Assembly: GCA_934130045.1 (NCBI GenBank)
Contig: CAKOXI010000002.1
Span: 728 to 64,727 of the forward strand
Source of the DNA: an uncultured Bacilli bacterium
Lineage (GTDB): Bacteria > Bacillota_I > Bacilli_A > RF39 > UBA660
Direction: 5' to 3'
Length of the DNA stretch: 64,000 nt
Part shown: in pieces, positions 1 through 64,000 of the stretch
Layout: every line of letters starts with the position of its first letter
Position numbering within the stretch: the stretch's first letter is position 1
Position numbers and translations under genes: made by a program
Notes under the pieces: generated by a model
Databases searched by the model: none
The model's input: only the letters and a program-made list of their open reading frames with translations
What the model was told of the DNA's origin: nothing

Positions 1-75
1 AGAAGTTTTTTGCTATAGAATTAGATTATATTATATTGTATAATTAAAAAGTCAAAAATAGATGGGAGATATAAA

Positions 76-846
76 ATGGAAAAAATTAGAGTATTAATGA
101 TTGATGATAATGTTAATTTAGTAAATATGGTTAAGGAATTTTTTTCAAGTCATTCTATAATAGATATTGTACTTTCTGCCTATGATGGAGAAAGTGGTAT
201 TGAGGTTATTCAAAATAATTTGGATAAATATGATGTTATTGTATTAGATTTAATTATGCCTAAAAAAGATGGTATGTATGTTTTAGATGAAATGCATGCA
301 CGTGGAATTGATAAGAAGGTAATTGTAGCAACAAGTTATAATGCTCCTGATGTAATAAGAGAGGTTTCAGAAATGGGAGTAAATTATTTTATATTAAAAC
401 CTTTTGAACTTTCTGATTTAGAAAAAAGAATTATTGAATCTGTTAAACCTAAAGATAAAGAAAGTAAAAATATTGATTTTTATCACAATAATTTACAGAT
501 TTCTATAACTAAAATTTTGCACGAATTAGGTATTCCATCACATATTAAGGGATACCAATATATAAGGGAGGCAATTGGAATAATATTTGATCATCCTGAA
601 ACAATTGGTGGTATAACAAAAGAATTATATCCAGAGCTTGCTAATAAATTTGATACAACTGTATCACGAGTAGAGAGAGCAATTCGTCATGCAATTGAAG
701 TTAGTTGGAATCGTGGAAACTGGGATTTAATGGAAGAAATTTTTGGTTTTAGTGTTGATATTGATAAAGCAAAACCAACTAATTCTGAATTTATAGTAAC
801 TATTGCTGATAAGTTAAGATTAGAATTTCATAAAACAAAGTGTTAG
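76..846 (+). CDS. spo0A: Sporulation master response regulator Spo0A
   Basis: N-terminal CheY-like receiver (IRVLMIDDN...[14 protein letters not shown]) plus the Spo0A-specific C-terminal DNA-binding domain ([24 protein letters not shown]...[15 protein letters not shown]). SD gggag lies upstream of the ATG. Confidence 0.9.
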
Positions 847-862
847 ATAAGGAGATAATTAT

Positions 863-2203
863 TTGAAAAAAAATAATAAAACTATAAAATTGTTTAGTTT
901 TTTATGTTTTATGTTTTTAGTTTCAATAATAGGTATTAAGTTTTATGATAAATTTATGAATAATCCTAAAAAAATATTTATAGATGCAATAAATAGCTTA
1001 ACAAATGATTATAAAAATTTAAATAAGTTAAATAATATTGATTTTTTTAATAGTAATTTTAAACTTGATGGAAATATAGATATTGATATAAAACCAACTT
1101 TATTTAATTATTTAAAATCAAATCAATTAAATGAGCAAATTTTATATATTTTAAATAATCTTGATATAAAATATGATTTACAAAAATATAATAATGAAGT
1201 TTTATTTAATTTAAATGGTATATTGGATAGTAAGGATTTTCTTTTAAGTTATTATTTGAAAGATAATAATCATTATATAAAACTTGATAATTATAGTGAT
1301 AAATATATAAAAATTAATTATTTAATAGATAATTTTAAAGGATTATTTATAAATTTTGATAATACAAATTATGTATTTAATTATGTGTTAAAAAGTTTTG
1401 TTAAAAATTTACAAGATGACTATTTTAATGTTATTGATGATGATTTAGAAATTGATAATAAAAAAATTAGTGTTAAAAAAAATATCTTGGTTTTAGATAA
1501 AAAAAATCTTACTGAGATTATAAATGCGATTATTTCAGATTTAAAAGTTGATGAGAAAAGTTTTGAAATAATTAGTAAATATATATCTATTGATCAATTG
1601 GGTTTAGATATTATTAATAATTTAGATGAAAATATAGTATTTTATTTTAATACATATTCTAGTGATAGTAAATTATTAAAGTATGAGATAGAAATAAATA
1701 ATATAAGTAGTACATTTGGTACAAATATTAATAACTTTGTAATATCTTTTTTTCAAAACGAAATTATAGAATTTTATGCTGATAATAATTTAATTGCAAG
1801 TATTAATTATTATAATGATACGGATAATGATTTAGTTGATATTTATGTTTTTGAAAATAAATTATTGTCGATTAAATTTAACAATTTAGAAAATGAAAAA
1901 TCGGCATCTGTTAAGTTTTATAATGGAGTTGGTAGTGATTTTATATTAGATTTATCTTTTGCAATAGATAAAGATATAGGGAATAATTATAGTAAATTAG
2001 AAAATCAATTACTTTTAGATTTTAATATGTTTGGTTTAAATTTATTTAAATTTAAAATTTTGGATTATATTAATTTTTATATGAATAATACTGGTATAGA
2101 TTTTAATTCAAAAGATTTAGAGGAAAATTTAGATATAACTAGTATTGATTTTAATAAGGTAAAGCAAGTTTTTTGTGATTTTATAAAAATAGAGGAAAAT
2201 TAA
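863..2203 (+). CDS. Hypothetical N-terminally membrane-anchored protein (N/K/I/D-rich), function unknown
   Basis: Long ORF with TTG start 7 nt after SD aaggag. One N-terminal hydrophobic helix (LFSFLCFMFLVSIIGI). No recognisable motifs. Followed by a terminator. Confidence 0.55.
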   Translation: MKKNNKTIKLFSFLCFMFLVSIIGIKFYDKFMNNPKKIFIDAINSLTNDYKNLNKLNNIDFFNSNFKLDGNIDIDIKPTLFNYLKSNQLNEQILYILNNLDIKYDLQKYNNEVLFNLNGILDSKDFLLSYYLKDNNHYIKLDNYSDKYIKINYLIDNFKGLFINFDNTNYVFNYVLKSFVKNLQDDYFNVIDDDLEIDNKKISVKKNILVLDKKNLTEIINAIISDLKVDEKSFEIISKYISIDQLGLDIINNLDENIVFYFNTYSSDSKLLKYEIEINNISSTFGTNINNFVISFFQNEIIEFYADNNLIASINYYNDTDNDLVDIYVFENKLLSIKFNNLENEKSASVKFYNGVGSDFILDLSFAIDKDIGNNYSKLENQLLLDFNMFGLNLFKFKILDYINFYMNNTGIDFNSKDLEENLDITSIDFNKVKQVFCDFIKIEEN

Positions 2204-2221
2204 TTAAGATTTTCCTTTTTT
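2193..2221 (+). terminator. Intrinsic terminator
   Basis: Stem aggaaaat/attttcct with an 8-nt loop, followed by a T-run. It overlaps the stop codon of the 863-2203 ORF. Confidence 0.7.
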
Positions 2222-2295
2222 CACGTAATTTACACCATAATAACACACTTACAACAATATTTTTTATTAAGATTAAATTGTTTAGGAGGTGAAGT

Positions 2296-2991
2296 ATGGA
2301 TATAAATGTTTTTAAAAGAGTTGAAAAAAAATATTTATTAAGTGAAGATTTGTATCAAAAATTATTTGAAAAAATAAATAATTATATTACTGTTGATACT
2401 TATGATTTTAGTACTATATGCAATATTTATTTTGATACAGATGATTATTTACTTGTAAATAGATCGATAGAAAAACCAATATATAAAGAAAAAGTACGTC
2501 TTAGAAGTTATGGTATTCCTAAAAAGAATAGTAAGGTTTTTTTAGAAATCAAGAAAAAATATAAGGGTGTAGTTGGAAAAAGAAGAGTATCTGCACCACT
2601 TAAAGAATTTTATAAATATTTTGATACTGGTAAATATCCTAATGTAGATACACAAATTATGAATGAAATTGATTATTGTTTTAAATTTTATAATTTGAAA
2701 CCAAAAGTTTTTTTAGCTTATGATAGATATTCTTATAAAGGAAAGGATGATTCTAATTTTAGAATTACTTTTGATAAAAATATAAGAAGTAGAACAGATA
2801 ATTTATATTTGGAAAATGGTGATAATGGTATGCTTTTACTAGATAAAAATTGTTATATTATGGAAGTTAAAACTTTAGGTGCGTATCCATTATGGTTTGC
2901 TCAAATTTTATCAGAATTAAACATTTATCCAACATCATTTTCTAAGTATGGAAATGTATATAAAAAACAAATTTTTAAGAAAGAAGGTTAA
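2296..2991 (+). CDS. VTC-domain (polyphosphate-polymerase-like, CYTH-related) protein
   Basis: N-terminus FKRVEKKYLL, plus KEKVRLRSY and EIKKKYKGVVGKRR and the overall length, are typical of bacterial VTC-domain proteins. Strong SD aggaggtg. The downstream DUF4956 partner is the usual neighbour. Confidence 0.7.
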   Translation: MDINVFKRVEKKYLLSEDLYQKLFEKINNYITVDTYDFSTICNIYFDTDDYLLVNRSIEKPIYKEKVRLRSYGIPKKNSKVFLEIKKKYKGVVGKRRVSAPLKEFYKYFDTGKYPNVDTQIMNEIDYCFKFYNLKPKVFLAYDRYSYKGKDDSNFRITFDKNIRSRTDNLYLENGDNGMLLLDKNCYIMEVKTLGAYPLWFAQILSELNIYPTSFSKYGNVYKKQIFKKEG

Positions 2992-2993
2992 TT

Positions 2994-3662
2994 ATGTTTG
3001 AAAGTGTTTTTAGTTCATCAGATTCATTATCAATTACTACAGTTTTATTGTGTTTCTTATTTTCTATTATATTAGGATTTATAATCGCATTTACTCATAT
3101 GAAAACTGGTAAATATACCAAAAATTTTGTTATAACTTTAACTATTTTACCATCCTTAATAGAGTGTGTTATGATTATGGTAAATGGTTCACTTGGAACC
3201 TCTGTTGCGGTACTTGGAGCCTTTAGTTTAGTAAGATTTAGGAGTATTCCAGGTAATTCTAAAGAAATAACTAGTATTTTTTTAGCAATGGCTACTGGTT
3301 TAGCTCTTGGAATGGGACATATTTTATTTGCTATTTTAATAACAATTTTAACTTGTTTAATAATGTTCATCTTATATTCAAGTAAATTTGGAGAAAAAAA
3401 GAATATAAGCAAAATTTTAAAAATTACAATTCCAGAAAATTTAGATTATACAAATGTATTTGATGATATTTTTACTAATTATACAAAATCTATTAAATTA
3501 GAACAGGCAAAAACTACTAATATGGGAAGTATGTATGAACTTAAATATAATGTAGAATTAAAAGATAATGTAAATGAAAAAGAATTTATTGATACATTAA
3601 GATGTAGAAATGGAAATTTAAGTATTTCCTTAACCAATTTGACTTTAGATATGGAGTTATAA
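2994..3662 (+). CDS. DUF4956-family membrane protein
   Basis: Multi-TM N-terminal half with the family-typical LGAFSLVRFRS...EITSIFLAMATGLALG. Tightly coupled to the VTC gene by a 2-nt gap. Confidence 0.7.
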   Translation: MFESVFSSSDSLSITTVLLCFLFSIILGFIIAFTHMKTGKYTKNFVITLTILPSLIECVMIMVNGSLGTSVAVLGAFSLVRFRSIPGNSKEITSIFLAMATGLALGMGHILFAILITILTCLIMFILYSSKFGEKKNISKILKITIPENLDYTNVFDDIFTNYTKSIKLEQAKTTNMGSMYELKYNVELKDNVNEKEFIDTLRCRNGNLSISLTNLTLDMEL

Positions 3663-3663
3663 A

Positions 3664-5607
3664 ATGAAAAAGAAAAAAATAATTATTATAAGTTTAGTTT
3701 TAATTATATTAATTGCTTTATGTATATTATTTATAAGTAAAAATAACAATAATTTAGATAGTGATAATGGTTCTATTAATATAGTTGCTAAGGAAAATAA
3801 TATTGAAGATGTTAGTTTTGAGGGAATGGAAACGGTTTCTATTAATTTATCTAGTACGTTAAAAATAACTGAAGGTGGCATTTATAATTTAACTGGTACT
3901 ATTAGTGATGGTAACATTTATATTGATACAAAAGATAATGTAAAACTTATATTAAATGGAGTTACTATTAATAGTAGTGATGGACCAGCAATTTATATAG
4001 AAAATGCAAATGTTGTTTACATTGAACTTGCTAGTGGTACAGTTAACTATTTAACTGATAGTGAAACATATTCTGATTCAAATATTAATGGTACTTTATT
4101 TAGTAAGGATGATTTAATTATAGGTGGAGACGGTAAATTAGTTGTTGATGCTAATTATGAAGATGGAATTGTATCAAAAGATAACTTAAAAATTGTTAGT
4201 GGAGAATTTGAAATTGAATCAGTTGATAATGGTATTAGAGGTAAAGATTCAGTAGTAATAATGAATGGAAATTTTAAAATTAATGCCAGTGGTGATGCCA
4301 TAAAATCAACAAATGATACTGATTCTAATTTAGGATATATTCTAATTAATGATGGTACTTATGATTTAGAAACTAAATTAGATGGTATTCAAGCTGAAAC
4401 AGATTTGGTTATAAATAATGGTACGTTTAATATTAAAACTAGTGGAAATGATACAGATAGTTCTAAAGGATTAAAAGCAGGTAGTAATTTAATTATAAAT
4501 GATGGTAATTTTGAAATAGATTCTTATGACGACTCAATTCATTCAAATAATTATATAAATATTAAAAATGGAAGTTTTAGTTTAAGTAGTGGTGATGATG
4601 CAATTCACGCTGATAATAAAATAGTTATTGATAATGGGAATATTGATGTTTTAAAAAGTTATGAAGGAATTGAAGCTTTTGAAATTATTATAAATGATGG
4701 TGATATAAATATTGATGCTAGTGATGATGGAATAAATGCAGCTAGTAAATCATCTTCAAATGATAATAATGATTTTTCAAAAAATATGCCTGATGATATG
4801 AAAGATTTGAATAATAAACCAGAAAATATGGAAGATTTTGATCCTAAAGATGGTAATAAACCAGAGGATATGGAAGATTTTGATCCTAAAAATGGTAATA
4901 AACCAAATGGAAATATGGAAAATTTTGATCCTAAAGATGGTAATAGACCAGATAAAAATATGGAAGATTTTGATCCAACAAGTAATGATAAACCAGCTGA
5001 TAATAATATAAAACCTAATTTTGAAGATATAGATGTGAATAATGATTCAGATATAGCTACAATTACTATAAATGGGGGTAATATTTATGTAAATGCAAAT
5101 GGTGATGGTGTTGATGCAAATGGTAGTATTTATATGAATGGTGGTAAGTTAATTATAAATGGTCCTACCGATAATGGTAATGGTGCTTTAGATTATGATA
5201 AAGAATTTAAAATAACAGGTGGTATATTAGTTGCTAGTGGTTCTAGTGGAATGGCACTTAATACTTCAAATAATTCTACTCAAAATTCTATTATGATAAA
5301 TTTTTCTGAGGTTATAAATAGTTCAGAATTAATAAGTATTTTTGACAGTAATAATAATGAAATATTTACATATAGTTCATCTAAAAAATATCAAAATATA
5401 GTTATATCTATACCAGATTTAAAGAAAGGTGAAACCTATACTATATATAAAGGTGGTAGTACAAATTCTATAGAAGACAGTGGTCTATATGAAATTGGAT
5501 CTTATACTGATGGATCTCAGTATGAAGAATTTACTATTGAAAATATTGTTAATTCTATTGGAAATACTAAAAATTCATTTAATCCTATGAATAACCGTAT
5601 GAATTAA
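3664..5607 (+). CDS. Secreted or anchored parallel-beta-helix-like repeat protein (Cthe_2159-type carbohydrate-binding family candidate)
   Basis: N-terminal signal anchor. Many short repeats of the type GDDAIHA / DDSIHSN / GDAIKST / DDGINA / GDGVDANG spaced about 20-25 aa apart, as in beta-helix proteins. An acidic Pro/Asp-rich tandem-repeat linker sits in the middle. Confidence 0.55.
   Translation: MKKKKIIIISLVLIILIALCILFISKNNNNLDSDNGSINIVAKENNIEDVSFEGMETVSINLSSTLKITEGGIYNLTGTISDGNIYIDTKDNVKLILNGVTINSSDGPAIYIENANVVYIELASGTVNYLTDSETYSDSNINGTLFSKDDLIIGGDGKLVVDANYEDGIVSKDNLKIVSGEFEIESVDNGIRGKDSVVIMNGNFKINASGDAIKSTNDTDSNLGYILINDGTYDLETKLDGIQAETDLVINNGTFNIKTSGNDTDSSKGLKAGSNLIINDGNFEIDSYDDSIHSNNYINIKNGSFSLSSGDDAIHADNKIVIDNGNIDVLKSYEGIEAFEIIINDGDINIDASDDGINAASKSSSNDNNDFSKNMPDDMKDLNNKPENMEDFDPKDGNKPEDMEDFDPKNGNKPNGNMENFDPKDGNRPDKNMEDFDPTSNDKPADNNIKPNFEDIDVNNDSDIATITINGGNIYVNANGDGVDANGSIYMNGGKLIINGPTDNGNGALDYDKEFKITGGILVASGSSGMALNTSNNSTQNSIMINFSEVINSSELISIFDSNNNEIFTYSSSKKYQNIVISIPDLKKGETYTIYKGGSTNSIEDSGLYEIGSYTDGSQYEEFTIENIVNSIGNTKNSFNPMNNRMN
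4817..4992 (+). repeat. In-frame tandem repeat, 4 copies of 42-45 nt (about 14-15 aa units, NMEDFDPKDGNKP)
   Basis: Units start at about 4817, 4858, 4900 and 4945. Each contains atggaagattttgatcc(t/a)aa...ggtaat. The repeat lies inside CDS 3664-5607. Confidence 0.85.
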
Positions 5608-5610
5608 GAT

Positions 5611-5636
5611 AAAACTTGCTTTTGCAAGTTTTTTTA
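5611..5636 (+). terminator. Intrinsic terminator
   Basis: Stem aacttgc/gcaagtt, tttt loop, T-run. Confidence 0.8.
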
Positions 5637-5918
5637 TATACTTATTATAATAATTACAAAATATTAGTGTTTTATAAGACGTTATAATTGATAAAGAATA
5701 TTTATTAGAAAATGAATAACCAAAAGAGAGTTTAAAAATAATTATAAATTTAAAATAAATACATATGCAATGTGTAAATGATTTAAAAGTAAAGTTGATG
5801 AAAAATATTGAAAATTTAAGGAGGTATTATTTCTAGAAACGTTTATTGTAGAATTATAGTTGAAAAAAGTTTTGTTTAATGATAGAATTAAAGTGTATTC
5901 ATAAAAGTAGGTGAGTTT

Positions 5919-6161
5919 ATGGACGAAACAAGAATTTATGATTCTACTGTTTTTAAAGATGCTTTAGTTGGTAATATTTTGAAAGAGGTTGTAGAAATTT
6001 TATCAGAAAGGGGCTATAATCCAATAAATCAAATTGTAGGATATTTGATGAGTGGCGATCCTGGATATATTTCTAGTTATAAAGATGCTAGAAAGAAAAT
6101 TCAAAGTGTTAATAGGTCTGATTTATTGGCATTATTAGTTAATGAATATTTGCAAAAATGA
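5919..6161 (+). CDS. ireB: IreB-family regulatory phosphoprotein (UPF0297 / YrzL)
   Basis: 80 aa with YNPINQIVGYLMSGDPGYISSYKDAR, characteristic of the family. The conserved ireB-ruvX-DUF1292-mltG order follows. Confidence 0.85.
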   Translation: MDETRIYDSTVFKDALVGNILKEVVEILSERGYNPINQIVGYLMSGDPGYISSYKDARKKIQSVNRSDLLALLVNEYLQK

Positions 6162-6592
6162 GATATTTAGGACTGGATTTAGGAAGTAGAACACTAGGTA
6201 TATCATTAAGTGATATAACGCATACTATTGCTTCGACTTATAAAACAATTCGTTTTAATGAGTCTGATTATGATTCTATATTGCCTGAATTAAAAGAAAT
6301 AGTTAATGAATACAAAGTTTCTAAAATTGTTTTAGGTTTACCTAAAAATATGAATAATACTATTGGTGAAAGAGGCGAGATTTGCCTAAAATTTCAAAAA
6401 AAGTTAATTGATTATTTAAATGTTGAAGTAATTATGCAAGATGAACGTCTTTCGACTGTTGAGGCAACTAATTATATGTTAGATGCTGATATTTCAAGAA
6501 AAAAAAGGAAAAAGAAAGTTGATAGTTTGGCTGCAAACATAATTCTTCAAACATATTTAGATAAAGAAAGAGGGAGAAATAATAATGAATAA
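6158..6592 (+). CDS. ruvX: Holliday junction resolvase-like nuclease RuvX (YqgF)
   Basis: MRYLGLDLGSRTLGISLSD N-terminus, ...LGLPKNMNNTIGER..., DERLSTVEA. Start overlaps the ireB stop (ATGA). Confidence 0.9.
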   Translation: MRYLGLDLGSRTLGISLSDITHTIASTYKTIRFNESDYDSILPELKEIVNEYKVSKIVLGLPKNMNNTIGERGEICLKFQKKLIDYLNVEVIMQDERLSTVEATNYMLDADISRKKRKKKVDSLAANIILQTYLDKERGRNNNE

Positions 6593-6884
6593 TGAAGAAA
6601 GAATGACTTTTAAGGTTAAAAATGATGAAGGTAAGGAAATTGAATGTGAAGCTTTATTTACATTTGAATCAGATGAAACTAAAAAAAATTATATAGTATA
6701 TACTGATAATACTAAAGATGAATCAGGAAATACAAAGGTTTATGCATCAATTTATAATCCAAATGAAGAAAATACAAATTTATTACCTATTGAAACTGAT
6801 AAAGAATGGAAAATAATTGAAACAATTTTATCAGAGTTACAATCACAAGTTAAAGCACAAATGAATAATTCTAATGAGGAATAA
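6585..6884 (+). CDS. DUF1292-domain protein (YrzB-like)
   Basis: About 100 aa and acidic. The pattern EIECEALFTFESDETKKNYIVYTDN and its position between ruvX and mltG match YrzB. Confidence 0.75.
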   Translation: MNNEERMTFKVKNDEGKEIECEALFTFESDETKKNYIVYTDNTKDESGNTKVYASIYNPNEENTNLLPIETDKEWKIIETILSELQSQVKAQMNNSNEE

Positions 6885-6890
6885 AAAAAT

Positions 6891-7973
6891 ATGAAGAAGT
6901 ATACTTATACTGCTTTCTTTATTGCCCTTTTTTTTACTGTTTTGATAATTGTTACTTGCTCAATTTACAAAATAAATATTGCTCCTGTTAGTAAGGATAG
7001 CACTTTAAAGACAATTGAAATTGCGAAGGGTGAAACATATTTATCTATTGCTAGTAAATTAAAGGATAATAATTTGATAAAATCAGAATTTTATTATAAA
7101 TTATATGTTAAATTAATGAATCCTAAAGGATTAGAGGAAGGATTTTATTATTTAAGTGAAGATATGGGCGTTGAAAAAATTATAAAGGTATTATCTGATG
7201 GTAGTGATATAAATGCTAATACAATAAATATAACTTTTTTAGAAGGAAAAAATATGAGAAGTATTGCAAAAGTTATATCTGAAAATACTAATAATACTGA
7301 AGATGATGTTTATAATTTATTGAATGATACCGCTTATTTAGATTCATTAATTGATAAATATTGGTTTTTGACAGATGAAATAAAAGATAGCCGTATTTAT
7401 TATTCACTAGAGGGATATTTATTTCCAGATACTTATCAATTTAAAAATAAAGATGTAACTGTAAAAGAAATATTTGAAACTTTGTTGGATGAGTTAGATA
7501 ATAAATTAACTCCTTATAAAAATGAAATTTTAAATAGCAATTATACAGTTCATCAACTTTTAACACTTGCTTCTATTATTGAATTAGAGGGTGTAAATGT
7601 TGATGATCGTTTTGATGTATCTGGTGTATTTTATAATCGTTTGAATGCTGGTTGGAGTTTAGGTAGTGATGTTACAACTTATTATGCAAGTAAAATTGAT
7701 ATGAGTGAAAGAGATTTAAAAAAATCTGAAATAGATGAATGTAACAATTATAATACTAGAAATCCTTGTATGGCTGGTAAATTGCCAGTTAGTCCAATAT
7801 GTAATCCTGGCATTGAATCAATTGAAGCTGCAATAAATCCAAACCAACATAATTACTATTTCTTTGTTGCTGATAAAAATAAAAAAACATATTTTACTAA
7901 AACTAATGCAGAACATTTGCAAACAATTGCGTCTTTAAAGAGTCAAGGTTTATGGTACGAATATCAGAATTAG
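6891..7973 (+). CDS. mltG: Endolytic murein transglycosylase MltG (YceG family)
   Basis: N-terminal TM helix. Also LEGYLFPDTY, ASIIELEG, GVFYNRL and NTRNPCMAGKLPVSPICNPG, typical of YceG/MltG. Confidence 0.88.
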   Translation: MKKYTYTAFFIALFFTVLIIVTCSIYKINIAPVSKDSTLKTIEIAKGETYLSIASKLKDNNLIKSEFYYKLYVKLMNPKGLEEGFYYLSEDMGVEKIIKVLSDGSDINANTINITFLEGKNMRSIAKVISENTNNTEDDVYNLLNDTAYLDSLIDKYWFLTDEIKDSRIYYSLEGYLFPDTYQFKNKDVTVKEIFETLLDELDNKLTPYKNEILNSNYTVHQLLTLASIIELEGVNVDDRFDVSGVFYNRLNAGWSLGSDVTTYYASKIDMSERDLKKSEIDECNNYNTRNPCMAGKLPVSPICNPGIESIEAAINPNQHNYYFFVADKNKKTYFTKTNAEHLQTIASLKSQGLWYEYQN

Positions 7974-8530
7974 AAAATTATGCTAAAGAAAATAATATAC
8001 CAATTATGATGAAAGATGGTATTGAATTTTTGTGTAATTATATAAAAGAAAATAATATAAAAAATATATTAGAAATTGGTACAGCAATTGGATATTCAGC
8101 AATTAAAATGGCATTGATTGATAGTAGTATTAAAATTACTACAATTGAAAGAGATAAAGAGAGATATAATATTGCTTTAAAAAATGTAAATGATTTTAAT
8201 TTACAAGATCAAATACAAATAATTTTAGGTGATGCTTTAGATATAACTTTATCTGATAAATATGATTTAATATTTATTGATGCGGCAAAAGCTCAATATA
8301 TAAATTTTTTTGAAAAATATAAATTAAATTTAAAACAGGATGGTACAATTGTAAGTGATAATTTATTATTTCATGGGCTTGTTGATGGCAATTGGGATGA
8401 TTTATCACGTAATGTAAGAGGAATTGTTAGAAAAATAAAAAATTATAAAGATTTTTTAGATGAGAATAAGGAATTTAAAACAGTGTATTATCAATTAGGT
8501 GATGGTATAGGAATTTCAAAAAGGCAGTGA
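7952..8530 (+). CDS. Class I SAM-dependent O-methyltransferase (YrrM/TrmR-like)
   Basis: ILEIGTAIGYSAI (SAM motif I), DLIFIDAAKAQY, SDNLLFHG. Position after mltG as in B. subtilis yrrL-yrrM. Confidence 0.8.
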   Translation: MVRISELENYAKENNIPIMMKDGIEFLCNYIKENNIKNILEIGTAIGYSAIKMALIDSSIKITTIERDKERYNIALKNVNDFNLQDQIQIILGDALDITLSDKYDLIFIDAAKAQYINFFEKYKLNLKQDGTIVSDNLLFHGLVDGNWDDLSRNVRGIVRKIKNYKDFLDENKEFKTVYYQLGDGIGISKRQ

Positions 8531-8545
8531 AAACTGCTTTTTTTT
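8523..8545 (+). terminator. Intrinsic terminator
   Basis: Stem gcagt/actgc with GAAA loop and a T8 run. Overlaps the stop of the methyltransferase gene. Confidence 0.65.
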
Positions 8546-8580
8546 GAGTTTTGGTAAAAATAAAACTTGACACAAAAAAA

Positions 8581-8612
8581 TCAGAGAATAAGAAAAACTT
8601 TCTCTGATTTTT
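8581..8612. terminator. Second (tandem, bidirectional-looking) terminator hairpin
   Basis: Stem tcagagaa/ttctctga, flanked by an A7 run upstream and a T5 run downstream. Confidence 0.55.
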
Positions 8613-8704
8613 GCTTTAAAAAAAAGGTAAACACATTCGATATTTGATATAATTTAATTGGTAAATAAAATTATTACTAAACAAAAATAATCGGAGGTGT
8701 TTAC

Positions 8705-8956
8705 ATGAATAATTTAAATATGATGTTAACAATTAATTTAGGACATATAACAATAATAACAGATAATATAAATATAAAAATGTTAACAATAAAAATAATA
8801 TATGCAAGCAAATCATTAAAAGAAAAAGCTATAGTATGGTTAAGTCAAATTGCTAAAGGAATAAAAGAAATATTAATCAATGTACATAATGGTATAAGAG
8901 AATGGAAGAATATAGAAGAAAAGGAAAAATATAAACAATTATCATTAAAATTATAA
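8705..8956 (+). CDS. Orphan hypothetical protein, 83 aa
   Basis: Strong SD ggaggtg 6-7 nt before the ATG and an upstream extended -10-like tgatataat. No recognisable motif. Codon style is rich in A-ending codons (ata/aca/gga). Followed by a weak hairpin at about 8986-9005. Confidence 0.4.
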   Translation: MNNLNMMLTINLGHITIITDNINIKMLTIKIIYASKSLKEKAIVWLSQIAKGIKEILINVHNGIREWKNIEEKEKYKQLSLKL

Positions 8957-9341
8957 CTGTAAAATTAATTTAATAATTTAAAAAAGAACATTTCCAGATG
9001 TTTTGTGTTAGCATGAATAAATTTATAAAAATATAATAAGATTTATAAAAATTTAATTTCTTTTTATAAATTATTGAATTTTTATAATTAAAAAATTGAA
9101 ACTCAAATAAATATTTATATTAAAAATATAAAATATATGTTATACTATTAATAGATTGATTTAATCAATTATTTGTTTTTATAAAATTGGGTTTAACGAT
9201 ATAGAAAAATACAAAACATTTGAAAGTTTTAAGAGGAATATGAGAAAATGAAAAAAACTTAATAAAATAAAAGCAAAAATCTATACAGCTATTATATGAT
9301 ATAAGAACAATGATATATAAGAATTAAGGAGTGTGATTTAT

Positions 9342-9893
9342 ATGGCATTAATAAAATGTGAAGAGTGTGGGAAAGAGTTTAGTGATAAAGCAAATGCTTG
9401 TCCAAATTGTGCCTGTCCAGTAAAAATAGAACCTAAAGTAAAAAATCATAATGAAAATGAATACATTATATCCGAAGCAATTATAAGTAAAAAACTTATT
9501 TTGAAATACGATTTGATTATTGTTGTTGGAGTTTTTATAGTTTTGTTTCTTTTTATGTATGGCTTGTCAAATCAAGCACAGTCGGCATTTATGTTTTCAA
9601 GCTTAATAACATTTTTTCTAATTGTAGTATTAGCAATTGAGGGGTACTTGTTATTGAAAAATAAGTTAATACTTACGAATAAACGTGTCAATGGAAAAAT
9701 ATATGGTATATTAAGTTCAAGTAATATTGACATTCCTATTGATAAAATAAATGCAATAGTTATTACTAAAAAGTTATTTGTTTTTGATGGTATAAGTATT
9801 ATGTCAGCATTTGCACAAACATATCATTTATTATTTGTAGAAAATGCACAAGATTTTAGAGAAAAGGTTATGGAAAAAATTGACACAAAATAA
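9342..9893 (+). CDS. Zinc-ribbon membrane protein with C-terminal bacterial PH-like domain
   Basis: CEECGKEF...CPNCACP zinc ribbon, two TM helices, then LILTNKRVNGKIYG...IDIPIDKINAI (bPH/DUF304-like). The ATG at 9342 follows SD aaggag. The track ORF starts at GTG 9333. Confidence 0.6.
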   Translation: MALIKCEECGKEFSDKANACPNCACPVKIEPKVKNHNENEYIISEAIISKKLILKYDLIIVVGVFIVLFLFMYGLSNQAQSAFMFSSLITFFLIVVLAIEGYLLLKNKLILTNKRVNGKIYGILSSSNIDIPIDKINAIVITKKLFVFDGISIMSAFAQTYHLLFVENAQDFREKVMEKIDTK

Positions 9894-9920
9894 TATTGTT
9901 TGAAGTAATTAAACTATTAA

Positions 9921-9948
9921 AGATATGACAGTTATGCCATATCTTTTT
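9921..9948 (+). terminator. Intrinsic terminator of the 9342-9893 gene
   Basis: Stem agatatg/catatct, 10-nt loop, T5 run. It lies immediately upstream of the intron-like 5' end. Confidence 0.75.
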
Positions 9949-9951
9949 AAT

Positions 9952-10400
9952 GTGTGCTAGGCATGGCATATATCTAGATGGTGAAAGTTCATTACATGCA
10001 TACATATCAACGAAGTGTTTTTCCATCGTGAGGTGTGAACTGAAGGAAGTGTAGAGCAAAATCATGGTCTGATGAACAAAAACTTAATATAAGGTTACAC
10101 ATATGGATAAGAGTGCATTACAACTTGAAGTTATAAAGATATACGTAAATATGAGTAGTAAATTAATCATATAAGCGAGGAAAGAGATATGTCTTACCCT
10201 AGGAGGTTTCATAGACACATAAGCACGAGCATTTTAATATCAACAATTGTTAATGGTGGTCGAAAAAAGATTGCTATGAGAAGTCAGCCGAGGTCATAGT
10301 ATCTATAAAAATATAGAGAAAGACTGAATATTTATAGTATTTCAAACACTAAGATTAACCTCCTTAATGACAAACAAATTGCTTAAGAAGATATTATATA
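9952..10400 (+). mobile_element. Truncated class C (IIC) group II intron relic: domains I-III and the start of domain IV; no RT ORF and no domain V/VI
   Basis: Starts GTGTGCTAGGCATGG 3 nt after a terminator T-run, which is the typical IIC insertion context. It is an island of higher GC. Blocks recalled from the Oceanobacillus IIC intron are present: tctagatggtgaaagttc, ctgaaggaagtg, ggtctgatgaac...cttaatataaggt, gaggaaagag...cttaccctaggaggt, gaagtcagccgaggtcatagta, the DII-like hairpin ctataaaaatatag, and ctaagattaacc. A residual ATG...MTNKLLKKIL resembles an intron-encoded-protein N-terminus. The 3' boundary is uncertain. Confidence 0.7.
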
Positions 10401-10488
10401 TGTTTCTAAAACTTATTGCACATTAATTGTGCACTTTCAACAAAAATCTACAAAAAGTTAAAAAAACGAAACACAAATTATTTTTTTA

Positions 10489-10516
10489 TTGACATATTTA
10501 TGAAAAATTGTATAAT
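10489..10516 (+). promoter_or_regulatory. Sigma-A-type promoter for the capA-like gene
   Basis: ttgaca (10489-10494), 16-nt spacer, tataat (10511-10516). Confidence 0.55.
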
Positions 10517-10539
10517 AGGTTGAAAAGAAGAGGGTTTGT

Positions 10540-11697
10540 ATGAAAATTAAAAATTTAAAAGTTTATTTTAGTACGTGTTTATTAATGACAACTTTGTCAT
10601 CATGCAAAAATATAAATGAAGATTATAAAAGTGATAATAATATAATTGTTACTTCTTCAGTAGAAATGGAAAATATTACTAGTAAATGTGAAGTAAATGA
10701 TATTATTGAAACTAAAATAGATGATAAAGAGATAATTGAAGAAGAAAATTTTGACTACATTGTTCAACCAAAACAAACGGTTGATCAAATTGAGTCTGTA
10801 ACAATTAGTTTTACTGGAGATTGTACTTTGGGTACGTACGCTAAAAGTTCCAATAGAGCTTTTGAGGTTTTATTTGAACAACAAAAAGATTATAATTATT
10901 ATTTCAATAATGTAAAGCAAATATTTGAAAATGATGATTATACTGTTGTTAATTTGGAAGGACCACTTACTGATGCTACAGTAGCTCAAGATAAACCGTT
11001 TGCTTTTAAGGGTAGAAAAGATTATGTAAATATTTTATTAAATGGAAATGTTGAAGCTGTTAATTTATCTAATAATCATATCATGGATTATTATGAAGAA
11101 GGTTTCAATGATACCATTGAAGTATTAAATGAAAATAATATTGATTATTTTAATAATACTATTTATCATATTGAAGAAATAAATGGATATAAGTTTGGCT
11201 TTGCTGGATTTAAAGCTTTTAATTTATATACAAAAAATGAAATAGATAATGCTATTAAATATTTTAATGATAATGATGTTGATATAAAAATTATAACTTT
11301 GCATGGTGGAATTGAATATGATTATCAATTTGATTCTATAAAGGAAGAATTAGCTCATTATTCTATAGATAATGGAGTTGATTTGGTTGTCGGTCATCAT
11401 CCTCATATTTTACAGGGAATTGAAGAATATAATAATAAATATATTATATATTCACTTGGAAATTTTTGCTATGGTGGTAATAGATGTCCTGTTGATATGA
11501 ATTCTATGATTGCTCAAGTAACTTTTAATTTTAAAAATAAAAAAATTGATAATTATGATTTAAATTTGATACCTGTTTCTATTTCTTCTGTTGATTATGA
11601 AAATAATTTTCAACCAACTATTTTAGAATGCGATAAGAAAGATAAAGTTTTAGAATTAATAAATAATTATAGTAAAAATTTTTCCTATAATGATTAA
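10540..11697 (+). CDS. CapA-family (PGA_cap metallophosphatase-like) lipoprotein
   Basis: Lipobox LMTTLSSC. Also ISFTGDCTLGT, NLEGPLT, NLSNNHIMDY, GHHPHILQGIE and SLGNFCYGG, typical of CapA/PgsA-type proteins. Confidence 0.8.
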   Translation: MKIKNLKVYFSTCLLMTTLSSCKNINEDYKSDNNIIVTSSVEMENITSKCEVNDIIETKIDDKEIIEEENFDYIVQPKQTVDQIESVTISFTGDCTLGTYAKSSNRAFEVLFEQQKDYNYYFNNVKQIFENDDYTVVNLEGPLTDATVAQDKPFAFKGRKDYVNILLNGNVEAVNLSNNHIMDYYEEGFNDTIEVLNENNIDYFNNTIYHIEEINGYKFGFAGFKAFNLYTKNEIDNAIKYFNDNDVDIKIITLHGGIEYDYQFDSIKEELAHYSIDNGVDLVVGHHPHILQGIEEYNNKYIIYSLGNFCYGGNRCPVDMNSMIAQVTFNFKNKKIDNYDLNLIPVSISSVDYENNFQPTILECDKKDKVLELINNYSKNFSYND

Positions 11698-11707
11698 TAT
11701 ATATTTT

Positions 11708-11736
11708 AAATATGGAGATATCCATATTTTTCTTTT
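11708..11736 (+). terminator. Intrinsic terminator
   Basis: Stem aaatatgga/tccatattt, gata loop, T-rich tail. Confidence 0.75.
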
Positions 11737-11777
11737 AAAGTAAATTTTATAGTGTTATAATAATTGTAGGTGGTTTT

Positions 11778-12401
11778 ATGGATACTGATTTATATAAATA
11801 TGAAAAAGAGTTATATGATCAAAATTATGAGTATATTGGTGGTGTTGATGAGGTAGGACGCGGTCCTTTAATTGGTGATGTAGTAGCAGCTTGTGTTGTT
11901 TTACCTCGCGATTTTGTCTTGGAGGGTTTAACGGATTCAAAAAAATTAAGTGAAAAAAAGCGTAATGAATATTATGATTATATAATTAAACATTGTATAG
12001 CTTATGGAATAGGGAGAGTTCATCCTGATGAAATAGATAAAATAAATATATATGAAGCAAGTCGTAAGGCAATGCTTAAAGCTATATCTAAGGTTAGAAA
12101 ACAAATTGATTTACAGTATGTTTTAGTTGATGCTATGCCACTTCCAACTTTGGATATTGGGGTTTCTTCTATAATTAAGGGTGATGCTAAAAGTATTAGT
12201 ATAGCAGCTGCAAGTGTAGTTGCTAAAGTAACTCGTGATAATGATATGTATAAGCTTGATAAAAAATATCCATTATATGGATATGCTTTACATAAAGGAT
12301 ATCCTACTAAGAGGCATATAGAGGCAATTAATAAATATGGACTTATTGATGGATATAGAAAAACTTATGGTCCTGTTAAAAAAGTATTGGAGGAAATTTA
12401 A
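11778..12401 (+). CDS. rnhB: Ribonuclease HII
   Basis: GVDEVGRGPLIGDVVAA, TDSKKLSEKKR, VDAMPL, GDAKSISIAAASVVAKVTRD, GYPTKRH. Confidence 0.92.
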   Translation: MDTDLYKYEKELYDQNYEYIGGVDEVGRGPLIGDVVAACVVLPRDFVLEGLTDSKKLSEKKRNEYYDYIIKHCIAYGIGRVHPDEIDKINIYEASRKAMLKAISKVRKQIDLQYVLVDAMPLPTLDIGVSSIIKGDAKSISIAAASVVAKVTRDNDMYKLDKKYPLYGYALHKGYPTKRHIEAINKYGLIDGYRKTYGPVKKVLEEI

Positions 12402-12703
12402 TGAATTTTGGTTTTAATTTTAATGATAGAAAATTATTTACTCGTGAACAAAAAAGCACAACTAGATCTATTGATATGAATCGTTATAGTGATAAGTTTG
12501 GTGCAACTGATCCAGATACTATAAAAATGAGAAGACTTAAATTTAAAGAACAATTTAATAAAAATATTAATTTAAATAGAGAAATGAATAAAAATAATAG
12601 TGTTTCTTCAACTATTTTAAATAAACCTAATAATGCAAGAACCAGAGAAGAAAAGCAGTTTAATCATATAGAAGCTTTAAAAAATATTAAAAGAGGTTTT
12701 TAA
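12401..12703 (+). CDS. Hypothetical basic protein, 100 aa
   Basis: ORF start is coupled to the rnhB stop (taATGa), and its end overlaps the next start. No motifs recognised. Confidence 0.45.
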   Translation: MNFGFNFNDRKLFTREQKSTTRSIDMNRYSDKFGATDPDTIKMRRLKFKEQFNKNINLNREMNKNNSVSSTILNKPNNARTREEKQFNHIEALKNIKRGF

Positions 12704-13239
12704 TGGTAATTGAAAAAATAGTTGTTGGATCATATTTAGAAAATTGTTATATTTTATCTATTGGTTCTAATTGTATTGTTGTTGATCCAGGTGATGATTA
12801 TTTAAGAATTGATGAAAAGATAAATGGTAAAAATGTTTTGGCTGTTTTAATAACTCATAGACATTCTGATCACATTGGTGCTTTAGAGGATATAATAAGA
12901 AAATATAATCCTATTATTTATGAATATAAAAATGTTCAAGAAAAAAATTATGTTATTGATAAATTTTCTTTTGATGTTATTTATACACCAGGACATACTA
13001 ATGATTCTGTTACTTATTATTTTAAAAGTGAAAAGGTAATGTTTACTGGTGATTTTGTTTTTGAAAATTCGATAGGTAGAACAGATTTACCGACTGGTGA
13101 TTATAATAAAATGGTTGATAGTATTAATTTATTAAAAAAATATCCAGATGATATTACTTTATATCCTGGACATGGTAATTATACTACAATAGGTATAGAA
13201 AAAATTAATAATTATTGGTTTTATAATATTAATCTATAA
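12703..13239 (+). CDS. MBL-fold metallo-hydrolase (small glyoxalase-II-like)
   Basis: VVDPGDD, ITHRHSDHIGAL (HxHxDH), TPGHTNDS, GDFVF...GRTDLP, YPGHG. Confidence 0.85.
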   Translation: MVIEKIVVGSYLENCYILSIGSNCIVVDPGDDYLRIDEKINGKNVLAVLITHRHSDHIGALEDIIRKYNPIIYEYKNVQEKNYVIDKFSFDVIYTPGHTNDSVTYYFKSEKVMFTGDFVFENSIGRTDLPTGDYNKMVDSINLLKKYPDDITLYPGHGNYTTIGIEKINNYWFYNINL

Positions 13240-13286
13240 ATATAGATTTTTTTTTAAATTTAATATATAATTGATGTGGTGATAAA

Positions 13287-13874
13287 ATGAAAAATATAGA
13301 TATAAATGTTGGTGTTTCAAATAGACATGTTCATTTGAAAGAAAGTGATTTTAAAATATTATTTGGTAATGATGCAGTATTAGAGTGTGAAAAAAAATTA
13401 ACACAACCTGGTCAATATTCAAGTAAATCTAAAATTACTATTAAAACTGAAAAATCAGAAATACCTAATGTAAGGGTATTAGGACCATTAAGAAGCTATA
13501 CTCAAGTAGAAATTTCTAAAACTGATGCTTTTAAATTAGGTGTAAATCCTCCAGTTAGAGAATCTGGGGATATAGAAAATAGTGAATCAGTTACTTTAGT
13601 TGGTCCATGTGGTGAAATTACTATAAATGAGGGATGTATAATTGCTTCAAGACATATTCATTTAACCCATGATGATGTAAAAAAGTATGGTTTAGAAGGT
13701 AAAAAATATGTTGATATTTTAATTGATGGCTTTAAAGGTGGAATTTTAAAAAATGTGTTTTTAAAAATAAGTGATGATTTTGTTTTCGAGTTGCATATTG
13801 ATACAGATGATGCTAATGCTCATTTAGTTAAACAAGGTGATATTGTTCATATCATTGGTGATGATTGTGAGTAA
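13287..13874 (+). CDS. pduL: Phosphate propanoyl/acetyl-transferase PduL
   Basis: Duplicated PTAC motifs GVSNRHVHL and ASRHIHL, and a length of about 195 aa. No other pdu genes are nearby. Confidence 0.8.
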   Translation: MKNIDINVGVSNRHVHLKESDFKILFGNDAVLECEKKLTQPGQYSSKSKITIKTEKSEIPNVRVLGPLRSYTQVEISKTDAFKLGVNPPVRESGDIENSESVTLVGPCGEITINEGCIIASRHIHLTHDDVKKYGLEGKKYVDILIDGFKGGILKNVFLKISDDFVFELHIDTDDANAHLVKQGDIVHIIGDDCE

Positions 13875-14091
13875 TGTGTTTTGTATTTGTGATAAGTGTA
13901 AGATGATGAATATTAAATCAATAGTACCAAAATTAAAAAAAATAGATGAATTCGCTGAAATAAGAATAGGTTGTCAAAATTTTTGTGGTATTGGTAGAAC
14001 TAAATGTTTTGCAATTGTTAATAATATCCCAGTGATTGCTTCTTCTTCAGATGAATTAATTTTGAAAATAAAGAATAGTATAGGTGATTAA
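13861..14091 (+). CDS. DUF1450-family small Cys-rich protein (YuzB-like)
   Basis: FCICDKC...GCQNFCGIGRTKCFAIVNN resembles the EFC...GCL.HCG.C pattern of DUF1450. I chose the ATG at 13861, which overlaps the pduL end by 14 nt. The track ORF begins at GTG 13837. Confidence 0.55.
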   Translation: MIVSNVFCICDKCKMMNIKSIVPKLKKIDEFAEIRIGCQNFCGIGRTKCFAIVNNIPVIASSSDELILKIKNSIGD

Positions 14092-14093
14092 AA

Positions 14094-14918
14094 ATGCCAG
14101 AATTACCAGAAGTTGAGACTGTAAGAAAAAGTTTAAAAAAGTTAGTATTAAATAAAAAAATAGTAGGTGTAAATATAATTTATCCAAATATAATTGAATA
14201 TCCTGATATTTTAGAATTTGAAGAAAAAATTGTTAATCAAACTATTAATGATATAAAAAGAAGAGGTAAATGGTTGATGTTTGAGTTAGATAATTATTTT
14301 TTACTTAGTCATCTTAGAATGGAAGGAAAATATTTAATTAGAAAAAAAGGAGATAATTATGGTAAACATGAACTAATTTCTTTTATTTTTTCTGATTTGA
14401 CTGAATTAAGATATCAAGATGTAAGAAAATTTGGTCGTATGTATTTAATTGAAAAAAATCATGTATATGACTGTAAACCTTTAAATTCTTTAGGTTTAGA
14501 GCCTTGGGATGATAATTTGAATGTTTTATATTTAAAAGAAAAATATAAGGGGAAAAAATTACCTATAAAAACAACTTTATTAGATCAAAGTATAATTGTA
14601 GGAATTGGTAATATTTATGCTGATGAAATTTTATTTCTAAGTCATATAAATCCTTTAAAAAAATGTTATGAATTAAATGATAAAGAGTTAGAATCTATTA
14701 TAGAAAATACTAAAAAAGTTTTGGATATGGCAATTAAAGATGGTGGTACTACTATAAAAAGTTATACATCTAGTGAAGGTGTTCATGGTAATCATCAACA
14801 ATTTTTATTAGTTCATAGCAAAGAAAATGAAAATTGTCCTATATGTAATAATAAAATTATAAAAATAAAAGTTGGTGGAAGGGGAACTTATTATTGCAGT
14901 AAATGTCAAAAAATGTAG
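14094..14918 (+). CDS. mutM: Formamidopyrimidine-DNA glycosylase
   Basis: MPELPEVETV N-terminus, LRMEGKY, H2TH region GIGNIYADEILF, C-terminal zinc finger CPICNNKI...GRGTYYCSKCQ. Confidence 0.93.
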   Translation: MPELPEVETVRKSLKKLVLNKKIVGVNIIYPNIIEYPDILEFEEKIVNQTINDIKRRGKWLMFELDNYFLLSHLRMEGKYLIRKKGDNYGKHELISFIFSDLTELRYQDVRKFGRMYLIEKNHVYDCKPLNSLGLEPWDDNLNVLYLKEKYKGKKLPIKTTLLDQSIIVGIGNIYADEILFLSHINPLKKCYELNDKELESIIENTKKVLDMAIKDGGTTIKSYTSSEGVHGNHQQFLLVHSKENENCPICNNKIIKIKVGGRGTYYCSKCQKM

Positions 14919-14926
14919 GTGGTATA

Positions 14927-16087
14927 ATGAAAAAAAATGTAGTTGCATATATTATAACTATTATTTTGTCAATTTTATATATTTTTATATTTAATAAAAT
15001 ATTTTGTAAAGATTTAAATTTATTTACAAATAATGATGTAATTAAAGTAAAAGTAATGGAAATTATATCTATAGATAGTTCAGAATATCAACTTGGTTTG
15101 AATGATGTACATGAGGAAAAATCAATATATTTTAAAGGAAAAATTATTAATGGTTCTAATAAAGGAAAAGTTATTGATGGTGTACAAAAACTAAATGATA
15201 TATATGCTGGAAATCAGGAACAAGTAAAAGTTGGTAATAAAGTATTGTTAATGAAATCTCAAAATATAGGTGATGCCCAATATTTAATGACTGAATATGT
15301 AAGAAGTGATTATTTATTAATTTTAACAGTAATATTTTTATTATTTTTAATTATATTTGGTCATAAGAAAGGACTTAATACAATTTTATCGTTAATTTTT
15401 ACTTGTTTAGCTATCTTTTTAGTTTTTATACCATCGGTATTAGCTGGTAGAAGTATATACTTGTGGTCTATAATAACATGCTTATTTATTATATTAATGA
15501 CTTTGTTATTTATTAATAATTTAAGTAAAAAAACTTTGTGCGCATGTTTAAGTTGTATAGTGGGTGTATCTTTAACAGCACTTTTAACTTTACTTATGTC
15601 TAAAATTATGTCTTTAACTGGAATTTTAGATGAACAATCTTATTATTTACAATTAATGGATACTTCTAAACCTTTTGATTTAAAAGCAATTATATTTGCG
15701 GGTATTATATTAGGAGCTGTAGGCGCTATTATGGATGTAGCTGTAGAACTTTCTGCATCTTTACTAGAAGTTTATGAAAAGGCAAAAAATGAAGATAAAA
15801 ATATCAAATCATTATGGAATTCTGGCTTGAATATTGGTAGAGATATGATGGGAACCATGTCTAATACATTAGTTATGGCATATATTGGTAATTCAATTTC
15901 TACAACATTATTATTGTTATCATATAGTGGTTCTTTAATTGAATTATTAAATAGGGAAATGATTATTGTTGAATTATTACAAATATTAGTTGGAAGTTTT
16001 GGGCTTCTATTAACTATTCCATTTACTTCTATAATTTGTTCTTTAATTTATTGTAAGAAAAATAGTATGGGGAAATGCAATGAATGA
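14927..16087 (+). CDS. YibE/F-family membrane protein
   Basis: N-terminal TM, a soluble segment of about 110 aa, then six or more TM helices with a G/A/L-rich pattern typical of YibE/F. The ATG at 14927 follows SD aggtgg. The track start is 14903. Confidence 0.6.
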   Translation: MKKNVVAYIITIILSILYIFIFNKIFCKDLNLFTNNDVIKVKVMEIISIDSSEYQLGLNDVHEEKSIYFKGKIINGSNKGKVIDGVQKLNDIYAGNQEQVKVGNKVLLMKSQNIGDAQYLMTEYVRSDYLLILTVIFLLFLIIFGHKKGLNTILSLIFTCLAIFLVFIPSVLAGRSIYLWSIITCLFIILMTLLFINNLSKKTLCACLSCIVGVSLTALLTLLMSKIMSLTGILDEQSYYLQLMDTSKPFDLKAIIFAGIILGAVGAIMDVAVELSASLLEVYEKAKNEDKNIKSLWNSGLNIGRDMMGTMSNTLVMAYIGNSISTTLLLLSYSGSLIELLNREMIIVELLQILVGSFGLLLTIPFTSIICSLIYCKKNSMGKCNE

Positions 16088-17360
16088 TATTATAAATGAA
16101 GTATTAAAAAGGACAAAGTTAGAAAATTTTTATAAATTATTACAAAATAAAAATTATGAGTTGATTTACCAATATTATGGAAAAAATGTATATCAGTTTT
16201 TTACTCCAAAATTATATCAAAAAGAAGATATAAAAAAATTAATGATTGAAAAAAGATATGGTGAAATTTATAGTAAGTATGGATTTTCTCAAATTGTTAA
16301 AATAAAAAATTTAAGAAAATATAAATTTGATGATATAAAAAAATTAAAAGAATCTGGTAGATACGAAGATATTTATATAAAATATGGTGAAAAAGAATAT
16401 AATAGGTATCTTGATATTATGAGGGAATCTGATATAAAAAATGAATTGTCAGATATTTCTAAATTTAAGCTTTATAAGTCTAAATTTAAGTTAGTGTCTA
16501 AGATAGAATTTCTTAAAAAAATTTCTACAGCAACTATTGCAAGCTGTATGTTTATATGTGGTTTTGTTGGTTTTAATAATGGTTTAGAATTTAAGCAGAA
16601 TGAAATTAGTTATTATGATGCTGTTATGGAGTATAATTCTAAAATACATTCTTATGCAAATGAAGTTAATGAAATGAATTTATCTGATTTACAAATAATA
16701 ATGAAAGTAATGGATGATATTTGGCAAGAAATGGAAGGTTATGGAAAGCCTGAACTTGATATAAGAGGATTTGAGAGAATTGATTTATTAAATGAAAATG
16801 GAGTAGGTGTATGTAGAAATATTGCTGATGATTTTACAGCTAAAATGAACGCAATTAACCCAAAATATAATGCAAGAAATGTTATTGTTTATTTTGATAA
16901 TGACTGTTATAATAAAGAATCAATGGCAGATATTTCTCAAAAATACTCTAAAAGTTATTTAGAAGTGTTTGAAAATAATCAAGAAAATAATCAGGAAAAT
17001 ATTGAAAATGAAGATGATTTATTTAAAAAGCAACTAGGTAATCATATGGTAACTGTTTTAGATATACCAGAAGATAATATTTCCTTAATTGTTGATGCGA
17101 CTAATCCATCTATTGGATATTTAAAACAGGGAAAAATATATATGTTATCTAATTATAATGGGAAAGGATTAGAATTTGCAAATTTTGGTCAAGTTTTCTT
17201 TAATGATACTAAGAATTACCTTAGTATTGAATTTGAAAAGGTAAATAGTGCATTTAAATTTAATGATTTAAATGATATAAATAAAAAGTATGGTCATGAT
17301 GCTCAAAATGAAGCTCTTTTATATGTTAGAGATTTAGATATTAAAAATAAAAACAGGTAA
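16080..17360 (+). CDS. Hypothetical membrane-anchored protein with possible transglutaminase-like Cys-His-Asp core
   Basis: Central TM (IASCMFICGFVGF). C-terminal region has GVGVCRNIADDF ... GNHMVTVLDIPEDNISLIVDATNP (C, H, D spacing as in transglutaminase-like cysteine peptidases). Start overlaps the YibE/F stop. Confidence 0.45.
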   Translation: MNDIINEVLKRTKLENFYKLLQNKNYELIYQYYGKNVYQFFTPKLYQKEDIKKLMIEKRYGEIYSKYGFSQIVKIKNLRKYKFDDIKKLKESGRYEDIYIKYGEKEYNRYLDIMRESDIKNELSDISKFKLYKSKFKLVSKIEFLKKISTATIASCMFICGFVGFNNGLEFKQNEISYYDAVMEYNSKIHSYANEVNEMNLSDLQIIMKVMDDIWQEMEGYGKPELDIRGFERIDLLNENGVGVCRNIADDFTAKMNAINPKYNARNVIVYFDNDCYNKESMADISQKYSKSYLEVFENNQENNQENIENEDDLFKKQLGNHMVTVLDIPEDNISLIVDATNPSIGYLKQGKIYMLSNYNGKGLEFANFGQVFFNDTKNYLSIEFEKVNSAFKFNDLNDINKKYGHDAQNEALLYVRDLDIKNKNR

Positions 17361-17374
17361 AACCTGTTTTTTTA
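17349..17374. terminator. Bidirectional terminator between convergent genes
   Basis: Stem aaacagg/cctgttt, flanked by an A-run and a T-run. Serves the 16080-17360 ORF (+) and rpmB (-). Confidence 0.75.
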
Positions 17375-17560
17375 TGCTACTTCAATATCTTTACTAACTT
17401 TTTTTAATGTTCTTAATTCTCTAGCACTGATTTTAATTGAAGTTCCATCTTCTAGAGTGATTTTTTGTAAATTTGGTTTTTGAGCATGTTTAGTAGCATT
17501 ACAAGCATGACTTCTTTTATTACCAAATAAAGGTTTTTTATTAGTTACTTTAATAGCCAT
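17372..17560 (-). CDS. rpmB: 50S ribosomal protein bL28
   Basis: 62 aa, KVTNKKPLFGNKRSHACNATKHAQKPNLQK. Confidence 0.9.
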   Translation of the reverse strand: MAIKVTNKKPLFGNKRSHACNATKHAQKPNLQKITLEDGTSIKISARELRTLKKVSKDIEVA

Positions 17561-17715
17561 ATTATCTCCTCCTTTATTTTTTCTCCCTATGCCATATAAT
17601 TTTACTATATTATTTTAAATAAGTCAAATATTTATAATATTTTTCTTAAATTTCTATTATTTATTTTTTATAATTATTGATTGTGCTATAATAAATGTAT
17701 GATTGGAGGGGAATT

Positions 17716-20640
17716 ATGTATACTCAATTTTATATAAAAACTGAAAATTCTTTGTTAACAAGTATGATAAAAATATCAGATTTAGTAATACAAGCAAAGA
17801 AGTTAGGTTATAATTCTCTTTCAATAACTGATAATAATATGTATGGTGTTATGGATTTTTATCATGAATGTATTAAAAATAATATTAAACCAATTATTGG
17901 ATTAGAGGTTAATATTGATGATTGTAAATTTTTACTATATTGCATTAATTATAATGGATATAAAAATTTAATTAAAATTGCTACTTCTCAAAGTGATAAT
18001 ACCCTAAATTTTGATGTTTTAAAAAAATATTCTAGCGATTTAATTTGTATTGTTTTATATGAATCATTAAATCATTTATATTCTAAATTAAAAGAAATTT
18101 ATCTTAATATATATATAGGTTATAAAAATATAAGTGAAAGAAATAATTTAGATGGCGATAATTTATTGTATGTTAATGAAACTTTGTATTTAAATAAAGA
18201 TGATTCTAAGTATTATAAATATTTAGTTGGAATAAGAGATAGTTTAATAATTGATAATATTAAAATTAATAAAGATAAAAATTTTTTATATCCCATTAGT
18301 GTGCTAGAAAAATTGCCAATTAAAGATTTAGAAAATAATAAAAAAATTACTGATATGTGTAATTTAAAATTGGAATTTAATTTAGATTTATTACCAATAT
18401 ATGATTGCCCAAATAGTTTAACTAGTTATGATTATTTAAAAAAACTATGTATTGATAATTTAAATAATTTATTTGATAATAATATTCCTAGTGATTATTT
18501 AAAAAGACTAAATTATGAAATTGATGTTATTAATAAAATGGGTTTTTGTAATTATTTTTTAATTGTCTATGATTATGTTAAATTTGCTAAAGAAAATGAT
18601 ATATTAGTTGGACCCGGTAGGGGTAGTGCTGCAGGTTCATTAGTAGCTTATTCTTTAAATATTACCACAATTGATCCTTTAAAATATAATCTTTTATTTG
18701 AAAGATTTTTAAATCCAGAACGTATAAGTATGCCAGATATTGATATTGATTTTGAATTTGATAAAAGAGATATGGTAATTGAATATTGCGTACAAAAGTA
18801 TGGAAAAAAGTGTGTTGCGCCAATTATTACTTTTGGAACATTAGGTTCAAAACAGGTTATTCGTGATGTTGCAAGAGTTATGGATATAGATATATCACTT
18901 GTTGATAATTTGTCTAAATTAATTGATTCTAAAATTAACTTAAAGGAAAATTATGAAAAAAATATTAAAATTAGAAATATGCTTAAAATAAATAGAGAAC
19001 TATTTGATTTATATAAAATCGCATATAAATTTGAAGGACTTAAAAGACATAAAACTGTTCATGCCGCTGGTATTGTTATGTCAAGAATTCCTTTAGATGA
19101 TGTAATTCCCTTAGATATTCATGATAATTATTATTTGACAGGATATTCTATGGAATATTTAGAAAAAATTGGATTACTTAAAATGGATTTTTTAGCTTTA
19201 AAAAACTTATCCATAATTTCAGATATAATAAAGCAAATAAATGTATTTGATAGTAATATTAATTTTGATAATATTCCACTTAATAATGAATTGGCTATTG
19301 AAATTTTTAAAAATGGTTATACCTTAGGAATTTTTCAATTTGAATCAACGGGAATGATTAATTTTTTAAAAAAATATGAAGTTACAAATTTTGATGATAT
19401 TGTTGCAGCTATAGCTTTATATAGACCTGGACCAATTAAAAATATTGATACTTATATAAATAGAAAAAAGGGATTAGAAAATATAGATTATTTGCACCCA
19501 GATTTAGAAAAAATTTTAAAACCTACTTATGGTATTATTGTATATCAGGAACAAATTATGCAAATAGCTGTTACTTTAGCAAATTTTTCTTTGGGAGAAG
19601 CTGATATTTTAAGAAAGGCAATGAGTAAAAAAAATACTGATTTGCTATTATCTTTAAAAGAAAAATTTATAAATCAAAGTATTAAAAATGGGTATGATAA
19701 GGAAATTGTTATTAAAATTTATGATTTTATTTTAAAGTTTGCCGAATATGGTTTTAATAAATCCCATTCTGTTTCTTATGCTATGATAGCTTATAAAATG
19801 GCTTATTTAAAAGCAAACTATAGAGAATATTTTATGAGGAGTTTATTGTCGGGTGTAATAGGTAGTGAACAAAAAACTAAAGATTATATATACGAATGTA
19901 AATTGCTTGGAATAAATTTACTTTTACCTGATATTAATTTAAGTATTGATAATTATTTTATTTATAATAATAATTTATTATTACCATTAAATTCTATAAA
20001 AGGAATTGGTACTTCTATTGTTAAAATAATTTTAGATGAAAGAAAAAATGGTAAATTTATTGATATTTATGATTTTATCAAAAGAGTATATAATAAAAAT
20101 ATAAATAAACAAATATTACTAAATTTAAATGATGCTGGTTGTTTTTTATCACTTGGAATTAGTAGAAAAAAATTTGAAAATAATATTGATCTAATAATAA
20201 ATTATGGAGAAATAGGAGAATTATTAGATGATGATTCTCTGAAACCTTTATTAAAGGATTGTGTAGAATTTTCTAATAAGGATATAATGAAAAAAGAATT
20301 AGATGTATTTGGATTTTATTTGAGTAAACATCCTGTTACAGAGTATAAATTAAAATATAAAGCTATTGATTTAAAAGATATATCATTATATTTTGATAAA
20401 AATATTGATTTAATTATATATGTTGATAAAATTAGAGTAATTAAAACAAAGAATAATGATGAGATGTGCTTTATATCCGGTAGTGATGAAAGCTCAAATA
20501 TTGAAATAGTTTTATTTCCTAAAGTATATGATTTAAATAAAAATATAGAAATAGGAAATGTTTTAAAAATTTTTGGAAAAGTCGAGAAAAGATTTGATGA
20601 ATATCAAGTGGTTGCTAGTGAAATAGAAGTTATTCAATAA
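17716..20640 (+). CDS. dnaE: DNA polymerase III alpha subunit (DnaE-type)
   Basis: PHP N-terminus (YTQFYIKTENSLL..., SITDNNMYG), GPGRGSAAGSLVAYSLNIT, PDIDIDFE, HAAGIVMS, FNKSHSVSYA, C-terminal OB region. The ATG at 17716 follows SD ggagggg. Confidence 0.92.
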   Translation: MYTQFYIKTENSLLTSMIKISDLVIQAKKLGYNSLSITDNNMYGVMDFYHECIKNNIKPIIGLEVNIDDCKFLLYCINYNGYKNLIKIATSQSDNTLNFDVLKKYSSDLICIVLYESLNHLYSKLKEIYLNIYIGYKNISERNNLDGDNLLYVNETLYLNKDDSKYYKYLVGIRDSLIIDNIKINKDKNFLYPISVLEKLPIKDLENNKKITDMCNLKLEFNLDLLPIYDCPNSLTSYDYLKKLCIDNLNNLFDNNIPSDYLKRLNYEIDVINKMGFCNYFLIVYDYVKFAKENDILVGPGRGSAAGSLVAYSLNITTIDPLKYNLLFERFLNPERISMPDIDIDFEFDKRDMVIEYCVQKYGKKCVAPIITFGTLGSKQVIRDVARVMDIDISLVDNLSKLIDSKINLKENYEKNIKIRNMLKINRELFDLYKIAYKFEGLKRHKTVHAAGIVMSRIPLDDVIPLDIHDNYYLTGYSMEYLEKIGLLKMDFLALKNLSIISDIIKQINVFDSNINFDNIPLNNELAIEIFKNGYTLGIFQFESTGMINFLKKYEVTNFDDIVAAIALYRPGPIKNIDTYINRKKGLENIDYLHPDLEKILKPTYGIIVYQEQIMQIAVTLANFSLGEADILRKAMSKKNTDLLLSLKEKFINQSIKNGYDKEIVIKIYDFILKFAEYGFNKSHSVSYAMIAYKMAYLKANYREYFMRSLLSGVIGSEQKTKDYIYECKLLGINLLLPDINLSIDNYFIYNNNLLLPLNSIKGIGTSIVKIILDERKNGKFIDIYDFIKRVYNKNINKQILLNLNDAGCFLSLGISRKKFENNIDLIINYGEIGELLDDDSLKPLLKDCVEFSNKDIMKKELDVFGFYLSKHPVTEYKLKYKAIDLKDISLYFDKNIDLIIYVDKIRVIKTKNNDEMCFISGSDESSNIEIVLFPKVYDLNKNIEIGNVLKIFGKVEKRFDEYQVVASEIEVIQ

Positions 20641-20710
20641 TTTTAAATGAATTTATTGATTAAAATTACAAAAAATGGTATTCTAAATAATAGAGGATGT
20701 GGTAATAAAT

Positions 20711-22495
20711 ATGTTAACTATTTATAAAAATGCAAGCAAAAAATTGATAAAAACTTTAAAAAAAGGTTTTACATTAATAGAATTATTAGCAGTAATAGTA
20801 ATACTTGCAATAATAGCGTTAATTGCGGTACCACAAGTAATTAAAATATTAAATAAGGCAAAATTATCGTCAGCTGAGGACTCTGTATATGGAATAGTAA
20901 AATCAGTAAATACTTATGTAGCTAATTTTATGTTAAAAAATGATGGTAATTATCCTGATGAAGATTTAGAATTTTCCTGTGGAAAAGAAGGGTGCAATTT
21001 AGATAACAGTTTGGAAGGTTATAATTTAAATAATTTAAAATCATTGAGTTTTAAGGGTGTTAAACCATCTTCTGGTACTGTGAAGGTAAGTAATAATGGA
21101 AAGAATGTATATGTAGATGATTTAATAATAAATGGATTTAGATGTATATATCCAAATAGTGAAGGAAAAGCAAAATGTTATACAGATGAGCAACTTAAAA
21201 ACATAATAAAAATAAATAATATTGGTTTGACACCAGGTGTAGATAGTATAAAGGTAGTATTAAGTGTGAGTGGAAATATAAGTAAATACGAATATAGTAT
21301 TGATAATGAAAACTTTTTTGAAAGTGATACTAATACATATACATTTAATGGTTTAGAATCCAACAAAAAATATACAATATATGTAAGGATATCTAATGAT
21401 GATAATAAAGTAGAAGATAGTAAAGATACAATTACATTATCATTAAGTGCACCAGAAATAGAAGCAGAAAATGAACTTATTTGGACACAAAGTAAAAAAG
21501 TAACAATAAAGTATCCTGAAGGAGAAAGTTTAGAATATAGTTATATAATAAAATCTCTAGATGGAGCTACAGTAAAAAAAGAAGAAACACAAGTAATAGA
21601 TAGAATATTTAATTTTGAATTAACAGAACAGGCAATTGTAGTAGCAATAGTAAAAGACAAAAATAATAAAGAATCATATACAAAAACTATAACATATATA
21701 GATTCAACTGCTCCAACAAGTGCAACATTTGAGACAACATCAACAAGTAATAGTATAAAAGTAACAGCAAGTGGAACAGATAATGAGTCAGGAATAACAC
21801 ATTATCAATTCAGTAAAGATGGAGGAAATGCATGGTTACCAAGTACACCACAAACATCAAATACATATACATTTGATGGATTAACAAGTGGAAGTTATAA
21901 TATAATGGTAAGAGTATATAATGGAACATATGAAAGTGGTGGAAGGTTATATAAAGATAGCGATACTAAAACGATTACAACATTAAGACCACCTACGATA
22001 AATTCATTTACAGCTACATCTGGTTCTACAAGTGGCTATAATACAACTTCAGTTACTTTAACAGCTATAGCTACAAGTGAAGTAGGTATTTCTAAGTATG
22101 TATTTTATCAAAGTGGAACTGTAATAAAAACTGTTGAAACATCAGCTAGTAACGCAACAGTACAAGTTACTTCACTTGGTACCACTAGTTATCAATTTAC
22201 TGTGGTAGTATATGATATTGATGGTAATAGTAGTTCATCATCATTGACAGAAAATTGCAGTAAATCTGCATCATATGGTTGTACTACTGTATACACATGT
22301 ACTGGAACAGGTAGAAAATATAGTGTTGGTGGTGGTACACCGTGTAGCAGTTGTAGTGATGTTGCTACTAGTGCAGGTAATTATGCATATAATTCATGTA
22401 TGTCTAGTGGTGGTAGTCAAAGTTCTTGTTCTGCCCAAGCTAACAGTGCGGCAGCGGAAGCAGGTCAAAAGTGTTCTTCAAGCTGTTGTGGATAG
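20711..22495 (+). CDS. Prepilin-type N-terminal cleavage/methylation domain protein fused to FN3-like repeats and a Cys/Ser/Gly-rich tail
   Basis: Class III signal KKG|FTLIELLAVIVILAIIALIAVPQ with Glu at +5. At least three FN3-like modules (…NTYTFNGLESNKKYTIYVR…, …HYQFSKDGGNAW…NTYTFDGLTSGSYNIMVRV…, …ISKYVFYQSG…YQFTVVVYD…). Ten Cys in the last roughly 80 aa. Confidence 0.75.
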   Translation: MLTIYKNASKKLIKTLKKGFTLIELLAVIVILAIIALIAVPQVIKILNKAKLSSAEDSVYGIVKSVNTYVANFMLKNDGNYPDEDLEFSCGKEGCNLDNSLEGYNLNNLKSLSFKGVKPSSGTVKVSNNGKNVYVDDLIINGFRCIYPNSEGKAKCYTDEQLKNIIKINNIGLTPGVDSIKVVLSVSGNISKYEYSIDNENFFESDTNTYTFNGLESNKKYTIYVRISNDDNKVEDSKDTITLSLSAPEIEAENELIWTQSKKVTIKYPEGESLEYSYIIKSLDGATVKKEETQVIDRIFNFELTEQAIVVAIVKDKNNKESYTKTITYIDSTAPTSATFETTSTSNSIKVTASGTDNESGITHYQFSKDGGNAWLPSTPQTSNTYTFDGLTSGSYNIMVRVYNGTYESGGRLYKDSDTKTITTLRPPTINSFTATSGSTSGYNTTSVTLTAIATSEVGISKYVFYQSGTVIKTVETSASNATVQVTSLGTTSYQFTVVVYDIDGNSSSSSLTENCSKSASYGCTTVYTCTGTGRKYSVGGGTPCSSCSDVATSAGNYAYNSCMSSGGSQSSCSAQANSAAAEAGQKCSSSCCG

Positions 22496-22556
22496 TTTTT
22501 TTCATTAATATTTAATAATTTATTGGTAATACTAATAATATAATAAATTTAAAATA

Positions 22557-22582
22557 CACTTTCAAAAGAAGGTGTTTTTTTA
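22557..22582 (+). terminator. Intrinsic terminator
   Basis: 8-bp stem acactttc/gaaggtgt (one G-U pair), aaaa loop, T7 run. Confidence 0.75.
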
Positions 22583-22689
22583 GTACGAGTATTTTTAAAT
22601 ACAAAATTATAATTATAAATCTTATAAAAATTGATTTTTATTACTCTAATAAATAATATTTATGGTAAAATATTTATGGAGATGATTAT

Positions 22690-24207
22690 ATGAAACCATT
22701 AGTTTTATGTATTTTAGATGGATGTGGAATTAGAAAAGAAAGTGATGGTAATGCATTTTTAAATGCTAATAAACCAACATTTGATATGTTGATGAAAAAG
22801 TACCCACATTCAATTTTAAGGGCAAGTGGACCAGCTGTTGGACTACCTGAAGGTCAAATGGGAACTAGTGAAGTAGGACACATGAATTTAGGTTCAGGAA
22901 GAGTTGCATTACAACCCTTACAAGCTATTACTGAATCAATTAAAAATAAGTCATTTTTTGAAAATGAAAAAATTTTAAAAGTATTAAATCATGTTAAAAA
23001 AAATAATTCAAATTTACATATTATGGGACTTTTATCTGATGGAGGGGTTCATTCCCATATTAATCATTTATTAAGTTTATTAGATATGTGTAAAATGAAT
23101 GAAGTTAAAAATGTTTATATTCATGTTTTTACCGATGGTAGAGATACCTATGAAAAAAGTGCTAAAAAGTATTTAGATGTTCTTTCTAATAAAATTCAAG
23201 AATTAAATCTTGGTGTAATCGCAACTATTTCAGGTAGATATTATGCGATGGATAGAGATAATAATTTTGATAGATTAAAGCTTGCTTATGATGCTATTTG
23301 TTATGGAATTGGGAAAAAATATAATAATTATGATGAATTAATTGAAGATAATTATAATAATGGAATAAATGATGAATTTTTTGTACCAGGTATTATAAAT
23401 AGTTGTCCAGTTAAAGAAAATGATGGTATTATTACATTTAATTTTAGAAAAGATCGCTTAAGAGAATTATTTACATGTTTTACCAATGCATCAGAATATG
23501 ATGAGATGGCAAAACAAAAAAATTTAAATTTAATTGATTATAAGAATTTAGAGGTTTTAACAATGTTTCCTGTAACAGAAACAGTTAAGGCACCACATGC
23601 CTTTAATGACTTAGACTTAAAAAATATTTTAGTTGATTATCTACACAAATTTAAAAAAAGTCAATTAAGACTTTCAGAAACAGAAAAATTTCCCCATGTA
23701 ACATTCTTTTTTGATGGTGGTAGGGAAGTTTCTTATGATGATATGAAAAAAATAATTGTACCATCACCTAAAGTTGCAACATACGATTTAAAACCTTCAA
23801 TGAGTGTATATGAAGTAACTGATGAGTTTTTAAAAGAAGCAGCAAATTTTGATGTTGTAATTATGAATTTGGCGAACGGAGATATGGTAGGACATACAGG
23901 TAATTATGATGCTGCTAAACAAGCTGTTGAAGATATGGATAAATGTTTAGCTAAAATTTATGATGAAGTTATGAAATTAGAGGGTATTTTAATCATTATA
24001 GCAGATCATGGAAATTGTGATATGATGTGGGATAGTAATCATAATCCTGTAACAAGTCATACAACTAATCCAGTGCCATGTATTATAACTAAAGAAAATA
24101 TTGAGTTAGAAGATGGTAAATTAGCTGATATTGCGCCAACAATGTTATATCTTTTAAATTTACCAATTCCTAGTGAAATGACTGGTAAGGTTTTAATAAA
24201 AGAATAA
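22690..24207 (+). CDS. gpmI: 2,3-bisphosphoglycerate-independent phosphoglycerate mutase
   Basis: LCILDGCG, TSEVGHMNLGSGR, LSDGGVHSH, FTDGRDT, ETEKFPHVTFFFDGG, ANGDMVGHTG, ADHGN. Confidence 0.93.
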   Translation: MKPLVLCILDGCGIRKESDGNAFLNANKPTFDMLMKKYPHSILRASGPAVGLPEGQMGTSEVGHMNLGSGRVALQPLQAITESIKNKSFFENEKILKVLNHVKKNNSNLHIMGLLSDGGVHSHINHLLSLLDMCKMNEVKNVYIHVFTDGRDTYEKSAKKYLDVLSNKIQELNLGVIATISGRYYAMDRDNNFDRLKLAYDAICYGIGKKYNNYDELIEDNYNNGINDEFFVPGIINSCPVKENDGIITFNFRKDRLRELFTCFTNASEYDEMAKQKNLNLIDYKNLEVLTMFPVTETVKAPHAFNDLDLKNILVDYLHKFKKSQLRLSETEKFPHVTFFFDGGREVSYDDMKKIIVPSPKVATYDLKPSMSVYEVTDEFLKEAANFDVVIMNLANGDMVGHTGNYDAAKQAVEDMDKCLAKIYDEVMKLEGILIIIADHGNCDMMWDSNHNPVTSHTTNPVPCIITKENIELEDGKLADIAPTMLYLLNLPIPSEMTGKVLIKE

Positions 24208-24226
24208 AATAAGAGGGTGTGTTATT

Positions 24227-26569
24227 ATGATAATAAAATTATTACTTATATTATTATTTAATATAATATATAGTTTAAATAATTATAGTAATTTAATAGA
24301 TATTGTTATAATTAACATTATCCTTTTTTTTATTGAATTTATAATAATAAATGAAAAAATAATAATAAGTAAAAAACACATATTAATTTCTCTAATTATA
24401 TCTATAATTATTTTATTTATAAATAAAGCTAATTTTATATATGGTTATGATAGTAAAAATATAGAGATAATAGGAAATGACTTTACCATTGATTCACTTT
24501 ATATAAATGATTCAAAAGTTAAGTTAAATGATTATGAAATTTATAATCAAAATCCGTATGATATTTATAATAAATTAACAGAATATTATAAATTAGAAAA
24601 TATTAATTATTATTATTTTAATACTGAAAAAGCTCATAGTATAGTTATTAATTTTGAAAAGGATAAACAAGATTATGATGTATTAATCAATGATGAAAAA
24701 ATAAAAATTAATAAGAGTACTGTAGATAAAAATTCAGATTATTACAAAGTTTATGATAATTATTATACTTATAAAATAGATAATATAAATTATTCTAATA
24801 ATAAAAAAATTATTAATATTATAATTAGCTTTATATTTATTAATATTATTATATTATCAGTTATAAACTCGATTAATAAAAAAGATGTATCTAAATTATT
24901 TTTATTATTTAGTTTATTTATATTAGAATTTAATAGTTATATTAATATATCCGTAATTTACAAAAGTATTTTATTTATATTATTTTATTTTATATCAAGA
25001 ATAATTAGAAAAAATATTAATATAGAATTATTAAGAAAAAAATTTTTAAAAGAATATTTAGCTAGTTTAATTATAAGTTTTCAATTTATAGGTACTATTT
25101 TAATGGATAACAAAATAAATATAAATTTAATAATTTTATATTTATTATTAAGTATTTTAATATTTATTGTAATAATAACTTTAGAAAATTTAAAATTAAA
25201 TTATATTTTAGTAAACAAAAATCAAAATAGTACTTTAAAGACAAAAATAATTTTATTTATGATACCATTAATTGCTTGCATATCATATTTAATTATTTAT
25301 AAAACATTTATATTAACAACTGATGGTAGTATGCAACTTAATGAAATAAAAAATAATTTAATTACTAATTGGCATCCATTTTTTCATACTGTAATTTTAA
25401 AGATTTTTTATAATATTAACAATAATTTAAATTTATTTATTATTGTAAGAATTGTAATAGTGAGTTTATTAATATCAAGTATTTCTACATATTTTATAGA
25501 TAAATATGTAAATAAAAAAATGATTTATATATTAGTTTTTATAATTTGTATAAATCCTATTTTTAGTATTTATATTATATCTTTATTAAAAGATGTTGAT
25601 TTTATAATATTTTTTATAATGTTAACTTTTTTAATTATTAAATACCTTAATAATGACTTTAAAGTCATGGATTATTTTTATTTACTAATATCACTAATAT
25701 TTATAGGTATGTTTAGGCACAATGGAATTTATATTGCGGTTATAATGATCATTGCTCTCTTTATAATTTTTTATATAAAAAAGGATATTAAGTTATTAAT
25801 AAGTATGATAATTTGTTCATTCTTTTTAATATTTTTAAATACATTTTTTTATAATTATTTAGAAATAAAACCAGGTATAAAAAATGTTGATATTGCGGCT
25901 TTAGCTCATGGATTGCAAACTATTTATATAGAAAATAATGATTGTAAAATAAAAGAAATATTTACTGATTATAGTTCTTTTGAGTTAAAAGACAATTATT
26001 CTAAATATAATATAGATGTATTATTACATTATAATAATATTCAATTAAGAAATATGGATATAAATAAGTTAGAATTTATGAACATTTATTTAAAAAATTT
26101 ATTTAAGTATCCTAATATTTTAATTAAAGATAGATTAAATGGAACAAATATATTATGGGATATATTTAGTAGTGATAAAATTCAAACTTATAATTATCAA
26201 ATAATAGAAAACGAATTTGGTTATAGTAATTATGAAAAAAATAAAATAAAAATATCTCAAAATAAATTATCGAACATTATAGAAAAAATAATTATGTACG
26301 AATCCACAAATAAATTTTTAAATTTTATATTTTTTAGAAGTGGTATATATTTATCTCTTATGATTATTTTAACAGTTAGTAATTGGAATAAAAAAAATTT
26401 ATTTATTTTGTTTCCAACAATTATTTATATATTAACTTTATTTATATCATTACATCATCAATCATATAGATATGTAATGTTTATGCCATTTATTTTTATA
26501 ATATATTTATTAAATATTTTGGCAAATAATAAACAAAATGTAAATAAATGTATAGTAGTAAGGAAATAG
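24227..26569 (+). CDS. Large polytopic membrane protein (780 aa), function unknown; GT-C-like glycosyltransferase is only a guess
   Basis: More than 12 predicted TM helices with two soluble inserts. Only 19 nt downstream of gpmI, with no terminator between. No motif I can assign with confidence. Confidence 0.5.
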   Translation: MIIKLLLILLFNIIYSLNNYSNLIDIVIINIILFFIEFIIINEKIIISKKHILISLIISIIILFINKANFIYGYDSKNIEIIGNDFTIDSLYINDSKVKLNDYEIYNQNPYDIYNKLTEYYKLENINYYYFNTEKAHSIVINFEKDKQDYDVLINDEKIKINKSTVDKNSDYYKVYDNYYTYKIDNINYSNNKKIINIIISFIFINIIILSVINSINKKDVSKLFLLFSLFILEFNSYINISVIYKSILFILFYFISRIIRKNINIELLRKKFLKEYLASLIISFQFIGTILMDNKININLIILYLLLSILIFIVIITLENLKLNYILVNKNQNSTLKTKIILFMIPLIACISYLIIYKTFILTTDGSMQLNEIKNNLITNWHPFFHTVILKIFYNINNNLNLFIIVRIVIVSLLISSISTYFIDKYVNKKMIYILVFIICINPIFSIYIISLLKDVDFIIFFIMLTFLIIKYLNNDFKVMDYFYLLISLIFIGMFRHNGIYIAVIMIIALFIIFYIKKDIKLLISMIICSFFLIFLNTFFYNYLEIKPGIKNVDIAALAHGLQTIYIENNDCKIKEIFTDYSSFELKDNYSKYNIDVLLHYNNIQLRNMDINKLEFMNIYLKNLFKYPNILIKDRLNGTNILWDIFSSDKIQTYNYQIIENEFGYSNYEKNKIKISQNKLSNIIEKIIMYESTNKFLNFIFFRSGIYLSLMIILTVSNWNKKNLFILFPTIIYILTLFISLHHQSYRYVMFMPFIFIIYLLNILANNKQNVNKCIVVRK

Positions 26570-26585
26570 CAGTCTATTTCCTTTT
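26561..26585 (+). terminator. Intrinsic terminator
   Basis: Stem aggaaatag/ctatttcct, cagt loop, T-run. Includes the stop codon. Confidence 0.75.
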
Positions 26586-26627
26586 AAAAAACTTAAATTT
26601 TGTTATAATAATAAGTAAGGTGATAAT

Positions 26628-27050
26628 ATGGTTAATTATAGTGAATTTGAAAAAAAATTAATTAAAAATGAAAATATATCATTTGTTAAATTATTAATTG
26701 AAAGGGAAATAAAAAATTATAAATATAATATAAAAGAAGAAAATATACTAAATTATTTAAACAAATTTGAAAACAAAAATTTATATAATGAAATTAAAAA
26801 TTATGGTATAACTGATAATGATTTAATAGATATAAGAGATTCTATTATAAATACAAGTAAATATAATCTTGAAGTTGAATATTTACCAACTGAGGATTGG
26901 GAATTACCTGATGTAATAAATCAAAAAAAAGAATTAGTATTAACAATTCCAAGTTATGATATGATTAGTAGTGGCTTAGCTTTATTTATTTTAATATTAC
27001 CATTTTGTGCATTATTTGCATCATATTTTTTGATTATGGTATTTAGATAG
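26628..27050 (+). CDS. Hypothetical tail-anchored protein, 140 aa
   Basis: ORF with SD aaggtga and a single C-terminal TM (LALFILILPFCALFASYFLIMVF). It ends 1 nt before the next gene. Confidence 0.5.
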   Translation: MVNYSEFEKKLIKNENISFVKLLIEREIKNYKYNIKEENILNYLNKFENKNLYNEIKNYGITDNDLIDIRDSIINTSKYNLEVEYLPTEDWELPDVINQKKELVLTIPSYDMISSGLALFILILPFCALFASYFLIMVFR

Positions 27051-27051
27051 G

Positions 27052-27492
27052 ATGATTCAAATGAAAAAAAACGGTTTTACGTTGATAGAATTAATTGGTA
27101 TCATAGCAATAATATCATTAATAGGACTTGTTACAATTCCACAAATGATGTCATCTATGACTAAAGGTAATGAAGAAAAAATATCACAGTTTAAAAGAGA
27201 TATGGAATCAGCAGCTCAGTCATATGTTGAAAATAATTGGAATGAATATGATTTTAAAACTAAAATTATTATAGGTATTAGTAATGAGCAAAAATATTGT
27301 ATACCACTTTCTGATTTAATAGATAATGATTATGTTGATAAATTTGAAATAGATCCAACAACAAATACACCTTTAAATGATGCTTTCGGAAAATATGTAA
27401 TGATTGAAAATATATCAAAAGTTGAATCAAAATATAATTTTTCATATACATATGTAAATGTTAATGATGCAAATGATTCAAGTAAATGTTAG
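27052..27492 (+). CDS. Small prepilin-type (ComGC/pseudopilin-like) protein
   Basis: KKNG|FTLIELIGIIAIISLIGLVTIPQ class III signal. About 140 aa. The start may be the ATG at 27061. Confidence 0.75.
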   Translation: MIQMKKNGFTLIELIGIIAIISLIGLVTIPQMMSSMTKGNEEKISQFKRDMESAAQSYVENNWNEYDFKTKIIIGISNEQKYCIPLSDLIDNDYVDKFEIDPTTNTPLNDAFGKYVMIENISKVESKYNFSYTYVNVNDANDSSKC

Positions 27493-27501
27493 GAGAATAA
27501 A

Positions 27502-28686
27502 ATGAAAAAAACAATAGAAGATTATAATTTATATGATAAAAGAGTAATAATAAGATGTGATTTTAATGTACCAATTAAAAATGGAATAATCATGGACGAT
27601 AATAGAATAATAAAAAGTTTAGATACTATTAAGTATGCTTTAAATAATGGAGCTAAGGTTATTTTAATGTCTCATTTAGGTAGAATAAAAGAATTTAGTG
27701 ATTTAGAAAAATATTCATTAGAACCTGTTGCAAAAAGATTAGAAGAATTGCTTAATATGAAAGTTACATTTGTTAATGAAACAAGAGGAAAATTATTAGA
27801 AAAAGCAGTAAAAAAATTAAAACCAGGTAATGTTTTATTAATGCAGAATACAAGATACGAAGATTTAAATGAAAAAGGCGAAAGTAATAACGATATAACA
27901 CTAGCTTCTTATTGGGCTAGTTTAGGTGATATTTATATAAATGATGCCTTTGGTACATGCCATAGAGCACATGCTTCCAATGTAGGAATATCTTCTCTTT
28001 TACCAAATGGTATTGGTTTTTTAGTTGAAAAAGAACTTAAAATTTTAGAAAAAAGTATAAGTAATCCAAATAGACCATTTGTTGTTATTTTAGGTGGAGC
28101 TAAAGTTAGTGATAAAATAGGGGTAATAGAAAATTTAGTAAAAATTGCTGACTATATTTTAATTGGTGGTGGAATGTCTTATACATTTTTATCAGCACTT
28201 GGTTATAATGTAGGAAAATCACTAGTTGACAAAGAAAATATTGCATTTTGTAAAAAAATATTAGATAATTATTCTAGTAAAATATTATTACCAGTTGATA
28301 ATGTTGTTTCTAAAGTAATAAGCAATGATGCTTTTGTTAGAATAGTTAATTCTGATCAAATATTATCTGATGATATTGCCTTAGATATCGGACCGCAAAC
28401 TATAAAAAAATATTCTGAATATTTATTAAATAGTAAAACTGTAATATGGAATGGACCAGTTGGATATTCTGAATTAAAAAAATTTGAACATGGTACTAAA
28501 TCATTATTTGAATTTCTTTCAAAATTAAATTCAACAGTAATTATAGGTGGTGGTGATACTGCTGCTAGTGCTATAAATTTAGGATATGGTAATTCATTTA
28601 CTCATATATCTACGGGCGGTGGCGCAACATTAGAATTATTAGAGGGAAAAAAACTACCAGGTATTGAAAGTATAAATAATAAGTAA
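27502..28686 (+). CDS. pgk: Phosphoglycerate kinase
   Basis: RCDFNVP, MSHLGR, LMQNTRYE, NDAFGTCHRAHAS, LGGAKVSDKI, GGGDTAA, STGGGATLE. Confidence 0.95.
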   Translation: MKKTIEDYNLYDKRVIIRCDFNVPIKNGIIMDDNRIIKSLDTIKYALNNGAKVILMSHLGRIKEFSDLEKYSLEPVAKRLEELLNMKVTFVNETRGKLLEKAVKKLKPGNVLLMQNTRYEDLNEKGESNNDITLASYWASLGDIYINDAFGTCHRAHASNVGISSLLPNGIGFLVEKELKILEKSISNPNRPFVVILGGAKVSDKIGVIENLVKIADYILIGGGMSYTFLSALGYNVGKSLVDKENIAFCKKILDNYSSKILLPVDNVVSKVISNDAFVRIVNSDQILSDDIALDIGPQTIKKYSEYLLNSKTVIWNGPVGYSELKKFEHGTKSLFEFLSKLNSTVIIGGGDTAASAINLGYGNSFTHISTGGGATLELLEGKKLPGIESINNK

Positions 28687-28706
28687 TAAATGAAAGAAGG
28701 AAAAAT

Positions 28707-29729
28707 ATGAAAAAAGAAAGTAATTTAAAAAGTATAATTAGTGTTATAATTCTTTTTTTATTAACAATTTTAGTTTTATATTTTTCCTTAAAAAATGATT
28801 TTTCTAATATCATTTCGCAAATTTTATCTGTAAATATATTTTTATTAATAGTAGCTTTTATTTTCTTTTTATTATATTGGTTTTTTAAGTCAATTGTATT
28901 ATATAATTTTACAAAAAAATTTAATGAAAATTATAAGTTTAGCAATGCAATTAGAACTCAAGCTGTAACACAATTTTTTAATGCAGTTACACCTTTTTCA
29001 AGTGGGGGTCAACCGTTTCAAATATATTCTTTGAAAAGAAGTGGACTTAATATTAGTAATGCTACCAATGTTACTATTGAAGAATTTGTTGTTTATCAAA
29101 TAGCATTAGTTTTCTTAGGCATATTAGCAATATTAGGAAATCACATCTTAAATATTTTTCCACCAGATAATTTTTTAAGCAAATTAGTTATTTTAGGATT
29201 TTCTATAAACACATTTGTAATAATAATACTTTTTATTATAGCTTTTGGTAAAAAATCTAATACATTTTTAATAAATAAGGCAATTAATATATTATCTTTT
29301 TTTAAAATAGTTAAAGATAAGGATAAAACTATTGAAAAATGGAATTTATACATTAATAATTTTCATAAGGGGGCTAAAATATTAGTTGCTAATAAAAAGG
29401 ATTTTTTTCTTAATATATTATATAGTTTTATAGGACTTATTTGTTTATATATGGTTCCATTTTGGATTTCATATAGTATGGGTGATTTTACAAGCTTTAA
29501 TGTTTTTGAATCTGTTATTGCAGTTTCTTATGTAATGTTAATAGGTTCTTTTGTACCCCTTCCTGGTGGAACAGGTGGAATTGAATATGGATTTATTAAA
29601 TTTTTTGGAGTTTTTGTTTTTAGTGAGGCTAAATTAAAAGCTTTAATGTTACTTTGGAGATTTATAACTTTCTATATGGGGATTATTTTAGGAAGTATTG
29701 CGTTAAATATAAAAGGGAGAAATGATTAA
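28707..29729 (+). CDS. Flippase-like / lysyl-PG-synthase TM-region family protein (UPF0104)
   Basis: 8 TM helices and the family signature near the C-terminus (SFVPLPGGTGGIEYGF). Overlaps the start of the GT4 gene (ATGA-type coupling). Confidence 0.7.
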   Translation: MKKESNLKSIISVIILFLLTILVLYFSLKNDFSNIISQILSVNIFLLIVAFIFFLLYWFFKSIVLYNFTKKFNENYKFSNAIRTQAVTQFFNAVTPFSSGGQPFQIYSLKRSGLNISNATNVTIEEFVVYQIALVFLGILAILGNHILNIFPPDNFLSKLVILGFSINTFVIIILFIIAFGKKSNTFLINKAINILSFFKIVKDKDKTIEKWNLYINNFHKGAKILVANKKDFFLNILYSFIGLICLYMVPFWISYSMGDFTSFNVFESVIAVSYVMLIGSFVPLPGGTGGIEYGFIKFFGVFVFSEAKLKALMLLWRFITFYMGIILGSIALNIKGRND

Positions 29730-30964
29730 TGAGAATAGGAATTTTTACAGATAGTTATCCACCTTATATCAATGGTGTTTCTACTAGTATTGTTATGTTA
29801 AAAAATGCCCTTGAAAAAAAAGGACATGAAGTTTTTGTAGTAACAGTAAATGCAGAAAAACTATCATATAAATATGAGAATGAAAATAAAGTTATTAGAA
29901 TCCCTGGTATTCCTACTGGAATATATGATTATAGATTAACTGGCATTTATCCCTTAAGAGCAGTTGATAAAATAAAAAAGTGGAATTTAGATATTATACA
30001 TTCGCAAACAGAATTTGGAGTAGGAACTTTTGCTAGAATTATAGCAAAACAGTTAGATATACCACTTGTTCATACATACCATACTATGTATGAGGATTAT
30101 GTTCATTATATAACAAAAGGTTATTTTAATGGAACAAGTAAAAAAATTGTTGAATATTTAACAAAGTTTTATTGTGATAAAACCGCAACAGAGTTAATAG
30201 TTCCAACTGAAAAAACATATAAATTATTTAAAGAAAAATATAAATTTGATAGAAATGTACATATAATACCTACTGGTATAGAGATAGAAAGATTTTATTT
30301 ATCAAATTGTTCTATAAAAAAAATAAATCAATTAAGAAATGACTATAATATAAAACCATCTGATTTTGTAATTTTATTTGTTGGTAGATTAGGTGAGGAA
30401 AAAAGTGTTGATATTTTGATTGAATCACAAGATTATTTTAGAAAAATTAATAAACAATCTAAACTTTTATTAGTTGGTGATGGACCAGATATGGACAAAT
30501 ATAAAAAGTTGGTAAAAAAATTAAAACTATCCGATAATGTTATTTTTACTGGTAAGGTTCCGTGGGAAGAAGTACCTTGTTATTATCAATTAGCTAATGT
30601 TTTTGCGACAGCTTCTAGAACAGAAACTCAAGGACTTACAGTAATAGAAGCTCTAGCTGCATCACTACCGGTTGTGGCTGCAAATGATCCAAGTTTTATG
30701 TCAATTGTAGTTGATGATTTAAATGGATATTTGTTTAAAAATAAAAGACAATATAAAAAAATAATTGAAAAGTTGATGTCAGAACCTGAAAAACTTAAAA
30801 AATTATCAAATCAAGCTAAAATTAGTTCCGAAAGATATTCTTCTAGGTACTTTGCTGAAAGGGTTTTAGATGTATATAATTTGGCTCTATCAGGTAGGAA
30901 AAAAAGTCAGAATTTTTTTGAGAAGATGAAAAACGTAATAAAAAGAGGTATTCATGATAAGTAA
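29729..30964 (+). CDS. GT4 glycosyltransferase, diacylglycerol glucosyltransferase-like (glycolipid synthase)
   Basis: MRIGIFTDSYPPYINGVSTSI N-terminus as in alpha-monoglucosyl-DAG synthases. Also GRLGEEKS and the E(x7)E region TETQGLTVIEALA. Confidence 0.8.
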   Translation: MRIGIFTDSYPPYINGVSTSIVMLKNALEKKGHEVFVVTVNAEKLSYKYENENKVIRIPGIPTGIYDYRLTGIYPLRAVDKIKKWNLDIIHSQTEFGVGTFARIIAKQLDIPLVHTYHTMYEDYVHYITKGYFNGTSKKIVEYLTKFYCDKTATELIVPTEKTYKLFKEKYKFDRNVHIIPTGIEIERFYLSNCSIKKINQLRNDYNIKPSDFVILFVGRLGEEKSVDILIESQDYFRKINKQSKLLLVGDGPDMDKYKKLVKKLKLSDNVIFTGKVPWEEVPCYYQLANVFATASRTETQGLTVIEALAASLPVVAANDPSFMSIVVDDLNGYLFKNKRQYKKIIEKLMSEPEKLKKLSNQAKISSERYSSRYFAERVLDVYNLALSGRKKSQNFFEKMKNVIKRGIHDK

Positions 30965-31679
30965 ATATGTATTTGCAAATTTAAAGATGAATATGACTGC
31001 AAAGGAAGTAAGTGAATATTTAAAAATTATAAATGATAAAATGTTTATTTCTAATGTAGTAATTTTTCCTACTAGTATTTATATTCCATATTTCTTAAAT
31101 CAAAATTATGATGTTGGTATACAAAATATATTTTATGAAAATAATGGACCATATACTGGAGAAGTATCTCCTTCTCAAGCTAGAAGTATGGGAATAAAAT
31201 ATGCGATAGTTGGTCATAGTGATAGAAAAATATTAGGTGAAGATGGAACTATTATTAATAAAAAGTTAAAAAAATGTTTAGAAAATAAAATTAAAGTTAT
31301 TTTATGTGTTGGTGAGACATTAGAACAAAGAGAAATGTTAAAAACGGATAAGATTTTAAAGAAGCAACTTCTTGAAGCATTAAGAGGAATTGAAAAAAAA
31401 GATTTAAAAAATATTTTTATAGCTTATGAACCAGTATGGGCAGTTGGAACTAACGAATTACCCCTAAATAGAGAAATAAATGATTGTGTAGAATATATTA
31501 AAAATATATGTAAAACATATTTAGATGGTATTCCATTTGTTTTATATGGTGGAAGCATAAATGAAAAAAATATAAAAAAGCTAAATGAAATTAATAATAT
31601 TGATGGTTTTTTAATTGGAGCTTCATCATGTAATATAGAAAAATTTTTAAAAATAATTGACATAATTGAAAATAAATAA
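30954..31679 (+). CDS. tpiA: Triosephosphate isomerase
   Basis: ANLKMN (catalytic Lys), VGHSDRK (His), CVGETLEQRE, AYEPVWAVGT (Glu), GGSI. Start overlaps the GT4 end by 11 nt. Confidence 0.9.
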   Translation: MISKYVFANLKMNMTAKEVSEYLKIINDKMFISNVVIFPTSIYIPYFLNQNYDVGIQNIFYENNGPYTGEVSPSQARSMGIKYAIVGHSDRKILGEDGTIINKKLKKCLENKIKVILCVGETLEQREMLKTDKILKKQLLEALRGIEKKDLKNIFIAYEPVWAVGTNELPLNREINDCVEYIKNICKTYLDGIPFVLYGGSINEKNIKKLNEINNIDGFLIGASSCNIEKFLKIIDIIENK

Positions 31680-31748
31680 TGTATAAAAAAGGTAAAATAT
31701 ATTTTGCTTTTTTTCTTTTTGTTGTATAATTTTATTAGGTGATTATAT

Positions 31749-31922
31749 ATGGAATATATAAAAGAATCAAATAATCAGGAATATATAGAAAATATGATAG
31801 TATTTTTAATGGATCAAGCTATGAAATATAAAGGTAATAATCCTAAAATGTATGATGGCTATATTATTTTAGCACATGATCTTTTAAAAAAGTTAAAGAA
31901 AGAAAGTGATGCAAATGAATGA
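31749..31922 (+). CDS. Possible small protein, 57 aa (not on the ORF track)
   Basis: ATG at 31749 preceded by aggtga. Open to TGA at 31920-31922. Overlaps the start region of the next ORF in another frame. No motifs. Confidence 0.3.
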   Translation: MEYIKESNNQEYIENMIVFLMDQAMKYKGNNPKMYDGYIILAHDLLKKLKKESDANE

Positions 31923-33651
31923 AAAAAATAAGGAATTATATTTTGATGGTTTTAGTAAAATATTAAAATCGTTAAAAGATGGTCTTAATTTAAATAGTGT
32001 TAATTTGGATGACTTTATAACTGGTATAAATGAATATAGCAATATAAATTTGCAAGATATAATAACTTATATGTTATATTGTTTTGAATTAATCGAATTA
32101 ACTGGTAAATGGAAATTGAAAAAATTAATAAAATACGAACATTTTATTAATAATATGGAAAATATTTATAATGAAATTTTTTGTAATCAAGAGTCAACAT
32201 TTAATAATAAGGTTATTGCTGCTACCAGTTTTGGAAATATAATTGCGAAAACAATTAATTATAATGTTGAATTAGAAATAGAAAAAGTATTAGATAATTT
32301 CATTAATTGTATAGATAAGAAAAATATTTATTTAAAGAATAACGAACTTACTTTACTTAGAGGAAATTTATATTGTCAAATTTTTTATGTGTTAAATGAT
32401 AATAAAGATGTAAATGATACTATGAAAGATTATTTGGAAAAGTTAACTAAAATATTTGATCATCAAAAATATATTAATAATGCCAATAAATTTTATAGTG
32501 AATTGTTAAATCATGAAGGTATAACATTTGATAGCTTAAATAATTTATTATTATACAATGCATATAATAGAATAGATATAGATAAAATAACAACTAAAAA
32601 AATATTAAAGATTTTATTGAATAATTATAAAGATAGTTTTTTTGATAAGGAAATTTTTATATATTTAATAAAGAATATAATAAATACTTTATTAGAAGAA
32701 AAAAATATTCAAGCTAATACAGAAATATTATTTGATGATGTAGATAATACTGATAATTATATTTATTTAAATTATAATAAAATTGATTATAATTTAAGTA
32801 ATAATTTGAATTTTATAAAAAAATTATTTTATGATATTAATATGATGGATTATAGAATAAATAAAGAAAAATATCAGTATTTTAATTTATTAGAAATAAA
32901 AGATAATTATATAAAAAATAAATTAGATTCTAATGATACTGTTATTAATTTTGAAAACACAATTAAGTTTATAAGTATAGAAGAATTTAATAAATTTATA
33001 AAAGAAATTGATGAATTAACATATAAAAATATGATTAATATTACTTTAGAAAATGTAAAAAAATTGTATGATACTTTAACAAATAAAGAATATGAAGATA
33101 TTAAAGTTACTAATACAGAATTATTTAATGCATGTTATAATTCATTAGAAATAAAAGCTTTATTAGATGAATCTGAATTGCTTAAAATAGAATACAATGA
33201 TTTAGGAGTTTATAAAAATATAAAAGATTTATTAATGGAAAAATATGATAATCAAAATGGTGAAAATAAATTAAATAATAATTTATATAAAGATATTATT
33301 AATTCACGTGATACAAGTATTTCTAGTTTATTAAATGATTATTATTCACTTTTATTAATTGATACAACTGATACTGGTGTTATAAAAGAAAAAGAAAATA
33401 TACTAAAAAGTATATTGCCAGATTTATTAAAAGAAAAAATATTATTTTGTGGTAATATTCCAACACAAAAATTTGATGAAATCTATAATGAATATATAAA
33501 TCCATGTATAAAAAAAATATCACAGAATAGGGTTAATAATAAAGAATTTGCTGATACTAAGGAGTTTTTGAATTATGAAAAAAGTAATTCAGATAATTAT
33601 TTTGGTATTTGTAAATTGCAAGAGATATTGGAACAATATAAAGAAAACTAA
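31906..33651 (+). CDS. Hypothetical soluble protein, about 580 aa
   Basis: Long uninterrupted ORF, N/K/I/E-rich, with no TM and no recognisable motif. The true start may be ATG 31909 or 31915. Confidence 0.5.
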   Translation: MMQMNEKNKELYFDGFSKILKSLKDGLNLNSVNLDDFITGINEYSNINLQDIITYMLYCFELIELTGKWKLKKLIKYEHFINNMENIYNEIFCNQESTFNNKVIAATSFGNIIAKTINYNVELEIEKVLDNFINCIDKKNIYLKNNELTLLRGNLYCQIFYVLNDNKDVNDTMKDYLEKLTKIFDHQKYINNANKFYSELLNHEGITFDSLNNLLLYNAYNRIDIDKITTKKILKILLNNYKDSFFDKEIFIYLIKNIINTLLEEKNIQANTEILFDDVDNTDNYIYLNYNKIDYNLSNNLNFIKKLFYDINMMDYRINKEKYQYFNLLEIKDNYIKNKLDSNDTVINFENTIKFISIEEFNKFIKEIDELTYKNMINITLENVKKLYDTLTNKEYEDIKVTNTELFNACYNSLEIKALLDESELLKIEYNDLGVYKNIKDLLMEKYDNQNGENKLNNNLYKDIINSRDTSISSLLNDYYSLLLIDTTDTGVIKEKENILKSILPDLLKEKILFCGNIPTQKFDEIYNEYINPCIKKISQNRVNNKEFADTKEFLNYEKSNSDNYFGICKLQEILEQYKEN

Positions 33652-33706
33652 TATTGACTATAAAAAAAATAATAAGTATAATGTAATAAATTGAAAGGAA
33701 GATAAA

Positions 33707-34249
33707 ATGGAAAATATTTTGACAGAAACAGAATTAAAAATGGAATCAATAATTGAAAATATGGAAAAGAGATTTACAAATATAAGAGCTGGTAGAGCCA
33801 ATCCTGCTATATTAGATGTTGTTAATGTTTCATATTATGGAGTGGATACACCACTTAAACAATTAGCAAACATTTCAGTACCAGAAGCACGTCAATTAAT
33901 GATAAAACCATTTGATAAATCTTGTTTAGGAGCAATAGAAAAAGGAATATATGAAGCAAATATTGGACTTACTCCAAATAATAATGGTGAGGTTATAATT
34001 TTAAATATTCCAGCCTTGACAGAGGATACAAGAAGGGAATATGTAAAACAAGCTAAAAATATCGCTGAAGATGCAAGAATTGGACTTAGAAATGCAAGAC
34101 AAGACGCTAATAACGAAATAAAAAAATTAGAAATAAGTGAAGATGATAAGAAGAATGGTAATGAAAATGTTCAAGAATTAATAAATAAATATAATAAAAT
34201 AGTTGATGAAAAGTTTAAGATAAAAGAAAATGAATTAATGACTGTATAG
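33707..34249 (+). CDS. frr: Ribosome recycling factor
   Basis: RFTNIRAGRANPAILD, VPEARQLMIKPFD, LTPNNNGEVIILNIPALTE, RNARQDANNEIKK. Confidence 0.93.
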   Translation: MENILTETELKMESIIENMEKRFTNIRAGRANPAILDVVNVSYYGVDTPLKQLANISVPEARQLMIKPFDKSCLGAIEKGIYEANIGLTPNNNGEVIILNIPALTEDTRREYVKQAKNIAEDARIGLRNARQDANNEIKKLEISEDDKKNGNENVQELINKYNKIVDEKFKIKENELMTV

Positions 34250-34278
34250 AAATGTCTTTTGACATTTTTATTTTTTTA
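34250..34278 (+). terminator. Intrinsic terminator
   Basis: Stem aaatgtc/gacattt, tttt loop, long T-rich tail. Confidence 0.8.
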
Positions 34279-34409
34279 CTATTGAATAAAGTTTAAAAAA
34301 ATGATAGTATTATTATAGAATAATTATAGAATAGGAGTAATGATTTGTAATATAATTGTTATTGAATATTTATAATAATTTTTATAAAAAAATAGAAAAG
34401 AGGAAAAAT

Positions 34410-34796
34410 ATGAAAAAAATAATGATATTAAGTTTATCTATGTTATTCTTATTGGTAGGTTGTGGAAAAAAGGAAGAAATTAAAGAACCAAATAAAGATA
34501 TTGAAACAAATGAAAATGAAATTAGTGATAAAGTATTAGATGATTTTAGTTTTACAAATACTAGTATTGTAAAAGAAAATGGAGTAAGTACAATAACAAC
34601 CCAAGTTACAAATAATAGTGGTGAAGATAAAAATATAGAACAGTTTAAAATTATAATAAAAAATAAAGATGGAGAAGTAGTAAAACAAACAATAGGTTAT
34701 ATAGGTGGAGTCATAAAATCAAAAGAAACAAAAACAATAATTACAAGTATTGCTTTAGATTTATCGGATGTTTATGATATAGAATATAGTTATTAA
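34410..34796 (+). CDS. Small lipoprotein, function unknown
   Basis: MKKIMILSLSMLFLLVGCGKK lipobox. SD agagga before the ATG at 34410 (track start 34356). Confidence 0.6.
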   Translation: MKKIMILSLSMLFLLVGCGKKEEIKEPNKDIETNENEISDKVLDDFSFTNTSIVKENGVSTITTQVTNNSGEDKNIEQFKIIIKNKDGEVVKQTIGYIGGVIKSKETKTIITSIALDLSDVYDIEYSY

Positions 34797-34820
34797 AAAG
34801 TTCGTATTGAACTTTTTTTA
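34796..34820 (+). terminator. Intrinsic terminator
   Basis: Stem aaagttc/gaacttt, 5-nt loop, T-run. Confidence 0.8.
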
Positions 34821-34882
34821 GATATTTTAATTTTTTAAATAAATTTATAGTAAAAATATGATACAATGATAGGGGTGTTTAT

Positions 34883-36028
34883 ATGTTTAATAAAAAAATT
34901 AATGAAAATAAAGATATTGATATAAAAAAATTAAATGATGTAATTGGCATGACTAAAAAAATATTAAGTATTGCCTATGTTTTTATAATAATTGTTGGTA
35001 TTTATGCTGCAACACTTATTTTTAAAGAATGGAAAGTTGGAGAATTTATATTAAATCTTTTAAAAATAGTTTCACCACTTTTTATTGGAATAGTAATTGC
35101 TTGGTTATTTGAACCTGTTGTTAAATTTTTAAAAAATCATAAGGTTCATAGAACATTAGCTACATCAATAGTTTATATAGCAATAATTGGTATAATGACT
35201 TTAATAATTAGTGCTCTAATACCATTATTATCAGATCAAATTAATGAAATTGTTAAAAGTATTCCAACTATTTCTAGTAAAATTCAAGAATGGATTAATG
35301 ACATTTTTAGTAAAATAGGAAATATTGATGGTATTGATATCAGTAGTTTTAAAAATGAATTATTTAATAAATTAGAATTATTAGGAACTGATTTAACAAG
35401 TTCTTTACCACATTTAACAGTTAAAGTTGTATCTTCGGTATTTTCTGGTTTAGGTTCATTAATTATTGGTTTTATAATTGGTTTTTATTTATTAATGAGT
35501 TTTGAAAATATGAGTGATGCGATAGCGGCATTAATTCCTAAAAATGCTAGAAATGATTATAGAGGATTAGCAAATGAAGTTAATACCTCTTTAAGAAAAT
35601 ATGTTCAAGGAACTTTAATTTGTGCTTCATTTGTTTTCTTGCTATCAACAATTGGTTTTGCTATTGCAGGACTTAAAGCACCAGTATTATTTGGATTATT
35701 TTGTGGAGTTACTAATATAATCCCCTATATTGGACCATATTTAGGTGGTGCACCAGCTGTTTTGGTAGGATTTTCACAAGGACCAGTAGTAGGAGTTATA
35801 TCGCTAATTTCTATAGTTATTGCTCAATTTTTAGAAAGTAATATTTTAAACCCTATCGTTATGAGTAAAACTATGAAATTGCATCCAGTAACAATCATAA
35901 TTGGGTTACTAATATTTGGACATTTCTGGGGAATGATTGGAATGCTTATTGCAACTCCAACTATATCTATTTTAAAATCTATAATTTTATTTATTGATGA
36001 TAAGTACAATATTTTATCAATTAATTAG
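34883..36028 (+). CDS. AI-2E family transporter (PerM-like permease)
   Basis: 8 TM topology and the family-typical NIIPYIGPYLGGAPAVLV and HPVTIIIGLLIFGHFWGMIGMLIATP. Confidence 0.8.
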   Translation: MFNKKINENKDIDIKKLNDVIGMTKKILSIAYVFIIIVGIYAATLIFKEWKVGEFILNLLKIVSPLFIGIVIAWLFEPVVKFLKNHKVHRTLATSIVYIAIIGIMTLIISALIPLLSDQINEIVKSIPTISSKIQEWINDIFSKIGNIDGIDISSFKNELFNKLELLGTDLTSSLPHLTVKVVSSVFSGLGSLIIGFIIGFYLLMSFENMSDAIAALIPKNARNDYRGLANEVNTSLRKYVQGTLICASFVFLLSTIGFAIAGLKAPVLFGLFCGVTNIIPYIGPYLGGAPAVLVGFSQGPVVGVISLISIVIAQFLESNILNPIVMSKTMKLHPVTIIIGLLIFGHFWGMIGMLIATPTISILKSIILFIDDKYNILSIN

Positions 36029-36039
36029 GAGTGATATTT

Positions 36040-36597
36040 ATGAATTTTATTAAAAACGATGTTAAAATATTTATACTTTCTGGTAAGGCTCGTGCAGGAA
36101 AAGATACAACGGCTTTATTTATTAAAGAATATTATGAGAAAATGGGTGAAAAGGTTATAACTTTACAGTACTCAACTTATCTAAAAGAATATGCTAAAAA
36201 AATAACTGGTTGGGATGGAACTGATGAAAATAAACCACGTCAATTACTTATTGATTTAGGAACTAATTTAATTAGAGGGAAAATCGACAAATATTTATTT
36301 ATTAATAGAATGTTAGAAGATATAAATATTTATTCATATTTTTTTAATGTTATTATTATAAGTGATGCAAGATTAGTAGAGGAACTAGATATTCCAAAAG
36401 AAAAATTTGAAAATGTAAAACTTATAAATATTAAAAGACCTAATTATGAAAATGGTCTTACAGAAGAACAAAAGAATTCACTAACAGAAACAGCGTTAAA
36501 TAGTTATTCTAATTATGATTATGAAATTATAAATGATAAAGATATAGAATCATTGAATAAAAAAATAGTAGAAATGATTAAGGAGATGGATCGATGA
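36040..36597 (+). CDS. P-loop NTPase (dNMP-kinase-like), function uncertain
   Basis: Walker A ILSGKARAGKDT, about 185 aa. Its end overlaps the alaS start (ATGA). The ATG at 36040 follows SD aggag. Confidence 0.5.
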   Translation: MNFIKNDVKIFILSGKARAGKDTTALFIKEYYEKMGEKVITLQYSTYLKEYAKKITGWDGTDENKPRQLLIDLGTNLIRGKIDKYLFINRMLEDINIYSYFFNVIIISDARLVEELDIPKEKFENVKLINIKRPNYENGLTEEQKNSLTETALNSYSNYDYEIINDKDIESLNKKIVEMIKEMDR

Positions 36598-39287
36598 AAA
36601 AATTAACAGGAAATGAAATCAGAAAAATATGGTGTGAATTTTGGAAATCTAAAGGACATACTATTGTTTCAAGTGCATCATTAATTCCAAATGATGATCC
36701 TACAATTTTGTGGATTAATGCCGGTGTAACACCTTTAAAAAAATACTTTGATGGTAGTGAAATTCCCGAAAATAGAAGAATTGCTAATATACAAAAGTGT
36801 ATAAGAACAAATGATATTGAAAATGTTGGATTAACATCACGTCATCAAACATTTTTTGAAATGATGGGAAATTTTTCAATTGGTGATTATTTTAAAAAAG
36901 AGGCAATTACTTGGGCATATGAATTTTTAACAGGTAGTGAATGGTTAGATATACCTAAAGAAAAACTATATATGACAATTTATTCAGAAGATAGGGTTGC
37001 TTATAATACATGGAGAGAGTTAGGAGTTGAAAAGGAACATATTATTCTTTTATCTACTAATTTTTGGGAGATAGGTCCAGGTCCTAGTGGACCAGATAGT
37101 GAAATATTCTTTGATAGAGGAGAAGAATATGATGAAGAAAAAATTGGAATTAGATTATTAAAAGAAGAAATTGAAAATGATAGATATGTTGAAATTTGGA
37201 ACAATGTATTTAGTCAATATAATGCTACTCCTGGTTTAGATAGAAGTAATTATCCAGAACTACCTCATAAGAATATAGATACAGGTATGGGGTTAGAGAG
37301 AATGGCTTCTATTTTACAAGAAGTTCCAACTAATTTTGATACAGATTTATTTATGCCAATAATAAATAAAATTTCTAGTATTTGTGGAATTAAATATGAA
37401 GGACAAAAAGAATTTAAAATTATTGCTGATCATGTAAGAACTGTTACATTTGCTCTTGCAGATGGTGCAAATTTTGGAAATAATGGTCGAGATTATATAT
37501 TAAGAAGATTATTAAGAAGAGCAATTAGATATGGTAAAAAGTTAGGAATCAATAGGATATTCACAAGTGAATTAATACCAGTAATCATTGAAATAATGAA
37601 AGATGCTTATCCATATTTAAATTCAAAATTAGATATGATAGTAAAAAAGATTAATACAGAAGAAGAATTATTTAATCATACACTTGCTAATGGTGAAAAA
37701 AAATTAAATGAATTATTTTCAAGTAATAATAAAATAATAAGTGGAATAGATGCCTTTAAGTTATATGATACATATGGATTTCCTTTTGAATTAACTGAAG
37801 AATATGCTAAAGAAAATGGTTTTTCTGTTTCAAGAGAAGAATTTGATAAATGTATGAAAGAACAAAAAGAAATGGCACGTAATGCAAGAGAAAATTATAG
37901 TAGTATGAATTTACAAAATGAGGCTTTACTTGATTTTAATGCTGAAAGCATTTTTGTGGGTTATGATAACCTAGACGTAGAAACTAAAATTTTAAAATTG
38001 TATGATGGTAATAATTTTGTGGATAGTATTACAGATGAAGGATATATAGTTTTAGAAAAAACTCCATTTTATGCAGAATCAGGTGGTCAAGTATCTGATA
38101 AGGGAATTATTACTGATGGAAATATAAAAATTGATGTTATAAGCAGTTTTAAAGGACCAAATAAGCAACATTTTCATCAAGTTAAATTTGTAGGTACAAT
38201 TAATGTTGGTGATAATGTAACAGCATCTGTTGATAAGAATTTTAGATTAAATGTTTCAAAAAACCATTCAGCAACTCATTTATTACAAAAATCATTACAA
38301 CAAATTTTAGGTAGTGAAGTTCATCAAGCTGGATCAAAAGTTGATGATAAACGTCTTAGATTTGATTTTAAGTATGATGGAACAATAAGTGATGAACAAA
38401 TTATTAAGGTTGAACAGTTAGTTAATGACAAAATTAAGAGTGATGTTCTTACAAATATTCAAAATATGGATATAGAAGAAGCTAAAAAAATGGGAGCTAT
38501 GGCATTGTTTGGCGAAAAATATGGAAAAATAGTAAGAGTTGTAAATATCGTTGATTCAACAGAATTATGTGGTGGAACTCATGTTACAAAAAGTAGTGAT
38601 ATAGATTCATTTGCAATAATATCCGTTGAATCAAAAGGACAAAATGTATATAGAATTGAAGCCACTACTGGTGATAATATTGTAAAGGAACTATTTGAAC
38701 AGATTAAACCTTATAATGAAGATATGATGAAATTATTAAATAAGGCTAAAACAATAGTAGAGGAAGCTAATGATTTAGGTATAACCTTAGAATTTAATTT
38801 TAAAATAAATAATGATAAACCTATGAAATATGCTGATATTGTATTTAATTTAAATGAATTAAATCAACTAAAAAAGGCAGTATCAGATTTAGAAAAAAAT
38901 TATAATAAAGAAAAATCAAAAAAAATGTTAGAACATTTAGATGAATTTGTAGGTTTGACAAAAGTTATAAACAATATTAATACATTAATAATAAAAGTAG
39001 AAAATTGTGAAGTATCTGTTTTAAAGGAATTTTTAGATGTACTACAAAATAAGGTAAATGGATTTGTATTTATTGCTAATGTAAATGATTCAAGTGTTAA
39101 TTATTTAGCTAAGTGCTCAAAAGAATTAATGGACAAAATAAATTGTGGAGCTATTGTTAAAGAAATATCTATTAAGTCAAATGGAAATGGTGGAGGAAGT
39201 AAAAACTTCGCATCAGGTGGTGGTAGTGATACTACTAATATTGACAATATATTAATAGATGTATCTAATATTATTGAAAATTTATGA
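36594..39287 (+). CDS. alaS: Alanine--tRNA ligase
   Basis: FWKSKGH, NAGV, QKCIRTNDIENVG, RHQTFFEMMGNFSIGDYFK, GLERMASILQ, editing-domain HSATHLL and CGGTH, C-terminal DHHA1-like region. Confidence 0.95.
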   Translation: MKKLTGNEIRKIWCEFWKSKGHTIVSSASLIPNDDPTILWINAGVTPLKKYFDGSEIPENRRIANIQKCIRTNDIENVGLTSRHQTFFEMMGNFSIGDYFKKEAITWAYEFLTGSEWLDIPKEKLYMTIYSEDRVAYNTWRELGVEKEHIILLSTNFWEIGPGPSGPDSEIFFDRGEEYDEEKIGIRLLKEEIENDRYVEIWNNVFSQYNATPGLDRSNYPELPHKNIDTGMGLERMASILQEVPTNFDTDLFMPIINKISSICGIKYEGQKEFKIIADHVRTVTFALADGANFGNNGRDYILRRLLRRAIRYGKKLGINRIFTSELIPVIIEIMKDAYPYLNSKLDMIVKKINTEEELFNHTLANGEKKLNELFSSNNKIISGIDAFKLYDTYGFPFELTEEYAKENGFSVSREEFDKCMKEQKEMARNARENYSSMNLQNEALLDFNAESIFVGYDNLDVETKILKLYDGNNFVDSITDEGYIVLEKTPFYAESGGQVSDKGIITDGNIKIDVISSFKGPNKQHFHQVKFVGTINVGDNVTASVDKNFRLNVSKNHSATHLLQKSLQQILGSEVHQAGSKVDDKRLRFDFKYDGTISDEQIIKVEQLVNDKIKSDVLTNIQNMDIEEAKKMGAMALFGEKYGKIVRVVNIVDSTELCGGTHVTKSSDIDSFAIISVESKGQNVYRIEATTGDNIVKELFEQIKPYNEDMMKLLNKAKTIVEEANDLGITLEFNFKINNDKPMKYADIVFNLNELNQLKKAVSDLEKNYNKEKSKKMLEHLDEFVGLTKVINNINTLIIKVENCEVSVLKEFLDVLQNKVNGFVFIANVNDSSVNYLAKCSKELMDKINCGAIVKEISIKSNGNGGGSKNFASGGGSDTTNIDNILIDVSNIIENL

Positions 39288-40405
39288 TTGATAAAATAAG
39301 AGAAAATATGGTAAAGGGTGAAAAAAATTTTTCACCTTATGCCACTAAAAGCAGTGAAGCAATAAAAATTAACTCGGAAAAGTCAGATATTAGACCGGCT
39401 TTCTTTAGAGACACAGATAAAATAATTCATACAGATTCTTATACAAGATATGCAAACAAAACACAAGTTTTTAGTAATATAGAAAATGATCATATAAGTA
39501 GAAGATTTATTCATGTTCAATTAGTTAGTAAAATTGCTAGGACTATAGGAAGGGCACTTTCTTTAAATGAAGATTTAATAGAGGCTATTTCTTTAAGTCA
39601 TGATTTAGGTCATGTACCATTTGGTCATGTTGGTGAAAAAATTTTAAATGATATAAGTTTAAAACATGGAGAAGGTTATTTTTTGCACAATGTTCAGAGT
39701 GTAAGAGATTTAATGGTTCTAGAAAATAACGGTCTAGGATTAAATATAAGTATTCAAGTTTTAGATGGCATATTATGTCATAATGGTGAATTTGTATCAA
39801 GTAAATATTTAAGAAAAGATAAAACAGTAGAAGATTTTTTTTCTGATTATAATAATTGTTATAAAGAAGCTGGTTATGATAAAAAATTAGTCCCTATGAC
39901 TTTAGAAGGGTGTGTAGTTAGAATTTCTGATGTTATTGCTTATATTGGAAGGGATATAGATGATGCCTGTAAATTAGGAATTATTGAAAAAAATTCTATA
40001 CCACTTGATATTATTCAAGTTTTAGGTTCAACTAATAAAGAAATAATTAACACTATAGTTTTAGATATAATAAATAATAGTATTGATAAAAATTATATAA
40101 AGATGTCTGATAATATATATTTAGCTTTAGAAAAATTAAAGAGTTTTAATTATAATAATATATATAATAAAGCAAATACTAAAGAACAAGTAGAAGAATA
40201 TAAAAATATGTTTAGTTTAGTATTTGATAAATGTTTAGAATCATTAAATAAACATAGTTTTAATGATTTGATATATGTAGATTTTTTAAATAATATGGAA
40301 GAAAAGTACATAAATAATAATTCAAATGAAAGAATAGTAATTGATTATATTGCTGGAATGACGGATGATTATTTTATTAAAGTATATAAACAATTAAAAA
40401 AATAA
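39284..40405 (+). CDS. HD-domain dGTP-triphosphohydrolase-like protein
   Basis: FFRDTDKIIHTDSYTRYANKTQVF, RFIHVQLVSKIA, SHDLGHVPFGHVGE, RISDVIAYIGRDIDD. Confidence 0.8.
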   Translation: MIDKIRENMVKGEKNFSPYATKSSEAIKINSEKSDIRPAFFRDTDKIIHTDSYTRYANKTQVFSNIENDHISRRFIHVQLVSKIARTIGRALSLNEDLIEAISLSHDLGHVPFGHVGEKILNDISLKHGEGYFLHNVQSVRDLMVLENNGLGLNISIQVLDGILCHNGEFVSSKYLRKDKTVEDFFSDYNNCYKEAGYDKKLVPMTLEGCVVRISDVIAYIGRDIDDACKLGIIEKNSIPLDIIQVLGSTNKEIINTIVLDIINNSIDKNYIKMSDNIYLALEKLKSFNYNNIYNKANTKEQVEEYKNMFSLVFDKCLESLNKHSFNDLIYVDFLNNMEEKYINNNSNERIVIDYIAGMTDDYFIKVYKQLKK

Positions 40406-40419
40406 TTTACATAAGCAAA

Positions 40420-40929
40420 TTATTTTAAATTAAGTTTTACTATAATAGTAATAATAAAATCAATTAGAATGATTGTGTCTAAAATAATACCAATAAAATT
40501 TGGTATTTTTTTTATAATTTTATCAAATATTGGTTTAATAATATATATTAGTGGTATAGCTGCTAATCCCCATAAAATCGACATACTTAAACATACATAT
40601 TTCCCTAAATGATATTTATGACCACTATAATCCCACCAAGTTACATTAAATAGTTTTTCAACCAATAATCCTCCAATCAATTCTATAAGACTTAAAAATA
40701 TAAAACAATATATAAAAATTAGTATAGTTTTCAAAAATTTGTTGCATTTATATTTTTTAAAAACAAAATTTGAAATTAATATTATTATAATTACTCCAAA
40801 TCCATACAAAGGTGTCCATGGTCCATATAAAATACCACTTTCTCCTGACCACGAAAAAATATTATAACAAATAGTTTCTAATATGTATCCGATTATTGAA
40901 TATATCCAAAAGCAATTTAAATAATACAT
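40420..40929 (-). CDS. CmpB/DUF1113-type membrane protein ('putative ABC-transporter type IV')
   Basis: IIGYILETI, GPWTPLYGFG and WWDYSG motifs with 4-5 TM helices. Start taken at the second Met (SD ggtga). The track ORF extends to 40941. Confidence 0.6.
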   Translation of the reverse strand: MYYLNCFWIYSIIGYILETICYNIFSWSGESGILYGPWTPLYGFGVIIIILISNFVFKKYKCNKFLKTILIFIYCFIFLSLIELIGGLLVEKLFNVTWWDYSGHKYHLGKYVCLSMSILWGLAAIPLIYIIKPIFDKIIKKIPNFIGIILDTIILIDFIITIIVKLNLK

Positions 40930-40977
40930 AGTAATCACCATTTGTAGTATGAAAAAATTATAATAAATTATACATTA

Positions 40978-41547
40978 TTATAATACTTTATCTATTAATC
41001 CATAATTTAGTGCTTCATTAGCTGACAAGAAATAATCTCTTTCTGTATCATTTTCAATTGTTTTTAAATCTTTACCAGTATTATTAGCTAACATTTTATT
41101 TAGTTTTTCACGCATTTTTAAAATTCTTTCAGCTGCAATTTTAATTTCAGTAGCTTGACCTTGTGCTCCTCCAAGTGGTTGATGAATCATAACCTCACTA
41201 TTAGGTAGAGCAAATCTTTTTCCTTTTTCCCCACTAGAAAGTAAGAAGGCAGCCATAGAAGCAGCAATACCAACACATATTGTAGATACATTACTTTTAA
41301 CAAAATTCATTGTATCGTATATTGCATAACCAGCAGTTACACTTCCACCTGGAGAATTAATATAAATGCTTATATCATTATGATTTAGTGAATCAAGATA
41401 TAAAAGCTCACTTATAACTGTATTACAATTAACATCATCAATCTCACCATTAAGCATAATTATTCTATCCTTTAATAATCTTGAATAAATATCATAAGCT
41501 CTTTCGCCATTATTGCATTTTTCTATTACTGTAGGAATTAATCCCAT
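40978..41547 (-). CDS. clpP: ATP-dependent Clp protease proteolytic subunit
   Basis: [38 protein letters not shown] (Ser), MIHQP (His), ERD. Confidence 0.95.
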
Positions 41548-41660
41548 ATAATCACCTCTATATTTATAATAGTGTAAAGTATAATTATTTATTCAATAAA
41601 TTTTGTGACAAAATACTTAATTTTTGATAAAATGAATATAATGAGAATAGAGGGATAATT

Positions 41661-43325
41661 ATGACAAAAAATATAAAAGTTAATTTTCGTGATATTGAAA
41701 CATTTGAATTTCCAGAAAATACTAAATTTATTGAAATCGCAGAAAAATTTGAGCATTATTTTGAATATCCAATATTAGCTGTTAAAGTTGATAATACTAT
41801 AATGGATTTACAAGATAAATTAACTAAAAAATGTACAGTAGATTTTTTAGATAGAAGCTCACTTGCTGGAAATCATATATATAGAAAAAGCTTACAATTT
41901 ATGTTAGTGTTAGCTGTAAAAAGATTATTTGGAAGTAATGCAGAGGTATTAATAGAGCATTCAGTAAGTAAAGGTGTATACTGTGAATTAGTAGACATTG
42001 AAGTTACAAAACAAGTCCTTTTAGATATAGAAAATGAAATGAAAAAAATCGTATCAGAAGATTTAATTTTTACTAAAATAAGTGCATCACGTATTGATTC
42101 TATAAAATATTTTAAAAATAAAAAATGGTTAGATAAAGTAAAAGTTTTAAAATATATTAGTAATACTTATATAAATTTATATAGAATTGATGATGTATAT
42201 GATTATTACTATAGTGAAATGGCACCATCTACAAAGTATTTGGATTGCTTTAGTTTAAATTATATTAGTGAAAAAGGCTTTGTAATGTGCTATCCTGATA
42301 TATTTAATCCAGAATGTACATTACCTTATAATCATCATGAATTATTATTTAATAAATTTTTAGATTATACTAATTGGGGAAGAAAAATAGGTATTTCTAA
42401 TGCTGCTGATTTAAATGAAGTTGTTTCTCTTGGAAAGTATGGTGAATTAATTCGCCTATCAGAAGCATATTATAATAGTCAAATTGCTAAAATAGCGGAT
42501 ACTATATATGATAAATCTAAAGATGTTAAAGTTGTTTTAATTGCTGGTCCTTCTTCAAGTGGTAAAACAACTACCTCAAAAAAATTAGAAGTTTATTTAA
42601 GAAGTAAGGGATTAGTTCCACATCAAATATCAATAGATGACTATTTTGTAAATAGAAGTGATACACCAAAAGATGAAAATGGTGAATTGGATTTTGAATC
42701 AATAGATGCGATTGATGTTGATTTGTTTAATAAACATTTGCTTAAATTATTAGATGGAGAACGTGTATTATTACCACAGTATAATTTTGTTTTAGGAAAA
42801 AGAGAATATAAAAATAAGTGGTTACAATTAAAAGAAAATGATATAATAATAATTGAAGGTTTACATGCTTTAAATAATACTATGACTATGTCAATAAATG
42901 AAAAAAATAAATTTAAAATTTATATTAGTCCATTAACTCAATTAAATATTGATAACCATAATTATATTCGTACAACTGATACTAGAAAATTAAGAAGAAT
43001 TATAAGGGACAATAAGTTTAGGGGACATAGTGCTAGTGAAACTTTAAAAATGTGGTCAAAAATTAAAAGAGGAGAAGAAAAATATATATTTCCATATCAA
43101 GATAATGTTGATGCGATAATTAATTCAGCATTGGTATATGAGATTGGTGTTTTAAAAACATATGCTGAACCATTATTGTTTTCTGTTACAGAGGATGATC
43201 CTATGTATCCAGAGGCATTAAGACTTATTAATTTCTTAAGAAATTTTTTACCAATTCCTAGTGATGACGTACAAAGTGATTCAATCTTAAGAGAGTTTAT
43301 TGGTGGAAGTGTATATAATGATTAG
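41661..43325 (+). CDS. Uridine/nucleoside kinase-family protein with N-terminal TGS-like/ThrRS-like domains
   Basis: Walker A IAGPSSSGKTTTSKKL, IIIEGLHALN, RRIIRDNKFRG. The N-terminal roughly 280 aa resemble TGS plus second-additional-domain architecture. Confidence 0.7.
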   Translation: MTKNIKVNFRDIETFEFPENTKFIEIAEKFEHYFEYPILAVKVDNTIMDLQDKLTKKCTVDFLDRSSLAGNHIYRKSLQFMLVLAVKRLFGSNAEVLIEHSVSKGVYCELVDIEVTKQVLLDIENEMKKIVSEDLIFTKISASRIDSIKYFKNKKWLDKVKVLKYISNTYINLYRIDDVYDYYYSEMAPSTKYLDCFSLNYISEKGFVMCYPDIFNPECTLPYNHHELLFNKFLDYTNWGRKIGISNAADLNEVVSLGKYGELIRLSEAYYNSQIAKIADTIYDKSKDVKVVLIAGPSSSGKTTTSKKLEVYLRSKGLVPHQISIDDYFVNRSDTPKDENGELDFESIDAIDVDLFNKHLLKLLDGERVLLPQYNFVLGKREYKNKWLQLKENDIIIIEGLHALNNTMTMSINEKNKFKIYISPLTQLNIDNHNYIRTTDTRKLRRIIRDNKFRGHSASETLKMWSKIKRGEEKYIFPYQDNVDAIINSALVYEIGVLKTYAEPLLFSVTEDDPMYPEALRLINFLRNFLPIPSDDVQSDSILREFIGGSVYND

Positions 43326-43341
43326 AAAGGTTAGATAAAAA

Positions 43342-44355
43342 ATGATAAAAGTTGCAATAAATGGATTTGGAAGAATAGGAAGACTTGTTTTTAGAATTAT
43401 GGAGGAAAATCCAGAATTTGAAGTTGTTGCTATTAATGATTTAACAGATGCTGAACAATTGGCTTATTTATTAAAATATGATACTTCACATAGAAATTAT
43501 CGAATTAATGAAATAAGTCATGAAGATAATTATATAATAATTGGAAATCGTAGAATAAGAGTTTATTCAGAAACTGATCCTGCTAATTTACCATGGGGTG
43601 AATTACAAATTGATGAAGTATTTGAGTGTACTGGTAGATTTGTAGAAAAAGATAAAGCTTTAGCTCATATCAAGGCAGGTGCAAAAAAAGTTATTATTAG
43701 TGCTCCGGGAAAAGGTGATTTAAAAACAATTGTGTATAATGTAAATCATGATACATTAGATGGAACAGAAGATGTTATTAGTGCTGCATCTTGTACTACA
43801 AATTGCCTTGCTCCGGTTTGTAAAGTATTAAATGATAATTTTGGTATAGTAAAGGGCTATATGACAACTGTTCATGCTTATACAAATGACCAAGCAACTC
43901 TTGATATTGCGCATAAAAAAGGAGCTAAATCTCGTCGTGGTCGTGCAGCAGCTGCTAATATTGTGCCATCATCAACAGGAGCTGCAAGTGCAATAGGTTT
44001 AGTTATACCTTCATTAAAAGGAAAATTAGATGGGAATGCCTTAAGAGTTCCAACTACAACTGGTTCTGTTGTTGATTTAACAGTTGAACTTGCAAAAAAT
44101 GTTACAGTGGAACAAATCAATGAAACTTTTATAAATAGTCAAAATGAAACATTGGGTTATACAACTGATCCTATAGTTTCTAGTGATATAATAGGTTCAT
44201 ATTATGGTGGTTTAGTTGATGGATTATTAACAAGTGTTTTAGAAGTCGATAATAAACAATTAGTAAAAGTAATTGCTTGGTATGATAACGAAATGAGTTA
44301 TAGTGCACAAATGGTTAGAACAGCGCTTTATTTAGGAAAATTAATGAAAAAATAA
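43342..44355 (+). CDS. gap: Type I glyceraldehyde-3-phosphate dehydrogenase
   Basis: [19 protein letters not shown] (catalytic Cys), [17 protein letters not shown]. Confidence 0.95.
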
Positions 44356-44356
44356 G

Positions 44357-44382
44357 TATATGATAGATTCATATATTTTTTT
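44357..44382 (+). terminator. Intrinsic terminator
   Basis: Stem tatatga/tcatata, 5-nt loop, T7 run. Confidence 0.65.
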
Positions 44383-44432
44383 CTTATTTGCTTATTTTAT
44401 TTTTTTTTGCTATAATTCTAATGGTGATAAAA

Positions 44433-46337
44433 ATGGCAAAATATGATGAAAATTCTATAAAGATATTAGAAGGACTTGAAGCAGTTAGAAAAAGACCAGG
44501 TATGTATATAGGTTCAACTGATAAAAGAGGACTTCATCATTTAATATGGGAAATTGTTGATAATGGTGTAGATGAAGTTATAAATGGTTATGGTAAAAAA
44601 ATAAAAATTATAATGCATCAAGATGGAAGTATCAGTGTAAGTGATGAAGGAAGGGGTGTACCGGTTGGAATGCACTCTAGTGGTATGTCTACTCCAGAAG
44701 TAATATATACTGTTCTTCATGCTGGTGGTAAGTTTGAAAGCGGAGGATATAAGGTATCCGGAGGACTTCACGGAGTAGGTGCCAGTGTAGTTAATGCCCT
44801 ATCAAAATGGATGGAAGTAACTATAAAAAGAGATGGTTATGAATATTATATTAAATTTGAAAATGGTGGTAAGTTAGCTGTCCCATTAAAACAATTATCT
44901 AAAACAAATAAAACAGGAACTACTGTTAGGTTTATGCCCGATGATGAAATTTTTTCTACAACAACATTTTCATTTTCTACCATTTGTGAGAGAATGCAAG
45001 AATGCGCATTTTTATTAACAGGATTAAATATTGAAATTATAAATGAAATAGATGGAAGAAGAGAAGTATATCAATATGAAAATGGTTTAAAATCATTTGT
45101 AGAATATTTAAATGAGGATAAAAAGGAGTTACACAAAGTTGTAAATTTTAACTCATTTAAAGATGGAATTAATGTAGAAATCGCATTCCAATATACTGAT
45201 ACATATAATGAAAATATTATATCATTTGTAAATAATGTTAAAACAAATGATGGAGGAACTCATGAGGTAGGGTTTAAATCAGCTATAACAAGGGTTTTTA
45301 ATGATTATGCAAGAACGAATAAATATTTAAAAGATAAGGATAAAAATTTAGAGGGTAGTGATACAAGAGAAGGCTTAACCGCAATTATATCATTACAAAT
45401 TCCTGAAAATTTACTACAATTTGAAGGTCAAACAAAAGCAAAATTGGGTACACCAGAAGCTAGAACTATTGTTGAAAGTGTTGTTTCTGAAAAATTACAA
45501 TTTTTTCTAGAAGAAAATAAGGCAGTAGCCACAACTATTTTAGAAAAAATGGTAAAAAGTAAAATGGTTAGAGAAGCTGCAAGAAAAGCAAGAGATGAAG
45601 CCAGAAATGGTAAAGATAAATCAAAAAAAGATAGAATATTAAGTGGTAAATTAACTCCAGCTCAAACAAAAAATCCTCTAAAAAATGAATTATTTTTAGT
45701 GGAAGGTGATTCAGCAGGTGGTTCTGCAAAGCAGGGAAGGGATAGAAAATTTCAGGCAATACTACCATTAAGAGGTAAAGTTTTAAATTGTGAAAAAACT
45801 AAATTAGAAGAAATATTTAAAAATGAAGAAATTAATACAATAATTCATACTGTTGGAGCAGGTGTTGGAAGTGATTTTGATGTAAAGGATTCAAATTATG
45901 ATAAAATTATTATTATGTCAGATGCTGATGTAGATGGATCACACATTCAAATTTTATTACTAACTTTTTTCTATAGATATATGAAACCATTAGTAGAAGC
46001 AGGAAAAGTATATATTGCTATGCCACCGTTATATAAATTATCAAATGGTAAGGTTATTCATTATGCTTGGACAGATGAAGAAAGAAAACAAATATTAGCT
46101 AATAGTAAAGTAAAGTTAGAAACCCAAAGGTATAAAGGTTTAGGTGAAATGAACGCAGAACAACTTTGGGAAACAACTATGAATCCTGAAACAAGAAGTT
46201 TAATTAAAGTAAATATTATAGATGCAGCTTTAGCAGAAAAAAGAGTAAGTATATTAATGGGGGATAAGGTTGAACCTAGAAAAGAATGGATTGAAGAAAA
46301 TATTGAGTTTACTTTAGAAGATAATTATGAGGTGTAA
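44433..46337 (+). CDS. parE: DNA topoisomerase IV subunit B
   Basis: Close to my recollection of B. subtilis ParE along its length: ILEGLEAVRKRPGMYIGS, LHHLIWEIVDN, GGLHGVGASVVNALS, FVEYLNEDK, EGDSAGGSAKQGRDR, LPLRGKVLN, QRYKGLGEMN, LMGDKVEPRKEWIE. The ATG at 44433 follows SD ggtga. Confidence 0.85.
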   Translation: MAKYDENSIKILEGLEAVRKRPGMYIGSTDKRGLHHLIWEIVDNGVDEVINGYGKKIKIIMHQDGSISVSDEGRGVPVGMHSSGMSTPEVIYTVLHAGGKFESGGYKVSGGLHGVGASVVNALSKWMEVTIKRDGYEYYIKFENGGKLAVPLKQLSKTNKTGTTVRFMPDDEIFSTTTFSFSTICERMQECAFLLTGLNIEIINEIDGRREVYQYENGLKSFVEYLNEDKKELHKVVNFNSFKDGINVEIAFQYTDTYNENIISFVNNVKTNDGGTHEVGFKSAITRVFNDYARTNKYLKDKDKNLEGSDTREGLTAIISLQIPENLLQFEGQTKAKLGTPEARTIVESVVSEKLQFFLEENKAVATTILEKMVKSKMVREAARKARDEARNGKDKSKKDRILSGKLTPAQTKNPLKNELFLVEGDSAGGSAKQGRDRKFQAILPLRGKVLNCEKTKLEEIFKNEEINTIIHTVGAGVGSDFDVKDSNYDKIIIMSDADVDGSHIQILLLTFFYRYMKPLVEAGKVYIAMPPLYKLSNGKVIHYAWTDEERKQILANSKVKLETQRYKGLGEMNAEQLWETTMNPETRSLIKVNIIDAALAEKRVSILMGDKVEPRKEWIEENIEFTLEDNYEV

Positions 46338-46339
46338 TA

Positions 46340-47002
46340 ATGAATAGAAAAATAATGAGTAGTTTATCTTATGGATTTTATTTTTTAGTGTTATGTATAG
46401 TATTTTTAATCATATATTTAGCTTTTTTCAAGCAGGATAATAAAAATAATTCTAATAGTAATTCAAATACTTCTGAAAAAGAGGAAGAAAATATAAAAAA
46501 TGAAAATATAAAATTAAATAGTAATGAAATATCATTAGATATTGGTGCCTCTTTTAATTTAAGTGTTACATTAACGCCTAGTAGTGGTGATGAAATAATA
46601 AAATTTGAATCAGAAAATGAAAATATTGCTACTGTTAATGAATTAGGTGTAGTATCTGGTGTAGGAAGTGGTAGTACTAAAATAATTGTATCAGTGGAAG
46701 GAACAAACTTAAAAGCTGAATGTAATGTAAATGTATCAGAAACTACAGTAACAGTAACAAGCTTATTTTCCAAAGATGAAAATGTTAATTTAAAAATAAA
46801 CGAAACATATCAAACAGATATAACGGTTATTCCTATGAATTCAACCGATAAATCGTTAACTTATTCTTCATCTAATGACTCTATTGCAGAAATTGATTCC
46901 CAAGGACTTATAACAGCTAAACAAAAAGGAACAGCATTTATAACTGTTAGTTCAGCTGTAAATAAGGATGTAACTGTTGAGATAAAAGTATTAGTAAAAT
47001 AA
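46340..47002 (+). CDS. Membrane-anchored protein with two bacterial Ig-like (Big_2) domains
   Basis: N-terminal TM. Two repeats of the type ...ATVNELGVVSGVGSGSTKIIVS... and ...IAEIDSQGLITAKQKGTAFITVS.... Confidence 0.7.
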   Translation: MNRKIMSSLSYGFYFLVLCIVFLIIYLAFFKQDNKNNSNSNSNTSEKEEENIKNENIKLNSNEISLDIGASFNLSVTLTPSSGDEIIKFESENENIATVNELGVVSGVGSGSTKIIVSVEGTNLKAECNVNVSETTVTVTSLFSKDENVNLKINETYQTDITVIPMNSTDKSLTYSSSNDSIAEIDSQGLITAKQKGTAFITVSSAVNKDVTVEIKVLVK

Positions 47003-47029
47003 AAACATGATTTATTTCATGTTTTTTTT
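47001..47029. terminator. Terminator hairpin between convergent genes
   Basis: Stem aaacatga/tcatgttt, 6-nt loop, T8 run. Confidence 0.75.
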
Positions 47030-47089
47030 GATATTTATTATAAATATTATATTATCATAATAAATTGAAATTTTTATATAGGTTACTAT

Positions 47090-47497
47090 TTATAGTGTTG
47101 GATTTTCTGTTTCTGCAATATCAAAATTAGAGTCATTTCTATTTTTATAAACAACATATAAAACAATTAAAGATGCGACTAAGGATAATAATCCAGCAAT
47201 TATTTGTAATTCTATATATTTTGTTTCATCACTTTTATACTCAGCAATTTTTTTAGATACATAATTGCAATATATAAAAACTATGGCTAAAATAACCACA
47301 AAAATTCTATTAAAGAGTGCTAAATTTTGTGATGTTTTATTTGAAAATAATCCATTATTATTTTTTAATTTTTCTTTTTCATCGTATGTTAATGATATAG
47401 AAATAAATAAAGAAATTACAAACAAAAAAGTTGCGATAAGTTGAATATTTAAAATTTTTTCTTCTATATCTTTATAATAATTATTATTGTTTTTCAT
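47090..47497 (-). CDS. Hypothetical 3-TM membrane protein
   Basis: ORF overlaps the end of the upstream (minus-strand) deacetylase gene by 14 nt. Three hydrophobic helices. No motifs. Confidence 0.5.
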   Translation of the reverse strand: MKNNNNYYKDIEEKILNIQLIATFLFVISLFISISLTYDEKEKLKNNNGLFSNKTSQNLALFNRIFVVILAIVFIYCNYVSKKIAEYKSDETKYIELQIIAGLLSLVASLIVLYVVYKNRNDSNFDIAETENPTL

Positions 47498-48755
47498 TTA
47501 GCTTATTTTTAATTTTTTTTGTTTCTTTTAATTCACTGATTGTTACTATTTGATAACCTTTTTCAATTAATTTAGGAACTAAAATCTCTACAGCTTCACT
47601 CGTTCTTTTATAAGTATCGTGCATTAGAATAATTGAACCATCCTTTACATCTTTTAAAGCATTATTTACGATTGTATTAACATTTTTATATTTCCAATCT
47701 CTAGTATCAACATTCCATAAAATTATTTCCAAATCAGTATTATTTCTTAATTTTTGATTAACTGAACCGTATGTTGGTCTTAAATATATTGGTGTATATC
47801 CAGTATATTTTTTTATTATATCTTGAGTTTTATTAATTTGTTCAATTTGTTCTTTGGCTGAAAGTTTAGTTAACCATCTATGATTATATGAATGATTTCC
47901 TATTTCATTGCCATTTTTATACATTTCAATTATTGTATTACTATGATCTTCTATTTTATTTCCTAAAACGAAAAAAGTAGCATTGCTATTATATTTTTTT
48001 AGAGTATCTAATATTTTTTCTGTGTAAATACTTGGACCATCATCAAATGTAAGTGCAACAACTGGTTTATTTAAATCAATATAATTTATAGTAGGATTGA
48101 TGGTTGGTAATTTATTGTCTTCTGTTTCTTTAAAATTTTTTAGTAAATTAAAATAGCTAAGAGGAACTAAAATTTTCATTATATCATTATAATTATCGCA
48201 TAACTTTTCTCCTTCTATATATAAGGTAACATTTTTTTTATCAAATGAAAAATTAATATCATCGTAATTAAGATTTTGAATTTTCTCCATTTTTATATTA
48301 CTACCATAGTTTTCAAATAGTAAATTATATATTAAAGTATTTGTATTATTGTCGCTTATATCAGAAAATTTTATTTTTTTCTTACTTTTTAAATTGTAAT
48401 TATATGTATATACTTCGTTTTCTATAGATTCATCATTTTTAGAACTTATATGTTTAAATAGTGCTACCGATAAATATTCATTATTTAAATTAGAACAAGA
48501 ATAATCTATATTAAGTTCATATATTTGATCTAATGAACTTATTTTATTATAATTTTCTAAAAAACTATTATAACTTGTATTAACATATTTTTTAATTTCT
48601 TTATTTATATTTGCTAAATTTGTAACAGGGTAATTAATAGCTATAACTGTATTAGTATTTTCTTCTATAATTGTTTTAATTTTATAATTGAATTTACTAC
48701 TTTGTCTGCAACTACAAAATAATAAACAAAAAATAATAATAAAGATTTTTTTCAT
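47484..48755 (-). CDS. Polysaccharide deacetylase (NodB-homology) lipoprotein
   Basis: Lipobox-like IIIFCLLFCSC. NodB motifs VALTFDDGPS, ATFFVLG, GNEIGNHSYNH, RPTYGS, ILMHD. The start Met at 48755 follows SD agaggtg. The track ORF extends to 48803. Confidence 0.85.
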   Translation of the reverse strand: MKKIFIIIFCLLFCSCRQSSKFNYKIKTIIEENTNTVIAINYPVTNLANINKEIKKYVNTSYNSFLENYNKISSLDQIYELNIDYSCSNLNNEYLSVALFKHISSKNDESIENEVYTYNYNLKSKKKIKFSDISDNNTNTLIYNLLFENYGSNIKMEKIQNLNYDDINFSFDKKNVTLYIEGEKLCDNYNDIMKILVPLSYFNLLKNFKETEDNKLPTINPTINYIDLNKPVVALTFDDGPSIYTEKILDTLKKYNSNATFFVLGNKIEDHSNTIIEMYKNGNEIGNHSYNHRWLTKLSAKEQIEQINKTQDIIKKYTGYTPIYLRPTYGSVNQKLRNNTDLEIILWNVDTRDWKYKNVNTIVNNALKDVKDGSIILMHDTYKRTSEAVEILVPKLIEKGYQIVTISELKETKKIKNKLNEKQ

Positions 48756-48780
48756 GATACACCTCTTATTAAAATATATT

Positions 48781-49020
48781 AAAAATATATAAAAAAAGAC
48801 CAAAAGCGAAAAAAAGTTTGCTATAAAATTTTGAGATTTATTTTTGTAAAAAATCTAAAAAAATTAAAAATTTAAAAAAACAAAAAATCTAAAAATTTGA
48901 AAATAGTGAAAAAAATTAAAGCGAGTTTTTAGAAAATATAATGAAAATAAGCAAAAAAAATTTTAAAAAAATGAAAAATGTCAAATATGTAAAATAAAAA
49001 ATATTGAAAAATAAGGGCTA
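48781..49020 (+). other. Long strand-asymmetric A-rich tract in a divergent intergenic region
   Basis: About 240 nt dominated by A-runs of 4-9 nt on the + strand, with recurring words (aaaaaatctaaaaa occurs twice; also aaaaatttaaaaaaa and aaaaaaaattttaaaaaaa). Confidence 0.8.
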
Positions 49021-49063
49021 ATTTTGTCAATACCTAAAAGTTAAAAAAGTTTCGAACATTTGA

Positions 49064-49092
49064 TTGACAACCAAGGTATAAGTTACTATAAT
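49064..49092 (+). promoter_or_regulatory. Sigma-A-type promoter of nrdD
   Basis: ttgaca (49064-49069), 17-nt spacer, tataat (49087-49092). Confidence 0.65.
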
Positions 49093-49129
49093 TAAGGTGT
49101 AATAATAATGATGATAGGAGTGAGTTTTA

Positions 49130-51442
49130 ATGTCAGTAGTAGAAGAAGAGCGTAAGATTACTTTAAAAGTTGTCAAAAGGGATGGGAAAAAGGTTGATTT
49201 TAATGGAACAAAGATAGCCTTGGCTATAAAAAAAGCTTTTGATCATATTGATAAACTTGATGATGGTGAAGAAAATAACAGCACAGGATATACTGAAAAG
49301 GATATAAATAATATATATAAAACCGTTATAACAAGAATTGAAAAAGAATATGCTGATGAAGACAAAATAAAAATTGAAACAATTCAGGATATGATTGAAG
49401 AAACTTTAAAGAAAAAAGGTTATGACGATATATATGAAGAATTTTCATCTTATAGAGAAAGAAGAAATCAATCAAGAAAACTATTTAGTGATGAAAAGAA
49501 AATGCATAAATTTTTAAAAACAATTGAAGGCTTAGGTTTAAAATCTGCAAGTGAAGATAATAACAAAAGAGAAAATGCCAATGTTGATGGTGATACTGCA
49601 ATGGGAACAATGCTTCAATATGGTAGTACTGTTTCTAAAGAATTTGCTAAGTCTTATTTAATGAAGAAAAAATTTGCAGAAGCACATGATAATGGTGATA
49701 TTCATATTCACGATATGGATTTCCTTCCTATGGGAACTACAACATGTATGCAAATAGATTTAAATAAATTATTTAAAAATGGTTTTTCAACAGGTCATGG
49801 ACATTTAAGAGAACCAAATGATATTATGTCATATTCAGCTTTAGCAGCAATTGCTATTCAATCAAATCAAAATGATCAACATGGTGGTCAAAGTATACCA
49901 GCATTTGATTATTATTTAGCTCCTGGTGTTTTAAAAACTTTCAAAAAACAATTTAAACAAACTATTAGCGATTTGTTAGATTATTCTGGGTTTGAAACTT
50001 TTATTAACATGAATAGTGTTGCAAAAGAAATTGATAAATTAAATAGTATTGAAGTTGATTTAGCAGACTTTGAAAAATTTATTAAAAATAATGAAGAAGT
50101 TGGTAGATTATTTAGAATAGCTTATGATAAAGCATATAGTAAAACTGATAGAATAACATATCAAGCTATGGAAGCATTCGTTCATAATTTAAATACAATG
50201 CATTCAAGAGCAGGTGCTCAAGTACCTTTTTCATCAATAAATTTTGGAACGGATACATCTAGCGAGGGAAGAATGGTAGTAAAAAATTATTTACTTGCTG
50301 TTGATGCTGGCTTAGGTCAAAGTGAAACTCCTATTTTTCCAATTTCGATTTTTAAAGTAAAAGATGGTGTTAATTTTAACCCAGGAGAACCTAACTATGA
50401 TTTGTTTAAATTATCTTGTCGAGTATCTGCAAAGAGATTATTTCCAAATTTCTCCTTTATAGATGCACCATATAATTTACAATATTATAAAGAAGGAGAT
50501 TTTACAACTGAAGTTGGTTATATGGGATGTCGTACTAGAGTTTTAGGTAATGTAGTTGATCCTGATAAGTCAGTTACTCCAGGTCGTGGTAATCTATCAT
50601 TTACTTCTATAAATTTACCACGTTTGGGTATAAAACATGGTATTGTAAGTAATGAAAAAACAGACTTAGATGGTTTCTTTAGTGAACTTTCAGACTTAAT
50701 GGATTTGGTAAAAGATCAATTATTAGAAAGATTTGAAATTCAATGTAATCGTCATGTATATAATTTTCCATTTTTATTAGGTCAAGGTATTTGGATGGAT
50801 TCAGAAAAATTAAAACCAAATGATAAACTAAGAAAAGTATTAAAGCATGGAACATTAAGTATCGGATTTATAGGTTTAGCAGAATGTTTAAAAGCATTAG
50901 TTGGTAAACATCATGGTGAATCTGAAGAATCACAAAAATTAGGTAAAAAAATTATTGGCTTTATGAGAAAAAAATGTGATGAGTACTCAGAAAAATATAA
51001 TTTAAATTTCACATTGTTAGCAACACCTGCTGAGGGATTATCAGGAAGATTTGTAAATATTGATAAAGCAATTTATGGAAAAATAAAAGGTGTTACTGAT
51101 AGAAATTATTACACAAATTCATTCCATATTCCAGTTTACTATAATATTTCAATTGCTGATAAACTTCATCTTGAAGCTCCTTATCATGCATTAACTAATG
51201 CAGGACATATTTCCTATATTGAATTAGATGGAGATCCAACTGAGAATGTAGAAGTATTTGAAAAAATTGTTAGAATTATGAAAAAAGAGGGAATTGGGTA
51301 TGGCGCAATTAACCATCCAGTAGATAGAGATCCAGTTTGTGGTTATGTCGGAATAATAAAAGATGTTTGCCCAAGATGTGGAAGAAAAGCTTATGAAGCT
51401 GTTAGTGTTGATAAATTAAAAAATTTAGATTGCTGTAAATAA
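49130..51442 (+). CDS. nrdD: Anaerobic ribonucleoside-triphosphate reductase large chain (class III RNR), lacking the glycyl-radical segment
   Basis: N-terminal ATP-cone (VVKRDGKKVDFNGTKIALAIKKAF). Core motifs HIHDMD, GGQSIPAFDYY, NLSFTSINLPRLG, ATPAEG. C-terminal Cys cluster PVCGY...VCPRCGRK...DCCK, then a stop before any RxxGY motif. Confidence 0.9.
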   Translation: MSVVEEERKITLKVVKRDGKKVDFNGTKIALAIKKAFDHIDKLDDGEENNSTGYTEKDINNIYKTVITRIEKEYADEDKIKIETIQDMIEETLKKKGYDDIYEEFSSYRERRNQSRKLFSDEKKMHKFLKTIEGLGLKSASEDNNKRENANVDGDTAMGTMLQYGSTVSKEFAKSYLMKKKFAEAHDNGDIHIHDMDFLPMGTTTCMQIDLNKLFKNGFSTGHGHLREPNDIMSYSALAAIAIQSNQNDQHGGQSIPAFDYYLAPGVLKTFKKQFKQTISDLLDYSGFETFINMNSVAKEIDKLNSIEVDLADFEKFIKNNEEVGRLFRIAYDKAYSKTDRITYQAMEAFVHNLNTMHSRAGAQVPFSSINFGTDTSSEGRMVVKNYLLAVDAGLGQSETPIFPISIFKVKDGVNFNPGEPNYDLFKLSCRVSAKRLFPNFSFIDAPYNLQYYKEGDFTTEVGYMGCRTRVLGNVVDPDKSVTPGRGNLSFTSINLPRLGIKHGIVSNEKTDLDGFFSELSDLMDLVKDQLLERFEIQCNRHVYNFPFLLGQGIWMDSEKLKPNDKLRKVLKHGTLSIGFIGLAECLKALVGKHHGESEESQKLGKKIIGFMRKKCDEYSEKYNLNFTLLATPAEGLSGRFVNIDKAIYGKIKGVTDRNYYTNSFHIPVYYNISIADKLHLEAPYHALTNAGHISYIELDGDPTENVEVFEKIVRIMKKEGIGYGAINHPVDRDPVCGYVGIIKDVCPRCGRKAYEAVSVDKLKNLDCCK

Positions 51443-51461
51443 ATTTGAAAGGGGAATTTAT

Positions 51462-51641
51462 ATGAAAGTAGAAGAAAAAAATGTTATATCAAATGATAAA
51501 GAAAAAAAGGTTGGAGAAGGTGTAGGATTCGAAAGAATTAGAAGAATTACTGGCTATTTAGTTGGAACAGTTGATCGATTTAATAATGGTAAACGTGCCG
51601 AAGAACATGATCGTGTAAAACATTCATTAGGAAATATTTAA
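51462..51641 (+). CDS. Stand-alone 59-aa glycyl-radical domain peptide of class III RNR (not on the ORF track)
   Basis: SD gaaagggg 7 nt before the ATG. Residues FERIRRITGYLVGTVDRFNNGKRAEEHDRVKH carry the canonical NrdD C-terminal glycyl-radical motif. It ends 1 nt before the nrdG start. Confidence 0.75.
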   Translation: MKVEEKNVISNDKEKKVGEGVGFERIRRITGYLVGTVDRFNNGKRAEEHDRVKHSLGNI

Positions 51642-51642
51642 A

Positions 51643-52203
51643 TTGAAAATAAGACTTGCTGGCAATTTACAAAGGGATAGCATAGTAGATGGTGAAGGTC
51701 TTAGAACAGTTATTTGGACACAAGGATGTTCTCATAATTGCCTAGGTTGTCATAATCCAGAAACTCATGATTTTAATGCTGGTTTTTCTGTAGATATTGA
51801 AGAAATAAAACAAGAAATAAAAAATCTTCAATATCAAGATGGAATAACATTTTCTGGTGGCGATCCTTTCTTTCAAGCTAGTGCTTGTGCAGAAATTGCT
51901 AAATATGCTAAAGAATTAGGACTTAATATATGGAGTTATACAGGGTATACATATGAGCAGCTTTTAGATATCTCTAAAAAAAATCCTAAGATATTAGAAT
52001 TTTTAAAAAGTATTGATGTTTTAGTAGATGGTAGGTTTGTTTTGACACAAAAAAGTTTAAATGTTAAATTTAGAGGTTCTACAAATCAAAGAATTATTGA
52101 TGTAAAAAAGAGTTTAAATACTGGTGAGACTTGTATAATAACAAAATATGATGATATCGATAATATGAATTTATTAAAGAAAAGGAGAGAATTATATATA
52201 TAA
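51643..52203 (+). CDS. nrdG: Anaerobic RNR activating radical-SAM protein
   Basis: DGEGLRTVIWTQGCSHNCLGCHNPETH (CxxxCxxC cluster), GITFSGGDPF. TTG start. Confidence 0.9.
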   Translation: MKIRLAGNLQRDSIVDGEGLRTVIWTQGCSHNCLGCHNPETHDFNAGFSVDIEEIKQEIKNLQYQDGITFSGGDPFFQASACAEIAKYAKELGLNIWSYTGYTYEQLLDISKKNPKILEFLKSIDVLVDGRFVLTQKSLNVKFRGSTNQRIIDVKKSLNTGETCIITKYDDIDNMNLLKKRRELYI

Positions 52204-52262
52204 TTTTCTTTTTTATTGATTTAATGTTAAAAATATTATAAACTAATGATGGAGGATGTATA

Positions 52263-52994
52263 ATGGAACGTAAAAACATAATTTTGAAAATAATAATATT
52301 AATTTTATTTATATCAACACTAGTAGTTGTTAGCATAAATAAAACAAAAAAACAAAGTTTTAGCGATGCTTTAAAATTTAAGGAAGAATATGAAAGTTTG
52401 AATGATAAATTAAATTCAGATGGCAATAGCTATAATAATGTAGAAATACCCGAAAATAATCCAATAAAGTATATAAATGTAAAAGAAGCTATAAATATTA
52501 TAAAAAATGGTGAAGGGGTAATTTATTTTGGAGCTAATTGGTGTCCTTGGTGTAGAAATGCTGTAGGAGTTTTATTAGATGCTGCATCAAATAAAATGCT
52601 TGATACTATTTATTATCTCGATATGGATAAAGTTAGAAATAAATTTAGTGTAGTTGATGGGGAAATTACTAAAATTCAGGTAGAACAAGATGGATATTAT
52701 GAATTATTGGATTTGTTAGATGAAGTATTAAATAAAGATACATATAAAATTACTGATTCAGATGGTAATGTTTATGATACTAATGAGAAACGAATATATA
52801 TGCCATTTGTGATTGCGGTTAAAAATGGAAAAATATTAAGTAATCATGTTTCAACAGTGGAACTTAATGATAATCAAACTAAATATAGTTATTTGACTGA
52901 TGAACAAAAAAATGAATTATTTAAAATTTATATAAAAATAATTGAATCAATTGAATTAGAAGATTCTTGTGGAATTGATACAAGTTGTGATTAA
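52263..52994 (+). CDS. Membrane-anchored thioredoxin-fold protein (CPWC active site)
   Basis: N-terminal TM. VIYFGANWCPWCRN is a CxxC thioredoxin-like motif. Confidence 0.6.
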   Translation: MERKNIILKIIILILFISTLVVVSINKTKKQSFSDALKFKEEYESLNDKLNSDGNSYNNVEIPENNPIKYINVKEAINIIKNGEGVIYFGANWCPWCRNAVGVLLDAASNKMLDTIYYLDMDKVRNKFSVVDGEITKIQVEQDGYYELLDLLDEVLNKDTYKITDSDGNVYDTNEKRIYMPFVIAVKNGKILSNHVSTVELNDNQTKYSYLTDEQKNELFKIYIKIIESIELEDSCGIDTSCD

Positions 52995-53059
52995 AAAAAT
53001 ATAATATTTTTTATTAAAGTTTCAATAAAAAGATGATTAGATGGTTAGTAATGAAATAG

Positions 53060-53092
53060 ATAATTCCCGTATTTTACAGGAGTTATTTTTTT
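53060..53092 (+). terminator. Intrinsic terminator
   Basis: Stem ataattcc/ggagttat (one G-U pair), 11-nt loop, T7 run. Confidence 0.6.
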
Positions 53093-53112
53093 ATATTGTA
53101 CATTAAGATATA

Positions 53113-53163
53113 ATAAAAAAACCTATAAGTGGAACCTCAAAAGAAAGGCTTATCTTATAGGTT
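53113..53163 (-). terminator. Intrinsic terminator of ponA (minus strand)
   Basis: 10-bp stem aacctataag/cttataggtt with a long loop. The A7 run on the + strand gives a T7 run on the minus strand. Confidence 0.65.
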
Positions 53164-53174
53164 TTATTTTAATA

Positions 53175-56100
53175 TTATGGAATTATTTTTATTGTTTTTG
53201 TAATTTCAAAATGTTCATTTTTATAGGTAATAGAATATTTAATTTCATATGTATCTTCTTTTGATGTATCTATATTTGAAATTGAATCTATTAATTTAGA
53301 ATCTGATTTTCTTGTAATTGTATCGATTTTTATTGTTGATTTATTTGTAACATCAGTACCATTTTCTGTAACTTTAATATGGTTATCAGGTTCTACATAT
53401 GTTACATTTAATTTTACTGATACTGTATTTTCTGTTGTTAGTGTAACTTTAATATCTTTAGTGTTGGCACTAACATTTACTTTTACTTCTGTTCCATCAC
53501 TCATATTATCTTTAAAAATTGTATAACATGTTTTTACCACGTATGTAATATTTTTATCACTAGTAGTATTGACTTCATGTGTATAAGTATTATCTTTAGT
53601 AAAATCTATCAATGTTAAATTTCCATTATCATCTTTTGTGTAGATATTGTAACCAATAGAACCAACATTTGTTGAATTGTAAGATAATCTTTCTTGTAAT
53701 TTTTCTCTTTGAAAATCTTCATTAGTATATAATTTTTTAAAGAATTCTGTTAAATAAGCTTCATCTATAGCATTAGGTGTTTTTATTTTATTCCAATTTA
53801 ATGTGATTTTATTTCCAGAAACAGTTGCCTTAAGATTTGTTACATTATTTAATTTAGAAAATCTATTAGAAACTTCAGTAGGTTCAGTACCTGCTTTAAA
53901 TAATTCTGTTATTCTCATTTGACTAGGTGTAAATTCACTAGCTAATTGAGCTGGCAATGTTTCCCATTCGACAGTAACAGGAATTACATTTGATGGTCTT
54001 TCAAAATTTGCCTCACTAAATATTGCTTTAGCAACTGTTTGAAATAGTCTTGAGTGGTTAGCATTTCCCATTATTGTATAATAACCATTTGCAGCATCTT
54101 CTTTGTTTATTGTCTGATATCCATACCAAACTGCAATAGAATAATTTGAATCATATCCAGCAACCCATAAATCATTTATAGCAGAAGCTGGTAAATTTTT
54201 AGCCTCTAATTGTTTTTCATCAAAATTTGTAGTACCAGTTTTTGCTGCATATTTTACTCCATTAACATTTGAATATTGCCCTAATGCCCATGATGCAGTA
54301 TCCTGTAACATATTTGTTATCATATAAGCTGTGTCGTTACCCATTGCTTTTCTTGATGATGTTTTTACTTCATATGTTTCACCTGTATCGATTCTTGTAA
54401 CTTTTGTAAAACTATATGGTTCATTATAATAACCAGAATTTGCAAACGCAGCATATGCAGCAGCTAGTGATAGTGGAGTTTCACCAGTATATGCTCCAAT
54501 AGCATGTGCTTCATGAATGTATCCATTTTCTAATTCTGGTGATAAACCTAAATTTGTAACCATTTCATAAATTTTAGAATTAGCAACACTTTGGAAAGTT
54601 TTTAATGCTGGTATATTTCTAGAACCAACTAATACTGATCTAATTGTTGCAAATCCTTGATATTTTAAATCCCAGTTATTAATTTCTCCTCCACCAGTAT
54701 AGGTATATTTTTCATCAGTAATAGGTCCATATGTTGATAAATTATTATATTCAATAGCAGGGGCATAATCATAAAGAGGTTTAGCTGTAGAACCAATTTG
54801 TCTCACTTCATCTGTTGCATAATTCCAAATCTTTGCTTCATTTTTTCTATTTGAACCAATTGCAACAATCGCTCCATTTTTAACATTTATAACAGCAATT
54901 CCAGCTTGAACTTTATCATTTTCCCAATCATAAGTTTCACCTGACATAATCTTATTAATATGATCTTGATAAGATTTATTCATGGTTGTTTCAATTTTTA
55001 AAGGTATTGTATTGGGATCCCATCCTGTTTTATCCTTTACATCTTCAGCAACCATATCCATGAATCCACGATATTCACCATTTTCATCAGGTCTTGTACC
55101 AACAACTATTTTATCAACTGTTAGTTTTTCTGCTATTTCTTTTTCTTCTTTTGTTATATAACCATGTCTTTCCATTAATCTTAATACAGTTAATCTTCTA
55201 TCTTCGGCTTTTTTAGCGCTTTCTTCACTTCTCAATGGATCATATGAACCAGGTGATTGGTATAAACCAGCGATTAATGCAGCTTCTGATAAATTTAAAT
55301 CTTTTGCTGATTTGTTGAAATAAGTTTTACTTGCTTGTTCAACACCATATGAATTACTTCCTAAAAAACTATAATTTACATAGAATTCCATTAATTCTTG
55401 TTTTGTATAATTTTTTTCAAGTATAAATATTGACATATAAATATCAGTAAATTTTCTTTTTATTCCAGTTATACCAGTACTTTTTTCTTCAGTATTTTTA
55501 TTTTGAACTGTGAAAGCATTTTTTACAATTTGCATAGTTAATGTAGAAGCACCACCAGCATCTGAATTACCAGCTACTTGACCTAAGCTTGCTTTTAAAA
55601 ATCTTGGTAAATCAAAACCATTATGTTGAAAAAATCTTGAATCTTCGGTTGCAACAATAGCGTCAATTAATATCTCAGGTAGCTCATTGTAAGTAATTAT
55701 TTCACGATTTTCGTTTCCTAATCTACCAATTTCTTGTCCATCACTGCTATACATAATGGATGATTCTTTCATCATTAAGTTTTCAACATTGAAGTCTGGT
55801 GCTTCATCAACAATCATTTTAAAAAATAGACATATAGCAATTAAAATAGCAATTCCAATTACAAAACAAGATATTAAAACTATTTTTATAATTTTTTTGC
55901 GTAGTTCTTTTTTTTGTTCCTTTGTTTTTTTATTAACTTTTTTCTCTTTTTCACTTTTAGATGTATTTAATTGTTTGTCTTTATTTTTTATTACTTTTTT
56001 ATTATTTGACATAACTTCATTACTCCTATCTTTATTAATATTATATTTTTCGTAAAAAAATATTAAATCAGTTATTGTAAATGTAAATATTATAGAATCT

Positions 56101-56225
56101 AAAATACTAACCATTGAACATAATATTAATGTAATAAATATAAGTACTACATATAAATAATGGTATTGATTATCTTTAAAAAAATTTTTAATTTTGTTTA
56201 AATAACCATTTATCTTATTAGGCAT
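53175..56225 (-). CDS. ponA: Bifunctional class A penicillin-binding protein (PBP1A type) with long C-terminal extension
   Basis: GT51 motifs EDSRFFQHNGFD, GASTLTMQ, RKFTDIY. Transpeptidase motifs STAKP (SxxK), SRN, KTGTT. The C-terminal roughly 250 aa are beta-rich and FN3-like. recU lies immediately upstream, as in Bacillus. Confidence 0.92.
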   Translation of the reverse strand: MPNKINGYLNKIKNFFKDNQYHYLYVVLIFITLILCSMVSILDSIIFTFTITDLIFFYEKYNINKDRSNEVMSNNKKVIKNKDKQLNTSKSEKEKKVNKKTKEQKKELRKKIIKIVLISCFVIGIAILIAICLFFKMIVDEAPDFNVENLMMKESSIMYSSDGQEIGRLGNENREIITYNELPEILIDAIVATEDSRFFQHNGFDLPRFLKASLGQVAGNSDAGGASTLTMQIVKNAFTVQNKNTEEKSTGITGIKRKFTDIYMSIFILEKNYTKQELMEFYVNYSFLGSNSYGVEQASKTYFNKSAKDLNLSEAALIAGLYQSPGSYDPLRSEESAKKAEDRRLTVLRLMERHGYITKEEKEIAEKLTVDKIVVGTRPDENGEYRGFMDMVAEDVKDKTGWDPNTIPLKIETTMNKSYQDHINKIMSGETYDWENDKVQAGIAVINVKNGAIVAIGSNRKNEAKIWNYATDEVRQIGSTAKPLYDYAPAIEYNNLSTYGPITDEKYTYTGGGEINNWDLKYQGFATIRSVLVGSRNIPALKTFQSVANSKIYEMVTNLGLSPELENGYIHEAHAIGAYTGETPLSLAAAYAAFANSGYYNEPYSFTKVTRIDTGETYEVKTSSRKAMGNDTAYMITNMLQDTASWALGQYSNVNGVKYAAKTGTTNFDEKQLEAKNLPASAINDLWVAGYDSNYSIAVWYGYQTINKEDAANGYYTIMGNANHSRLFQTVAKAIFSEANFERPSNVIPVTVEWETLPAQLASEFTPSQMRITELFKAGTEPTEVSNRFSKLNNVTNLKATVSGNKITLNWNKIKTPNAIDEAYLTEFFKKLYTNEDFQREKLQERLSYNSTNVGSIGYNIYTKDDNGNLTLIDFTKDNTYTHEVNTTSDKNITYVVKTCYTIFKDNMSDGTEVKVNVSANTKDIKVTLTTENTVSVKLNVTYVEPDNHIKVTENGTDVTNKSTIKIDTITRKSDSKLIDSISNIDTSKEDTYEIKYSITYKNEHFEITKTIKIIP

Positions 56226-56226
56226 A

Positions 56227-56790
56227 TTAATCTCCTTTTAAATAAAATTTATCTATTATATTTAAATAATCAAGTCGTGGGTTATACTTCTCAACTAATA
56301 TATGACCATTGTCTTCAAAAAATTTAATGGGAATAGTTTTTTTATTAAATATTTCTAAATAATCTAAAAATACTTTTGCATCTATAAAAAAAGTTTTATT
56401 ATATAAAGTAAATTTAATTATTAAAAATGCGATACCGCCAGCATCAATAACATGTTTTAAATGGTCTAACTGATGTTTATGTATATTTATAAGTGGGAAT
56501 CCAACTTTATTTTTTGTTTCCTTTGCTTCAAAATCTATATACTTTCCTTTATAAACTCCGTTATAATCAGTAGTAGATGGAATTTTAAAGTATGCTTCCT
56601 TAATGACCGCATCCTTCCTTGATTTATAATCTACCGAAACTATAGTAATAGGTGTTGGTTTTTTATAAATTACTGCAATATTATTTTGTAAATAATAATT
56701 ATTAGTATCATTTAAATCATTTTCAAGATTCATACCACGATTACTATAATTAGTAATTTGTGTCTTTCTAATATTATTGGGATAGTTCAT
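56227..56790 (-). CDS. recU: Holliday junction resolvase RecU
   Basis: NRGMNLENDLNDTNNYY, DYNGVYKGKYIDFEAKET, LINIHKHQLDHL. recU-ponA synteny. The start Met at 56790 follows SD gaaggtgg (track start 56799). Confidence 0.88.
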   Translation of the reverse strand: MNYPNNIRKTQITNYSNRGMNLENDLNDTNNYYLQNNIAVIYKKPTPITIVSVDYKSRKDAVIKEAYFKIPSTTDYNGVYKGKYIDFEAKETKNKVGFPLINIHKHQLDHLKHVIDAGGIAFLIIKFTLYNKTFFIDAKVFLDYLEIFNKKTIPIKFFEDNGHILVEKYNPRLDYLNIIDKFYLKGD

Positions 56791-57159
56791 TTTAACCACC
56801 TTCTAAGATTATACTATAAAATTTTAGTTTTTTCTACATAAATTTAATTTAAAAGTGTAAAGTAAAAAAATGTCATTTTTAGTCGTATATAAATATTTTC
56901 TATTTTTGTCGAATTACAACAATTAATTTTTATATATGATAATATTTATGATGAAAGGGATGGTAAGTGTGATTATGCAACATCATATAGAGGATATATT
57001 TAATAATATGATTGATGATATTTGTTATATAAAGAAAACTGCTTGTTTTAAATATAGAAAAAATAAGTAGTTTTTATTTGCTCTAATTTTTATTAGTAAT
57101 TGACAAATTATAAAATATTTGAGAAAATATAAACGAACGAGATAGAGAGGTGTATGAAT

Positions 57160-57489
57160 ATGTATCAAGATGGAGTTCTATTAACTGTTAAAGATATTTT
57201 AGATAAAGAATTTAAGATTGATACTAGAGGATATAGACCGCAAGAAGTTGATAAATTTTTAGATCTAATTATTAGAGATTATGAGGAATTTTCTAGTAAA
57301 ATTGAAAGTTTAGAAAATGAAAAAAAAGAACTAATCGATGATAACATTAGATTAAAACAAGAAATTCGCAATTTAAAAACAAAATTAGAAGTTGTAAAAG
57401 AAAATGCGAATGAAGAAATTACTAATGCTGATATCTTAAGAAGATTATCTAATATTGAAAAAGTAATATATGGTAGAGATGAAAATTAA
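57160..57489 (+). CDS. gpsB: Cell-cycle/divisome protein GpsB (DivIVA-domain)
   Basis: LTVKDILDKEFKIDTRGYRPQEVDKFLDLIIRDYEEF followed by a coiled coil. About 110 aa. An alternative ATG at 57154 is too close to the SD. Confidence 0.88.
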   Translation: MYQDGVLLTVKDILDKEFKIDTRGYRPQEVDKFLDLIIRDYEEFSSKIESLENEKKELIDDNIRLKQEIRNLKTKLEVVKENANEEITNADILRRLSNIEKVIYGRDEN

Positions 57490-57490
57490 A

Positions 57491-57855
57491 ATAATATTTT
57501 GACAAACGCTGCATTTCTTTGATGTAGAGGAAAGTCCATGCTCACACTAATCTGTGATGATAGTAGTGTTCGTGCTTAGGGAAAAAATAACCTAAGGTAG
57601 TATTTTATACTAACGGCGTCGAAGTAACCTAAGTTAGCTATAATATGGTTATGTTAGACATAAAGTGCCAAAGAGACGATTTTTTTTAGAAATGAAAAAA
57701 GTGGAACGTGGTAAACCCCGCGAGTGAGAAACCCAAATTTTGGTAGGGGAACCTAATAAGGGAGAATTAAGAATTCCTTATGGGATTGCTGCATGCAATA
57801 GATAAATGTTTGTCGCCTGTTAATCAGGAACAGAACATGGCTTATAAAATATTAT
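57491..57855 (+). ncRNA. rnpB: RNase P RNA, bacterial type B
   Basis: Universal blocks gaggaaagtccatgctc, gtggaacgtggtaaaccccgcgagtgagaaacccaaattttggtaggggaacc and acagaacatggcttat. A perfect 10-bp P1 pairing (ataatatttt / aaaatattat) defines the ends. Followed by a T-run. Position after gpsB as in B. subtilis. Confidence 0.93.
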
Positions 57856-57895
57856 TTTTTTTGATGTTTATAAATAAAAGGAAAGTCGGTGAATT

Positions 57896-58327
57896 ATGAA
57901 AGAAATTGGTATTAAACTCATGGAAACTCGTGAAGGTATGGGAATATCAATAGAAGAAGCAGCCGAAGATTTAAAGGTAAAAAAAAATCAAATTGAAAAT
58001 ATAGAACAAGGAAATATGGATGCATTTAAAGATGTTTTTTACTTAAAATATTTTATTAGGGATTATGCTAAATACTTAGGACTTGATTATGAGGATATGG
58101 TTGATGAATTTAATGAATATTTATTTGATTATACTTCAAAAATATCAATTGAAGATATTAAACAAGCTCAAAATAAGGGAAAAGATAAGAAAATAAAAAA
58201 AGAAGAAAGAATTATGTCTCCATATACTGTTGAAAATAGAAAAAACTTTTTAATTCCAAATGCATATATATATTTCATTATTGGCTTATTTATATTATTA
58301 ATAGTAATAATTGTTATTGTTTTTTAG
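57896..58327 (+). CDS. RodZ/YmfM-like HTH (XRE-type) membrane protein, short form
   Basis: N-terminal HTH (LMETREGMGISIEEAAEDLKVKKNQIENIEQG) and a C-terminal TM. Precedes pgsA as ymfM does in Bacillus. Confidence 0.7.
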   Translation: MKEIGIKLMETREGMGISIEEAAEDLKVKKNQIENIEQGNMDAFKDVFYLKYFIRDYAKYLGLDYEDMVDEFNEYLFDYTSKISIEDIKQAQNKGKDKKIKKEERIMSPYTVENRKNFLIPNAYIYFIIGLFILLIVIIVIVF

Positions 58328-58340
58328 GAAGGTGTATGTT

Positions 58341-58949
58341 ATGAATTTACCAAATAAACTTACGATTACTAGAATGGTACTATCTGTAATTGTTATATTA
58401 ATTTTAGTTTTTCCATTTGATTCTGCTGGAATTAATTTTCCAAAGTTATTTATTAGTGAATCAATAGTAGTCGATATAAAATATTTTATAGCTGGAGCAT
58501 TATTTATAATAGCGTCAGTTACAGATTTTTTAGATGGTCATATTGCAAGAAAATATAATTTAGTTACAGATTTTGGAAAAGTTATGGATGCAATAGCTGA
58601 TAAAGTATTAGTTAATTCTGTATTAATTATATTATCTGCAAGTGGATTCATTCATCCGATTATCCCAGTAATTGTTATAACACGTGATAGTGTTGTTAAT
58701 TCTATAAAAATGGTTGCTGGAAATAATGGTAGGGTAGTTGCTGCAATAAAAAGTGGTAAGTTAAAAACAATTTTTTTAATGTGTGGAATTACATTAACTC
58801 TTTTTTACAATTTACCATTTGAATTATGGAATATAAAAATATCTGATTGTTTACTTGTAATAGCGGCTATATTAGCTCTTATTTCTGGAATTCAATATTA
58901 TTATATGAATAAAGATTTATTATTCAAAAAAAATGAAATTGAAAAATAA
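58341..58949 (+). CDS. pgsA: CDP-diacylglycerol--glycerol-3-phosphate 3-phosphatidyltransferase
   Basis: LPNKLTITR, DFLDGHIARKYNLVTDFGKVMDAIADK (CDP-alcohol phosphatidyltransferase motif). The ATG at 58341 follows SD aggaaggtg. Confidence 0.92.
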   Translation: MNLPNKLTITRMVLSVIVILILVFPFDSAGINFPKLFISESIVVDIKYFIAGALFIIASVTDFLDGHIARKYNLVTDFGKVMDAIADKVLVNSVLIILSASGFIHPIIPVIVITRDSVVNSIKMVAGNNGRVVAAIKSGKLKTIFLMCGITLTLFYNLPFELWNIKISDCLLVIAAILALISGIQYYYMNKDLLFKKNEIEK

Positions 58950-58957
58950 TTTTTTTC

Positions 58958-58998
58958 AAAAAGTTATAAATTGTTATAACTTTTTATTTTTTTTATTT
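58958..58998 (+). terminator. Intrinsic terminator
   Basis: Perfect 10-bp stem aaagttataa/ttataacttt, attg loop, long T-tail. Confidence 0.8.
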
Positions 58999-59026
58999 AG
59001 GTAAAAAAAGGTTTTACAAAAATAAA

Positions 59027-59040
59027 CGAACAAATTTTCG
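59027..59040 (+). promoter_or_regulatory. LexA (Cheo/SOS) box upstream of recA
   Basis: cgaacaaattttcg compared with the Firmicute consensus CGAAC-N4-GTTCG (one mismatch). It lies just upstream of the recA -35. Confidence 0.6.
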
Positions 59041-59049
59041 TAAAAAGTG

Positions 59050-59078
59050 TTGACATTTAATATTTTATAATGTAAAAT
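59050..59078 (+). promoter_or_regulatory. recA promoter
   Basis: ttgaca (59050-59055), 17-nt spacer, tg-n-taaaat extended -10 (59070-59078). Confidence 0.55.
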
Positions 59079-59105
59079 TAGTTTGTAATGTTAGGAGGCA
59101 AAAAA

Positions 59106-60128
59106 ATGGCAACAAAAACAACTAATGATAAAACATTAGATCAAGTATTATTAGATATAGAAAAACAATTTGGTAAGGGTGCTGTAATGAAACTTGGCGA
59201 TAATGAACATAGAGAAATAGACACAATTTCAAGTGGGTCATTATCATTAGATATTGCTCTTGGTATAGGCGGATATCCAAAGGGAAGAATTATTGAAATA
59301 TATGGACCAGAATCTAGTGGTAAAACTACATTTGCCCTTCATGCTATTGCTGAGGCTCAAAAAAAAGGTGGTAGAGCAGCTTTTATAGATGCTGAACATT
59401 CACTTGACCCACAATATGCTTCAAAATTAGGTGTAAACATTAATGATTTATTACTATCACAACCAGATAATGGCGAACAAGCTTTAGAAATATGTGAAGC
59501 ATTAGTTAGAAGTGGAGCTATTAGTGTTATTGTTATTGATTCAGTAGCTGCATTAGTACCTCAAGCAGAAATAGAGGGTGAAATGGGTGATACACACGTT
59601 GGACTTCAAGCTCGTCTTATGAGTCAAGCACTTCGTAAATTATCTGGAATTATTAATAAGACAAATACTATTGCAATTTTTATAAATCAATTAAGAGAAA
59701 AAGTTGGGGTTATGTTTGGTAATCCAGAAACAACACCAGGTGGAAGGGCATTAAAGTTTTATGCTTCAGTACGTTTGGAAATAAGAAGATCAGAACAAAT
59801 TAAATTAGGTACTGATATTATTGGAAATAAAACAAGTATTAAAGTAGTAAAAAATAAGATGGCACCTCCATTCAAGTCTTGTGTTGTAGATATTATGTAT
59901 GGTGAAGGTGTATCAATAGAAGGCGAAATTGTAGATCTTGCTAGCGATATAGGTGTAATTGAAAAAACTGGTGCTTGGTATTCTTATAATGGTGAAAAAT
60001 TAGGTCAAGGTAAAGAAAATGTTAAAGAACTATTGAAGAAAAATACTGAACTAAAAAATGAACTTTTAAATAAAGTTAGAGAACATTATGAAATTAATAA
60101 TGAAAAGAAAGAAGCAACTGAAAAATAA
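59106..60128 (+). CDS. recA: Recombinase RecA
   Basis: [16 protein letters not shown] (Walker A), [39 protein letters not shown]. The ATG at 59106 follows SD aggagg. Confidence 0.97.
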
Positions 60129-60248
60129 ATCAAGTGCTTTTTTTATTTATTAAATTATTAAGAAAAGTTTGCGCTTGACTTATTTAATTATTAACTATAA
60201 AATAAAAATAGAACATTTTTATGTTTGTAGAATAAATGGAGGTATATT

Positions 60249-61802
60249 ATGAATGATATTACTTTCTCCATTTTATTGGTACTTATTGGAATTATTGTCG
60301 GAGTAGTTTTAATTATTATATATAATTATCTTAAAGGAAATTCTGCATTAAAAAAGGCAGATTCAATAATAGAAAAAGCTAATAAAGAAGCAGAAAAAAT
60401 AAAAAAAGAACAAATTTTAGAAGCTAAAGAAGAATCTTATAAGATAAAAAAAGAAACGGATCAATTAGTTAAAGAGAAAAAAAATGAAATTAAAGATAAC
60501 GAAGAAAGGCTTTTGGTTCGTGAAAATAATATAGATAGAAGAGATCAAATTTTACAAAACCGTGAACAAATGTTAGAGGAAAAAGAAAATAATTTGATTG
60601 GTAGACAAAAAGATATCCAAAAAGAACAAGACAAAGTGGAGCAAATAAAAAAGGATCAAATAGATTTACTTGAAAAAATTGCAGGTTTTTCTAAAGAACA
60701 AGCAAAAGAATTAGTTATGAAAAAAGTAGAAGATATGATGGATTTAGAATTATCTGCATATATCAAAGATAGAGAGGCAGAAGCTAAATTAGAAGCTGAT
60801 AAAATATCTAAAAGTATGTTAGTTTCTTGTATGCAAAAATATGCAGGAGACGTTGCTAATGATCAAACAGTTACTGTTGTAACTTTACCTAATGATGATA
60901 TGAAAGGACGTATTATTGGTAGGGAAGGAAGAAATATAAGAACAATTGAGGCTGTTACTGGTGTTGATTTAATTATTGATGATACTCCAGAAGCTATTAT
61001 TTTATCAAGTTTTGATCCTTATCGCAGGGAAATTGCACGTGTAACAATAGAAACCTTAATTAAGGATGGTAGAATTCATCCAACACGTATTGAAGAAGTT
61101 TATGATAAAGTTTCTAAAGAATTGCGTGAGAAGGTTTTAGAATATGGACAAGCAGCATTATTTGAATTAGGAATAACAAAAATGGAACCAGAATTAGTTG
61201 AATTAGTAGGAAAGCTTCATTTTAGAACTAGTTATGGTCAGAATGCTTTAAAACATTCAATGGAAGTTGCTCATATTTGCGGAATTTTGGCTAGTGAAAT
61301 TGGTGAGAATCAAAATCTCGCAAAAAGAGCTGGCTTACTTCATGATATCGGTAAATCAGTAGATCATGAAATGGAAGGAAGCCATGTAACAATAGGAGCT
61401 GAATTAGCAAAAAAATACAAAGAAAATGAAGTTGTCATTAATTCTATTGAATCACATCATGGTGATAAACCTGCTAATTATGTAATTTCTGAGTTGGTAT
61501 CTATTGCGGATACTTTATCAGCATCACGTCCAGGTGCAAGAAATGATTCGCTAGACAATTACATTAAAAGAATGGAAGAATTAGAGGCGATTGCTTCAAA
61601 TATGGAAGGAATTGAAAAATCATTTGCGGTTCAAGCTGGTAGAGAACTTCGTGTAATTGTTAACCCAGAAAAAATTGATGATTTAAAAAGTTATAAAATA
61701 GCTCGTGATATAAAAAATAGAATTGAAGAAGAACTTCAATATCCAGGAACAATAAAGGTAACTGTAATAAGAGAAACAAGAGCAGTAGAAGAAGCGAAAT
61801 AG
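60249..61802 (+). CDS. rny: Ribonuclease Y
   Basis: N-terminal TM, coiled coil, KH domain ([12 protein letters not shown]), HD domain (HSMEVAHI...LLHDIGK). Confidence 0.95.
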
Positions 61803-61955
61803 TAATGTTTAATTACTATTTTTTTTATCATAAATGTTTTAAAAATAGTGAAATATAAAAATTTAAATTTAAACTTATTTTTAATTTTATTCTATAAATA
61901 ATTGATAATATATTAAGTCTATGTTAAAATGATATAAATGATTAGGAGGTAAAAC

Positions 61956-62480
61956 ATGGAAAAATATATTCCTGATATGTATCAAAAAAATATTTTTTCA
62001 ATAGATTATCAAAAATTATTAAATAAGGGAATTAAATGTATCTTATTTGATTTGGATAATACTTTAGTACCAATAACAAATTGTAAACCTAATGAAGAAG
62101 TAAAAAAGCTTTTTAATGATTTAAAGGATAAAGGATTTAAAGTAATAATTTTTTCCAATAGTACAAAAAAAAGATTAAAGAATTTTAAAGACGAGTTACA
62201 AGTAGAATGTATTTCATCGGCAAGAAAACCAATGAAAAATAAATTTTTATATGTTTTAGAAAATTATCAATTAAATATTAATGAAGTTGCAATTATTGGT
62301 GATCAAATTTTAACAGATATAGTAGGCGGAAATAAAGTTGGAATAATGACTATTTTAGTTACACCAATTAGTGATAAAGATTTTTTTATTACAAAATTTA
62401 ATAGAATAAGAGAAAGACATATTATGAAAAAACTTCGCGATAAAAATCTTTTTTCTAAAGGAAGATATTATGAGTTATAA
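61956..62480 (+). CDS. yqeG: YqeG-family HAD-IIIA phosphatase
   Basis: GIKCILFDLDNTLV, SNS, IGDQILTDIVGGN. Followed by yqeH. Confidence 0.85.
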   Translation: MEKYIPDMYQKNIFSIDYQKLLNKGIKCILFDLDNTLVPITNCKPNEEVKKLFNDLKDKGFKVIIFSNSTKKRLKNFKDELQVECISSARKPMKNKFLYVLENYQLNINEVAIIGDQILTDIVGGNKVGIMTILVTPISDKDFFITKFNRIRERHIMKKLRDKNLFSKGRYYEL

Positions 62481-63441
62481 GTGTGTTGGGTGTGGAATAG
62501 AATTACAGAATACTGATCGTGACTTACTTGGTTATGTTGATGATTTAGATAAAAAATTATGTGAACGTTGTTTTAGAATAAGAAATTATAATGAATATCA
62601 GAAAGTTGAAAAAGAAACTGAGGATTTTTATTCGGTAGTGGATATTATTAATAATACAAATGATTTGGTTGTTTTAATAGTTGATATAATGTGTATTGGC
62701 AATGAATTATTTAATCTTGTATCAAAATTAAAGAGTAAACCATTTATTGCTATATCTAAAAGGGATCTTTTTTCTTATAAAGCAAAAGATGAGAAAATAT
62801 GTTCAATAATTGATGTTCCATCAATTGATAAAATTGTTTTTAGTTCAAAAAATAATTATAATTTAGATTTATTAATGGAAAAAATTGATAAATATAGAAC
62901 ATCAGATAATGTTTATATTGTAGGTCTTACTAATTCTGGTAAATCAACATTAATAAACAAGATAATATATAATTATACCGACTTAAATTTAAATATTACT
63001 ACTAGTATGTTGCCATCTACTACATTATCATTAATGGAAATACCAGTTAAAAAAAATTTGACACTTATAGATACTCCTGGAATAGTAGATACAGGAAATA
63101 TTTGTAATTATTTAAGTGTAGAAACATTAAAAAAAATATATTCCAAAAAAGAAATAAAACCAATTACTTATCAAATGAAATTAGGACAGTATATATATAT
63201 TGAAGATATTTTAAAAATAGATTTTATTAAGGATTGTGATGTTACTTTTTATATCTCTAATTCACTAAAAATAGAAAGAAAATATAAAGATAGTGATACT
63301 AATCTTTTTAAAAGAAATTTTGAAATAAAAAGTAAATCAATTATTATTATTAATGGTCTTGGTTTTATTTTATTAAATAAAAAAACAAATATAAATTTAT
63401 ATACATATGAAAATGTGGAAATTACAGTAAAAAATGTGTAG
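62470..63441 (+). CDS. yqeH: Ribosome-biogenesis GTPase YqeH (shorter than usual)
   Basis: N-terminal zinc finger CVGCG...CERC. Circularly permuted GTPase with GLTNSGKSTLINK and DTPG. Confidence 0.8.
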   Translation: MSYKCVGCGIELQNTDRDLLGYVDDLDKKLCERCFRIRNYNEYQKVEKETEDFYSVVDIINNTNDLVVLIVDIMCIGNELFNLVSKLKSKPFIAISKRDLFSYKAKDEKICSIIDVPSIDKIVFSSKNNYNLDLLMEKIDKYRTSDNVYIVGLTNSGKSTLINKIIYNYTDLNLNITTSMLPSTTLSLMEIPVKKNLTLIDTPGIVDTGNICNYLSVETLKKIYSKKEIKPITYQMKLGQYIYIEDILKIDFIKDCDVTFYISNSLKIERKYKDSDTNLFKRNFEIKSKSIIIINGLGFILLNKKTNINLYTYENVEITVKNV

Positions 63442-63504
63442 TTTCTTTTTTCTTGCATTTATAATTTATTAAATGTATAATTGTTATAGTAAGGTAGGGG
63501 TAAT

Positions 63505-64000
63505 ATGTTAGGAAATATTATAGGATATGTTGATAATGAATTTTTAGTGAAATTAAGTATAGATTTAAATAAGTTTCAAAATATTATAAATTTATATGTG
63601 TTAATTCAGGACCAAGAAAATAAGTATGTTGGTGAGATAACAAGTGTATATGATGATATTGCACACATATCTTTATTAGGAGAATTTGTAGGTGAACAAT
63701 TTGTAACTGGTGTCTTAAAAAATCCTTCTTTTTCGGCAAATGTTAGACTTATATCTAAAGAAAGAATGAATTTAATTATTGGTATAAATAATTATATAGA
63801 AAATAAACATTTATATTTAGGAAATAGTGCACTTTATGATGGATTGAAAATTGGTGTATCTATAAATGATTTTTTGGGTAACCATTTTGCAATATTAGGC
63901 TCAACTGGTACAGGTAAATCAAGTTGTCTATCAAGAATATTACAAAACTTGTTTTCTAAGCAAAATTCTATAGCTTATAAATCAAGCATATTTATTTTTG
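63505..64000 (+). CDS. HerA-like (DUF87) ATPase, 5' partial; runs off the window
   Basis: ATG at 63505 after SD aaggtagggg. An N-terminal barrel-like region is followed by Walker A HFAILGSTGTGKSS. The frame is open to the window end. Confidence 0.65.
   Translation, partial: MLGNIIGYVDNEFLVKLSIDLNKFQNIINLYVLIQDQENKYVGEITSVYDDIAHISLLGEFVGEQFVTGVLKNPSFSANVRLISKERMNLIIGINNYIENKHLYLGNSALYDGLKIGVSINDFLGNHFAILGSTGTGKSSCLSRILQNLFSKQNSIAYKSSIFIF

Follow-up and report, generated by a model that had tools for sequence, protein, structure and literature searches.

Gene and flanking signals

The window analysed here, a stretch of 64,000 nucleotides from contig C2 (CAKOXI010000002.1) of an uncultured Bacilli bacterium, carries between dnaE and gpmI an intact open reading frame on the forward strand (20711-22495). 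It encodes 594 amino acids, in agreement with the pilin-like protein of about 590 residues described in the initial annotation (Table 1). The candidate promoter scores below the threshold of our consensus scan, and its support therefore comes from conservation among paralogues rather than from the scan: the block TTGAT-N17-TGGTA(A/T)TCT is found upstream of eight of the nine head-family genes, and the promoter of the gene on C25 differs. The ATG and first codons (MLTI.K) are common to the long-leader paralogues on C53, C21 and C13. The gene had been credited with its own terminator, and a terminator-like hairpin is indeed present; the 3' flank is 87.5% conserved after the C13 paralogue.

Table 1. 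Features of the modular pilin gene and its surroundings (positions in the window; AF2, AlphaFold2 model)
Feature	Position	Strand	Details
Candidate promoter	20656..20684	+	-35 TTGATT (20656-20661), 17-nt spacer, extended -10 TGgTATTCT (20676-20684)
Class III (prepilin) leader peptide, residues 1-19, ending Gly19	20711..20767	+	N_methyl and TIGR02532 matches start at residue 17
Pilin alpha1 helix, residues 20-76 (mature F1, E5, P22)	20768..20938	+	AF2 helix at 22-76
Globular pilin head, residues 77-165, beta-sheet, Cys90/Cys95 and Cys145/Cys156	20939..21205	+	AF2 strands 86-157
Domain 1, FN3, residues 166-245	21206..21445	+	Pfam fn3 28.6 bits against 25, best stretch 187-238
Domain 2, Ig-like beta-sandwich, residues 246-330	21446..21700	+	AF2 strands 249-327, pLDDT 91-96
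Domain 3, FN3/Big_7, residues 331-425	21701..21985	+	Pfam Big_7 36 bits against 24.1, best stretch 335-400
Domain 4, Ser/Thr-rich Ig-like, residues 426-512	21986..22246	+	AF2 strands 429-502
Tail part 1, residues 513-543, short beta-meander, Cys516/524/530	22247..22339	+	AF2 strands 507-540
Tail part 2, residues 544-594 and stop codon, alpha-helical hairpin, seven Cys	22340..22495	+	AF2 helices
77-codon alternative-frame ORF	22275..22508	+	Val/Leu-rich string, no start context, wholly inside biased tail-coding segment
Intrinsic-terminator-like hairpin (22556-22575) and T-run	22556..22585	+	8-pair stem, then TTTTTTT
Second small prepilin gene, 146 aa (MIQMKKNG/FTLIELIG…)	27052..27492	+	Pfam N_methyl 22 bits against 21.2

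Contrary to what had been stated, the gene is not alone: a second prepilin gene lies 4.5 kb downstream, and about 15 prepilin-type N-termini are encoded in the genome. A role as pilin glycosyltransferase for the 780-aa multi-pass membrane protein at 24227-26569 is unsupported, with no Pfam match. A conserved 'expression site' downstream of dnaE was also rejected, unrelated genes being found there in the four other species of the genus that were informative (a fifth contig ended too soon).

It is very improbable that the gene is a repeat-family member in decay or without function, stranded as an orphan copy between dnaE and gpmI. Such an origin would suit the lack of a pilin gene downstream of dnaE in those four species and the ISL3 transposase fragment in the neighbourhood of a related strain. 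However, its reading frame of 594 codons is uninterrupted, other samples, Hadza and ENA ones among them, have this gene in the same syntenic position, most of its length gives a dN/dS of 0.15-0.29, and conservation extends to the promoter, the ribosome-binding site and the terminator.

Prepilin signal and pilin head

The N-terminus (MLTIYKNASKKLIKTLKKG/FTLIELLAVIVILAIIALIAVPQ, the slash marking the predicted cleavage site) matches Pfam N_methyl (PF07963) with 29.9 bits against a curated cut-off of 21.2 and TIGR02532 with 32.9 bits against 16.3, as expected of the prepilin peptidase substrate that had been proposed. The signal (…KKG/FTLIELL) has Gly-1, Phe+1, Glu+5 and Pro+22. Residues G19-A27, which include G-1, F+1 and E+5, are invariant among 26 aligned homologues, and of 121 homologues 116 keep these three positions, while five are truncated gene calls or Ala-1 variants; this conservation is consistent with pilin-type processing. 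Among named equivalog models, ComGC and GspG score best over the N-terminal 60-80 residues, far below their cut-offs (36.3 against 75 and 33.6 against 88.85) and with matches confined to the N-terminal 50-60 residues.

In the AlphaFold2 model the leader is of low confidence (pLDDT <50 for residues 1-20), and residues 20-157 are predicted to form a long alpha1 helix followed by a beta-sheet, a pilin-like fold. The pLDDT is 79-86 for the head strands and 69-86 for helix and strands together. PDB sequence matches to the alpha1 region are to pilins only (geopilin, MshA, PilE1 and PilA), and 44 of 55 alpha1 residues are identical to those of a 142-aa head-only pilin encoded on C25. Both cysteine pairs previously noted in the head were found; C156 is invariant and C145 nearly invariant in the 26-sequence alignment. 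Relative to the orthologue in a related strain, the head (dN/dS 0.21) and domain 1 are under purifying selection, with values of 0.15-0.21.

Stalk

The head is followed by four predicted beta-sandwich (FN3/Ig) domains rather than the at least three FN3-like modules counted before, with the FN3 and Big_7 assignments of domains 1 and 3 standing above their cut-offs. Domain 1 (pLDDT ~90) gives Foldseek matches to FN3 arrays with E values of 1e-11 to 1e-9, and domain 3 is predicted with a pLDDT of 91-97. A unit of domain 2, 'WTQSKTVTIKYP', recurs in the homologues P0003, P0016 and P0032. Domain 4, which in this genome comes before the Cys tail in those paralogues that have one, has a weak match to a K319L-like PKD domain (20.2 bits, below the cut-off).

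Cysteine-rich tip

The tail comprises 82 residues (513-594) and has, as described in the initial annotation, ten cysteines, which lie between residues 516 and 593. Its first part shares the motif E-x-C-S-K…C…Y-x-C-x-T-G-R with the C5, C28 and C13 paralogues and with P0002 and P0092. The second part has the framework C-x2-C-x14-C-x9-C-x14-C-x3-CC-G on two predicted helices (545-565 and 570-591, pLDDT ~90), and a model of the tail by itself agrees (81-91).

The tail had not been recognised from its sequence, and it stays unrecognised in every library tried. Residues 513-594 match no Pfam family; the sole NCBIfam overlap is at chance level (E 0.049, 12.4 bits against a cut-off of 278); neither a Foldseek search against PDB folds (best E 0.82) nor a profile search against the PDB (best E 0.65, TcpB) gave a significant match. 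A word-index search returned only the strain orthologue. An exhaustive profile search of 1.84 billion (1.84e9) representatives found four relatives: a 120-aa tail-only fragment and three others that either carry a pilin head or are fragments of genes that do. In a family-wide genome search covering 200 other genera, the tail was seen in this genus alone, with four copies in this genome and one in G002, and is therefore lineage-restricted. A C-terminal sorting signal or a RiPP-like core peptide was set aside because there is no hydrophobic segment, a fold is predicted and the segment belongs to an exported protein of 594 aa.

Between strains the hairpin is hypervariable, to the point that it cannot be aligned to that of the strain orthologue. 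Since the Cys framework is conserved while the surface is hypervariable, the tip is a candidate recognition module. The cysteines could instead form a metal-binding site (Zn or Fe-S-type) or a redox module, and not a disulfide-stapled binding tip, which we consider improbable. C545 and C548 would lie together with C588, C592 and C593 (CxxC and CxxxCC) at the open end of the predicted hairpin, where they could bind a metal, and such a centre would suit an anaerobe devoid of Dsb enzymes: no DsbB or VKOR was found in the 94.5%-complete assembly, where a thioredoxin-like match was sub-threshold only. However, the cysteines are symmetric about the loop (563+573=1136, 548+588=1136, 545+592=1137), as cross-hairpin disulfide staples would probably make them; the pairs predicted are 545-592, 548-588 and 563-573, with two more. 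Conserved Cys pairs are also a feature on which the pilin head of this protein relies. In addition, the residues between the cysteines are hypervariable, which is easier to reconcile with an exposed surface for recognition than with a conserved metal site.

That neither DsbB nor VKOR was found leaves the oxidation of the ten tail cysteines unexplained and counts against a modular pilin.

Assembly machinery

The absence of pilus machinery reported for the window extends to its contig, C2, which has no PilB, PilC or PilD match, but does not hold for the genome. A prepilin peptidase, PilD, with both domains (A24_N_bact 121.8 bits, Peptidase_A24 56.3 bits) is encoded at C7:36397-37164 on the reverse strand (255 aa), in keeping with pilin-type processing. 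Directly beside it lies a PilC/GspF-like protein (C7:37175-38911, 578 aa) with two T2SSF domains and a GspF score of 280.8. A PilB/GspE-like ATPase at C8:5615-7066 (T2SSE 429.6, GspE 496 and PilB 485 bits) adjoins two further pilin-like genes. The PilB/GspE and PilC/GspF scores are below equivalog cut-offs and clearly within the families. In the 1.25-Mb genome no PilM/N/O was found (best match 18 bits, below the cut-off) and no PilT-type ATPase, the other two T2SSE ATPases appearing Tad-like and VirB11-like.

The presence of pilus-building genes elsewhere in the genome and of at least nine related pilin genes makes a pilus-displayed adhesin likelier than an orphan, and judging from sequence this is most likely what the protein is. 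The earlier reading of a pilus-tip or pseudopilus adhesin, or of a surface protein borrowing the pilin signal, is thus supported: homologues retain the processing residues, and the genome encodes the peptidase.

That the signal and head serve only to export and tether the protein, as a stub or a membrane anchor with no extended pilus, is unlikely. Precedents would be the archaeal bindosome, with its sugar-binding proteins bearing prepilin signals, or a T2SS-like pseudopilus. An anchor of this kind would agree with a machine reduced to PilB, PilC and PilD without PilM/N/O or PilT, with pilin genes scattered singly among housekeeping genes, and with a family whose members are mostly large and modular (median 407 aa), the genome having one clear head-only pilin of the subfamily. 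Glu5 and Pro22 matter for packing into the filament, and alpha1, these two residues included, is nearly invariant across paralogues, whereas a simple anchor would be expected to be under weaker constraint. The globular head is likewise conserved and under purifying selection, and head-only pilins of the same type are present here and in relatives.

Paralogue family and module exchange

The head family comprises at least nine dispersed pilin genes with near-identical alpha1 helices in this genome. On C25, the gene for the 142-aa head-only pilin is preceded by a consensus promoter and a perfect Shine-Dalgarno sequence. The head is shared by 1616 homologues, in which it is followed by FN3, Flg_new, DUF6273, RCC1, LRR or LamG modules, and head matches occur in 118 of the 120 sampled genera of the taxonomic family. 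The modular pilins of the genome outnumber the head-only ones, which is unusual for a classical pilus and counts against a modular pilin.

Comparison with the syntenic strain orthologue reveals increasing divergence towards the 3' end. The flanks are 98.3% identical and the 5' part of the gene 94.2%; the orthologue then carries 618 extra nt, domain 4 is 83% identical, and dS rises along the gene from 0.17 through 0.40 to 1.84. Domain 4 shares 90-92% identity with the C13 fragment and with P0123, both of which have different tails, and for one hairpin type the copies on two different carriers are 82% identical. The DNA of domain 4 is 91.6% identical to the C13 end, and the C13 copy carries a duplicated dnaE 3' end.

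In Neisseria pilE/pilS and in the variable surface proteins of Mycoplasma, the exposed C-terminal part recombines among paralogues and the N-terminal assembly part stays constant. The present family resembles these systems in its many paralogues, exchanged C-terminal part and constant N-terminal part. The gene may be one cassette of a pilus-based surface-variation system of small-genome gut bacteria, a counterpart of pilE/pilS or Mycoplasma vsp at the level of whole domains, with an invariant helix, swapped distal modules and, in some copies, a poly-G on/off switch in the leader; we regard this as a tentative possibility. No poly-G length variation was detected in a metagenome scan or in 40 related genomes, and phase variation is therefore a candidate only; a G9 tract is present at C53:3125. 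Unlike pilE/pilS, the paralogues look like complete genes, each with a promoter of its own, rather than silent cassettes, and whole domains are exchanged. It also differs from both systems in that exchange is deduced across paralogues and strains, with no recombination machinery or guide sequence identified.

Proposed mechanism and comparison with known systems

Our analysis indicates, with a probability of about 70%, that the gene product is a modular type IV pilin with a class III signal, a pilin head, a four-domain stalk and a distal Cys-rich tip. In the proposed mechanism the alpha1 helix would insert the prepilin into the membrane, where the PilD of this genome would cut after Gly19 and methylate Phe20. 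The minimal PilB/PilC machine, whose genes lie on other contigs, may then polymerise the pilin via alpha1 into a filament made mainly of head-only pilins with almost identical alpha1 helices, such as the 142-aa C25 pilin. The stalk is estimated to set the Cys tip ~15 nm off the filament, taking ~4 nm per domain, and this tip would be the ligand-contacting, host-exposed end. Recombination of the C-terminal modules, hairpin tips above all, between paralogues and strains would provide a changeable set of pilus-displayed adhesins. Against a modular pilin count the location of the gene apart from the assembly genes and the lack of a recognisable ligand-binding domain in the protein, as do the negative searches for PilM/N/O and for a PilT-type ATPase.

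The protein joins an N-terminal pilin motif to at least one domain not specific to pilus biology (fn3, Big_7), in line with the modular type IV pilins already described, a class in which pilin plus FN3 is a listed architecture (Raynaud 2021, PMC8179133). That study presents modular pilins as widespread and lists FN3 (IPR003961) with the 15 domains most often added to them (PMC8179133); we found no experimentally studied FN3-type modular pilin in the literature. The pilins PilB (pilin and vWA) and PilC (pilin and lectin) of Streptococcus sanguinis, modular pilins of the same study (PMC8179133), share the N-terminal IPR012902/N_methyl module followed by domains not specific to pili, a monoderm host and the proposed presentation of a binding module on a filament. 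The present protein differs from them in having a four-domain stalk and an undescribed Cys-rich tip instead of a single recognisable binding domain, and its gene lies outside a pil operon, in a dispersed family of at least nine genes with module exchange.

CofB of ETEC and TcpB of Vibrio cholerae, large minor pilins of type IVb pili that are thought to sit at the filament tip, likewise consist of a pilin module and then beta-rich domains on a linker (PMC8179133). They have no sequence or profile relationship to our protein, the TcpB match in the tail profile search (E 0.65) being insignificant, and unlike the gene described here they are single-copy operon genes without a Cys-framed hairpin. 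The Com system resembles the present one in being a minimal monoderm machine (ATPase, platform protein and peptidase); in contrast to Com and T2SS, however, there is no comG-type operon here and the protein is 4-5 times longer.

What is new here is the family of at least nine dispersed paralogues with a nearly identical alpha1 helix and a promoter common to eight of nine, the exchange of modules between paralogues and strains, and a tip modelled as a beta-meander and a Cys-framed alpha-hairpin without a Pfam family or PDB fold match. Modular pilins offer a proposed explanation of how simple filaments gained many functions, and few have been studied. Those that have are single minor pilins within a pil operon, a principle taken much further here: an uncultured gut lineage with a genome of ~1.2 Mb devotes a notable share of its coding capacity to a dispersed pilin family whose outer modules can be exchanged. 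Should these pilins be displayed together on one filament, the organism would have in its pilus the main surface through which to adjust its contact with host, mucus or partner cells. A small domain without a described relative, the Cys-framed hairpin tip is tractable for structure determination and binding screens.

Nucleotide composition of the 3' third

The 77-codon alternative frame pointed out in the initial annotation exists, but was rejected as a gene and is judged a by-product of the biased composition. The 3' third had also been described as GC-richer and as using different codons. GC3 is 0.11 in the 3' third and 0.136 in the tail, as in the neighbouring genes (dnaE 0.096, gpmI 0.123 and pgk 0.081), and on this ground both different codon usage and a foreign origin were rejected. 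The rise in GC is real and due to amino-acid composition only: codon position 2, the only position to rise, reaches 0.61-0.73 in the 3' third and tail because the encoded protein is rich in Ser, Thr, Gly, Ala and Cys there.

Domain architecture of the window protein

The window protein is most likely an adhesin, a stalk-and-tip protein displayed on a filament, whose tip would be its exposed, variable element. Its polar leader (residues 1–19, ending in Gly) is followed from Phe20 by FTLIELLAVIVILAIIALIAVPQ, with Glu+5 and Pro+22 present, and matches to Pfam N_methyl (29.9 bits) and TIGR02532 (32.9 bits) both exceed the curated cut-offs; the ComGC and GspG equivalogs fall far below theirs, the match being confined to the first 50–60 residues. 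The start codon chosen in the initial annotation is right, because the ATG and first codons are conserved in long-leader paralogues; a purine-rich ribosome-binding site lies 5′ of it. In an AlphaFold2 model with 26 homologues as input (mean pLDDT 85), the head is predicted to have a pilin fold, with an α1 helix (22–76), a β-sheet (86–157) and cysteines Cys90/95 and Cys145/156. The stalk is modelled as four β-sandwich domains (∼166–245, 246–330, 331–425 and 426–512; pLDDT mostly >90), where Pfam fn3 and Big_7 score over cut-offs and for which Foldseek retrieves fibronectin and receptor FN3 arrays (E ∼1e-11). The protein agrees with all type IV pilin criteria open to a sequence or model test, and it fits the definition of a modular pilin by Raynaud et al. 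2021 (PMC8179133); that study describes 264 architectures among >1,200 proteins of this class and counts FN3 within the 15 most frequent additions.

The tail is predicted to comprise strands (507–540) bearing Cys516/524/530 and a helical hairpin (545–565 and 570–591; pLDDT ∼90), which was recovered in a separate model of the tail alone. The hairpin cysteines (545, 548, 563, 573, 588, 592 and 593) are numbered symmetrically around the loop (563+573 = 1136, 548+588 = 1136, 545+592 = 1137), suggesting three cross-hairpin disulfide staples, read from these positions and not from model coordinates. No Dsb-type oxidase was found in the genome, and the tail cysteines may either form disulfides or bind metal.

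Locations of the features discussed (C, contig of the source genome; L029, locus of the strain orthologue)
Feature	Location	Remark
dnaE	window 17695–20640	upstream neighbour of pilin gene
TTGAT-N17-TGGTA(A/T)TCT block	window 20656–20684	
Pilin gene	window 20711–22495 (+)	594 codons, unbroken
Terminator-like hairpin	window 22556–22575	3′ of pilin gene
gpmI	window 22690–24207	downstream neighbour; Metalloenzyme and iPGM_N matches
Membrane protein, 780 aa	window 24227–26569 (+)	multi-pass, extremely hydrophobic
Second pilin gene, 146 aa	window 27052–27492	
pgk	window 27502–28686	
tpiA	window 30954–31679	
PilD	C7:36397–37164	A24_N_bact 121.8 bits, Peptidase_A24 56.3 bits
PilC/GspF-like, 578 aa	C7:37175–38911	two T2SSF domains; immediately adjoins PilD
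PilB/GspE-like ATPase	C8:5615–7066	divergent to two pilin-like genes
Copied dnaE end and promoter	C13:10274–10440 (-)	5′ of pilin paralogue C13:10259
G9 run	C53:3125 (L036)	in leader codons of paralogue
Segment with G6	C21:333–351 (L035)	position of C53 G9
ISL3-family transposase fragment	L029:7568–7921	immediately 3′ of pilin gene

Pilus machinery and pilin paralogues

The initial annotation reported no pilus machinery in the window. The window's contig carries no pilus assembly genes either, but the genome does have PilD, PilC/GspF-like and PilB/GspE-like genes, split over two contigs. Both the presence of a prepilin peptidase and conservation of the cleavage motif, which the annotation had named as tests of its proposal, favour pilin-type processing. 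Of the remaining two T2SSE ATPases, the one on C3, accompanied by TadB/C-like genes, looks Tad-like, and the one on C1 looks VirB11-like. The machine is minimal, as in monoderm Com-type systems, because PilM/N/O and PilT were not found in the 94.5%-complete, 1.25 Mb assembly. The pilin-like pair next to PilB is atypical, one having the N-terminus MKINKFG|FMLVETLAV without an N_methyl match.

Nor is the gene alone, as had been stated: the window holds a second pilin gene, and a motif scan found ∼15 prepilin-type N-termini genome-wide. Elsewhere the genome has a pair of pilins with a Cys module on C5, a pilin within the dcw cluster and a Tad/T4SS island. The head GFTLIELLAVIVILAIIAL(I/V)…VPQVIKILN is common to nine genes (on C2, C13 (two), C21, C25, C36, C46, C49 and C53). 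Contig ends truncate five of these genes; the assembly thus collapses at this repeat, and more than nine copies may exist. Eight of the nine share the tabulated upstream block; the exception, C25, has its own TTGACA-type promoter and an AGGAGG ribosome-binding site. It is also the sole head-only member (142 aa), with 44/55 α1 residues identical to the window protein, and is likely to be the major pilin. Alternatively, the head could serve only as a display anchor with no long filament being formed; near-invariance of α1 and purifying selection on the head (dN/dS 0.15–0.21 for head and domain 1) argue for filament assembly, although they are not proof.

Upstream of the C13:10259 paralogue lies a copy of the last ∼25 dnaE codons, the stop and the window locus's intergenic promoter, so this paralogue arose through segmental duplication of the dnaE–pilin junction. 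In the C53 paralogue, whose head and first FN3 domain are laid out as in the window gene, the leader contains the sole G/C homopolymer of ≥8 bases in the 24%-GC genome. This run may be a slipped-strand on/off switch; the collections searched yielded no length variants. The corresponding sequence in the window gene is GCAAGC.

Variation and composition of the 3′ end

The strain orthologue P0002, from human-gut metagenomes, shares the synteny YibE-L28-dnaE-pilin; identity to the window is 98.3% in the flanks and 94.2% over the first 1.26 kb of the gene. It then carries 618 additional nucleotides, a ∼206-aa module that recurs at the C-terminus of homologues P0012, P0017 and P0034. Domain 4 is 83% identical, and the tail hairpin and 3′ flank are without a blastn match between the two loci. 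Because dS jumps from ∼0.17 to 0.40 in domain 4 and 1.84 in the hairpin, the pattern points to replacement by a divergent copy rather than local point mutation. Domain 4 is 90–92% identical to that of the C13 fragment and homologue P0123, with hairpins just 35–43% identical; P0031 has no domain 4 and carries a hairpin 82% identical to that of P0123. At the DNA level, comparison with C13 (91.6% up to the tail, diverged across it, similar once more in the 3′ flank) agrees with this mosaic. Throughout, the framework C-x2-C-x14-C-x6-9-C-x14-C-x2-3-CC is constant while intervening residues change. The ISL3 fragment of the related strain takes the place that the terminator and gpmI occupy in the window, and possibly contributes to 3′-end rearrangement.

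GC content does climb toward the 3′ end, as first noted, but the different codon usage proposed for the 3′ third is ruled out: GC3 (0.06–0.14) equals that of dnaE, gpmI and pgk (0.08–0.12), and only codon position 2 rises, to 0.61–0.73. The bias is one of amino-acid composition (tail Ser 23%, Gly 13%, Cys 12%, Ala 12%, Thr 10%), with the 77-codon alternative frame its by-product.

Distribution and genomic neighbourhood

The full-length search gave 1616 matches, all unnamed or generically named, with heads 55–70% identical followed by FN3, Flg_new, DUF6273, RCC1, LRR or LamG modules. Of 120 genera sampled from the same family, 118 have head matches; their genomes are 0.5–1.7 Mb in size, several with dozens of candidates. 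The tail is much narrower, being found in this genus alone when 200 other genera were searched, and is without a Pfam family, PDB sequence match or PDB fold match. Four copies occur in the source genome (C2, C13 contig end, C5:58325 and C28:2591), and its profile gave only four matches among 1.84 billion representatives; three have a pilin head or are pieces of genes that encode one, and the fourth is a fragment of 120 aa with the tail only.

Downstream, gpmI, pgk and tpiA are interspersed with the small pilin gene, a tail-anchored 140-aa ORF, a glycosyltransferase-like ORF and the multi-pass membrane protein, which separates gpmI from the second pilin gene and had no Pfam match at E≤0.01. At the dnaE-downstream site of two other species of the genus (L040, G002:C29; L041, G206:C13), there is no pilin gene; in its place, ORFs on the opposite strand contain long collagen-like repeats of GATGPTGPQG triplets.

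Follow-up and report, generated by a model that had tools for sequence, protein, structure and literature searches.

The anaerobic, formate-type (class III) ribonucleotide reductase encoded in the 64-kb stretch of DNA analyzed here (the window) is probably a functional enzyme made of two polypeptides, whose split arose by tandem duplication. In the proposed enzyme, a 770-aa chain would hold the catalytic barrel and a 59-aa chain, encoded between nrdD and nrdG, would carry the radical glycine. From the sequences and their alignments, we infer that the two chains assemble and that the small one is activated.

Translation of the open reading frames places the gene of the large chain, nrdD, at positions 49130-51442 of the plus strand, on which all features described below lie. 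Its product of 770 aa comprises an ATP-cone, an NxN flap, an alpha/beta barrel, a zinc ribbon and a relic tail, and ends in ...VCPRCGRKAYEAVSVDKLKNLDCCK-TAA. A spacer of 19 nt follows (51443-51461), with the SD-like sequence GAAAGGGG (51447-51454) preceding the small gene's ATG by 7 nt. The latter (51462-51641), established by ORF translation and by profile and alignment matches, counts 59 codons and encodes ...GFERIRRITGYLVGTVDRFNNGKRAEEHDRVKHSLGNI. Its frame is +1 relative to nrdD and is closed upstream by a TAG at 51426-51428. One nucleotide past its stop begins nrdG (51643-52203, TTG start), which encodes a radical-SAM activase of 186 aa matched by TIGR02491 (157 bits, cutoff 126). The initial annotation had described nrdD as split, with the radical loop as a gene of its own between nrdD and nrdG, and all the coordinates that it gave were confirmed.

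A promoter-like site (TTGACA-17 nt-TATAAT, 12/12 matches) was detected, by consensus scan only, at 49064-49092, 38 nt upstream of the nrdD start. The same type of scan revealed neither a promoter-like site above 9/12 nor a terminator-like site at the nrdD/small-gene and small-gene/nrdG junctions, and the three genes are therefore read as one operon, which would be co-transcribed from the promoter-like site. No matching NrdR box was found near 48800-49130, upstream of nrdD, and the counts of such boxes over the whole window are those of chance. In most relatives, the nrdG start overlaps or abuts the stop of the small gene, which suggests a translational coupling of nrdG to the small gene. Two subclades have an nrdG that does not adjoin the large/small pair.

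The large chain is matched by Pfam NRDD with 627 bits over profile positions 1-531 of 562 and by NCBIfam PRK07111 with 1029 bits (cutoff 764) over positions 3-715 of 746. When compared with the solved NrdD of Prevotella copri (PDB 8p23), it aligned with residues 8-705 (phmmer, E=3e-177). The ATP-cone occupies aa 13-113 and the NxN flap reads RENANVDGDT. Residue numbers and roles in the P. copri enzyme were taken from the published structure (PMC11226230), and the mapping is our own count on the 8p23 alignment. On this basis, Cys467 corresponds to the thiyl-radical Cys416 of the finger loop, Cys206 to Cys171 (the second cysteine, on the first barrel strand), Asn488 to Asn435 of the formate type and Glu635 to Glu581. 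The RxxGY motif is absent from the large chain, which ends in ...NLDCCK and bears no glycyl-radical motif.

This motif, RRITGY...RVKH, is found on the separate 59-aa ORF. The small chain consists of a variable Lys/Glu-rich leader (aa 1-17) followed by the conserved GEGVGFERIRRITGYLVGTVDRFNNGKRAEEHDRVKH, in which Gly31 (codon 51552-51554) aligns with the radical Gly711 of P. copri NrdD, and Tyr32 and Arg39 with Tyr712 and Arg719. In P. copri, these last two residues connect the radical domain with the NxN flap (PMC11226230). Pfam NRDD matches the small chain with 32.3 bits (cutoff 26.2) over only its last 30 positions (533-562), PRK07111 over positions 707-744 of 746, and 8p23 over residues 707-740, so that the two chains complement each other exactly on the three references. 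NCBIfam returned NrdD models only; in the Pfam scan at E<=1, PF13597 (NRDD) was the only hit, and the PFL-type Gly_radical domain (PF01228 / IPR011140) was not found on the small chain. By alignment, all the catalytic residues of P. copri NrdD are shown to be present, divided between the two chains.

Database searches with the small chain gave only free-standing proteins of 48-196 aa among the 120 and the 150 best matches. The 150 best-matching cluster representatives (52-196 aa) all started with Met and all contained RxxGY, and 13 columns were invariant across 92 homologues. Pooled pairwise estimates, for which synonymous sites are saturated, gave a dN/dS of ~0.075 for the small-chain core; judged by this value of about 0.08, purifying selection on the small gene is strong. 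A model of the small chain built from the 92-sequence alignment gave a single helix (23-50) of low confidence (pLDDT 68, pTM 0.30), which differs from the loop of solved NrdD structures; the model is regarded as uninformative and does not speak for a helical fold. A chimera of large and small chains, folded from the single sequence with no alignment, reached a pLDDT of 34, too low to be of use.

The part that has left the large chain was first described as a detached radical domain. This holds for the Gly loop and the C-terminal tail; the zinc-binding half, which the authors of the P. copri study include in their glycyl radical domain (PMC11226230), is retained by the large chain. In the alignment with P. 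copri NrdD, it corresponds to D734-P-V-C737-G-Y ... C747-P-R-C750-G-R752 (51329-51385), that is, DxxC...CxxC with three cysteines and an aspartate in place of a four-Cys ribbon. The first ligand position reads RDPVCGY here and RCLDCGY in P. copri. The replacement of Cys by Asp, pointed out in the initial annotation, is thus real. However, the aspartate occupies this position in 84/84 large chains examined, split or fused, and since it is clade-wide and also present in the three fused chains, a remodelling of the zinc site linked to the split is unsupported. A remodelling by the terminal CC was rejected as a general feature, as the terminal Cys residues vary and 15/81 tails contain none.

The split was found to be widespread. 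An identical junction, with 0-1 substitutions and no indel, is found in eight metagenome assemblies of this species that are independent of each other. Among species-representative genomes, 76/80 have the same split, with large chains 70-92% identical; among the 79 with readable junctions this corresponds to 96% (76/79), the other three relatives being fused. It occurs furthermore in higher-GC Eubacteriales-like contigs, in a low-GC contig encoding a sporulation protein, and in an Eggerthella phage locus (L088) where the small ORF is itself interrupted and would need a -1 shift. The small gene lies directly behind a large gene devoid of the glycine in 82/82 split loci with complete large chains (81 plus the phage locus), and the same arrangement is seen in three partial contigs (L085-L087). 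These data are best explained by a large split clade of uncultured gut Bacilli/Mycoplasmatota-like bacteria, in which the split would have persisted through the radiation.

A sequencing or assembly error, or a recently decayed pseudogene whose true or ancestral form is fused, has a negligible probability: undoing the split would take more than one change, as in an old pseudogene, and two low-coverage assemblies of the same species (L092, L096) have extra breaks elsewhere in nrdD, but the junction is the same in eight independent assemblies, the split recurs in 76/80 species in all three relative frames with a start and a ribosome-binding site for each small gene, the catalytic residues are intact, and dN/dS is low both in the small gene and in the adjoining part of the large one (0.11, likewise a pooled pairwise estimate with saturated synonymous divergence). 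The split is, on these comparisons, neither an error nor a pseudogene, and the earlier argument that no single point error could account for it, drawn from the +1 frame and the upstream TAG, is upheld.

Recoding by frameshifting, stop-codon read-through or bypassing, or else protein splicing, could in principle yield one NrdD of normal length. Both ORFs share a frame in 29/77 cases, where read-through of a single stop is conceivable, and the interrupted ORF of the Eggerthella phage would itself require a -1 shift. Nevertheless, the relative frames 0, +1 and +2 are about equally used (29/24/24), spacers extend over ~1-47 nt in the clade of the window and up to 95 nt in L085, and their sequence is varied. 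As frame, spacer length and spacer sequence all vary, no single recoding signal can be conserved. Moreover, nearly all small genes have an ATG (a GTG in L033) preceded by an SD-like sequence, and in the window the frame of the small gene is shut by the TAG upstream. Recoding is accordingly very improbable. A split intein acting by trans-splicing was rejected, the 18-aa tail and the 17-aa leader being far too short; the halves of split inteins are far longer than 17-18 aa.

In a further explanation, the small protein would be a GrcA-like spare for a different, intact NrdD encoded elsewhere, and the truncated large chain would be inactive or otherwise employed. The duplication scenario set out below does imply a past stage with an intact NrdD and a free radical domain, and the two subclades with a non-adjacent nrdG could be read in the same way. 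Yet the small gene always lies directly behind the Gly-less large gene (the 82 complete loci and L085-L087), and the large chain keeps its catalytic residues, ATP-cone and flap under strong constraint, which an inactive remnant would not. In addition, none of the ten further ORFs (450 aa or longer) scanned in the 64-kb window encodes a second reductase. This explanation is therefore unlikely. The analogy with GrcA/YfiD proposed at the outset is apt for a small free protein with a radical glycine and fails for the spare function: the radical could come from the small chain alone, since the large chain lacks a radical glycine.

The origin of the two-chain enzyme may be read from the end of the large chain. 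The relic tail, K753-K770 (KAYEAVSVDKLKNLDCCK) with its TAA stop (51386-51442), was recognized by comparing its register with the small chain, and is a degenerate paralogue of the GEGVGFERIRRITGYL segment of the latter. Cys768 stands where the radical glycine would be expected, a position filled by Cys, Leu, Asn or Val in relatives. The register between tail and small chain is the same in 79/81 genomes, with a mean BLOSUM62 score of 15.9 compared with 1.3 for shuffled tails. When large-only, fused and small-only rows were aligned together by MAFFT, the first half of the free or fused radical loops was placed onto the relic tail; this may be taken as an independent sign of homology, although local MAFFT runs gave other outcomes and are not reliable guides. 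The higher-GC lineage has a longer relic, a whole radical loop reaching the AEExDR motif, which matches the radical loop by BLASTP (E=0.005) and hhalign (E=0.008) and has 25 invariant positions in 4 sequences. The initial view that the linker residues do not look NrdD-like has thus to be abandoned: the residues past the zinc ribbon are a degenerate pre-glycine strand and, in the higher-GC lineage, an entire radical loop. The tail is under some constraint (dN/dS ~0.33, again pooled and with saturated dS).

That the large chain ends in a Gly-less, decayed version of the radical loop suggests that the split began with a tandem duplication. In this scenario, a fused nrdD would have had its 3' end duplicated; the upstream copy would have lost its glycine and survived as the relic tail, and the downstream copy would have gained a start codon and a ribosome-binding site. 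Rare deletions between the two repeated GEGV segments would then restore a fused nrdD. The junctions of the three fused genes, CGR.ED.(G)VKFERIRR, are the expected product of such a deletion. These genes were never monophyletic in 100 bootstraps and have split genes as nearest neighbours, so that the three fused relatives, scattered inside the split clade, look like secondary re-fusions.

As to how the two-chain enzyme would work, the large chain would supply the ATP-cone, the substrate flap, the ten-stranded barrel with the thiyl-radical Cys467 and the zinc ribbon, and the small chain the buried Gly loop (Gly31-Tyr32) and a surface tail. NrdG, translated right behind the small chain, would take a hydrogen from Gly31, and the loop would enter the barrel beside Cys467, held non-covalently through the contacts of the fused enzyme, Tyr32 and Arg39 to the flap. 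Three precedents make these steps plausible. In the P. copri enzyme, a highly mobile radical domain disorders as a unit and still receives the radical in that state (PMC11226230); the PFL activase can place a radical on a 7-residue peptide (PMC13450708); and a glycyl radical enzyme is armed in trans by the free radical domain YfiD (PMC8683613). Since oxygen cleaves glycyl-radical proteins at the glycine, it is likely but unproven that only the small chain would be lost and the large chain reused.

That the split of this same two-chain enzyme is selectively neutral, having come about by accidental duplication and complementary decay and serving neither oxygen tolerance nor regulation, is a serious possibility that falls somewhat short of probable. 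In its favour, an overlapping relic is what fission by duplication and degeneration classically leaves behind, the leader and the spacer show little conservation, and three lineages have re-fused without apparent harm. The existence of these re-fused relatives indicates that the fused form is viable, and an advantage of the split is therefore unproven. On the other hand, a simple deletion between GEGV repeats would re-fuse the gene, yet 96% of the species (76/79) stay split over a synonymous divergence that has reached saturation, and the relic tail is under some constraint, the long higher-GC relic with its 25 invariant positions included. Neither point is decisive.

More tentatively, and with considerable doubt, the small chain may be an exchangeable radical cartridge that evolved via a spare-part stage, with an intact NrdD and a free radical loop. 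The free 59-aa peptide would suit NrdG better as a substrate than a loop obliged to flip out of the barrel; once activated by NrdG, it would plug into the large chain and be replaced when cleaved by oxygen. The Gly-less relic tail would fill or guard the empty socket as a placeholder. It is also conceivable that the conserved tail and the small chain compete for one groove.

The two-chain enzyme belongs by all profiles to the family of the single-chain NrdD enzymes with their NrdG, of which P. copri 8p23 is the closest solved structure and to which those of phage T4 and Thermotoga maritima also belong. It shares with the P. copri type the ATP-cone, the NxN flap, the thiyl and second cysteines and the formate-type Asn, as well as a zinc ribbon, the RxxGY motif and a neighbouring nrdG. 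In contrast to them, the cut falls here one residue-equivalent past the zinc ribbon (between P. copri 705 and 707), a gene of its own encodes the Gly loop and the C-terminal tail, and the large chain bears a Gly-less loop relic and an Asp as first zinc ligand.

The PFL spare parts, GrcA/YfiD of E. coli and Y06I of phage T4, are likewise small free homologues of a C-terminal radical loop, with a poorly conserved N-terminal part, and are presumably activated by the activase of the parent enzyme and docked in trans (PMC8683613). The operon position beside nrdG suggests that NrdG would activate the small chain in the same manner. However, the small chain has a different parent enzyme and sequence family (NRDD, not Gly_radical), its gene stands in an operon between those of the enzyme and the activase, and with a parent chain devoid of the glycine it would be obligatory. 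It is also shorter, ~59 aa compared with the 127 aa of E. coli YfiD.

Among other divided reductases, the class II NrdJa/NrdJb of Pseudomonas aeruginosa are also encoded by two adjacent genes, with a C-terminal functional module on the second chain (cited in PMC9669993). They nevertheless belong to a different, B12-dependent class, whereas the present enzyme is a Pfam NRDD protein. Friedrich et al. are said to have found in 2007 that the class Ia nrdA of Aeromonas phage Aeh1 is split by a homing endonuclease gene, and that the products reassemble and are active. There too a reductase gene is in two ORFs, but the Aeh1 split is due to an inserted mobile gene in one phage only, whereas no gene lies in the 19-nt spacer of the present locus, whose split has been passed on through a large bacterial clade. 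Neither homology nor split position is common with NrdJa/NrdJb or Aeh1 NrdA-a/b. In class I reductases, the resting radical likewise resides on a separate smaller polypeptide docking on the catalytic barrel; however, the small chains are non-homologous and the class I radical is metal-generated and transferred over a long range, whereas the glycine would here sit directly in the barrel.

To our knowledge, the radical glycine lies on the catalytic polypeptide in every characterised glycyl radical enzyme, and a large natural family of class III reductases with the radical loop on a separate small chain would break this rule. The openly accessible literature searched contained nothing relevant on split or truncated nrdD, on a small ORF between nrdD and nrdG, on class III spare parts or on RF39 reductases, in agreement with the first impression that such an arrangement had not been described for NrdD. 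A review of June 2026 states that free radical-bearing spare parts exist in no class beyond PFL (PMC13450708), and the Drennan group has speculated that they may exist elsewhere (PMC8683613).

If the chains work as proposed, the small one would be a natural 6.8-kDa substrate for the activase NrdG, and the family would offer a natural experiment on a radical domain leaving and re-entering the barrel, a way to test directly whether oxygen damage is limited by modular radical domains, and a case comparable to the two-subunit logic of class I reductases. Should the small chain prove exchangeable, this would be the first glycyl radical enzyme with its cofactor-bearing element as a dissociable subunit by design, and a class III counterpart to the separate radical subunit of class I. 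In databases, the small proteins are labelled 'hypothetical protein' or, at 60 aa, 'anaerobic ribonucleoside-triphosphate reductase'. The large gene can appear truncated, and dNTP synthesis may be mis-scored as broken when the metabolism of these abundant uncultured gut bacteria is reconstructed.

In the window, the large nrdD gene (49130-51442, forward strand, 770 codons) ended in ...DPVCGYVGIIKDVCPRCGRKAYEAVSVDKLKNLDCCK-TAA and was followed, after a 19-nt spacer with GAAAGGGG 7 nt ahead of an ATG, by a small gene on the same strand (51462-51641, 59 codons) whose product is MKVEEKNVISNDKEKKVGEGVGFERIRRITGYLVGTVDRFNNGKRAEEHDRVKHSLGNI. The TTG start of nrdG, also on the forward strand, was located at 51643, one base after the small gene, and its product was a clear TIGR02491 match in the NCBIfam profile search. 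Re-reading of the window sequence bore out all the coordinates of the initial annotation, which had proposed a split nrdD; the small ORF lies in the +1 frame, closed upstream by a TAG at 51426-51428. When both ORFs were compared with profiles, Pfam NRDD matched the two chains over complementary stretches, the large chain taking positions 1-531 and the small chain the remaining 533-562. The same division was observed with NCBIfam PRK07111 (746 positions; 3-715 and 707-744) and in the alignment to an enzyme of solved structure, Prevotella copri NrdD (PDB 8p23; residues 8-705 and 707-740). By these profile searches, the two ORFs are exactly complementary.

A perfect promoter consensus, TTGACA-17-TATAAT, was present at 49064-49092 on the forward strand, 38 nt upstream of nrdD. 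It ends the intergenic region 48804-49129, which is very A-rich, carries repeated aaaaatctaaaaa-like units and yielded no NrdR box. No terminator-like site was found at the nrdD/small-gene or small-gene/nrdG junction. Directly 3' of nrdG, a thioredoxin-like protein of 243 aa (52263-52994, forward strand) with an N-terminal membrane anchor and a WCPWC motif is encoded; it is kept in same-species contigs, and its Pfam Thioredoxin score is only 17 bits, below the cutoff. Two other forward-strand ORFs, 24227-26569 (780 aa) and 31906-33651 (581 aa), had no Pfam match at E<=1e-5. Its gene content shows the window to be chromosomal DNA; the products include DnaE, AlaRS, RNase Y, a topoisomerase subunit of the GyrB/ParE type and a class A penicillin-binding protein, the last being called from Transgly/Transpeptidase matches on its counterpart in the same-species contig L089. 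Most closely related are MAGs of uncultured gut Bacilli/'Tenericutes', e.g. Candidatus Faecisoma, which belong to the RF39 group.

The glycyl radical domain of the P. copri enzyme covers residues 676-739, with the zinc site first and then the buried Gly711 loop, a short helix and a tail on the surface (PMC11226230). In the window, the chain is interrupted within this domain, directly after the zinc ribbon, between P. copri residues 705 and 707 (construct numbering, i.e. native +4), and the detached part consists of the Gly loop and the tail only. Catalytic residues were mapped by our own count on the 8p23 alignments of both chains. The large chain carries Cys467 (P. copri Cys416, the radical initiator), Cys206 (Cys171), Asn488 (Asn435, a marker of formate-dependent enzymes) and Glu635 (Glu581), and the NxN flap is present as well. 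On the small chain are Gly31 (Gly711), Tyr32 (Tyr712) and Arg39 (Arg719); in P. copri, the last two connect the radical domain with flap and substrate (PMC11226230). On this mapping, no catalytic residue is missing and the set is distributed over two chains. Gly31 and Tyr32 are among the 13 positions invariant in 92 small-chain homologues. In 12 of 81 small chains (loci L004, L005, L037, L041, L053, L060, L061, L063, L069, L077 and others), RVKH is followed by further, Cys-rich residues (e.g. YDCSCCGE, MSCEKCGK, ANKTCC), an extension that could be metal-binding or redox-active.

The identical small protein was recovered from at least eight independently assembled samples, all arranged as nrdD(770)-19 nt-small(59)-1 nt-nrdG(186), and the 81-nt junction of these same-species assemblies showed 0-1 substitutions and zero indels. 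Two assemblies of this species, L092 (490-2830) and L096 (1-2067), one of them at about 2.4x coverage according to its contig name, contain further breaks within the large nrdD with the nrdD/small-gene junction unchanged; these extra breaks are probably assembly errors. The survey of relatives suggested by the initial annotation was carried out with one genome per GTDB species and gave 80 loci with a large chain 70-92% identical to that of the window. The gene was split in 76 of them and fused in three (L025, L027 and L055), and one locus ended too early to be scored. Estimated by the Nei-Gojobori method and pooled over 81 gene pairs, for which synonymous divergence is saturated (dS ~1.4-1.5), dN/dS was ~0.075 for the small-chain core (GEGV...RVKH), 0.11 for the last 46 large-chain codons before the tail and 0.33 for the tail.

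Among the split loci, the large-gene stop codon was TAA or TAG, the spacer varied from ~1 to 47 nt, and the small gene lay in relative frame 0, +1 or +2 in 29, 24 and 24 cases, respectively (window included). Nearly every small gene had an ATG preceded by a Shine-Dalgarno-like sequence; that of L033 starts with GTG. The mixed frames, variable spacers and own starts rule out a conserved frameshift or read-through signal, and point to two independently translated genes. An error or a pseudogene is contradicted by the junction shared between assemblies, the split in 76 of the 80 species-level loci, the own start codons and the low dN/dS.

To define the distribution of the small chain, 5.8 billion proteins were searched, giving 7991 matches, the best 120 of which were all 48-70 aa long. 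A second, exhaustive search, run with HMMER against 1.84 billion cluster representatives, yielded 2062 matches, of which 685 had E<=1e-10; among these matches, the best 150 were all 52-196 aa long, with a Met start, RxxGY and the glycine near residue 29. These small proteins are named 'hypothetical protein', 'nrdD protein' or 'anaerobic ribonucleoside-triphosphate reductase' in databases, and neither Pfam nor NCBIfam holds a dedicated family for them. A Gly-less large chain, a small chain and nrdG followed each other in this order in each other lineage examined, namely a Eubacteriales MAG (GC 0.53), three short contigs (GC 0.57-0.61) and a low-GC contig encoding the sporulation protein YunB. 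In most loci, nrdG abuts or overlaps the small-gene stop. Two clades of split-nrdD genomes (L045/47/56/67/71/76 and L037/39/58/63) lack nrdG next to the small gene, which indicates that the conserved unit is the large-small pair rather than a three-gene operon. In L045 (6340-7234), the next downstream ORF (210 aa) is devoid of the CxxxCxxC radical-SAM motif of NrdG. In L032, the split nrdD is closely preceded by a gene (512-2788) for a pyruvate formate-lyase-like glycyl radical enzyme with the motif RVSGYAV.

A truncated large chain with a downstream small radical-loop ORF was also found in an isolated Eggerthella lenta phage, EL753P1 (locus L088, OP172808.1). Its nrdD (1685-5146, 960 aa) has a LAGLIDADG/intein-like insert directly after the catalytic-loop 'YMGC', ends after the zinc ribbon as in the window with a relic-like tail KEFEAVPEEY..., and is followed by a 102-aa ORF without Pfam match and then by the small ORF. 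The latter stops at ...GFERIRRI-TGA and LTTGYLTGSADRWNDAKKAELRDRVKHGK continues in the -1 frame, a break that may reflect a sequencing error, pseudogene formation or programmed frameshifting.

The initial annotation had also suggested a remodelled zinc site. The replacement of the first Cys ligand by Asp was confirmed by alignment (RDPVCGY in the window, RCLDCGY in P. copri). Split or fused, the 84 large chains examined all share this Asp, whereas the phage homologue has Cys; the altered site is thus, on these alignments, a clade feature not linked to the split. The terminal CC, noted there as new, was not a general feature: among 81 tails, two cysteines were present in 48, one in 15 and none in 15, and the CC is, from its alignment, part of a relic and not evidently a new ligand pair.

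The residues flanking the cut were initially described as not NrdD-like; in contrast, the large-chain tail was seen to repeat the start of the small-chain core. The tail consensus, [KRH][EA][GFY]E[GAS]V[PS][VIL]E[KR][LIV][KN], resembles the core GEGV[GK]FERIRR; the best ungapped alignment fell in one register in 79 of 81 genomes, with a mean BLOSUM62 score of 15.9 versus 1.3 for shuffled tails. In the window, ...KLKNLDCCK is set against ...RIRRITGYL, with Cys768 at the radical-glycine position; of the 81 relics, 33 have Cys there and most of the others Leu or Asn. MAFFT alignment of free small chains, fused enzymes and large chains likewise placed the GEGVxFERIRRIT segment onto the tail. A longer relic, e.g. 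GEAVSVEKLRQLGVYKNYNSTTIGYHGDPAEERDRQPN, occurs in the higher-GC lineage, collinear with GEGVGFERIRRITGYLVGTLDRFNNAKRAEEHDRVKH up to an AEExDR motif; its homology to the radical loop rests on this collinearity and on E-values near 0.005-0.008 (BLASTP E=0.005; hhalign E=0.008 over 36 columns). This Gly-less pseudo radical loop (LG[VLC][YW]...T.GY.G.P.EE.DR.PN) precedes the stop in L081 (4800-4955), L085 (2-217), L086 (1-513) and L087 (3-1061), in the GC 0.53-0.61 lineage, with spacers of 25-95 nt to the small gene. Its conservation (25 invariant positions in four sequences) suggests a function of its own. The short tail, likewise conserved, may act as a placeholder, assist in assembly or be a remnant in slow decay.

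A simple nonsense mutation combined with an internal start would leave no overlap, yet overlapping homologous ends are present. These ends argue for fission by tandem duplication and complementary decay: the 3' end of a fused nrdD would have been duplicated, the upstream copy would have lost its glycine, and the downstream copy would have acquired a start codon and a ribosome-binding site.

In 100 bootstraps of a neighbour-joining tree (719 barrel columns, C-terminus excluded, rooted on Eubacteriales-type split genes), the three fused genes did not once form a monophyletic group. The nearest neighbours of each were split genes, L025 being 84% identical to the split L009 and 76% to the fused L055. 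In length and sequence, their junctions (CGRVEDE-VKFERIRR, CNRTEADGVKFERIRR and CGRTEDN-VKFERIRR) agree with what a deletion between the tail EGV and the small-chain GEGV would leave. The most parsimonious reading of the tree and junctions is three independent re-fusions within an ancestrally split clade. The fused form is therefore viable; despite this short route back, the split is kept in 96% of the sampled species (76 of 79 with readable junctions), a persistence compatible with either neutrality or advantage.

By sequence, the enzyme is a class III reductase that departs from the definition of its class in one respect: its catalytic chain does not bear the radical glycine. The class Ia reductase gene of phage Aeh1 is reportedly split. 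A class II split, NrdJa/b, is known from a passage of PMC9669993 that cites it. Both are cut elsewhere and, unlike here, the radical site is not separated. The initial annotation knew of no split NrdD, and our full-text search likewise found no such description; most subscription journals lie outside its coverage, so that an earlier report is possible. Spare-part proteins are known for formate lyases only, according to recent reviews (PMC13450708, PMC8683613). The analogy drawn with GrcA/YfiD stands as regards a free radical-bearing protein, to which the small chain may be likened. It fails as regards family membership and the spare part, since the small chain has no PF01228 match, is NrdD-derived and operon-encoded, and would be obligatory.

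At the level of sequence, the comparisons demonstrate two conserved, separately translated genes that are complementary in content. We propose that NrdG would act on the small chain and generate the radical at Gly31, and that the loop of this chain would dock in the large-chain barrel beside Cys467 via the contacts of the fused enzyme. The P. copri radical domain is highly dynamic and can be wholly disordered, and it still acquires the radical in that state (PMC11226230); PFL activase takes a 7-mer peptide as substrate (PMC13450708), and YfiD arms oxygen-cleaved PFL in trans (PMC8683613). A plausible benefit is that oxygen cleavage at the glycyl radical would cost a 6.8-kDa peptide and not the whole large chain (~88 kDa, estimated from its length). 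The duplication scenario, moreover, would pass through a true spare-part stage, in which an intact enzyme was accompanied by a free radical loop.
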